Source of the DNA: Octopus bimaculoides
Lineage: Eukaryota
Direction of reading: 5' to 3'
NCBI RefSeq assembly: GCF_001194135.2
Contig: NC_068983.1
Location: 155,435,857-155,496,983, forward strand
DNA length: 61,127 bases
Shown here in pieces: positions 1 to 61,127 of this stretch (its first letter is position 1; each line of letters starts with the position of its first letter). Made by a program: the position numbers and the translations under genes. The notes beneath the pieces are model-generated. The model was given only the letters and a program-made list of their open reading frames with translations. It was not told where the DNA came from and searched no databases.

Positions 1-84
1 GGTATATAGTACCTCGAATAGGAAAAACGTGAAACTAGTTGTTGAAACTTGCGAAGTTTTAGTAAAATAAATACGTGCGTACAT

Positions 85-87
<3 letters not shown>

Positions 88-143
<56 letters not shown>

Positions 144-277
144 TGCATACACACTCATACGTACAATCACATACACATATGTACAATCACATACATATTC
201 TGCTTCTTGCATTGATAATTACTATTCCATCAAGATTGTAATCACAGACATCTACGCGCTGACACATGCATAATCAC

Positions 278-337
<60 letters not shown>

Positions 338-360
338 TTCACACACATAAACATACACAC
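88..360. repeat. (CA)n-rich microsatellite tract
   Basis: Direct reading: two interrupted (CA)n runs. Confidence 0.95.
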
Positions 361-948
361 ACCCTTGCACAATTTGTATATAACACCATGCCAACACAAA
401 TCTCAAATTATGACCATTCACAGTTTCTGAAGTGTTCAAGCTGAAGATTGAAATTTAAAAAAAAATGCTTTGTTCTGTTGTTCTTTGGAAATCTTTAATA
501 TTCCNNNNNNNNNNNNNNNNNNNNNNNNNNNNNNNNNNNNNNNNNNNNNNNNNNNNNNNNNNNNNNNNNNNNNNNNNNNNNNNNNNNNNNNNNNNNNNNN
601 NNNNNNNNNNNNNNNNNNNNNNNNNNNNNNNNNNNNNNNNNNNNNNNNNNNNNNNNNNNNNNNNNNNNNNNNNNNNNNNNNNNNNNNNNNNNNNNNNNNN
701 NNNNNNNNNNNNNNNNNNNNNNNNNNNNNNNNNNNNNNNNNNNNNNNNNNNNNNNNNNNNNNNNNNNNNNNNNNNNNNNNNNNNNNNNNNNNNNNNNNNN
801 NNNNNNNNNNNNNNNNNNNNNNNNNNNNNNNNNNNNNNNNNNNNNNNNNNNNNNNNNNNNNNNNNNNNNNNNNNNNNNNNNNNNNNNNNNNNNNNNNNNN
901 NNNNNNNNNNNNNNNNNNNNNNNNNNNNNNNNNNNNNNNNNNNNNNNN

Positions 949-1150
949 ACCCTTAACGTAGTTCTCGGGGATATTCAGCGTGACACAGTGTGACAAGGCT
1001 GACCCTTTGAATTACAGGTACAACAGAAACAGGAAGTAAGAGTGAGAGAAAGTTGTGGTGGAAGAGTACAGCAGGGTTCACCACCATCCCCTGCCGGAGC
1101 CTCGTGGAGCTTTAGGTGTTTTCGCTCAATGAACACTCACAACGCCCGGT
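949..1150 (-). mobile_element. SINE family A, partial copy (gap on one side, tRNA head missing)
   Basis: Near-identical to the body of the full copies at 17451-17840 and 22033-22416 (acccttaacgtagttctcggggatattcagcgtgacacagtgtgacaaggctg...caacgcccggt). Confidence 0.9.
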
Positions 1151-2084
1151 AAATGGACATTGAGAATTAATTGAAAACCATTTCAGCGTATTCTTTCTAA
1201 AGCCCCCCCCCACTCACAAAAAGAAAACAAAAACAGCTATAAATTTCCTGAGTGTTATATAGTAATATATACTACATATAATTAATAAATATTTTCTTAT
1301 ATTGGTGTGATTGCTGAAAATCTACATAAAATCCTCATGAATATCAGAATCTCAAAATCTGACACTGATCATTCTTAATATTTGAAACGAGCCTCAACTC
1401 TATATAAAAACTGTGTGCTGAGTTTGTCTCGTTAAATTAATCACTCACAGACAGAGCCATATTTCAGCAAGTATCAGATATAGTGCACCGTCTCGAGGGC
1501 TTCTTCAGTGATTATTATTTTCTTTCTTTCTCTCTCTCCTTTTTTTTTTTAATTAACTTTTTCACTGCTTGACTGACAGAAAAAAATATTAATACACGTC
1601 ATAACTGACATTTGTAGTGAATGAAACGAAATTCTCAGTTCGGAAACTGATTTGCTGACAGAAAAACGAATCTCTCTATCACCGCTGAGAAACTCTATAT
1701 AAATGTTTGAAATTCATTATTTCACTTTTCCATACTGGCATGAGCTGGACGGGACATTTCAAAATAGTGTTTTACACTCCGATGCCATTCTGATGTTAAC
1801 CTTTTTGTTTGCCTGCCAAGCTTGCAACGATAAGGTATATGTGTTCTATATACCAATATACATAAGGTATGTTAGATTAATTCTTATTGCGAATAAGATT
1901 GTATTTCTTCGAGCTATTAAATTGATTATTTACATCTAAATTACATTTCTGTTATCAGGCATATCATTTCCAATAGATTTAACCAAAGTAGGACTTTTAA
2001 TTTCTAAACTAAAGATAATATCGTTCTTATCAACTTGTCCACAGATGCATGCCCTATTACTTTTGGAATTTAAAGTATTTATAT

Positions 2085-2490
2085 TTAATTCTCGGTAATG
2101 AGAGCTGTTCTGTCTCCCGGAAGATGAATTCCGCATCTACAGTGCATCAGAAAATATCAGATGGTGCCATCACGTTTCCAACAAAGAGCTGCGTGCCGCA
2201 CGCATCAGCCCGCAACCTCCAGCATCATAGCTATCCGTTACATGAGCTGGTAAAGATATGTCTTCTGTCTCCCACTAGATCATCCTACCAGGGCCTTGCT
2301 CTCATCCGACACAGTAGCTGCAGACTGGAAGAGGTCTTGTGGTATCAGATAGCTGGACGTAACTGGGAAAATATCCAAAGGCTCGACATCACTTTGGAGT
2401 ATACAAAAGGGCTGGCTCAGGACTGCCAGCGATGGACCTGGTCGGCTCTGCGTATGATGACATCTCTGAGACCACTAACTTGGAATGACC
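2085..2490 (+). mobile_element. RTE-like LINE 3' remnant (C-terminus of ORF2), frameshifted
   Basis: Across frames: GNESCSVSRKM..., IRWCHHVSNKELR, LPLDHPTRALL...DWKR, LAQDCQRW. These resemble the RTE/CR1-group tail motifs (IxW...VSNeE, W.gHv.R, AqDR..W). Confidence 0.6.
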
Positions 2491-2662
2491 CCAGCCTCTT
2501 CAAGCAAGAGCATGAAGCCAACCAGCTTGTCAGTAATGAGAGCCATAATCTTACTATATAACAAGCCCTGTTAATTCAGAACATGTACATTTGACAATGT
2601 GTCATCGAGTCTTTAAATCTGACATAATAAAGGTCAGCTTGAAAAAGGGTAACCAAGGATTT

Positions 2663-2731
2663 AAAAATGCGACTAAAACAACATACTGAAAAATGTGACT
2701 AAAACAACATCCTGAAAAATGCGACTAAAAC
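2663..2731. repeat. 26-bp minisatellite, about 2.7 copies
   Basis: aaaaatgcgactaaaacaacatactg / aaaaatgtgactaaaacaacatcctg / aaaaatgcgactaaaac. Confidence 0.9.
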
Positions 2732-3394
2732 TGCTTCCTTTCCACACGATCCAGGCAAATAAAAATATTTTATTAACTCTAAAGTAACTGCAATATTAAT
2801 AATACCCGCTGGCTGTAATACTGTGTTTCAAGCTACAACATGAATTAAGGGAAGGAAAACAATTGTGAGTGTCAGACTAAGCATTTTGGGTCATCTCTAT
2901 GTTGCTTATTGCCATATCTATAGACATGAAAGAGCAAACTGACCTGCAAAGGAAAATACTTGCACAGATAATATCAATGCACCACATACAGTAAACCACA
3001 ATATGTAGGAGTGTGCAGTCAGATTTTCAGTAAGTCGAAGGTGTATATTGCATATCCAATATAAAATATTGTCGATAAATACAACTAAAATCCATAGCCG
3101 TTTAACGCAAGCGAATATAAATTGGTAGAATGCATCATGCTTTTGCTGCTTTAGGTGGTTATGTAGTCACGAACAAACAACCGGACCTCTTGTCTTCCCA
3201 CTCCTGACCTATAGAACATGAGAGAAATTGTACCAACATTCGGCTGGTACTTATTTCAGCTGAGTAAACTAGGGAAATGTGAGATGACGAGCCTTCTCAC
3301 AACGCGCTGCTCGTATGATCCTGAGTCTAACAGCTTAACTACTGGATCATACGACAATAATTAATGATATTTATAAATACCATACAATATCAAG

Positions 3395-4530
3395 AATTTT
3401 TTTTTCTTGATTAGATTTAATATTGTAGAAGAGGGTGGGGCCAAAGTCTTCGCAACGGGTGAAGACGATGCACTTAATGTTATTCTTGAGCAGTTGTAAG
3501 CCAAAGACTGCAAAAGAAATATGCACAGGGAAAGATTTTTCAGAGGGTCAACGTTCTAGGGATTAAGAACAAGGTGTTGCGGTTAGTACAGAGTCTTTGT
3601 TGGTAGATACAATGAGTCGGGAATCAAATCGCTTGGGATACTGAATAGAAATGGAACGAAACAACTAACTGCCAAAGGTTGGATTGTGCAGGTTAGTAAA
3701 TATGTGTATATGAACACGTAGCCTTTTCCTTGGTGTGGTCTAGGGTGTTAGTGCGGGTAGAAGTAGCAACCTCCAAGATATAGAAACAATAATCTTTCGT
3801 GGGTCTCACCTGAGTTATGTACAGGGTTAGTGATTATAGTGAGCTAAATTATTTTCTGGTTCTGATGTGGAAAAACAGTTTTTGTGATGCAGCCTTTATT
3901 ATGTTGAAGATGTGCGTTCGCAAGATGGTATACTCGGTGATAGCGAGATCGTACTATTTGCGTTTAATGAAAAGGTGTAATATTGTTTCATGGTATGTGT
4001 TTCTTATTGTCTTCGTACATGTAGTCAGCACAGACTCTATTGTGTCTAACCGGCATGTAGATGCCACTTGAGTGGATCAGGAATTAAGAGTGGTATCACT
4101 CACATAGTCACGTAAGAGAAGTCACGTTGCTAGAAGCTGAAAGTATGTTTGTAATTGAGGTAAAGGAGAAAAAGCTTGTAGAAAAAACAATCAGAACCTT
4201 GGCATACACCAGAGTTAATAAAGCATGGATCACACAGAGTTCACGGTGTGCACCACTGTGGTGAAATCTGGTAGAAAGCCACTGATCTAATAGATGAGGG
4301 ACGAATTAAGTCTATAGACAAAAAAGTTTGGCAGGAAACTCGCATGTCAGATACAGTTCAATGCTTTGTTTATGTCGAGTGAAACAATATCATTTTTACC
4401 AAATGCCTTGAGAGCGAAAGCTCTCTGGCTTAGGAGAATTGGTCTCCAGAAGAGATCTGGCTTTGAGAAAACGGTATTGCGGTCATCAAGGAAGGTCAGA
4501 GTTTCAAGAACTTTTTTGATGATTCCTGTC
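3395..4530 (-). mobile_element. CR1/L2-like LINE reverse transcriptase remnant
   Basis: Minus-strand translation gives VSLDINKALNCI*H (LDIsKAFD.VwH), INSGVCQGS, YVSDTTL (YADD, 4086-4106) and KAASQKLFFHIRTRK*...LYITQVRPTKDYC. Many stops and frameshifts. Confidence 0.85.
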
Positions 4531-4802
4531 CAGCCCTTCGACTAGGTACTCATGTATTATAAGCACTCTTGACTAGAGTTAGCATCGGGTTAAGCAAAAG
4601 CAGCTGCAACAGCAAGAGCAAAGATAAATAAGGGCAATAGCAACAACAATGACAATAAGCCAAAAAGAGGTTGTATCTGGTCTTCCAGCTTATTAGAAAT
4701 AGCAGCCAAATTCCCTCTAATTCACATTGGACCGTCCTTTTATAAACCATTTTCATACATACATATATGCATACATACATACATACATACATATATATAT
4801 AT

Positions 4803-4854
4803 GTTATTATTATTATTATTATTATTATCATTATTATTATTATTATTATTATTA

Positions 4855-4888
<34 letters not shown>

Positions 4889-4902
4889 CATTATTATTAT
4901 TA

Positions 4903-4948
<46 letters not shown>

Positions 4949-4959
4949 CATTATTATTA

Positions 4960-4993
<34 letters not shown>

Positions 4994-5007
4994 CATTATT
5001 ATTATTA

Positions 5008-5038
<31 letters not shown>

Positions 5039-5070
5039 CATTATTATTATTATTATTATTATCATTATTA
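4803..5070. repeat. (ATT)n microsatellite with ATC interruptions
   Basis: Direct reading; source of the poly-I/Y/L ORFs. Confidence 0.95.
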
Positions 5071-5932
5071 TGTAGGTATGTAAAATGGTCTTTACTGGAA
5101 AGTCTTGGAACATAAGTCTTACGAAATTAGAACTGATATAACTGCTAAACATCACCCATTGTCACAAGAAATATTACAACAAAATTAAATACAACAATAA
5201 CAACAACAACAGCAACTAACTGTATAGCTGCAACAGTACCTACAGAGACAAAAATAGCCACACCAACAACAATAACAACAATAACAACAATAGTAACAGC
5301 AATCGCTGCAAAAGCAGCATCATTAACAACTATAGCAACAACAACAACAACCACACAAAACACAAAATGGTAGAAACTACAGTGGATTATTTTTGATATA
5401 TGCATATGGCCACCTATATGAGAGAGGAAGCAGTCGATACCATAGTCCCCAGTATAGTTCCCAGTACGTGACTGGTTCTTTATTTTACCGACCCCCAGAA
5501 GGATAAAAAGCAAAGGTGATTGCAGGAAATGATCTTAGAACGTCAGGGAAATGACTCCAGGAAATGATTTTAGAACGGAAAAAATAGCGCAGGGCATTTG
5601 ACTAACGCTCTAACAATCCTGTTAACTTGAACAGTGTTACAAGAATCACATAAGCCTCAATAATAACCAAAATAACCCCCCAACAATAGCTACAACAGTA
5701 ACAAAAGACACAAAAATTACAACAATATCGGCTACAGCAACTACAATCTGCGACAACGAGCACAACAGCAATAATACAGACACGTGCAGTAAAAACCAAT
5801 AGCACAAATACGCGTTGGGCTGTCAAATGCTTTCAGGCTGTCAAATATCTTCAGCATTTGGACAGACGAACGATGATAAGAGATTATTCAATAGCTGGCT
5901 GTAGGGAAATAGAAAGGGACATTCGAGAGTAC

Positions 5933-6325
<393 letters not shown>

Positions 6326-6465
6326 AAAATGATTTAGAAATTCTTGTACACTTCCCAGATTGGATATTTGAAATTTATGTCATATTTGTTTTGGTTTTCC
6401 ATTATGTAATTAACTGATGGAAGCTACTGTCATCACAACTACAGCCAAATACATATAATTCCACC

Positions 6466-8220
6466 TCCAACGACTACCGACACACCCACCACCATCGCCA
6501 CCACCACTGCCACCGCCGCCGCCAACCGCACCGCCACCAACAACCACCACCACAACAACTTTTCCAGCCACTCGACTACAGACTTTGTCAATCACACCAG
6601 CAGCAACAGTAGCACCACCACCACCACCACCACCACNNNNNNNNNNNNNNNNNNNNNNNNNNNNNNNNNNNNNNNNNNNNNNNNNNNNNNNNNNNNNNNN
6701 NNNNNNNNNNNNNNNNNNNNNNNNNNNNNNNNNNNNNNNNNNNNNNNNNNNNNNNNNNNNNNNNNNNNNNNNNNNNNNNNNNNNNNNNNNNNNNNNNNNN
6801 NNNNNNNNNNNNNNNNNNNNNNNNNNNNNNNNNNNNNNNNNNNNNNNNNNNNNNNNNNNNNNNNNNNNNNNNNNNNNNNNNNNNNNNNNNNNNNNNNNNN
6901 NNNNNNNNNNNNNNNNNNNNNNNNNNNNNNNNNNNNNNNNNNNNNNNNNNNNNNNNNNNNNNNNNNNNNNNNNNNNNNNNNNNNNNNNNNNNNNNNNNNN
7001 NNNNNNNNNNNNNNNNNNNNNNNNNNNNNNNNNNNNNNNNNNNNNNNNNNNNNNNNNNNNNNNNNNNNNNNNNNNNNNNNNNNNNNNNNNNNNNNNNNNN
7101 NNNNNNNNNNNNNNNNNNNNNNNNNNNNNNNNNNNNNNNNNNNNNNNNNNNNNNNNNNNNNNNNNNNNNNNNNNNNNNNNNNNNNNNNNNNNNNNNNNNN
7201 NNNNNNNNNNNNNNNNNNNNNNNNNNNNNNNNNNNNNNNNNNNNNNNNNNNNNNNNNNNNNNNNNNNNNNNNNNNNNNNNNNNNNNNNNNNNNNNNNNNN
7301 NNNNNNNNNNNNNNNNNNNNNNNNNNNNNNNNNNNNNNNNNNNNNNNNNNNNNNNNNNNNNNNNNNNNNNNNNNNNNNNNNNNNNNNNNNNNNNNNNNNN
7401 NNNNNNNNNNNNNNNNNNNNNNNNNNNNNNNNNNNNNNNNNNNNNNNNNNNNNNNNNNNNNNNNNNNNNNNNNNNNNNNNNNNNNCACCACCACCACCAC
7501 CACCATCACCGCCACTGCCGCCGCCACCTCCTCCTTCACCGCCAATGCGAACACTACACCGCTACCATTGCAACTGATACAGCAGCACCATTACCACCGG
7601 TGCTATAATCACGTCTCCACCAAAACTGGCATCACCAATACTATGCTTAGTTGCTATAACAACCGTTATCATCATCACCATCATAATCACATGACCATCA
7701 TTACCATCGCAACCAACTATAATACCAGCAGCCCCAGCAACGACACCATCACTATCATTATCACCCCCCACCCCCCAACATCACTATTACTCCCTGCCAC
7801 CACCACCACCACAACCACAACCACAACCATTACTCTTCCCCCCACCCCCACTGCTACCACTTCTAAATGATCTTATGCCAGTTGTATCAGTGCTGATAAC
7901 AACACCGAAACATCACTACCACTAACGCCACCATAGTTTTCATAACTCCCACCACTACCACCACCACAACCACCACCACCACCATCACTACCACCATCAC
8001 CACTTCTAGTAGCAGCAACAGCTCCACTAACCCCTCCATCACCACCAACCATCTGCAACAACCTCTCCATCAATAACACCGCCACAAACGCCACCACCAT
8101 TTTCACCATCTTCCAGCGAATACTTCAACCACAACATTCAATATCACCACTACTACCTGCACCACCACCATCACTACTACTAACACCACTAACATCACCA
8201 CCGCCACCACCACCGCCAAG
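6466..8220. repeat. (CAC)n-derived low-complexity tract spanning a gap
   Basis: Degenerate CAC/CAT/CAA triplets on both sides of gap 6637-7485. Confidence 0.85.
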
Positions 8221-8469
8221 TCACCAATATTTAGCAATGCAATAATAAAAAATTAACCATATTCGAAGAAGTCCAACACAAACGCAAACGTTGTGTGTTT
8301 AATCAAAAAATATCGCAATTCATTAAAAAAAAAAAAAATGATGGAAATTATTTAATGGAAAAAAACTGGCAATGATTGAACTATTTAAAGGTTCCACTAA
8401 TCACATATCAAACTTCATTTCTTGTTCATTATTGATTTCTGTTAACTAGTCATACGGGCTAATATTGAC

Positions 8470-8800
8470 ACAGATTGAATATACTTGCCAACATACTCCA
8501 ACCTCTGGTCTACAGACGTGCTGTCTCTTTACTCTACGTTTTTTCTACCGCTACTGCAGTGGTTTCTGTGCCTTGAAGCTTGTTGATATCGCCTTTTCTC
8601 CAATCAGTCATTCTCTATTCACTCTGTTCCTTTTGTCAGCCATATTGTATCAACCTCTCTCAGACCTCTCACTAACCACAAAACCCAGTATGTTTAGCCC
8701 AAGAACACTACTTCTCTGGAAATCTCTCTCTGTCCATGTTTTCCTTGTAGGAACATAAACTCCATCAGTCAAATGTGGTGATCTCACCAATATGTGAAAG
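8470..8800 (+). mobile_element. CR1/L2-like LINE 3' remnant
   Basis: LQPLVYRRAVS, FFYRYCSGFC and FSPRTLLLWKSLSVHVF match the CR1-type ORF2 tail; same type as the tail of 3395-4530. Confidence 0.75.
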
Positions 8801-9436
8801 CCTACGAATGTTAAAAGATTCTTTCCTCTCTTTTCAACCAGTGCTTCACAATCCGGGTAATCGCGTCCCCTTTTAAGCGTTGTAATTTCACATTGGTGTT
8901 TTAAATCTGAAATAAGCGCTACAGGAATAAAGTAGCGGTTCTTCCTTAGAAATAAAATATTCTAATCGGCAATAACGCATATTCTATAAACGATTCAAAA
9001 AAAAAGAAAAAAGAAAAAATTAAAACCTCTTCGAATATGAGTAGAATATTGTGTTATAGTGAGCAGAAACATGATAATAGATGCAACAAGGTCCAACATA
9101 ACTTTACTATAAAAGGACTTGCGTTCTTTAGTAATTTCCATTAAAGAATTAACACAGGAGGTACCGGTCAACGCATATTTAAAGCAGATACATGGGAGAT
9201 GAATTAACTTAAGAATATATGGGATTATTCTGCTACTGCGCAAAATTAATTTCTGCTTGAGTAAAAGTCGTCTTCTTCTTCTTCTTCTCCTTCTTCTTCT
9301 TCTTCTTCTTCTTCTTCTTCTTCTTCTTCTTCTTCTTCTTCTTNNNNNNNNNNNNNNNNNNNNNNNNNNNNNNNNNNNNNNNNNNNNNNNNNNNNNNNNN
9401 NNNNNNNNNNTCCTCCTCCTCCTCCTCCTCCTCATC

Positions 9437-9468
<32 letters not shown>

Positions 9469-9488
9469 CATCATCATCGTTATGATGG

Positions 9489-9683
9489 GAGAATCTTTAG
9501 CACACCGGGCGAAATGCTTATCAGTATTTCACTCGCCGCTACGTTCTGAGTTCAAATTCCGCCGAGGTCGACTTTGCGTTCATCATTTCGGGGTCGATAA
9601 ATTAAGTACTAGTTGAGTACTGGGGTCGATGTAATCGATTATGCCCCTCCCCCAATTTTCAGGCCTTATGCCCATAGTAGAAA
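9489..9683 (+). mobile_element. SINE family C copy
   Basis: B-box-like gttcaaattcc, body ggtcgactttg...ggggtcgataaattaagtac, tail ggccttatgcccatagtagaaa; matches 15156-15623. Confidence 0.9.
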
Positions 9684-9700
9684 TTATTATTATTATTATT

Positions 9701-9731
<31 letters not shown>

Positions 9732-9738
9732 GTGTTAT

Positions 9739-9785
9739 TAAGGCGGCGAGCTAGCAGAATCGTTAGCACGCTGTGCGAAATGCTA
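9739..9785 (+). mobile_element. SINE family C head fragment
   Basis: taaggcggcgagctagcagaatcgttagcacgctgtgcgaaatgct, between (TTG)n and (TTA)n arrays. Confidence 0.8.
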
Positions 9786-9789
9786 TCAC

Positions 9790-9834
<45 letters not shown>

Positions 9835-9844
9835 GATTATTATC

Positions 9845-10255
9845 TGGGGCTTCGAGCGGTTCCAAGCAGTGCTGTTTTCTGCAAGTGCTCACACTCGCCA
9901 GTGAAAATGATGCATTGCCCCTTGCATAGTTTAGGCGGGAACCGTCACGATTCTAGCGTCACCAACACGGCAGTGTCTTCTGAAATGATTAGTTCTGCCA
10001 GTTTTGGACAGACTACTGTTTGTTTCAGTTCTTGCAACCATTCAGCATAATTCTTGTGCTCCTTGGCTTTGCTCCAGATGTCATTCCAAAATCTTTGACT
10101 CTTTATTGTTATCTGGTATCAACTTTTCGTCTCTACACTCTCCATTTATTATCTTTATAGAACTTCTTCTGCTCTACTCTGAATAAACTATTCTGCTGGT
10201 AACCCTTCATTCTTTGGTCGTATCTTACCATCTTTGCTTTCTTTGCACCACTCTT
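9845..10255 (-). mobile_element. R4/Dong-like (RLE-type) non-LTR retrotransposon remnant, internally deleted
   Basis: Minus strand: AKMVRYDQRMKGYQQNSLFRVEQKKFYK...FWNDIWSKAKEHKNYAEWLQELK (pre-RT region), then EHLQKTALLGTAR (9890-9851, extreme C-terminus), followed by (TAA)n. Confidence 0.75.
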
Positions 10256-10714
10256 GCCATCATCTCTACCATCATAAATTTCCTCACCACTGAAATCTCC
10301 ACCAACGCTATCATCTCAACTGTCAGCTTCGTAACTCTCACTACACACGCGCGCGCAGGCGTGCATACACTCACTTCACTATGACGACGACTGACGTCAA
10401 ATCACATCTCCCAAATAATCCCACCATTTGAAGTTGTTATTGTTATTGTTTAACTTCCAGATTAGCCTTGATCGACTTGGATCCATGATCAAAAACATTC
10501 TAATCATAACCTTCTTATTCTTTTACTAGTACCGTGAATCACTCCTGGACAGAAAACAAAAAGAAACAAAAAAAAATATCAAATGATGAATCATATTTCG
10601 TGACGTAGTGATGACGTGACTGCAGACACGCGGGCTTAACTGACGGTTGAATTAATTAACTGAATTCTAAAAACAATGAGTGATTATGTGTTACTAATAT
10701 CAACAAAACAGAGC

Positions 10715-10880
10715 GGTAGATTGGTAGAAGCGTTAGCGTATGGTGCAAATAAAAGCCGTGCAGTATTGATTCCATTTCTCTGTATTCTGAATTCAAACCC
10801 CACCGAAGTCAATTATGCTTTTCGCCCTCCGGGGTCGATAAAATGGATTACCAGTAAAGTACTGGGGGTCAATACTTAAC
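10715..10880 (+). mobile_element. Old SINE family C copy
   Basis: Degenerate ggtagaagcgttagc...ttctgaattcaaaccccaccgaagtcaattatgctttt...ggggtcgataaa. Confidence 0.65.
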
Positions 10881-11894
10881 TCTGGTTCTTCCAAACTCAG
10901 TTAACCTGCTGCTTTGGTAAGGACGTGACTACTTACAATACTTCCATCCTCCAAGTCAGCGATTTGTATTCCATTACTGTGCAGAAATACGGCTACCGAG
11001 CTTCTGCCGAAAATCACGATGTGCCATAGTTTGTCATGATGTGTCATAATCTGTCAGAGTTTTGGATGTTCCCCCTACATCATTCTTACTGTAACAGGGT
11101 AAGTGGTCCTATAAGAAATAGAGCGAAGTATTGATCCTAGTACTTCGTTAGTACTTTATTCTATCGACCTTAGGAAGAAGAAAAGCCAAAGTAGACTTTG
11201 GCGAAATTTTAATTTAGAATAGGGAAGTGATGAAACAAGTACCCCAATGCAAAAAGAAGGAGAGGAGAATGACGATGATTATGATGTTGATGATGATGAT
11301 GATGATGATGATGAAGGGGAAGAGGAGGAGGAGAAGGGGTAATATTGATGATGATGATGGTGATGTCAATTGACATATCCAAACATTCGCAACTGTGCTG
11401 GGAGACTGTCTTTCGCCACACGTCTTCAGCAGGTGATGTTATTTATTAATCGAAAAATTTACTTCATTCTACACGCGTTGTAGCCTGAAGAACAGAATTT
11501 TACCACTCTTGTACACATACACACGTGAACGAATACATATGGAGCAGCTCTCCTTGTTACGTATTTATATACGAATATATATATATATATATATANNNNN
11601 NNNNNNNNNNNNNNNNNNNNNNNNNNNNNNNNNNNNNNNNNNNNNNNNNNNNNNNNNNNNNNNNNNNNNNNNNNNNNNNNNNNNNNNNNNNNNNNNNNNN
11701 NNNNNNNNNNNNNNNNNNNNNNNNNNNNNNNNNNNNNNNNNNNNNNNNNNNNNNNNNNNNNNNNNNNNNNNNNNNNNNNNNNNNNNNNNNNNNNNNNNNN
11801 NNNNNNNNNNNNNNNNNNNNNNNNNNNATATATATATATATAATACAAATAATATGTGAGTATATGCATATATACGTACTATATGCATGTATCT

Positions 11895-12148
11895 ATATGT
11901 ATATATAGATGCATATCTGGGTACAGGACGTTACAAAAAACATGGACAAAATGAGGAACAGAACATAAACAGAGCACAGGAATCACACAAGCCACATAGA
12001 GAACATTTCCTTCATCAGCTGCCACCATTCTAAAACGGGTTGGTCATCCTGTGTCCTTGTCTCTCAATGTACTTCACTTCCAACTCAAGTAAAGACTCAA
12101 CCATCTTAGAACCACTGACCTCAGGTCTTTCATTGTGTAGTTAAGGCA
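11895..12148 (-). mobile_element. Possible Penelope-like 3' end / pseudo-LTR remnant
   Basis: Minus strand ...ESLLELEVKYIERQGHRMTNPF* followed by gctgatgaagga and a T-rich tail running into (TA)n. Weak resemblance to a GIY-YIG C-terminus. Confidence 0.3.
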
Positions 12149-12995
12149 TCACACTCGCCAGCGACAATGATACATTGCCCATTGCATAGTTTAGGCGGGA
12201 ACCGTCACGATTCTAGCGTCACCGACACGACTGTGTCTTCTGATACTTATAACTGTTGCGAAGTGCCATTGGCGCTAAAAATGTGGAGCCTTGCTCACCT
12301 TCGAAAGCAAAGAACTAACAAGATGTTCAATGTTGCCTTCTGTTTACAGATCGCAGTCGTATGTGGTTCGAGAGATATAGGTGCTGTTTCTGCTACTGGT
12401 GTTGCTGCTGCTGTTGTTATTCAGGTTTTTGATTTTACTACTGTTCCCTGTTGCTTTTGCTGCTGCTGCTGCTGCTGCTGCTGTTGTTGTTGTTGTTAGC
12501 GCTTCTACATGTTTACTAAACAATCAAACAACCTGCTATATGATTTACATAGTTTCCATTACAGTTGATAAATACAAGAATTCTGGCAACAAACTTCCTT
12601 TCCTTTCTGATGAATCATTAATGTTTGTCAGTTGAACATAATGAAAATTATTTGTCACTTCCTCCTTTATATCCACTCTCATTCGTTCTAATTCAATCAC
12701 TACCTCCTCTCTCTCTGCCCCAACTCTCTCTATTTCTCTTACTCTATCACTCTCACTATATTTTGTGATCTATCTATCTATCTATCATTTTTTTTTTCGA
12801 ACTGGCTATCTTTGATTATTTTTGTATTATTTTTCTCTTTCAATTTGCGTTTGTATTCGTCTTCCTGCTTGTCTCTCTGCTTTTCCAACATACCAACAGT
12901 AAAATCCCCTTCTTTCATCCCCCTCTCTCATTTTCTTTCACTCGTTTATATTTTATGATTTTGTTGTTAGCCTCTAATACTATCTCTTTCTATCT

Positions 12996-13088
<93 letters not shown>

Positions 13089-14574
13089 TGGCTGTTTTAT
13101 TCTAGCTCATAGTCTCTCTCTCTCTCTCTCTCTCTTTCTAGTCCCACAGCTCGTTTACGTTATCTCTAACATAAAATGCACAAATTTCGCCTTTCTTTTC
13201 TTCTTCTTCCCCTTATTCTTACTTCAAATTAGGTTTCTCTTTTACTCTTTTTCTCTTTGCACCATCCCTTCCCTTTCTATACACCTTTCTCTCTTCATCT
13301 CTCTCTACCCTTCACTTTATTGTCTTCTCTAACGTACTTGCAGACTTTGCCTCTTTTCGCATCTCTCTCTTTCTCCCATTTTTTTCTGAGAATTTGTCAT
13401 TTATTTTCATCTCTCTATCTCTCTCTCTTTTTCGATCCTTTCTTCTCCCCACCCCTCTCTCTTTCTCTCTCTCTCTCTCTCATATACACATTATCTTTTC
13501 TTTAGAACATTCTTTTTTCCACATCTGCGTGTGTATGTATGCATGTATATATTTATGCGTATGTATTTGCCTCCCCCATCGCTTGACAAACTGTTGGTTT
13601 GATTACGTCCCCGTAACATAGAATTCGGCTAACGTCACCGATGGAATAAATACCAGGCTTAAAAAAAAGTTCTGGAATCGAATTGGTCGCTGAAACACGG
13701 GGCCCCTGTATCCATAGTGCAATGATTAAAATGAGTAAAGAATAAAAGATAAACGATGAAAGATTGATGTAGACAAAACAACAGCTGTGCTCACGAGCCA
13801 TCAAAACCCACTCCTCTATGATATGGGTACGATTAGAACACATTGGTCATTCGTCTGCTGGATTAAAGACTGAACTGGTACAAAACAACCGAGGCGCTCA
13901 CTACTTTTCGAAGAAATACACAAAATGAATTCAAGCATCTCTTTTTGGACAGATATAATTTCATGTCAAGAGGTTAAGTTACATATGTCCTTTGCGATAT
14001 TTTCAATAGAGATTGTTTCAAATATCATTTATTTTATTCATCTATTATAGTTATATATGCCTATCTACAGCGCTAATGATTACCTGTCACTTGAAGACCG
14101 CCATAACTGTCCATTCAAGTGAATGCTTATGCGTGATTTTCTTTCGTAAGAGTTGATGAGTCTGCATAAACAGACAAGTAAAACCGCAGGGCTGGCTGTG
14201 GTTAGTGAAGAAATAAAATATGTATAAAATAGGAGTAGCGATATTACATTGGTTGAGAATATTTCTATAAAAAATGTATTTCAAGAGTGGTTTATAAAAA
14301 TGAATCAGACGCCTGTTGATAGACGCAGAACTTGTGCCGAATAGCAGCTTTCTGTAGATATGTGTGTAATAGTTTAGCGTTAAATTGATGTGTAAGAGCT
14401 CTTTCTTTTTTTTTTCCATAATGATGACTTGATTAGATAGTCAGTAAGATAGATAGACTGACAGACAAACACACTGACGGATAGTTAAATATACAGATAT
14501 ATAGGAAGATAGGTTGATAGATACAAGTAGACAGATAGTCGATAAAGACACGCATAAACACACATATATACATG

Positions 14575-14612
<38 letters not shown>

Positions 14613-15155
14613 GCATACATCTGTGTAAGTGTATACAGTTCTCTCTTTCCACACACGCATACATAGGTATACACAGACATATTTATAAATAAATGAATGA
14701 ATAAATGATATATATATATATATATATATATAGATAGATAGATAGATAGATAGATAGAGATATAGATATACACACACACACATACATACAAGCAAGCACA
14801 CATATCTGTCTACCTATTATCTGTATATACACGTGTGTGTATGTTTTGTATGTGTGTAAAGGATATTTAATTTACAAAATGACGTCTTACTTTGTTAAAT
14901 TGACAATAAATGAAGTGTAATGTAATATATTTTAGTGTATAAAATATTCGGTAAAAAGAGAACATAGCAAGTAAATAGAAACTTAAAACTTGAAAAAAAT
15001 GTAGAATAAATAGATTTCAAGATGTCGTTAGTGGGTGGCAGAATCGTTAGAGCGTCGCACAGAATTCTATATGGCATTTAAAATTCTTTTACGATCTGAG
15101 CTCAAACCTCGTGAAGTTAAATGACTTATAAAGCGATTAATATACTTTGTAGTAT

Positions 15156-15371
15156 AAGGCAGCAAGCTAGCAGAAACGTTTGCACACCGGTTGAAATGCT
15201 TAGCAGTATTTCGTCTATCTTTGTGTTCTGAGATCAAATTCTGTCGAGGTCGACTTTGCCTTTCATCCTTTCGGGGTCGATAAATTAAGTACCAGTTGCG
15301 TACTGGAGGTCGATCTAATCAACTGGCCCCCTGACCCCAAAATTTCGGGCCTCGTGCCTAGAGTAGAAAAG
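15156..15371 (+). mobile_element. SINE family C, tail type 1
   Basis: A-box-like tagcagaaacgtt, B-box-like gatcaaattct, tail ccctgaccccaaaatttcgggcctcgtgcctagagtagaaaag; flanked by aatatactttgtag repeats. Confidence 0.9.
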
Positions 15372-15389
15372 AATATACTTTGTAGAGTA

Positions 15390-15623
15390 TAGGGCGGTGA
15401 GCTGGCAGAATCGTTAGCACACCGGGCGAAATGCTTAGCGATATTTCGTCTGTCATTACGTTCTGAGTTCAAATTCCGCCGAGGTCGACTTTGCTTTTCA
15501 TCGTTTCGGGGTCGATTAAATAATTACCAGTTACGCGCTGGGGTCGATGTAATCGACTTAATCCCCTTGTCTGTCCTTGTTTGTCCCCTCTATGTTTAGC
15601 TACTTGTGGGCAATGAAGAAATA
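15390..15623 (+). mobile_element. SINE family C, tail type 2
   Basis: tggcagaatcgttag / gttcaaattcc boxes; tail cccttgtctgtccttgtttgtcccctctatgtttagc...gtgggcaatgaagaaataa. Confidence 0.9.
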
Positions 15624-16553
15624 AATATACTCTAGTTTAAACACACACCCTTACACCATTAACTACTAATTATAATACAGAATTATATTTTTGTGGGTAT
15701 ATGTTAAACCAGTGACTGACTAAATCTATCACCCACAAGTTCATAATACAAACAACCGGAATAGATATCAAAAGACGTTTTGCCCGACTCTAACAATTTC
15801 TCCTTGGAGTGATTGTTTATTTTATTGATCCTGAAAGAAAGAAAGGTAAAGTTAACTTCGGTGGGTTTCGAACTCAGAGTGCAGAAAGCCGGAATATATT
15901 ACTCCTAGGTGTTTTTCCTACGCTCTAATGTATCTACCAATCTATCTCATTGTTTGTCGTAACGAAGAGGAAACATATAACGTTTCGGGAAGATGCTTTC
16001 GTCAAATCCTTCAAACTTACTGTTTACTTTTACATACATAAGCTCCTTCTGTAATAAAATAAAACATACAACCCAGTTTTGATTTACTATTGAGCAAAAG
16101 AAACCCAGAACTCTAAGATATGAGAGGTGGTCTGCATCATTTAAAATATTTTAGCAGTTTTAAAATATGGCGTGAAGGTAATGTGTTAGGAGAAAGAATA
16201 TTGCTAAAATATTTATGGAAGAACCGATTGGAAAGATTTCAAGAATAGGTGAAGAAGAAATTATGTAAGAAGTGTAATGGTATGAAGATATGACCATACT
16301 AAAGAGTACGAAAAGGTCAGCGGCCCGAGAGTCGAAGATAAGTGAAGGTTTGTGTGTGGCTAATAGGGCTGCGATGGATGTACTGATAGCCCAACTCCTC
16401 GCCTGCGATTGTATAATTTATTTTCCACTAGACTGGCGTGTATAGATAAATGACGCCTCCTGGGAACACGTAAAAGTATTACAGTCTCATCAAATATAAC
16501 AAAATTCACTGAATGCAGTAGTCTGGTTTATTGATGTGTATAAGACAACTCGC

Positions 16554-16642
<89 letters not shown>

Positions 16643-17450
16643 CAACTATGCCTACTCCATATAATATAGAACTTCATATTTTATAATACGTTTTTTTTTT
16701 GTTTTTGTTATCACTAGTGACGAGCCAACTGGTAAATGTCATGGCTGAAACCCCCTCCAATCAGAGTTGTTATTTTTTCTTCCAATACTTTGCTTTGTCA
16801 CTCCATTTTCTAATCTTCTATTAACATCTTATTTGCCCGGAGTCTCGCTTCGTTCCCCGACTCTCTATTGTTCTTATCTCATTACTTCACCGCATATTTT
16901 TTCAAACCTGCAATCACAATGCAATCATAAACATTTGCATAATGTTCTGCCAACCAACGAAACCGCTAACCACATCAAGAAAGAATATGACTGTCACACA
17001 ACTTATGTAGCTTATCTCCGGTTCCAAATCTCCGAATTGAGAAAGAGATTACTTAATTACGAGACGTATGTGGTTTAGGTATTTTAATGAGTTCATAAAA
17101 ATGTCCTAAAAGAACTGCATCATTCGAAGCTCATTGTCGTTTAGGTTTACAATATTACCTGGATTGCTAAAAGGAGGAACAACTTTGATCATCATCGGCA
17201 ATGATTATTATAGTTTTCTGACGTTACGATGATAACGATATTGAAGATGATAACGATGGTTATAGTGGGGTTCGTTTTGCTGTAGTTATTGTTGTTGCAG
17301 CTTTTGTTGCTATGGTTGTTTAGCCCCAATACAATCCTGTTGAAGCAGACGTATGTCTAAAGGTGTTCCTACCTTGACAATTTCGTTTTTACTTTTTCCA
17401 TGTATTATGTATCCCACGTTACGTATTTTCCTATCTGTATATTTTTCTTG

Positions 17451-17840
17451 GTTGTTGTTGTTGGCACTCCATCGCTTACGACGTCGAGGGTTCCAGTTGA
17501 TCCAATAAACGGAACAGCCTGCTCGTGAAATTAACGTGCAAGTGGCTGAGCACTCCACAGACACGTGTACCCTTAACGTAGTTCTCGGGGATATTCAGCG
17601 TGACACAGTGTGACAAGGCTGGCCCTTTGAATTACAGGCACAACAGAAACAGGAAGAAAGAGTGAGAGAAAGTTGTGGTGAAAGAGTACAGCAGGATTCG
17701 CCACCATCCCCTGCCGGAGCCTCGTGGAGCTTTAGTTGTTTTCGCTCAATAAACACTCACAACGCCCGGTCTGGGAATCGAAACTGCGATCCTACGACCG
17801 CGAGTCCACTGCCCTAACCACTAGGCCATTGCGCCTCCAC
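17451..17840 (-). mobile_element. SINE family A, full length (tRNA-like head, (AAC)n tail)
   Basis: Minus strand starts gtggaggcgcaatggcctagtggttaggg (A box) ... gtttcgattccc (B box) and ends gtgccaacaacaacaac; seven related copies in the window. Confidence 0.95.
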
Positions 17841-19080
17841 CTTTTTCTAGGATGGTAGGTAGAAAGATGTCATTTGCTGGAGATTAGGCTGGTATTTTTT
17901 CTAATAGGTCGAGCGGCTACGTAGGCTTTTTGGTTGCCTTTGTGTTGTTTGAGGATGATAGTGAAGATTATGGTAGGAAGATGAAGTTACAGCACCTAGA
18001 GTGATAATCGTAAATATGATGATGGTGATGACATAAATTCGATGGTGATGTTGATAATGATGATTAAGATGATGATGTCATTGATATTATTGACGATGTT
18101 TACAAGCGTTGCCATCACAGATCATTATTATGATTTTCCTGATTATTTCTAAGATCATATTCGTCCTCTTAATCATTGTCACCATTATAATTCTTAGTGT
18201 AATCTATGTTTTATCTGTTACTGCCACTGACGTCGACATGACAGTTATCTACAAATAATCGTACAACATTTAGTGTTCAACTGGCCATAAATATCTCACC
18301 ATTTGTTAATTTACACATTCTTCTTATCAACATAAATTTGTTTACTCACCCTCCCTATACCCAATCATGCATTCAGCTAAAAAAATATAATCAAAGCGAC
18401 AGCAATAATAATAATTTCTACATACATATTCATATATAGAGATGTGTCTATATGTATATGTGTCTGTTTGTGTGTTTGTGTCTGTATGTGTGAGTGAGTT
18501 TGTGTATGTGTGCGCGTGTGGGTGTACGTGCGTGTGCGTGTGTGTGTTGTGCTTGTTTGTATATATAGGTACAATGCACCGAATAATAAAAATTCGCCTC
18601 GATACTGAGGTGTTCGATTTCACTTCGTAGAATCGCCGACAAAGCGTAAATTTCTATATCCTGATAACCCTTAAAGACGAACCTAGTCGTAACTAGGGTG
18701 TCCTTACCCTAACTATTAGCAGCCGATACTTTGAACGTATCTTGGTGATTACAGTAGGGTAGATAGGCTCGGTAGGATAGGTGACACGCACATTATTGCA
18801 GAGTATAAATCCCTGTTTACCTATATAGTAAGTTTATTTCTCCTTATACGAACAATCACCGTGACAGTTAAGACTTACACTACACACCCATCCTCGATAC
18901 GGTAGCTGTTACGCAACTTGATATCACCGAACCTGTTAACTCCTCAAATGGCAATTGTCGTCGTTGAATTAACGAATCGTAAAGAGCGCTGACTACTTAA
19001 TACCGATGCTCCACTTGATCTGATCTACTATGTGGAGCATATAATGTGATGATCTGTCATCGCTGTGTAGCCAAAGTTTT

Positions 19081-19651
19081 GGATCTTTTTTAAAACGGGG
19101 GCCACATTTTTCATTAACGAAACACTTTGAAACTTGGAACACTGGTAGAATGTGTCATATAAAACATCTTTTTCTCTTAGTCTTCTTCTTAAAAAAAGAA
19201 ATCCCTAAGTTATTCCATGTGAAAGTTGTCGTATTTCTGTAATTTCAACCAATCACTGACGTCCATTCAGCCGATATACATTAAGTGCCGACTACATAAA
19301 CAAACGATTCTGAAACAATTCTATCGGTGATAGGGTTAGGGTTAGTGTTAGGGTTAGGGTAAAACAGCAAATTTAAAAAGAAAAAAGAAAAACGAAGCTA
19401 TGGAAATTAAATACACTTTACACCGCTTAATCAGCCAAAGGAGTAAATGTAAACAACTGAATACTTGTCAGTGATTGATTGAAATTATCGAAATAAGACA
19501 ATTTTTTACATGAAATAAATTCGAATACAAAAATATTTTTCTGTTCTATAACACAAAATAGATAAGTATACGAAGTTTGAAAGTCTTTCGGTACCAAAAA
19601 CACTACGTAAAACATTAATGAAAAATGTGGTCCCCGTTTTAAAAAAGATCC
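19081..19651. mobile_element. Non-autonomous foldback DNA transposon, GGATC termini, 8-bp TSD (Merlin- or hAT-like)
   Basis: 37-bp TIRs with 1 mismatch (ggatcttttttaaaacgggg[g/a]ccacatttttcattaa). TSD aaagtttt at 19073-19080 and 19652-19659. Imperfect inverted arms of about 200 bp around a core with TTAGGG repeats. Confidence 0.9.
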
Positions 19652-19728
19652 AAAGTTTTTAGGTGATAAGAACTGAAGAGTGGAGGTCCAAATACTCTTA
19701 ACTAAAAGTCATTCTAAAATTTCTGTTA

Positions 19729-19819
19729 AATTGTTTTCATTCCGACTCCGTACATCTGAGGATGTAATCGCAAATCGTGTCCTCGTCTTCAGGTGTACGG
19801 AGTCAGGGTGAAGAGAATT
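19729..19819 (+). ncRNA. Candidate pri-/pre-miRNA hairpin
   Basis: 19744-19764 pairs fully with 19784-19804 (21 bp, 3 G-U) around a 19-nt loop; basal stem 19729-19743/19805-19819 adds 13 pairs and 2 mismatches. Confidence 0.45.
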
Positions 19820-20699
19820 CAAAATAAGTTGACGCAGTGTGAAACTGGGTCAACGTGTTTTATACACATACGCACATAAATATATACATACGTATGTGTG
19901 TGTGCGTGTATGAATGTATGTATGTATATGTACTTGTATATGTATATGTAATTAACAGTTCAAGAATGAAATGTAATTCGGCTGTTGACAAGAATCAAAC
20001 CAGTCACCACTTGTTTACTAATCAGGATGGAAGAACTCACTGTTGCACAGCAGGACTTTTCACTGATTAGATAAACATATTATAAATTACAATAATCCAT
20101 TTATATGAGAAAAGCACACACACACTGCAATTCCTTTCTTATTGACGTCAATTACATAATCGAATTTTTAGAAAAGATCCATACGAGAACAAAGTAACAA
20201 AGGCAATAGTAAAAAGAACCAGTACTGATAACAGCGAAGCTAAACAATAAAAACTCACATAATGTTATGATATCTGAACTCGTAGTAAGCAAAACAAACT
20301 TTCATTTCTGCTTTGATGAGGCATGAAATAGGATTTTTATTGTTATATCAATGAATACACGAGCGGATAAGAATGCTGCTATTAAACAAGAACTAACCGG
20401 CATACAATTAAGTAAACCAATGTTATTCAAAAGGCGAACGATTGAGTTGCTGGACTACTTACTTACTCATAGGTCGTGAGTTCAAGATCGCGACAAGAAT
20501 GTCTTTCCATTTATGTGCTGGCTACATTGTTTTACTTTTATATATAAAAATGACATTCATTCAAGCTATCAAAAATAGGAACCAGGCTGTCTGGGAAAAG
20601 GTCAAGAGGGTTGTTCAGACGTAAGGTCGAGCAATTAAATCTATTTATTAGGGAGTGCGTGGGATAAATAAATGTTTATAATTATATATATGTGCGTGC

Positions 20700-20747
<48 letters not shown>

Positions 20748-21009
20748 NNNNNNNNNNNNNNNNNNNNNNNNNNNNNNNNNNNNNNNNNNNNNNNNNNNNN
20801 NNNNNNNNNNNNNNNNNNNNNNNNNNNNNNNNNNNNNNNNNNNNNNNNNNNNNNNNNNNNNNNNNNNNNNNNNNNNNNNNNNNNNNNNNNNNNNNNNNNN
20901 NNNNNNNNNNNNNNNNNNNNNNNNNNNNNNNNNNNNNNNNNNNNNNNNNNNNNNNNNNNNNNNNNNNNNNNNNNNNNNNNNNNNNNNNNNNNNNNNNNNN
21001 NNNNNNNNN

Positions 21010-21049
<40 letters not shown>

Positions 21050-21359
21050 GTATGTCTGTGTAACTGTAAGTATGTATGTAAGTAAGTATTAATGTGCGCG
21101 TGTGTGTCTGCATCAGTGTGAAATAGCAAATTTCTTTGCAATCGTAGATATATTTAATCATAATCGTGAAACGTGAGTAATGGATACAAAAACTGTGTAC
21201 ACACACAGACGTATATAATAGCAAATCGGTTTACAAGCCAACAAAATATATTTAACCATATTCGTAAAGCATGTGTAATAAGTGTAAAAATCGTACATAT
21301 GTATGTACCTGGTTTGTACAAAATAATGGAAACACCTAGCATCATAGCATCATAATTTT

Positions 21360-21772
21360 GGAGTATCTATAAAACCGTCAAAATCAGGTTAATTTTTATG
21401 TTATTTGATTTATTAATAGTGTTGCTTAACATGTTTTTGCTAAAATTGCTGCTTCTTTAAAGATATCATCAGAAAAAGGTAATTAAAATTCATTAAAATG
21501 ACAGATCTATCGGACTTTCAAAGAGGTCAAATTGTTGATACTCGTATGGCAGGTGAGTGTAACGAAAACAGCCGAAATATTTGGTGTATCAAGAAGTACT
21601 GTCTCGAAAGTAATGACAGCCTTTGAGAAAGAGGGAAAAACCTCCTCGTCGAAACAAAACTCTGGAAGAAAACCAAGACTTTCAGATAGGGATCGTCGGA
21701 GTCTTACGCGAATTGTTAGAAAGGATCACAAAAGAAAAGCTCCCAATATTACTGCAGAGCTTAATGACCATG
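21360..21772 (+). mobile_element. Tc1-like transposon, 5' fragment (paired-type HTH DNA-binding region)
   Basis: From ATG 21498: MTDLSDFQRGQIV...SVTKTAEIFGVSRSTVSKVMTAFEKEGKT...SGRKPRLSDRDRRSLTRIVRKDH...ITAELNDH, then abrupt truncation. 5' boundary approximate. Confidence 0.85.
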
Positions 21773-22032
21773 AGTCGAGCGCAACATATATTAACTCATT
21801 TGACTTGACATAGATTATTTCGGAAGTAAGAAACTCAGAGATTACAATATGTAAGCAAATTTAAAACTGCGACCGTGGTCAATATATGACAAGATATGGA
21901 TCATAGTTAAAGAAAGAAGAAAAATCAAATGTAATAATTATAAGTTTAAATACTTATTAGTGTTTAGGCGTGACACATGCTTTACTTGTGTATAATATCA
22001 CGAGCTGGCGCTTGAGTAACCTATACATCAAA

Positions 22033-22416
22033 GTTGTTGGCACTCCGTCGCTAACGACGTCGAGGGTTCCAGTTGATCCGATCAACGGAACAGCCTGCTC
22101 GTGAAATTTACGAGCAAGTGGCTGAGTACTCCACAGACACGTGTGCCCTTAACGTAGTTCTCGGGGATATTCAGCGTGACACAGTGTGACAAGGCTGACC
22201 CTTTGAATTACAGGCACAACAGAAACAAGAAGAAAGAGTGAGAGAAAGTTGTGGTGAAAGAGTACAGCAAGGTTTGCCACCATCCCCTGCTGGAGCCTCA
22301 TGGAGCTTTAGATGTTTTCGCTCAATAAACACTCACAACGGCCGGTCTGGGAATCGAAACCACGATCCTATGACCTCGAGTTCGCTTCCCTAACCACTGG
22401 GCCATTGCGCCTCCAC
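22033..22416 (-). mobile_element. SINE family A, full length with TSD
   Basis: Full head-to-tail match to 17451-17840; 11-bp TSD atacatcaaag at 22023-22033 and 22417-22427. Confidence 0.95.
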
Positions 22417-23041
22417 ATACATCAAAGATATAAGAACTAAAATGATTGAAGGGAAACAAGTAGCTCTGTCATAGAAGTATGTTCTTTATTTCATAGATTT
22501 AACTTTAATACAAGCTATAAACCAAACCGCTATCGGCTGCTTGTAGATGCGTCCTACAAAAGTGCAGTTCGACCAACAGGTACACACAAACACACGCACG
22601 CACACACACACAGACACAAATATATGTGTGTGTATATTTTTAGACATCAGTGTAAGTAAACATGAACGTAAGTACATCCACATATACAGAGGTAATCGCT
22701 TGATTACATGACTACATTAAGCTGTAATGGATGAAGGATCCAATACAGATGTAAAATTAAGATATTTACAATCACTAATGATTATTTACTCCGAAATTTC
22801 ACCGATACTCGCTTCCCAGAACAGCGTTTGGTGAGATACGATGTTCTCCATATATAATATGATTACGTATCGCGTAATAGTATTATCTAAATATACACAT
22901 AATTGGAGGGAAGGAAAGTTTTGGTACAGGATGTAAAAAATTCAGCTTTAAATTAGCATTCATACAAGTGTAGAAACACACACATACACACACACACACA
23001 CACATGCATATATATATATTATATTTGCATTATTGTATGAA

Positions 23042-23081
<40 letters not shown>

Positions 23082-23207
23082 AATCTGAGTGTGTATGTGA
23101 GTGTGTGGATAGAAAGATAGATAGATGCAGTCATGACGAAAAATTGGACCAAATGAGACAAAATAGAGTTTGTCAACAGAGAAAAAAAAATTTGTACAAC
23201 GAACTTT

Positions 23208-23430
23208 GGATCTTTCTGAATTGACGGGTGCCATTTTTTATTTATGTTTTATTCAGTGTGTTTTCTACCGAAACACTTTCAAACTTCGTATACTTGTATA
23301 TTTTGTGTTATAGAACAGATAAAAAAATTTGTATTCGAAGTTATTTCATGTAAAAAATGTCGTATTTCGGTAATATCAACCAATCACTGACGTCTATTGA
23401 GGTGAAAACAATTACTGCTGTGGATTGTAA
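23208..23430. mobile_element. Diverged single arm of the GGATC foldback family
   Basis: Matches the reverse complement of 19455-19651 (ggatcttt...ctttcaaacttcgtatactt...gtgttatagaacag...ccaatcactgacgtc). Confidence 0.8.
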
Positions 23431-23789
23431 ACAAAACGTTGTGCGGTGTAATGGGATCTTTTCCCTTGAATAAAATTAGTGCCGTTGTTTGTCAGCAACA
23501 ACTATCGGCGGTACTGTTATTTATAACATCGTTCGTGCGTTTGTGAAGTGCCTAATTGACACGCTTTCTTGTTATCATTTTGTGGCAAAATTCTGATAAG
23601 ATGTTCCACTTGCTATTAAATTGCATGTTAGTGTTCTTTAGCTATCAAAAATACGCTGAGATTCTAGCAGTGACTTTTCTATGACTTCAAAATGTTGGAT
23701 TAGAAACCAAAAGCTTTACCCTCGACTGAACAAGTTATGTTTTACTGGGACGAAATCCTTAGGTATTGTCATGTTCTCTTACAAACTAA

Positions 23790-24053
23790 CTGATCTTACA
23801 TAGATAGAAAGATGGAATAACTTGCTCGTAAAATCAACGTGCAAGTGGCTGAACACTCCACAACCACGTGTACCCTTAACGTAGTTCTCAGGGAGATTCA
23901 GTGTGACACAGAGTGTGACAAGGCTGGCCCTTTGAAATACAGGTACTACTCATTTTCGGCAGTTGAGTTGAGTGAAACAATGTGAAATAAAGTGTCTTGC
24001 TCAAGGACACAATGCGTCACCGGGAATTGAACTCACAACTTTATGATCGTGAA
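23790..24053 (-). mobile_element. SINE family B (family-A 3' half, different 5' half)
   Basis: Shares aacgtgcaagtggctg...cccttaacgtagttctc...gacaaggctggccctttgaa with family A; 5' part has gagttcaattccc and tgtccttgagcaagacactttatttcac. Confidence 0.85.
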
Positions 24054-24134
24054 TCGAAACATTTGTAGTGATTAATAAACATTATAGAGTCGAAACATTT
24101 GTAGTGATTAATAAACATTCTTATATCTTCCGTC

Positions 24135-24434
24135 TCTCTCATTGCACCTAGAAAGTTGCCCCCTGAGGCACAAGTCTGAGCAAGGTTGATTATGGAAGAC
24201 CAGCAGTCACCCAGGCATATCAACCCCCCGCCCCTCGACACAACTGATGTTAACTATGGGAAAAGCAAAGGCTGATACAGCTTGGCACCAGTGACATTGC
24301 AGCTCCTTTCTACAGCTGAGTGAACTGGAGCAATGTGAAATAAAGTGTCTTGCTCAAGGACGCAACACACAGCCCGCTCCGGGAATCGAACTCATTAGCC
24401 ATGATTGTGAGCCCGATGCTTTAACCACTGAGCC
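24135..24434 (-). mobile_element. SINE family F
   Basis: Minus head ggctcagtggttaaagcatcgggc...gagttcgattcccgg; module tccttgagcaagacactttatttcacattgctccagttcactcagctg; unique tail. Confidence 0.8.
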
Positions 24435-38121: not shown

Positions 38122-38508
38122 ATTCTTTTATTCTTTTACTTGTTTCAGTCATTTGACTGCGGCCATGCTGGAGCACCGTCTTTAGTCGAGCAAGTCGATC
38201 ACAGGACTTATTCTTTGTAAGCCTAGTACTTATTCTATGTTTTTGCCGAACCGCTAAGTTACGGGGACGTAAATACACCAGCATCGCTTGTCAAGCGATG
38301 TTGGGAGGGACAAACACAAACACACAAACGCACACACACACATACACGACAGGCTTCTTTCAGTTTCCGTCTACCAAATCCACTCACAAGGCTTTGGTCG
38401 GTCCGAGGCTATAGTAGAAGACACTTGCCCAAGGTGCCACGCAGTGGGACTAAACTCAGAACCATGTGGTTGGCAAGGAAGCTATTTTCCACACAGCCAC
38501 TCCTGCGC
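38122..38508 (-). mobile_element. SINE family D, full length, with internal (TG)n
   Basis: Minus head gcgcaggagtggctgtgtgg...tgagtttagtcccactgcgtggcaccttgggcaagtg; matches 60283-60670 and 47322-47583. Confidence 0.92.
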
Positions 38509-39486
38509 GTATATATCATATGCATACATTTGTGTTTGCGCGCGCGTGTGTGTGTGTGTGTGTATGTGTGTGTGTGTGTGTTATTATGTGTGATGTTTGT
38601 AAGTGTATATCTGCTTAACCATGCATGCACACATCTATCCATACATACATACATACATACATATATACACAAACACATACATACAAAAACACATACATAC
38701 ATGCATTCATGCATACATACATGCATTTATGCATACATACATACGTAAATACATACATACATACATACATACTTACACACATGCACATATGTATTGATAT
38801 ATACGCTTATGTACACGCAGACGTTAAACAACAACAACAACAACATCATCATCAACAACAACAATAAAAACAACAAGAACAACGTTAACTGCTGATACAA
38901 CAGTATCGATACAGTTCCTCATCTGACATATTACTGCGCTCGCAAAACAGATGTCAGAATCCCTGACGTCAGAAGATTAAGGTAAAGGTTAACAAGATGA
39001 CCCTCTGGCACCAGTAGTTTACGATTTCTGACAAGGTATACTCCCCCATACCCTCCCACACGCACTCTCTGTCATTATTCTTTCTTTCTTTCATCCTTCC
39101 TTTCCTTCTTTCTTTCTTTCTCTATCTTTCTCAATCTGCTCCTCCTCTACCCACACAAACGCACAGACTTCTTTCTGATGTACAAGCGTATACGCACACG
39201 TAACAAAAATATTTAGAGATGGATATTTTTGTGCATATATGTATTTGAATATACTTATAAGTATGCACATACATGCGTATATACATACACACGCGCATAC
39301 ATACACACGCACACACACACGCACACACATATATATATGATCTGAAACACGGACGTTTATACTAATAATGTATGTTGTTGAATACGTGTATATAAGGATG
39401 CGTGATTGCTTGAATATTATGAGTAAGTATGCACACATATACTTTTGCAGCTCTCTAAATGCATGCACTACTCATACATCCACTTT

Positions 39487-39527
<41 letters not shown>

Positions 39528-39576
39528 ACATACATACAGACATACATACACACACACATATATATATTTATATATA

Positions 39577-39621
<45 letters not shown>

Positions 39622-39880
39622 ATATATATATATATAATCATTGATCATAGAACAAACATCAAATTCGAGTCAACGACTTTATATATAACACCATACCTCC
39701 AAACATTTGATCATATATAAATATTACCATGGTTCTTAAACATATAACGTATACATATATTACAAAAAACACAGAAGGTAGAAATATATATGCGAATAAA
39801 ATACAAATATATAGAACGGTCTATCAAAAAAGTCAAATGCAACCGACTAAAAATTCAACGAGCGTGATTGGCAGAGGGCT

Positions 39881-41332
39881 GATTCCAACAATTTCTTCGA
39901 TATTACAATGGGGACATCTGATTCAGCACAGGTGACCGATTTAGTTAGCCTATGCCTCTTTTCGCAGATTAAGGAAAGTTTCTCCTTCTAGTTGGGGTGT
40001 TTTATAGGGATGATGCATTTCTAGCTGTACGGGGTCAGTCTAAAACTGTATTGAATAGATTGAGGAAATCACTGAGTGGTTTATTAAAGGATTTCTTTAA
40101 CCTTAGCATTATTTTTTATGTTAACTCCAGAGTGGTGAACTCCTTGAATGTTACTTTGAATTTGGATACGGGTTTATACTACCCATTTCGTAAGCCAAAC
40201 AAATCCATCTCATATACCAATGTCTCCGCTAATCATCCGAAATCCACTATTGATAGTATCGTTACTGCTATCTCGATCAGAATCTCTAACTTGTCCGCAA
40301 ACGAAGAGATTTTTTATCAACATGCGCCGGTATACAACAACGCTCTAAAATTAAGCGGCTTCAAACTAAAATCTCATATATACCTAACACGAGATTTAAA
40401 AACAAAATGGCTGGTCTACCACCTGACCATGTCGCGGATAGTCAGGAGAAATGCAATGCATTATCTGATTACAATCAATATAAGCCATCAGTTAGACACG
40501 TATATAAATATGTTAGGAATAGATACTGGAAGCGAAACAGTGGTTGTGAGGAGATGAGTAAAACCAAGAGCTCATGTTATAGAATACAGGAAGACATATG
40601 GTCGACTCCACTTTTTTCCCTTAGAGTAAGAAACTTGCCCAAGCTATTTTTTAGGATTCTGAAGGAGAATTTCCTAAAGAATCATAAATACTACAACATC
40701 TGCAGTAAGTCCCCCATCAAATTTTCTTACTCAGTAATGCCAAATTTGGCCTTCTTTATTGCATCTATAAATAGAAGCAAATTAAATGGTCAAGTGCACA
40801 GGAAGTATTCTTCTGCTGGAAACCCTGGTATTGGGCAGGTAAGCTCTAATACGCCTAAGGTTAGTGCTACAAACCATTTGCACCCACCGGTCTTATCGAA
40901 CCCCAGTAATGAAATATGTGAAGGAAAGAATGCAGGAAGCCAAATAAGTAATGTTAGGATTAGTAATAAGGTTAGGGATGGTACTTGTAAATCCTGTAAT
41001 TGTAGAAACTCTGGATTATGTCCCCTTGATGGATTCTGTCTCACTACTAATGCCATATATAAATGCGTTGTTAAAGAGAAGGGTAATTTGGATAAGTTTT
41101 ATATAGGCAGTACTGTAAATTTTAAGGCTAGGTGTAGAGCCCACATGAATTCGTTTTCGAACGAAAGATACTGTAACGCTAATACACTTGCCTCTTATAT
41201 ACATGGTTTAAAGAGGAATAATAAAAGTTACTCTCTTGAATGGTCTGTTATATCGAGGGCCTCTTATTTCAGAGTTAATATTAATAAGTGTAAGTTATAT
41301 GTAAGGGAATCCCTTGCCATCCTTAAGTTTGT
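39881..41332 (+). mobile_element. Penelope-like element: RT C-half plus GIY-YIG endonuclease, frameshifted, truncated at both ends
   Basis: FFDITMGTSDSAQVTDLV, FYRDDAF, VNSLNVTLNL..G.YYPFRKPN..ISY..V.ANHP, KFSYSVMPNL, CNCRNSGLCPLDGFCL...IYKC...FYIGST..FKARCRAHMNSF, YSLEWSVI, KCKLYVRE. Confidence 0.92.
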
Positions 41333-41753
41333 TGTGCCATACTTCTTTCCTCTAGTATAGAACGTCGTGAGGTCCTTTATGTCCTTTAGGCGCTCCTCCA
41401 CTGCTTCCACCGTAGCTATTTCTACCTTTCTAGTTGCTGTGGACAGCGTTCTATTGACTACCGTCCTTTTTGTCGTCTTCTCTGTCACTTCTTTCGACGG
41501 GGTCAGCCTCAGGCTGGTACCCTCCTTTACGATGAGTTCATTAAACTCCATCAATCTTTTCTCCTCAAATTTCACTTCTCTCACTTGTAGTACATTTGCA
41601 GTCAAACCCTTTCCGGTTGCTGCAGCATAGCTACCTGGTTAGACCTCCATTTTGTTTCGTTTGTTGCAACTTCACCCATAAAATGGGGAAGAAAACAATT
41701 AGGCAAAATAGCATTTAATAATTCAACAATTCAATAATTAGCATTAAGTACGG
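41333..41753 (-). mobile_element. gag/ORF1-like element copy 1 (5' fragment)
   Basis: Inverted nucleotide homolog of 43477-43920, from the leader ccgtac...ttttcttccccatttatgggtgaagtt to RGKKYGT. Confidence 0.85.
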
Positions 41754-41973
41754 GAGATCTTCAAAAACACGTCATACTCATACTATGCCGCATGGATAAT
41801 TTAAAGATAAACCCATCACAGGACCAGTCCAAATTTTCTAACACTAAAAGAAAAACGAATTATTTCATTGCTAAACATGCAGTTGGCTGTTGTTAATAGA
41901 AATTTTAACTCGCTGGTTTCGAAACCCCGTAAAACTAAATACCTCCACTGGTACCATTCTTTCTAAAAGTGAA

Positions 41974-43342
41974 CAATGAACTGAACTATTGAGAACAGTC
42001 GAAGTTATGGATAAGGAACTGGAAATGAGGAATAGGAAGTTTGCAGGCGTCACCAGAGAGTCGGATGATAATGTCGAAATTGAAATAGGAAAGTATAAAA
42101 ATCTTCTAAGTCGGGATGGTTACAACGTCCAAGTAACCCTTCACCCCCACCCGCAAGAAACAACGAACAAAATGAAAGGAAGAACGGTGACATATAAAAC
42201 TTACTCAATTAAGGCAGGAAAAGTGGATCATATGACAACAGAGCAAGTGGAGAAGGCAGTGAGGCTAATCTGGCAAGAGATAGTATATCTTGCCAGAGGG
42301 TCGATGTATGGAGAGGTAGAGGTCAGATTTAAAAAAGGAAACAGCTAAAAAAACACTCGGCAATATCATTAAGGAACGAGGAGATAGTACTTCTACCCAC
42401 GTATCTGGGACAGAGAGCGTCTCAGGTAAAGGTGGAAGGAATTCCACCAGAGATAGATGTGGCCTGGATAGCAGCCACTGTCATGGTTGGTATCGAGGAC
42501 AAGATCGCTGTGCTCCAGGCCACAAAAACGAAAAGTGTTAACTGGAGAGGCCAAACGTTGAACATGATTATTCAAGGTTCAAAAGAGACGATAGAAGACA
42601 TGGTTGCGCCGATAACAGTAAACGAAACAATAATGAATGTAAGGGTGGAGGGCAGAATCCCTCGCTGTTTTAAATGTGGCCTGAAGGGCCACATAAGAGT
42701 GAAATGCCCTCCACCGGTCAAAGAAGCTGAGAAAACGCAAGAAGAAGATCCCCAGGAGAAGCCATAGGAGAAGCTCCAGGAAGGAAAAGAAGAAGAAAGA
42801 ATGGTACCAGTGGAGGCAGAAAAAGAAAAGGCAGAGGAAGAGTGGGAAATCACGAGAAAAAGAAAAAGAAGGAAGAGAAAAAAGGTAAGTCCAACGCATA
42901 CAGAACCCCACCATACAACTACTCAATGCCCACCCATAGTCTCTTTGTCCCACCCTCTCCCTGCAGACACTAAGCCTCCCCACTTTCATCCAACACAAAA
43001 ACAAAAAAGAACACCTAAAAATAATTCGCAAATTTTCCTTCTCACTGTTTTGCGTGTGTGCTGTGTGAAGACTTGGAAGATGAACTGTTTGTAAGGATGA
43101 CTGAATGGGAAAACACAGGATATGTTGGTGGAGAAGATGAGGAGAGTATTGCTGGAGAACATACGTGTTTATTAATAACAGAACAACAAACGAATGAAAT
43201 AATAGGATACAAAGTAGAATGTGAGCTGTGGAAAGTAGACTACTACATGGGAAAATCACCAAAGTCTATAGAATATAAAGAACTGAAAAAAAAAAAAACA
43301 GAGGAAAAGGAAGTAAGTGATGTTACTTGGTGGGGCAAGTAA
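41974..43342 (+). mobile_element. gag/ORF1-like element copy 2 with CCHC zinc knuckle, frameshifted
   Basis: GRTVTYKTYS, ARGSMYGEVEVRF, LLPTYLGQRASQVKVEGIPPEIDVAWIAA, CFKCGLKGHIRVKC (42666-42707), then an E/K-rich tail; no endonuclease or RT downstream. Confidence 0.75.
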
Positions 43343-43476
43343 CACCATTTTCATTTCATTTCTCATTTTCAATTTTCATTATATCATAAGTTTTATTTAT
43401 TTTTTTATTTGTTATATGTCCCCAAATGTGTTGTATTGTCCCTCTTTGTTGGCCCTTTATGGGTAATAAAGAAACA

Positions 43477-44830
43477 CCGTACATAATGTTAGTTATCGAA
43501 TTGTTGAATTGTTGCATTATCGAATTGTTAACTGTTATTTTGCCTAACTGTTTTCTTCCCCATTTATGGGTGAAGTTGTTACAAACGAAATAATGGAAAG
43601 CCAGCCAGGTCCAGCCGATAGCTATGCTGCAGTAACTGGAAAATGTTTGACTGCAGATATATCTCAAGTGAGAGAAGTAAAACTAGACGAGAAGAAATTG
43701 AAAAGGTTTAACGAACTCATAGTAAAAGAAGGTGACAGCCTGAGGTTAAACCCCGCAGAAAGAAGTGACAGACAATACAACTAAAAGGACAGTAATTTAT
43801 AGAACGCTGTCCACAGCAACCAAAAAGATCGAAATAGCTAAAGCAGAAGCAGTAGAAGAATGTCTAAAGGACATTAAAAGCCTCACGACATTCTATACTA
43901 GAGGCAAGAAATATGGCACAGTGGAGGTTCGTATCACGAGAGAACAAGAAGCGATAAAGCACTCTACTGTGTCGTTGAGGCCGTCTGAGTGGGCACTACT
44001 GCCAACCAACTGTGGCAAATGTGCTGCCAGAATTAGGATTAGCAGAGTGACCCCGGAGATTGACGAGGCGTGGCTGGTGGCAGCCATCCTCTACAACACG
44101 GAAGAAGAAACGAAAATTCTGAAAGTCACAAGAACGACGGTAGTAAACTGGTGGGGATATGGCCTCGAGCTGACGGTCCAAATCAGTTTACCGGATTTAC
44201 ATAAAATTGCAGAGGAGGTCATGTTGCCCGAGGAGATGAAAGTAAGAGTGGTAGTGGAGAAGTAAAGGCCAGTAAGCGAAAAGAATATAGAAAATGTGGA
44301 AGAAAAGTGTACGGCAGGAAAGAGAAATAAGAAAAGAGAGAGAAACGTGGATTCACCACCCAAGAGTCCGCTGAAAAAGAGAAAGGAAAACGTAGAGGAG
44401 ACTCAGGGTGTGATATCAGCTATACCAAAAGAGGAGAAAGTGAAGGTGCAGAAAAGAAAGGAAGATAGAAGAGGGATGCCAACAATACTGGGTGAGAGAG
44501 ATGCAGAGAAGAAAGAGATGGCGATACCAGTAGCATCAGAAGAGACTAATGATGGAAAACAAGAAGAAGTGCAGAAAGGGAAACACTTACGGACTATGAT
44601 AGAGTATAAAAGAAGTGTAGAAATTGAGAAAAAAATCATCAAGATGAAACATGTAATTAGGGTTAAATTAGCGGCGAATGAGTGTAACGAAGGCTTTAGA
44701 GCAGTCTTGCTTGAGAAAGAGAGAGGAGAGAAGTTGAAGGAAATGTTTGGAGAGAAGATAAAAATATCGCCGATACAGGTTCGGTTTGACGAGTTGCCAC
44801 TTGTGGTGGAATTTCAGGATTTAATATAGT
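43477..44830 (+). mobile_element. gag/ORF1-like element copy 3 (knuckle missing), frameshifted
   Basis: MGEVVTNE..DSYAAVTGK, KRTVIYRTLS, TRGKKYGTVEVRI, LLPTNCGKCAARIRISRVTPEIDEAWLVAA align with copy 2; after VRVVVEK* the CCHC is absent. Confidence 0.75.
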
Positions 44831-44845
44831 ATATATTGTAAAGGA

Positions 44846-45104
44846 GTATAGGCGCGTGGCTTAGTGGTTAGGGTGTCGGCATCATGATCGTAAGATTGTG
44901 GTTTCGATTCCTGGACCGGGCGACGCGTTGCGTTCTTGAGCAAAACACTTCATTTCACGTTGCTCCAGTCCACTCAGCTGGCAAAAATGAGTAATGCTGC
45001 GATGGACTGGCGTCCCGTCCAGCTGGGGCACACACGCCATTGAAACCGGGAAACCGGACCCATGAGCATGGCTAGGCTTTAAAAGGGCGCATTTATTTAT
45101 TTTT
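44846..45104 (+). mobile_element. SINE family E (tRNA head, Meta/V-like core) with 14-bp TSD
   Basis: A box tggcttagtggtt, B box ggtttcgattcct, core gctgcgatggactggcgtcccgtccag, ATTT-type tail; TSD tatattgtaaagga at 44832-44845 and 45105-45118. Confidence 0.9.
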
Positions 45105-45552
45105 TATATTGTAAAGGAAAGTAAATCGATAACAAATAGTTTATTTAGGCAACAGTGAGCAAATGTGTACCAACAAGGAGAACTATAATCGTCATTAAAT
45201 ATGACTGCATACCGCGCATATTCTCATATGTTTTCCCCGACTTTCACCTTCCTCAGTATCTCTATGTGTTACAACATTCTTAGTTAGAATGGGAAAGGAT
45301 TAGATATACACTGTAAAGGATAAAGCAAACTGAACACGCAAATAACCGAAAGAAAAGGAATTAGAAATAAGAAATGGGAACAAAGCAGAAAATATGTTCA
45401 AAGGATGGAAGAAGCTTCTCTTTTTTATGTTAAAAAAGATGACTAAGTAAATGATAGAACTGCAAGTCAAATAACAAGAGGGAAATAAATCTTCATATAA
45501 CACCTTGCAATTTTAAAAAAGAAGGATGACATATATTAGTGTTAGATATGGT

Positions 45553-45606
<54 letters not shown>

Positions 45607-46148
45607 ACATATGAATATAAAACTAGACGAGTACTGCTAGAATATTCTTGAACACAGGAATACTCCATCAAAATAGCTAAACGACGAAAATAATGACAAT
45701 AGCATCTACTCTGATCTAGAAATTCAGTGAACAAAAGTATTCCAGCTACGACCATCTCGTCTTTTTGTTAGGAGAACCACATGCGTTTGCTCAGCCTGCT
45801 AGAAAAAGCAGCCAAGTCGCTTACAAATCATACGTTTGTGTCTCAAAAATCTGAAGGATTTTATGAGTGATATAACCTCAGACTCTATTGATAAAGATAA
45901 TGAATAAAGATAATGATGGCGCTGGTAGGAACGTCTTCGATCGAAGGTCTACTGTACGAGAACAGCATTGCGGCTAAACAACAATAACACTATTTTCAGT
46001 GGGTCATCTATATGCTGTATATAATAGAGAACGGTAAAACGAAAGCCAAAAATACGATCAAAATTATAATAGTTTGTTACTTGGAGAAATGGAAAGAGCT
46101 ACTTCTAATGTTTCTCATACTGTCCTCGTAAAGAATATATGTAGAGAA

Positions 46149-46365
46149 AAGGCAGCGAGGCTGCAGAATCGTTATCGCTCAGGGCAAAATACTTAGTGGC
46201 ATTTCGTCCGTCATTACGCTGAAATTCTGCCGAGGTCAACTTTGCCTCTCATCCTTTCGGGGTTAATAAAATAAGTAAGTACAAGTTGAATACTGAGGAG
46301 AATGTAATCGACTTACCCGTTCCTCTGAAGTTCCTGGTCTTGCGCCTTAAATTTGAAACCAATAT
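46149..46365 (+). mobile_element. SINE family C, diverged
   Basis: ggcagcgaggctgcagaatcgtta...aaattctgccgaggtcaactttgcc...tgtaatcgactta. Confidence 0.8.
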
Positions 46366-46600
46366 ATGTAGAGAAAAAAAAAAGGGAAAACGAAAAATGA
46401 TAAAAAAACATGTAAAAGATAAAATTTAGGTAAAAATCTCCGTTGTCGTCCTGATATAATATGCTATCATTATTTAACCCCGAAGAAACCTCCGAATAAA
46501 AGTGTTCTAACAATAACTCCATGATGTCAGTTTTACTCACAATAAAAATGTCTAACTTCGTAAAATGCTTAATTAATTATTTGTTCTGAGTTATGCAATT

Positions 46601-46904
46601 GTTGTTGTTGGCACTCCGTCGCTTACGACGTCGAGGGTTCCAGTTGATCCGATCAACGGAACAGCCTGCTCGTGAAATTAACGTGCAAGTGGTTGAGCAC
46701 TCCACAGACACGTGTACCCTTAACGTAGTTCCCGGGCATATTCAGCGTGACACAGTATGACAAGGCTGACCCCTTTGAATTACAGGCACAACAGAAACAA
46801 GAAGTAAGAGTGAGAGAAAGTTGTGGTGAAAGAGTACAGCAGGGTTCGCCACCATCCCCTGCCGAAGCCTCGTGGAGCTTTAGGTGTTTTCGCTCAATAA
46901 ACAC
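46601..46904 (-). mobile_element. SINE family A, head lost in gap
   Basis: (GTT)n-ggcactccgtcgcttacgacgtcgaggg... matches the other copies. Confidence 0.95.
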
Positions 46905-47321
46905 NNNNNNNNNNNNNNNNNNNNNNNNNNNNNNNNNNNNNNNNNNNNNNNNNNNNNNNNNNNNNNNNNNNNNNNNNNNNNNNNNNNNNNNNNNNNNNNN
47001 NNNNNNNNNNNNNNNNNNNNNNNNNNNNNNNNNNNNNNNNNNNNNNNNNNNNNNNNNNNNNNNNNNNNNNNNNNNNNNNNNNNNNNNNNNNNNNNNNNNN
47101 NNNNNNNNNNNNNNNNNNNNNNNNNNNNNNNNNNNNNNNNNNNNNNNNNNNNNNNNNNNNNNNNNNNNNNNNNNNNNNNNNNNNNNNNNNNNNNNNNNNN
47201 NNNNNNNNNNNNNNNNNNNNNNNNNNNNNNNNNNNNNNNNNNNNNNNNNNNNNNNNNNNNNNNNNNNNNNNNNNNNNNNNNNNNNNNNNNNNNNNNNNNN
47301 NNNNNNNNNNNNNNNNNNNNN

Positions 47322-47583
47322 NCACACCAGCATCGGTTGTCAAGTGATGTTGGAGGGACAAACACAGACACAAACATATACACACACATACACACATATA
47401 CACATATATACATATATACGACAGGCTTCTTTCAGTTTCCGTCTACCAAATCCACTCACAAGGCTTTGGTCTGCCCGAGGCTACAGTAGAAGATTACTTG
47501 CCCAAGGTGCCACGCAGAGGGAATGAACCCGGAACCATGTGGTTGGTAAACAAGCTACTTACCACACAGCCACTCCTGCGCCT
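47322..47583 (-). mobile_element. SINE family D, 5' half
   Basis: Head aggcgcaggagtggctgtgtggtaagtagc, internal (TA)/(TG)n; matches 38122-38508. Confidence 0.9.
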
Positions 47584-48220
47584 ATTGATAAAAATTTCAT
47601 AGCTTACAAACCAACCTCAACTCAACTTAATCCAGAAGATTGTCTCCCCATTGATATCTTACTACCAGGGTAACACCACGTATTTTCAAACTTGTCCTTC
47701 CCATTCTAAAAACGATTGGGTGTTATTCAACAAAAAAGTGACTGTTATTTCTAGTAGTTGGATCCAACCAAGGAGAAGCTCTCTCATGTATATAAGATAG
47801 TTAATCTGTGTGGAAAATATCGCGTTCCATTGTACATTTCTCTGTAACGCCATGCTCTCTACCGCAATAAGTCGAAACACGTCAATCTTGTAGTGGGATG
47901 TTCCTAACTTTAGCTCACTTACTTAACCACGTTAGTCATCGGATGGGGAGGATAAATACCTTGTCACTGGGGGAGGCACGAGTATCCCGTCATTGAAGGA
48001 GGAGTAAATACCCATGGCCTCTGTAATCCTACAAATAGGACAGATGCAGTTGATACTCAGCCTTAACATTTGCGGATCAATACCTGCGTATGACATATAC
48101 GATACGTATAGAGATGTATATGATGTAAATATATATGTGAGTTCCCCAATATTTCTTTCAAATTGATTGAGGAGTTTGACAGCAGATACCTGAGTGTGAA
48201 AGGCTTCTTTTATCATCATT

Positions 48221-48474
48221 TTCTTCTTCTTCTTCTTCTTCTTCTTCTTCTTCTTCTTCTTCTTCTTCTTCTTCTTCTTCTTCTGCTTCTTCTTCTTCTT
48301 CTTCTTCTTCTTCTTCTTCTTCTTCTTCTTCTTCAATAATAATAATAGTAATAATTTATTTCTTTATTGCCCACGAGGAGCTAAGCATAGAGGGGACAAA
48401 CAAGGACAGACAAAGGGATTAAGTCGATTACATCGACACCATTGCGTAACTAGTACTTATTTAATCGACCCCGA

Positions 48475-48531
<57 letters not shown>

Positions 48532-48600
48532 TAGAAGAAGAAGAAGAAGAAGAAGAAGAAGAAGAAGAAGAAGAAGAAGAAGAAGAAGAAGAAGAAGAAG
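48221..48600. repeat. (CTT)n, SINE C tail (48356-48476, minus), (AAT)n, (GAA)n compound
   Basis: Direct reading; the SINE piece is the reverse complement of tail type 2 (15505-15623). Confidence 0.9.
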
Positions 48601-49940
48601 ATTAATGTCTTGATGCAGTCTCAAGCAGTGGCTCTCATGGCTTATGATCTTAACTGATTGGAAGTGTTATCATGTAAATGCTTTGTCTTGGTATAAAAAT
48701 GGGCTAAAGCAAATATTCTGCTCAATACCACAGATTTGCTTGTCAGTTGTTTGACCTTAACCATTTGAGCATGTTTCTTAGTGGCTGACGATATGTGCAT
48801 CTCTGATCACGAGCAGAAGTAGTGAAGAAGCATGATAGCGATGTGTTGAAAGGAATTCTTTAGGGTTTGAATAATTCTCCCCTAGAAACAAGGGTGTTTC
48901 GTTGAACACCCTTAAACAACCCTTATTCAGGGACCTTTTGAGCTGGATGGGCTTCTCCATCTGAAGAAAATACTAACTGGACCCCACCTGCAAGGTCATG
49001 CTCTGTTTATTTTTATAAGAGATCACCATGTCGCGCACATATGGTTGTGATGCCTGTGCCTGGTGTACCCTTATCAATTGGGTAATCAGGATGGGCAAGC
49101 ACTGCTCTCTCACTCAATAATAATAATAATGATAATAATAATAATAATAAATTAACATATAAATCATCATCATCATAACCATCATCATCATTCTTCTTTT
49201 TTTTTCTTCCAATTTTAGAGGGTTCGATAACGAGATTAAGTGGCGAAACTTCGGAAAAGCCTAGCATACTTGAATAATCCTGCAGATTGATTGGATTGGC
49301 TGCGTACAGATCAATCAATCAATAAATAATCAATTAATCAAGCAGTCAATCGATCAACCAGTTAATCAATCAATCACTCAATTATTCTCCAGTTTGAAGA
49401 AATTCATCATTTTCATGAATGGCGTTTAGTCATCTTGTCACGTGTCTAAATGTATCCATAACTACTGCCACAAAGTTGAACCCTAAAATGTTTGAAAAAT
49501 ACTTACAAGTTTAGCAAGCATTATTCGCTGACTTTCACTTTCTCGTTTATTTTGGATTTGACATTTATAGTCGTTATTCAACCAACTTCCAACTTCTCTC
49601 TTATATTTTTCTTTCTTATTTCTTCCATTAAAACATTGTCCAATGCATTGTACTTCCGTCTTTATCATATGTTTATTTTAGACATTTCATCAATATTTTA
49701 TACTTTATTTAGAAGCTGCCGGAATAGCAGAGACTGTAGGTTACCGTGCTAGTTGTCTTTGACGTTAATCCATCAACAGTTGATAAAATAAGTACAAGGT
49801 ATGCGCTGGTGTTGATGCAATTGATTATACATCCAGCTCTTTCACATATTTTATTAGTTTTTCTCGTTTTGCTTTGTGCCATTGCAATAAATCAATATTA
49901 TTTTCTATTTAATACCTTTATATATATATATATATATATA

Positions 49941-49991
<51 letters not shown>

Positions 49992-50604
49992 ATGTGTGTG
50001 TATTATGTGTATATATATATGTACATACATGCATGCATACTGACACACATATGATTCCGTATAAACTCCAGATCGTACATAATAATATCTTTGACAAATT
50101 ATATTCTATAATGTTCCCGTTGTAGCAATAATAGCATGTTTCACGAAGAACTAAGTAATTGATATTTTGCTTGCAGCTACAGATGTTGCAATTCACGTCT
50201 TACATACAAACAACACAGAAATGCTCACGAACACACGCGCGCGCGCGCTTAAAGCTAATAAGTGTTTTTGTGACTATTGTCTTGCTGCCGGATTGTAATA
50301 GTTATCCTTTCAAAGGATGCACTGAGTCCAGAGAAATCCAACCTGAATTACGTTTTTGTTAAATGTAACCGATATTGTATATATTAGTGGGATCGTAGAA
50401 TAGTCGAATGATTAAGAAAATCGCTTTATAACCACTAAATACCGGGATCGATCCCAAAGTGTGTCGTCTGAGGCTTGTGTCTTTTACCACAGCCTCGGTT
50501 CCACATAATCTTTGTGAGTGAAACTGAGCAGAAGAAATTGTTTGGAGGCACGCTGGATACATAGAACATGTAACTCAAATGTTACATTAGCCTTGTCACA
50601 TAAG

Positions 50605-51161
50605 TCTTCGAACAATTGACGAACTTGTTGATATGATTGGTGTACCCTGGAGCTCCTGCTAACAAATTTTCAGAGAGGAATTGCAAATGAAAAGTGTTGC
50701 AGCAAAATTTGTGCCTCGCTTACTCACGGAAGATCAAAAGCAATCACGACTTAATGCGTGTCGTGAACTAAAAGAACAGTTGGATGTTGGTCCTGGTGAT
50801 GAAAGCTATTGCTGCGGCTACAACTTGGAGACGAAGCAGCAATGAAGTCAGTGGAAGCATTCAAAGGAAGTTCAATGTCAAGACGATACTGATTTGTTTT
50901 ATCGATGCGAAAGGAATGAAAAAAATCCCTTAAAGGAAAACGCTTTGTGGATGTGGAAGAGGTGAAGAAAAAACGGTAGAGGCATTAAACGGCATCACTT
51001 TGGAAGAGTTTCAGGACTGCTTCGAACAATGGAAAGTGCGTCTGGACTGATGAATTGCTTCAAATAGAGAATACTTTGAATGCGATAAAAGTGTAAACAT
51101 GTAAAACTTAGTGAATAAAGTAATATTGCAACATTCCGGTTTCTTTTGAGTAGCCTCTCGT
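50605..51161 (+). mobile_element. Mariner transposon remnant, internally deleted
   Basis: RTIDELVDMIGV, AAKFVPRLLTEDQKQSR (WVPREL-like), GDES..GYNLETKQQ, KTILICFIDAKG, LKGKRFVDVEEVK, FEQWKVRLD*; right TIR ...ttttgagtagcctctcgt. Confidence 0.85.
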
Positions 51162-53711
51162 GACTACTTATATTCTAAATTAAAGAACAAGTAATTTGGT
51201 TGATTGAACAACTGAATCCGCATCGTCGAAATTGACGAAGATCCTTTTACTTACTGCTTACGTAAGAATAGATGGTCAGAAAGATAGATGTCTCTCCATT
51301 TCTTTTTTAAATTCTTTGACATCTTCTTTTAAAGAAACGGTGGATTTCTCTCAAAGAAACATGTCTATAACCGGAATTTAGATAACGGCAGTAGTAAAGA
51401 ATTTATGGATGGAATTTTCGAAGAGTCTTGCACAGTACCGTTGTTCTGCTCGTGAATTAAATTTTCAGAACGTGCTTTAAATATTCACTTTATTAGCTTT
51501 TCTAGATCTCTGGTGAAGCACTTATTATCATCACTAAGTGTGCCAATGATTATCGGTAAATGTAAATGGTAATTTTTAATGCGTATGGAGAAGACGTAGG
51601 CTTTGAAGCAGTTGGAAATAAAGATTTTCTTTCAATTCCTATTTTCAATAAAATATATATTGATCTTGAGATCAGCTATACATATGTATAAGCATTTGTT
51701 CTATTTTATATGTATGTATGTCCATATAAATTATGTACGTGAGTGTGTACATATGAATGAATGTATGCATGTTTGAATGTAATTTCATCACAGAATTCCT
51801 TCCAGCTGGTTACTAGCAAAATCTCAAGACATTTTGTTTTATTCATGATAGTTTCAGTGATTTGTTTGACTAGTTCTAGATTTGTTATGCTTATACCAGA
51901 TTGTTGTTTTCAATGCAATGTTCCATTAGTATTCTTTATTTTTAGAGATGTAATATTTCGGTTCTGGTGCATTTAGAAAATGACATTTAACAAGGTACAG
52001 TGACTTTAGTATCTTTCAGTGAGGAATAGACTCGAACGCCTTCAGTCACATAGTCTTAGATTCCAGTACAATAACATAGTCTTAGATTCCAGTGATGCTG
52101 CTTCGCTTCTTTAAGGTCAATGTTAGTGAAGAAGAAACGTTTAGCACAGCTCAATACTCCTTTCTTCTGTCTTGTTTACTCATCAATCACCACGTCGTTT
52201 GTTTCACACATTTAATCAATCGTACTGTGTTTATACATAGCATATAAGTAATTTACGCGCCTGTAGGTCTTTGGCTACATGCTCAAAGCTGACTGTGCAA
52301 ATGTCATCCTGTCTGCCACATCAAGTTCATCGCCCATTGTTTTTTTTCTTTTTTCTTGTCTTTTGCTTTAACAAGTTGGCAAAAACTTTTGTATAATGTG
52401 AGCTTGCTATACCAATAACTGACTATCAACTCGCTCTTCATTATTTTAATGACTCTAACAAGAATCTCAATGTACGTATTAATGCATTTATTATGTATGT
52501 ACCTGTATATGTAAGTATGAATGTATGCACAGATGGATGGATTGATGGACACATAGATCAATCAATGGATGTATAGTTAATAAAAATCTTGATTATGATT
52601 TAAACAATATATAAAAATGACTTTACTATATATAGTTTCAAAATATGCATTTTACCTGCTTTACTTTTTGGCTGTGAAACCTATTCAAAACATGTTAAAC
52701 GGTGGAATGTTTGCACCTTCGACAAATTGTGCACATGGTGAGACTATGTGAATGTAGAGAAGCTCCTCTTCGATGTAGCTGATCGATATAGCAGACTATG
52801 TAGTTCGTATGGAAGATGAATGAATATCAAAAACGTCTGCTCTACTAAGGACTATGTTCTTTGAAAAGATCCCCTCTCAAACAGAGAATAAGATACAAAG
52901 ACAAGAGATAATATTTGTGGAAAACAAATATGCTCAATATGTCCAAGCATTTTGAAGAGATCGCGTTAAATATGTAAAACGCGAACGAGTCACAAGCAAA
53001 TTTCATGGATGTATCGTTCTTTTAAATGTTGAACTGACTTACGAATTTGTTTTTCTAAAGCAATCTTTTTACATAAAGCAAACTAACAATAGCTAACCAC
53101 CAAATAAAAGATCACACGTCGACCAATAATTCAACGAAGTTGTTGTCATTCAGCTCTCTGTCTGAAGAAACGCATATCAGCACACAATTCTAATTGCCAT
53201 AATTCTGCATTGCATTTAATTGAGAAGAGACATTCATATGATAGTTGAGGTAGAAACTAAAAATCAACATCTGGACTAAAAATTGATTCTCGTTTTACAG
53301 CTTATTAACAAGCAGCTATTCCACGCATTAGTATGCCGACTTATATAATGCATAAATGCGTATATGTAGGTATTCATTTTTGTATGTATGTATGCCTGCC
53401 TGTGCAACTCAGATTCTTCCTGTAACGTTATATATATAATTTCTGTGGAATTTTCAATTGTTTACTGAACAATTTAACGATTTGGTAGCTCTCTTCATCG
53501 AACACTTGAAACATATTTTACTAAAATCGATGTGAGGTCTATTTACTTTATATATATGAAGCATACACATGCACACACAGATTATTGTGAAATTCTAATT
53601 CACTCTGACTTTATCATAAATTTCACTCTACTCTCAATATTGAGCTCCCTCCACACATCAGTAAATGTTCTGCTGCTATTTTAAACCTAGCTTGTAAATA
53701 ATCCTTTCTTC

Positions 53712-53880
53712 TATAGGAACAAGGCCTGAAATTTCATGGGATGGGGTATATCATATCGACCCCAGTGATCAACTGGTATTTATTTTACCGACCTTGAAAT
53801 AATGAAAGGCAAACCTGACCTCGGCAGAATTTGAACTCAGAACGTAAAACCAGAAAAAAAAGTCGTTAAGCATTTTGTAC
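53712..53880 (-). mobile_element. SINE family C, diverged
   Basis: Reverse-complement match (gaccccagtgatcaactggtat...ctcggcagaatttgaactcagaacgtaaa). Confidence 0.8.
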
Positions 53881-54467
53881 GAAAAATGCCGATAACATTT
53901 ATACAAACATGTGTACAAAAATACATACAACCCCACCCCTCGTCACACGTGTATTTACAAGAAAAACGCTGAGAGCGATTTCGAGGTTTAGGATTACTGG
54001 CCGTCATCAAATCATGGATTAGTCCGCTTTTTAACAAGCCTTATACACAGTTCTATTTGAGAGCTCAGTACGTGGACGGAGCAACATATATGAAAATTAT
54101 ATAGAAGTTTGTTGTGAGAAAGGAGAATGGGTTATAAAAGAGAGGGTTATAGAAAGGGAAAGAAAGAAAGCCGGATGGATAGGAAAAGAAGGAAAAGAAA
54201 AGGCTTATGGTTTGAGAAAAAATTGATTGTGTTAGTGAGAGGAATTGTTTGTATTCAATTATGGTTTGGGTTTAGTTGAGCATATATGTAAAAGAGCGTG
54301 CTGCAAATTTGAATTGCATCGGAATTCATGTGCGTATTCAGGTCACAATTCGTGTTAGTTGAAGGTTTCGTTTGGTTTATTCAGAATTTCTTATAGCTTT
54401 ATTAGTACTAGAAGTAAGAGGTTATCATGCTGCTGTATGCGGGTCAAATAATATTGTTTATAAATAT

Positions 54468-54835
54468 TGTGGCACTCCGTCGGTTACGACGACGAGGGTC
54501 CCAGTTGATCCGATCAACAAAACAGCCTGCTCGTGAAATTAACATGCAAGTGGCTGAGCACTCCACAGACACATGTACCCTTAACGTAGTTCTTGGACAC
54601 TGAGTGTGACAAGGCTGGCCCTTTGAAATATAGGCACAACAGAAACAAGAAGAAAGAGTGAGAGAAAGTTGTGGTAAAAGAGTACAGCAGGGTTCGCCAC
54701 TGCTCCTGCCGGGTCTTCGTGGAGCTTTAGATGTTTTCGCTCAATAAACACTCCCAACACCCTGTCTGGGAATCGAAACAGCGATGCTACGCCTGCGAGT
54801 CCGCTGCCCTAACCACTGGGCTATTGCACCTCCAC
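54468..54835 (-). mobile_element. SINE family A, full length with TSD
   Basis: Head-to-tail match with a small internal deletion; TSD ttataaatat at 54458-54467 and 54837-54846. Confidence 0.92.
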
Positions 54836-55387
54836 ATTATAAATATATGTGTTACGGACTCCTATATGCTAGAAATAGATGCCGAATCACCTAACCACGA
54901 AGAATATGTTCTCAAGAAAAAAATTTCAGCGAGTCACCAGACTGTAAAGGGAAGACAAATGAAAATATACAAAAAAAACAAAAAAAACGATTAACCTACG
55001 TACCATTGGTTTCACCTGTTAATATTTACACAAGAGTCGATTTATAAAATATAATTTCCAGAACTAGACACAGAACGTTCACCCGAAAGGGAGCATGTGT
55101 AAAGTTTTGCAAATTACATTCAGTGTATCTTTTCAAATGTCTTCAATCTGGTGCGCTGAGGCCGGAAATAACTCTGCAGTTAATAAATTTGTGCAGCTAA
55201 TTTACCGGTTTGAGAACATCGTTATCTAAAAATTTAATAATAAGGGTAGAAATTGATATTAATCAATTAAAACCAGTGGTCTATCATATTTTAAAAAATC
55301 TGAAGATTAAAATTATATTACATACAAAATTAAGAGGAATGACCAGCAAAAGTGGACTCCTATATGCTAGAAATAGATGCCGAAGGA

Positions 55388-56607
55388 TTCAGAATGCACC
55401 ATCAGAAGATTTGTGCATGACGACATCCGGTACAAGTCGTACATGGTTTGGAAGAGGGTCAATTTATGTTGGATGTGACACGAGAGAATCGTGCGATGCG
55501 TGCAGAACTCTTAATAAACAAGTTAAAACACCAAGAGATTAGAATGGTTTGGTTATTCTTCAATAAGAGAAACCTCGACCATGAGGTATACGGAAGGAAC
55601 GACAGATGGTTATGCAGAAACCCGAATGTCATTCCAAGCGTCATGCATACTAAGTTCCCAGTAACTAGTGGTTCTGTGAGTACTCGCCAACGAGTGAGAT
55701 GACATGCCTCCACAATTTATTTTCACATGAATAAGGGTCAATGCCGCTGTCTACACAGAGGTGTTGTAGAAAGTTCTGAGGCCCGAATAATCAGAGTACG
55801 CAACGGAAGAGCGTACGTCTTCCAACAAGACTCTGCGCCGTCTCATACGGCTAGGACGACCCAAGCAAGGATGCATGCCGATCTCCATGGTTATTTCTTC
55901 CCAGACCCATGGTTTTCTAGCTCATCGGACCGCAATCAACTGGACAATTGGATCTTTTTTAAAACGGGGGCCACATTTTTCATTAACGAAACACTTTGAA
56001 ACTTGGAACACTGGTAGAATGTGTCATACAAAACATCTTTTTCTCTTAGTCTTCTTAAAAAAAAAAGAAATCCATAAGTTATTCCATGTGAAAGTTGTAT
56101 TTCTGTAATTTCAACCAATCACTGACGTCCATTCAGCCGATATACATTAAGTGCCGACTACATAAACAAACGATTCTGAAACAATTAACCCTAACCCTAA
56201 CCCTAACCCTAGGGTTAGGGTTAGGGTTAGGGTTAGGGTTNNNNNNNNNNNNNNNNNNNNNNNNNNNNNNNNNNNNNNNNNNNNNNNNNNNNNNNNNNNN
56301 NNNNNNNNNNNNNNNNNNNNNNNNNNNNNNNNNNNNNNNNNNNNNNNNNNNNNNNNNNNNNNNNNNNNNNNNNNNNNNNNNNNNNNNNNNNNNNNNNNNN
56401 NNNNNNNNNNNNNNNNNNNNNNNNNNNNNNNNNNNNNNNNNNNNNNNNNNNNNNNNNNNNNNNNNNNNNNNNNNNNNNNNNNNNNNNNNNNNNNNNNNNN
56501 NNNNNNNNNNNNNNNNNNNNNNNNNNNNNNNNNNNNNNNNNNNNNNNNNNNNNNNNNNNNNNNNNNNNNNNNNNNNNNNNNNNNNNNNNNNNNNNNNNNN
56601 NNNNNNN

Positions 56608-56664
<57 letters not shown>

Positions 56665-56945
56665 CAATTAATACCACTATAACACCGTACAATTTCTCAA
56701 GTCTGCCGTAACCAGCACTATGTCTAAAATTGATAAGGATCATCTGGTTCAGGCATGTCAATGCTTTCGATCCCGTATCGAAGCACCACCCATCGATGTT
56801 AACTGTAGGTTCGTTGAATAAGTGCGATAAAAGGATTTTAAAGATTATTCACACTAATTCGTTTTCAAATACAGCTTTTCTCTGAGGAGCTTGCCTCTTT
56901 TTCTAAATTCATACAAATGACTTTAAAAAAAACTGACGCACTCTG
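55388..56945 (+). mobile_element. maT/DD37D-like Tc1/mariner remnant, interrupted by the GGATC element and a gap
   Basis: SECTIRRFVHDDIRYKSY, RNDRWLC..P...MHTKFP, YVFQQDSAPSHTA..TQ, W.SSSSDRNQLD (WPPsSPDLNPLD). After the gap: ERELN*YHYNTVQFLKSAV...ACQCFRSRIEA...FVE*. Confidence 0.8.
55950..56240. mobile_element. GGATC foldback element, left arm (second near-identical copy)
   Basis: Almost identical to 19081-19325; continues into inverted telomeric repeats, then the gap. Confidence 0.92.
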
Positions 56946-57152
56946 AATATGATATGTGTGCGTGTGTGTGCGCGCGTGCGTGTACACATGCGCACCTGTT
57001 CACCCCTGAAAACTCCAACAGATACGTCATACATATATGTTGCCGCAGCATGCGCTTACAGATTTTTTTCCTCATCGTTTCTGCTTCTAGGTACCAACAC
57101 TTACGTATACAAATTTGCATCTATCTGTGTATAAATCATCAAACCACGAACG

Positions 57153-57194
<42 letters not shown>

Positions 57195-57560
57195 CATGTG
57201 CGTATATGTAAAATATGTATGTATGTATGGTCATATAGATGTATACACATACGTACTCATACATATATCTTTACACATACGTTTGTAAAGATGTAAGAAC
57301 TCCACTATGTAAAAATCTTATATATATATATATATATGAGAACCAAACTAATGCTCTTATAAGAGCAAATAAACCGCAACTTCGAAGTCATGATCAACCA
57401 TTTCCGTGTGAAAATAGAAAAAATAAATAGATACATATGGTACATCACTGAAAGTATTAGATATTCCTTCAGTTTAACGCTCAGCTATCTTTTTTACATA
57501 TAACTTTACCATAACCTACCACCACCATCATATATATATATATATATATANNNNNNNNNN

Positions 57561-57596
<36 letters not shown>

Positions 57597-58089
57597 TCAA
57601 ATTCATATGTTAGCAGTACTTTAATTTAGGGTGTATATATAATTTTCAGAGGTTAGTACTTGTTCACGATCGAAATATTATTCGTTTTTCTACGAGAACC
57701 TGTCACTTAACGTCCCTGTTGATATGAACATTTTCTGATTTCAATTATTATTTGATATTTTCCTGCAGGATACTGATGTCATATAGCTGAACTTTCACAC
57801 CAACTCTATAAAGTGCCGGTCTCTTGCTAATTATCCAAAGTATTTTTCTTTCTCAATTTTTCTGCATGTGATATATCATAATTATTTAAGAGAATTGGTG
57901 GCTTTCCAGTCTCAATATCTTATAGTGCTTAATAAAAGATTCAGCTTAATTCTGAATTCAAGATTTGTATTCTATTCTCTTATTTCTAAACCCATTTCAA
58001 TGGGGTTGACTTAGGATTTTAACTTGCCACAGACAATAAAATAAATACTTGATACGTTCTGAGTTCATTTAAATGGAACAGTTCTTCCG

Positions 58090-58256
58090 ACTTTGTGCCA
58101 GTGTTAGTAGAAATGAGTACCAGCTGAGCCTTGGGATTCCCTTAGCCTTACACTTTTTCAGGGTCGATAAAATAAGTACCAGTCAAACACTGGCTCGATG
58201 TAATCGACTATCCTCCTCCCCATAACATTTCAGGCCTTGTTCCTATAATAGAAAGG
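58090..58256 (+). mobile_element. SINE family C 3' part
   Basis: gggtcgataaaataagtaccag...tcgatgtaatcgact...ggccttgttcctataatagaaagg. Confidence 0.75.
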
Positions 58257-58383
58257 GTTGTTGTTGTGATTCTTCTTCTTCTTCTTCTTCTTCTTATTCT
58301 TCTTCTTCTTCTTCTTCTTGTATCAGCAGCATGCCGGTTCGAGCTGGTGGCATATCTTTTCGTTTATTAATATATTCAAAAGT

Positions 58384-58560
58384 TAAGGCGGCGATCTGGC
58401 AGAAACGTTAGCACGCCGGGCGAAATGCTTCGCAGTATTTCGTCTGTCTTTACATTCTGAGTTCGAATTCCGCCGAGGTCAACTTTCCCTTTCATCCTTT
58501 TGGGGTCGATAAATTAAGTACCATTTACGCACTGGGGTCGATGTAATCGACTTAATCCGT
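58384..58560 (+). mobile_element. SINE family C, young copy running into gap
   Basis: taaggcggcgatctggcagaaacgttagcacgccgggcgaaatgc...gttcgaattccgccgagg. Confidence 0.92.
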
Positions 58561-59708
58561 NNNNNNNNNNNNNNNNNNNNNNNNNNNNNNNNNNNNNNNN
58601 NNNNNNNNNNNNNNNNNNNNNNNNNNNNNNNNNNNNNNNNNNNNNNNNNNNNNNNNNNNNNNNNNNNNNNNNNNNNNNNNNNNNNNNNNNNNNNNNNNNN
58701 NNNNNNNNNNNNNNNNNNNNNNNNNNNNNNNNNNNNNNNNNNNNNNNNNNNNNNNNNNNNNNNNNNNNNNNNNNNNNNNNNNNNNNNNNNNNNNNNNNNN
58801 NNNNNNNNNNNNNNNNNNNNNNNNNNNNNNNNNNNNNNNNNNNNNNNNNNNNNNNNNNNNNNNNNNNNNNNNNNNNNNNNNNNNNNNNNNNNNNNNNNNN
58901 NNNNNNNNNNNNNNNNNNNNNNNNNNNNNNNNNNNNNNNNNNNNNNNCAGGTGTCAAGAGTCATTGCTTTCGTTTGCACATGAAAGAGGAGGCGTGCACT
59001 TTTCAAGTGTTGACTGTTTGAAGTCCTAATAATTGCACCACTGCTACTGCGGCAAAAGACAGCAAGTATTAGTACAAAGAAGAAGAACAACAACAGCAAC
59101 AGCAACAAACAGAAGCAATAGAAACCGCTAGAATAAAGAACAAGTATATCAGCATTTGTGCTAATATCAACAATAGCAAAAACTACAATAACAACTGCAG
59201 TACAGACTGTACAGTTGGAACACCATCACCATCGACAACAAATTCGTAACCAGTAGCAACTGAGGTAGCGGGAAAAAATGGCTGCAGCAAAATGAGCACT
59301 TCCCTGTGGATATCTCGATCTACCACTCACTCTTCCCCTGCCGCTACTTCTCCTCGCCTTATGCATGTACAAACACAGACGTACATGCAAAAATAAAAAA
59401 AAAAAAAATAAAAAAAAAAAAAAAATATGCAACTGGTCCCCAGCCAAGTTGGAGTCTTTAGATCATACTTCAAGTAAGATGCGGTGATGGCAAGAAAAGC
59501 CAAATACTAAGCAAAAAATAAATCTTAAGGGAAAAACGAAACACAAAATAAAACCAATTCCACTCCGACCCCAAGCAACGTTATATACACGGCTGCTACA
59601 AATACAGCCTCACCATCGGTGCCTACACTAATAGCAACAAAAGGAAAATATTCAATCGACTAAACCTCTCCTTAGACAATGTGATAAATTTTAACCCATT
59701 ATTTACAC

Positions 59709-59880
59709 AGGTGGCGAGGTGTTAGCGCGTACAACGAAACGGTTAGCGCCATTTCTTCCAAATTGTTATATTCTGAGTTCAAATTCCACCATGGTCGATT
59801 TTGTTTTTCATCCATTAGGATCGAAGAAGTAAATACCAGTTGAGTACTGGCGTCGATGTAATCGAGTATCCACCCAACTA
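59709..59880 (+). mobile_element. SINE family C, diverged
   Basis: ttctgagttcaaattccaccatggtcgattttg...gagtactggcgtcgatgtaatcgag. Confidence 0.75.
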
Positions 59881-60109
59881 AAAAAAAAAAAAAAAAAAAT
59901 CCGTAGTTGTGCCAGTAGCAGGTAGGATTATTATTATTATTATTATTATTAATTTTTATTCTATCAATTTTCTTTCTATTTTTTACTGAGTGTCTTCCCG
60001 ACACCTAGAGCAAATTATACACTGCATATATTGATAGTCCATTAAACTAAACACATCAGATTGTTTATTTTCAAAACGAAATAAAGTTATTATTATCTCT
60101 TTATCACAG

Positions 60110-60168
60110 GTTTTGTTGGAGCTCTTGGAGTCTTGCAAGCGGAGCGGGCTTACTACCTGCAGCCTACG
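60110..60168 (+). CDS. Candidate internal exon of an unidentified gene
   Basis: Strong acceptor tatctctttatcacag|G, GC-rich island in an AT-rich context, all three frames open (for example GFVGALGVLQAERAYYLQPT). Donor uncertain (gtaccg at 60169 or gtaacc at 60193). Confidence 0.3.
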
Positions 60169-60219
60169 GTACCGTGCTATTCGCTCTTTTCAGTAACCTA
60201 ATACTTTCCTGATTATTCT

Positions 60220-60271
<52 letters not shown>

Positions 60272-60282
60272 CATTATCATCA

Positions 60283-60436
60283 TGTGGTAAGTAGCTAGCT
60301 TACCAAACACATGGTCCCGGGTTCAGTCCCACTGCGTGGCATCTTGGGCAAGTGTCTTCTACTATAGCCTCGGGCCGACCAAAGCCTTGTGAGTGGATTT
60401 GGTAGACGGAAACTGAAAGAAGCCCGTCGTATATAT

Positions 60437-60470
<34 letters not shown>

Positions 60471-60670
60471 ATGTGTTTGTGTATCTGTCCCCCAACATTG
60501 CTTGACAACCGATGCTGGTATGTTTATGTCCCCGTAACTTAGCGGTTCGGCAATAGAGGCCGATAGAATAAGTACTAGGCTTCTAAAGAATAAGTCCTGG
60601 GGTCGATTTGCTCGACTAAAGGCGGTGCTCCAGCATGGCCACAGTCAAAAGACTGAAACAAGTAAAAAAA
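60283..60670 (+). mobile_element. SINE family D, nearly full length, internal (TA)n
   Basis: gggttcagtcccactgcgtggcatcttgggcaagtg...gaaagaagcccgtcg(TA)n...gcggtgctccagcatggccacagtc...gactgaaacaagtaaaa. Confidence 0.92.
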
Positions 60671-60674
60671 AAAT

Positions 60675-60711
<37 letters not shown>

Positions 60712-61127
60712 GGTGGTGGTGGTAAAAATATCAGGAATAACAAAAATGAGTAACAGAGGCAGTGTCAGCAATATTAGCTGTAATAGAAACTTCAGCATTA
60801 ACTCCTGCATTGTTTATCGTTTCATTTATCTTACTAGGTGTTGCCAATTTAGCATAGAATCATAACCAACTCGTAATCTTCCATCTCCATGCATCATTCT
60901 CAAGAAAATGCACTTCTTCTATCCCGTTCCCTCCCTTAAACTCCCTTTTATATACTTTCTGGTTCTGCTATCCTCTCCCTTACCTAGGCAATTCCTGCTT
61001 TCTCCATTTTTTTTTCACCTAGTAATCTTTATTCATTTTTCATTTATTTTTTACTTATTTTTTTTCCATTGATTTTCATTGCATTTTATTTCCTTTCATT
61101 TTGAATATATATATATATATATATATA

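What the first reader, a model, noticed from the sequence alone, without database searches (positions are those of the whole stretch)
19729..19819. 36-bp pri-miRNA-like hairpin with strand-biased G-U pairing
Seen: gactccgtacatctgaggatg (19744-19764) pairs at all 21 positions with cgtcttcaggtgtacggagtc (19784-19804) around a 19-nt loop. A basal stem extends this to 36 positions with only 2 true mismatches. Six non-Watson-Crick pairs are G-U on the + strand and would be A-C on the - strand, which suggests selection on RNA structure rather than a decaying DNA palindrome. The geometry (about 35-bp stem, about 60-nt precursor, unstructured flanks) fits a Microprocessor substrate. I do not recognise either arm as a conserved miRNA, and I see no CNNC motif at the usual spacing. 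Coleoid cephalopods are known to have many lineage-specific miRNAs.
Basis: partly seen in the sequence, partly recalled or inferred. Interest (0 to 1): 0.7.

Follow-up and report, generated by a model that had tools for sequence, protein, structure and literature searches.

The report
Single-copy miRNA-shaped hairpin in octopus DNA
A real and unusually stable 91-base hairpin in transposon-rich octopus DNA has the shape of a microRNA precursor, but nothing available here shows that it is expressed, conserved or part of a known microRNA family, so it remains an ordinary unproven candidate.

Summary
Bases 19729-19819 fold on the + strand into one hairpin: 36 stem positions (28 Watson-Crick, 6 G·U, 2 mismatches) and a 19-nt loop, at -51.9 kcal/mol (z = -10.3). 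The - strand reaches only -31.0. It is the most stable 95-nt fold among 22,014 windows, and the only top scorer not made of microsatellite.

It is single-copy in the window and unrelated to the MITE, SINEs or other repeats nearby. TE protein fragments in the window best match Octopus bimaculoides, so the cephalopod assumption is supported.

The geometry suits Microprocessor: about 13 bp of lower stem, about 22 bp of upper stem, open flanks, and an apical UGU in one register. There is no CNNC, no consistent basal UG, no Rfam family, and no match to published octopus miRNA seeds.

The G·U bias is really 6:1. It is nominally unusual under simulated neutral decay (p about 0.006-0.07), but the locus was chosen for exactly this property.

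Expression, conservation and genome-wide copy number could not be tested, because the collections hold no cephalopod DNA.

My probabilities:
- Young local inverted duplication, i.e. proto-miRNA raw material: about 0.5.
- Genuine lineage-specific miRNA: about 0.25.
- MITE copy: about 0.15.

The parts
19729..19819 (+). Whole hairpin: 36-position stem plus 19-nt loop, with the + strand as the well-folding strand
   Evidence: MFE -51.9 kcal/mol, z = -10.3; the most stable 95-nt fold in the window.
19729..19764 (+). 5' arm. Lower stem 19729-19742, C-A mismatch at 19743, upper stem 19744-19764. Carries U at 5 of the 6 G·U pairs.
   Evidence: Pair table.
19765..19783 (+). Apical loop, 19 nt (UAAUCGCAAAUCGUGUCCU), with a 3-bp internal mini-stem. 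UGU spans the arm/loop junction at 19763-19765.
19784..19819 (+). 3' arm
19743..19764 (+). Predicted 5p product, CGACUCCGUACAUCUGAGGAUG. Inferred only; the register is uncertain by about ±3 nt.
   Evidence: Inference from about 13-14 bp above the basal junction and about 22 bp below the apical junction (distances from PMC6004053). No read data.
19786..19807 (+). Predicted 3p product and likely guide strand, UCUUCAGGUGUACGGAGUCAGG (5' U, weakly paired A-U/G·U 5' end, seed CUUCAGG). Inferred only.
   Evidence: for the register. Strand choice is inferred from the standard 5'-U and end-stability rule. No read data.

Best explanation
It is a single-locus inverted duplication. A stretch of about 36 bp was copied in reverse orientation next to itself, leaving a 19-nt spacer. 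This most probably happened in one step, through a replication template switch or fold-back. The two copies have since picked up eight point substitutions and no indels. The locus lies in transposon- and microsatellite-rich, apparently non-coding octopus DNA. It has no demonstrated function of its own. Its + strand transcript would nevertheless be a competent Microprocessor/Dicer substrate: Drosha would cut about 13 bp above the base (near 19742/19743 and 19807/19808), giving a pre-miRNA of about 65 nt, and Dicer would cut near the loop, giving a 22-nt duplex in which the 3p strand is the likely guide. In other words it is proto-miRNA raw material, and any small-RNA output depends entirely on whether the + strand is transcribed. 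Shown here: the structure, its rarity in the window, single copy in the window, no known family, and an octopod host. Inferred: the origin by template switching, the cut sites, the guide strand, and the absence of selection.
For: The hairpin is real and extreme for this window. It is single-copy in the window even by sensitive search, and its arms and flanks are unrelated to the adjacent mariner-type MITE, the SINE families or any other repeat here. No clean target-site duplication was found. The arms are adjacent, in register and free of indels, with a short spacer, which is the product expected of a template-switch event (PMC10710096). Only about 0.9% of miRNA-sized hairpins made this way in human genic regions are annotated miRNAs, and a promoter is the limiting factor. 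No exon, host gene or neighbouring miRNA-like hairpin was seen within ±5 kb. There is no Rfam family, and none of 18 candidate seeds appears among the published octopus miRNA seeds. If decay was neutral, the arms diverged about 37 My ago on the O. vulgaris TE clock, which is near the O. vulgaris/O. bimaculoides split. A robustly expressed miRNA of that age had a fair chance of being caught by the two-species annotation of PMC9699675. Two of the eight differences are plain CpG transitions.
Against: The substitutions are not random. Six of the eight keep pairing on the + strand as G·U, which happens in only 0.6-2.6% of neutral simulations at kappa 2-4, and the 20.9 kcal/mol gap between strands in about 1%. 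The upper, mature-duplex part of the stem is better preserved than the lower part (3/21 against 5/15 differences). Stem length, loop size, open flanks and an apical UGU all match Microprocessor preferences. Species-specific miRNAs were excluded by design from the published octopus set, and the held seed files are truncated, so absence from them is weak evidence. Transcription and genome-wide copy number were not testable.
Confidence: 0.5

Rival explanations
1. It is a genuine, young, Octopus-lineage- or species-specific canonical miRNA gene transcribed from the + strand. Drosha/DGCR8 and then Dicer release a 22-nt duplex, and purifying selection on the RNA stem has allowed only G·U-type changes.
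For: A 36-position stem, 19-nt loop and open flanks. An apical UGU at 5p positions 22-24 when the lower stem is 13 bp (definitions). Both plausible 3p registers begin with U. The 6:1 G·U bias and the 20.9 kcal/mol strand asymmetry are rare under neutral decay. The upper stem is more conserved than the lower. The host is an octopod, a lineage with a documented large gain of novel miRNA families, and species-restricted ones were deliberately left unreported (PMC9699675).
Against: No expression or conservation evidence could be obtained. There is no CNNC, and no basal UG in a register consistent with the UGU. There is no Rfam hit above noise (26.6 bits against a gathering score of 76). No candidate seed is in the published list, and one is listed explicitly as a non-seed control. 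No host gene, promoter or cluster partner was seen. The base rate is about 1%. The G·U statistic is inflated by how the locus was chosen.
Confidence: 0.25
2. It is one copy of a very short palindromic MITE (two TIRs of about 36 bp around a short core), like the 80-bp Made1 element. Any strand bias is chance, and copies elsewhere in the genome would share the arms.
For: The anatomy is almost the same as Made1, which has two 37-bp TIRs around 6 bp (PMC1784062). The window is rich in Tc1/mariner remnants, and a mariner-derived MITE sits 70 bp upstream. Octopus genomes carry many Tc1-mariner, unclassified TIR and MITE families. AATT at both ends can be read as a 4-bp target-site duplication around an 83-bp palindrome, and TA directly precedes the left arm.
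Against: No second copy, even a diverged one, exists in about 56 kb of non-N sequence that holds 7-9 copies each of other repeat families. The arms are unlike the TIRs of any transposon present. AATT is self-complementary, so it is equally well explained as stem, and the right flank reads CA, not TA. The arms differ by 22%, yet no relatives are nearby.
Confidence: 0.15
3. It is a mirtron: an 83-nt intron (19733-19815, GU...AG) whose splicing releases the pre-miRNA without Drosha.
For: GT at 19733-19734 and AG at 19814-19815 bracket the stem exactly at the G-G mismatch.
Against: The 5' splice site GTTTTC is far from GURAGU. The last 18 nt before the AG are only 28% pyrimidine and the site reads GAG. 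Both flanks have stop codons in all three frames and no coding signal.
Confidence: 0.02

Closest known systems
Lineage-specific canonical miRNA genes of coleoid cephalopods (90 novel families in Octopus; Zolotarov et al. 2022, PMC9699675)
   Same: Octopod host. A single hairpin with a stem of about 35 bp, a loop of at least 10 nt and open flanks. Sequence unrelated to miRNA families outside the lineage.
   Different: Those loci are defined by small-RNA reads from both arms and by presence in two octopus species. This locus has neither kind of evidence here, and none of its candidate seeds is in the published seed lists.
Template-switch-generated hairpins and the primate miRNAs derived from them (Mönttinen et al. 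2023, PMC10710096)
   Same: A short sequence and its inverted copy lie side by side and form a near-perfect hairpin of miRNA size. The locus is single-copy, with no transposon hallmarks.
   Different: About 99% of such hairpins are not annotated miRNAs.
Made1 MITE / hsa-mir-548 family (Piriyapongsa and Jordan 2007, PMC1784062)
   Same: A palindrome of about 80-90 bp made of two arms of about 36-37 bp, forming a very stable hairpin. Mariner-type elements are present in the same genome region.
   Different: Made1 is multi-copy, has TA target-site duplications and matches Hsmar1 TIRs. This hairpin is single-copy in the window, has no clean duplication, matches no local TIR, and has a 19-nt rather than 6-nt core.

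Membership tests
Canonical animal miRNA gene (Ambros 2003 / Fromm 2015 MirGeneDB-type criteria, cited from established knowledge) | Hairpin with at least 16 paired nucleotides between the arms and a stem of about 35 bp | tested here: met
   34 of 36 positions paired (28 Watson-Crick + 6 G·U). The 35-bp preference is cited in PMC10710096.
Canonical animal miRNA gene | Apical loop of at least about 8-10 nt and single-stranded basal flanks | tested here: met
   19-nt loop. In the centroid of the 231-nt fold the flanks next to 19729/19819 are unpaired. This is a prediction only.
Canonical animal miRNA gene | Reads of 20-26 nt from both arms | not testable with these tools
   No small-RNA data are accessible.
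Canonical animal miRNA gene | 2-nt 3' overhangs at the Drosha and Dicer cuts, and 5'-end homogeneity | not testable with these tools
   Needs read stacks. Only hypothetical registers could be drawn.
Canonical animal miRNA gene | Conservation of the hairpin in related species | not testable with these tools
   Attempted. Arm pattern scans gave only chance single-arm hits in Bacteroidales contigs. ORF handles were not on record. A chimeric ORF search gave 0 hits.
Canonical animal miRNA gene | Accessory processing motifs: basal UG at -14/-13, apical UGU about 22 nt from the cut, CNNC 16-18 nt 3' of the cut (PMC6004053) | tested here: inconclusive
   UGU is met only for a 5p start at 19742. UG is met only for starts at 19738 or 19746. 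CNNC is absent in every register. The motifs are not obligatory (about 79% of conserved human pri-miRNAs have at least one), and their use in cephalopods was not established here.
Any described miRNA family (Rfam 15; octopus seed lists) | Significant match to a family model, or a shared seed | tested here: not met
   Nothing reaches gathering score in the window. The best hit on the hairpin is mir-4716, 26.6 bits against 76. 0 of 18 candidate seed sites are listed as seeds (files truncated). Neither arm is in any searchable paper.
MITE | Terminal inverted repeats | tested here: met
   Met trivially, because the whole element is a palindrome.
MITE | Target-site duplication flanking the TIRs | tested here: inconclusive
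   The only direct repeat is AATT/AATT, which is self-complementary and equally part of the stem. The flanks read TA on the left and CA on the right.
MITE | Multiple dispersed copies, and TIRs related to an autonomous element | tested here: not met
   Within the window there is no other copy and no similarity to local Tc1/mariner/MITE termini. Genome-wide copy number was not testable.
Mirtron | Hairpin ends coincide with functional splice sites between exons | tested here: not met
   GT/AG are present, but the 5' splice site is GTTTTC, the tract before the AG is 28% pyrimidine, and the flanks have stops in all frames.
Template-switch (TSM) hairpin | An inverted copy adjacent to its template, with an outgroup or ancestor that lacks the inversion | not testable with these tools
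   The adjacent inverted copy is seen. No outgroup sequence is available.

The most novel reading that the evidence does not exclude
A previously unannotated miRNA gene restricted to Octopus or to one species, born from a local inverted duplication about 20-40 My ago, whose arms have since diverged almost only by G·U-preserving transitions. That would be a clean single-locus example of RNA-level purifying selection acting on a de novo miRNA in the lineage with the largest invertebrate miRNA expansion.
Probability: 0.25. Interest if true: 0.4.

Novelty: new member of a known kind. Interest (0 to 1): 0.25.

Why it matters
If it is processed, it would add one young miRNA to the already documented octopus expansion. 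It would also give a tidy case of how such genes arise from a local inverted duplication and are then kept foldable by wobble-only drift. If it is not processed, it is one of the many structurally competent hairpins an animal genome holds, which illustrates why structure alone, even with a suggestive G·U bias, does not identify a miRNA. Either way it does not change current understanding.

Tried and rejected
1. Rfam on the locus (E-value mode) and on the whole window (gathering mode). Only generic or microsatellite-driven sub-threshold miRNA hits came back.
2. Arm pattern scans of the metagenome, prokaryote-genome and viral collections. These gave two plus two single-arm hits in Bacteroidales contigs and none in viral contigs. 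The one hit I could fold has no partner arm, and a handful of matches is expected by chance. These collections hold no cephalopod DNA.
3. Spurious ORFs over and beside the hairpin, used as handles to fetch orthologous loci. Exact look-ups found nothing, and a 716-aa chimeric query of all local ORFs gave 0 hits.
4. TE ORFs used as handles. The Penelope-like ORF gave one distant hit. A TE chimera identified O. bimaculoides proteins, but their genes are not on record, so no extra octopus DNA could be fetched.
5. Supplements of the octopus miRNA paper. They hold no full miRNA sequences (positive control), so the arm search is a weak negative. The seed lists were used instead. The MirGeneDB 3.0 and MirMachine papers have no held supplements.
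6. A 10-mer (19761-19770) shared with seven sites. It proved to be the core of an unrelated SINE, with no similarity beyond the 10-mer.
7. The mirtron reading was rejected.
8. Membership of the adjacent TIR element was rejected. All copies of that element end at about 19657-19659, before the hairpin.
9. An assembly artefact is unlikely, since the arms differ at 8 of 36 positions and the nearest N gap is 930 bp away.

Full report
**1. The observation**

On the + strand, 19729-19819 folds into a single hairpin of -51.9 kcal/mol. The z-score is -10.3 against 200 dinucleotide-preserving shuffles, and none of the shuffles folds as well. The reverse complement reaches only -31.0 kcal/mol (z = -5.2).

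The pair table gives 36 stem positions:
- 28 Watson-Crick pairs
- 6 G·U pairs (19735/19813, 19740/19808, 19741/19807, 19755/19793, 19760/19788, 19763/19785)
- one G-G mismatch (19733/19815)
- one C-A mismatch (19743/19805)
- a 19-nt loop (19765-19783) with a 3-bp mini-stem inside it

In a 231-nt context the same hairpin forms, and in the centroid structure the bases next to its foot are unpaired.

I folded all 22,014 N-free 95-nt windows on both strands. This hairpin is the most stable of them (-52.6; mean -14.1, sd 7.0). It is also the only top scorer not built from TG/CA/TA microsatellite or a telomere-like palindrome.

One correction is needed. The C-A mismatch would be a G·U pair on the - strand, so the strand bias is 6 of 7, not 6 of 6. 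The binomial p is 0.0625 one-sided and 0.125 two-sided.

**2. Where it sits**

The window is a draft eukaryotic assembly:
- 12 N gaps totalling 4,884 N
- about 34% G+C
- dense microsatellites
- many transposon remnants: Tc1/mariner-type transposase fragments, a GIY-YIG (Penelope-like) ORF, gag-like CCHC ORFs and two SINE families

A chimeric query of the TE protein fragments found two significant hits, both UniRef proteins of Octopus bimaculoides, at 69% and 48% identity.

I found no convincing host-gene exon anywhere in the window. No other miRNA-like hairpin lies within ±5 kb; the other stable folds there are microsatellites or tRNA-like SINE heads.

Seventy bases upstream lies a 587-bp element with 45-nt terminal inverted repeats (19073-19659). 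It has two other copies in the window, one of them next to mariner-like transposase fragments. All of its copies end before the hairpin.

**3. Copy number and relatives**

Neither arm recurs in the window with up to 3 mismatches. Sensitive searches (blastn-short, nhmmer) found no diverged copy of the hairpin or of 19660-19860.

One 10-mer at the arm/loop junction recurs seven times. Those sites are the core of an unrelated SINE, and the similarity stops at the 10-mer.

Outside the window I could not test anything:
- A degenerate arm pattern found only single-arm matches in Bacteroidales contigs and none in viral contigs. The one I could fold has no partner arm, and a handful of such matches is expected by chance.
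- ORFs over and beside the hairpin, and TE ORFs, are not on record as gene products.
- A 716-aa chimera of every local ORF found no homologue.
- The O. bimaculoides proteins found have no retrievable genomic locus.

**4. Is it a known miRNA?**

- No Rfam family reaches its gathering score in the window.
- On the hairpin itself the best match is mir-4716, at 26.6 bits against a threshold of 76, which is generic hairpin similarity.
- Neither arm occurs in any searchable paper.
- The held supplements of the octopus miRNA study contain no full miRNA sequences. A let-7/miR-1 control search also finds nothing, so the absence of the arms there says little.
- Those supplements do list seed-match 8-mers. 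None of 18 candidate seed sites, covering every plausible 5p and 3p register, is listed as a seed, and one appears explicitly as a non-seed control.
- The files were truncated in storage, and the study reported only families present in two octopus species. This is a moderate negative for a conserved, robustly expressed miRNA and no evidence against a species-specific one.

**5. Fit to the Microprocessor**

[quoted passage not shown] I scored every register.
- A 5p start at 19742-19743 gives 13-14 bp of lower stem and 22-23 bp of upper stem.
- With a start at 19742, UGU falls exactly at 5p positions 22-24.
- The basal UG fits only other registers (starts at 19738 or 19746).
- CNNC is absent throughout.
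- Both plausible 3p products start with U.
- For the 19743 register the duplex is CGACUCCGUACAUCUGAGGAUG / UCUUCAGGUGUACGGAGUCAGG. By the usual 5'-U and end-stability rule, the 3p strand would be the guide. This is inference only.

The structural criteria that can be read from sequence are met. The accessory motifs are inconclusive. The defining criteria (reads from both arms, 2-nt overhangs, 5' homogeneity) cannot be tested here.

**6. Does the G·U bias show selection?**

I simulated neutral decay of a perfect 36-bp palindrome by eight substitutions.

| Transition bias (kappa) | P(at least 6 changes are wobbles on the same strand) |
|---|---|
| 1 | 0.0006 |
| 2 | 0.006 |
| 4 | 0.026 |
| 8 | 0.068 |

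A strand energy gap of at least 20.9 kcal/mol arises in 0.6-1.1% of runs (kappa 2 and 4). This is nominally unusual, and it is the best argument for RNA-level constraint.

Four things temper it:
- The locus was selected from a scan because it pairs well on the + strand, and the lower stem was delimited with G·U-tolerant rules. The core 21 bp alone (3 of 3 differences are wobbles) gives only p about 0.03-0.07.
- A genome with thousands of decaying palindromes will contain many 1% outliers.
- Two of the eight differences are ordinary CpG transitions. One produced a G·U pair (19763/19785) and one the C·A mismatch (19743/19805).
- Strand-asymmetric mutation in transcribed DNA pushes the same way. 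This point rests on established knowledge and was not tested here.

The upper stem is better preserved than the lower (3/21 against 5/15 differences), which is the direction a miRNA would predict, but the numbers are small.

**7. Origin and age**

The arms are adjacent, in register and free of indels, with a short spacer. There is no clean target-site duplication. The only candidate, AATT/AATT, is self-complementary and so is equally part of the stem. TA precedes the left arm, but CA follows the right arm.

This is the product expected of a replication template switch, which can create a complete hairpin in one event (PMC10710096). In that study only 57 of 6,054 miRNA-sized hairpins created this way in human genic regions (0.9%) are annotated miRNAs, and a promoter was the limiting factor.

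The arm-to-arm JC distance is 0.264, or 0.13 per arm. On the O. vulgaris TE clock (JC 0.09 about 25 My; 0.2 about 56 My; PMC13282606), that gives about 37 My if decay was neutral. This is close to published estimates for the O. vulgaris/O. bimaculoides split.

**8. Alternatives**

MITE. The anatomy is nearly that of Made1, the 80-bp palindromic MITE (two 37-bp TIRs around 6 bp) that gave rise to the hsa-mir-548 family (PMC1784062), and mariner-type elements are abundant here. However, there is no second copy in about 56 kb of sequence that carries 7-9 copies each of other repeat families. The arms also match no local TIR, and the target-site duplication is ambiguous.

Mirtron. GT at 19733 and AG at 19814-19815 bracket the stem. 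But the 5' splice site is GTTTTC, the tract before the AG is only 28% pyrimidine, and the flanks have stop codons in every frame. I reject this reading.

Assembly artefact. This is unlikely for arms that differ at 8 of 36 positions.

**9. Verdict**

The hairpin is real, rare and shaped like a pri-miRNA on one strand. It belongs to no known family, and nothing obtainable here shows expression or conservation.

I weighed a base rate of a few per cent at most against a likelihood ratio of perhaps 5-10 from the wobble bias. My estimates are:
- about 0.5 that it is a young local inverted duplication with no established function (proto-miRNA raw material)
- about 0.25 that it is a genuine lineage-specific miRNA
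- about 0.15 that it is a copy of a short palindromic MITE
- the remainder for other readings

Even in the best case it would be one more member of a known kind. The interest is modest, and two routine look-ups would settle it: a genome-wide BLAST and small-RNA read mapping.

Noticed in passing
19073-19659 (copies 55948-56186 and 23202-23391): A 587-bp element with 45-nt, 93%-complementary terminal inverted repeats and TA after its right end. One copy abuts mariner-like transposase fragments (55201-55996), so it looks like a mariner-derived MITE. It ends 70 bp before the hairpin and does not include it.
   Followed up: partly
19348-19359; 56189-56238: Telomere-type repeats inside that element: (TTAGGG)2 in one copy and a (CCCTAA)3...(TTAGGG)4 palindrome in another, which runs into an N gap at 56241. 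The palindrome forms one of the most stable folds in the window.
   Followed up: no
949-1150, 17457-17840, 22033-22416, 23814-23949, 26777-27085, 46599-46904, 54470-54838; head-like piece 44850-44922: A SINE family of about 300-380 nt with a tRNA-like head (A- and B-box-like GGCCTAGTGGTTAGGG ... TTCGATTCC) in at least 7 copies at 86-96% identity. ARAGORN calls none of them a tRNA. The pair that flanks the hairpin region (17457 and 22033) is simply two such copies, not LTRs.
   Followed up: partly
about 9486-9683, 15139-15620, 30755-30925, 46130-46315, 48360-48476, 53698-53875, 58141-58558, 59735-59865: A second SINE-like family with the conserved core GGGGTCGATGTAATCGACTTA. It shares only a 10-mer with the hairpin's arm/loop junction, which is a coincidence.
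   Followed up: yes
40290-41357 (+), with upstream ORF 39973-40554: An intact 356-codon open frame with a GIY-YIG nuclease domain (Pfam E = 1.6e-4, just under the cutoff), typical of Penelope-like retroelements. It has only one distant homologue (25% identity) in the 5.8-billion-protein collection.
   Followed up: partly
41267-44829: Gag-like ORFs with a CCHC zinc knuckle (CFKCGLKGH at about 42690) in inverted, partly duplicated arrangement. The TE chimera that included these ORFs best matches O. bimaculoides UniRef A0A0L8G4Z0, a CCHC-type protein, at 69% identity. This is the evidence for the taxon.
   Followed up: partly
21483-21810 (+); 50663-50842 (+): Degenerate fragments resembling Tc1-like (HTH region) and mariner-like transposases, judged by eye from the ORF translations.
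   Followed up: no
19860-19950: Sub-threshold Rfam hits to mir-297, mir-3149, mir-1277 and others (up to 46.9 bits, E = 6e-7) fall on a TG/TA microsatellite right next to the hairpin. These are low-complexity artefacts, not a miRNA cluster.
   Followed up: yes
19828-19855: A small 6+4-bp hairpin (GUUGAC-GCAGUGUGAAACUGG-GUCAAC) lies 9 nt downstream of the main hairpin. It is too short to be a Drosha substrate and its significance is unknown.
   Followed up: no
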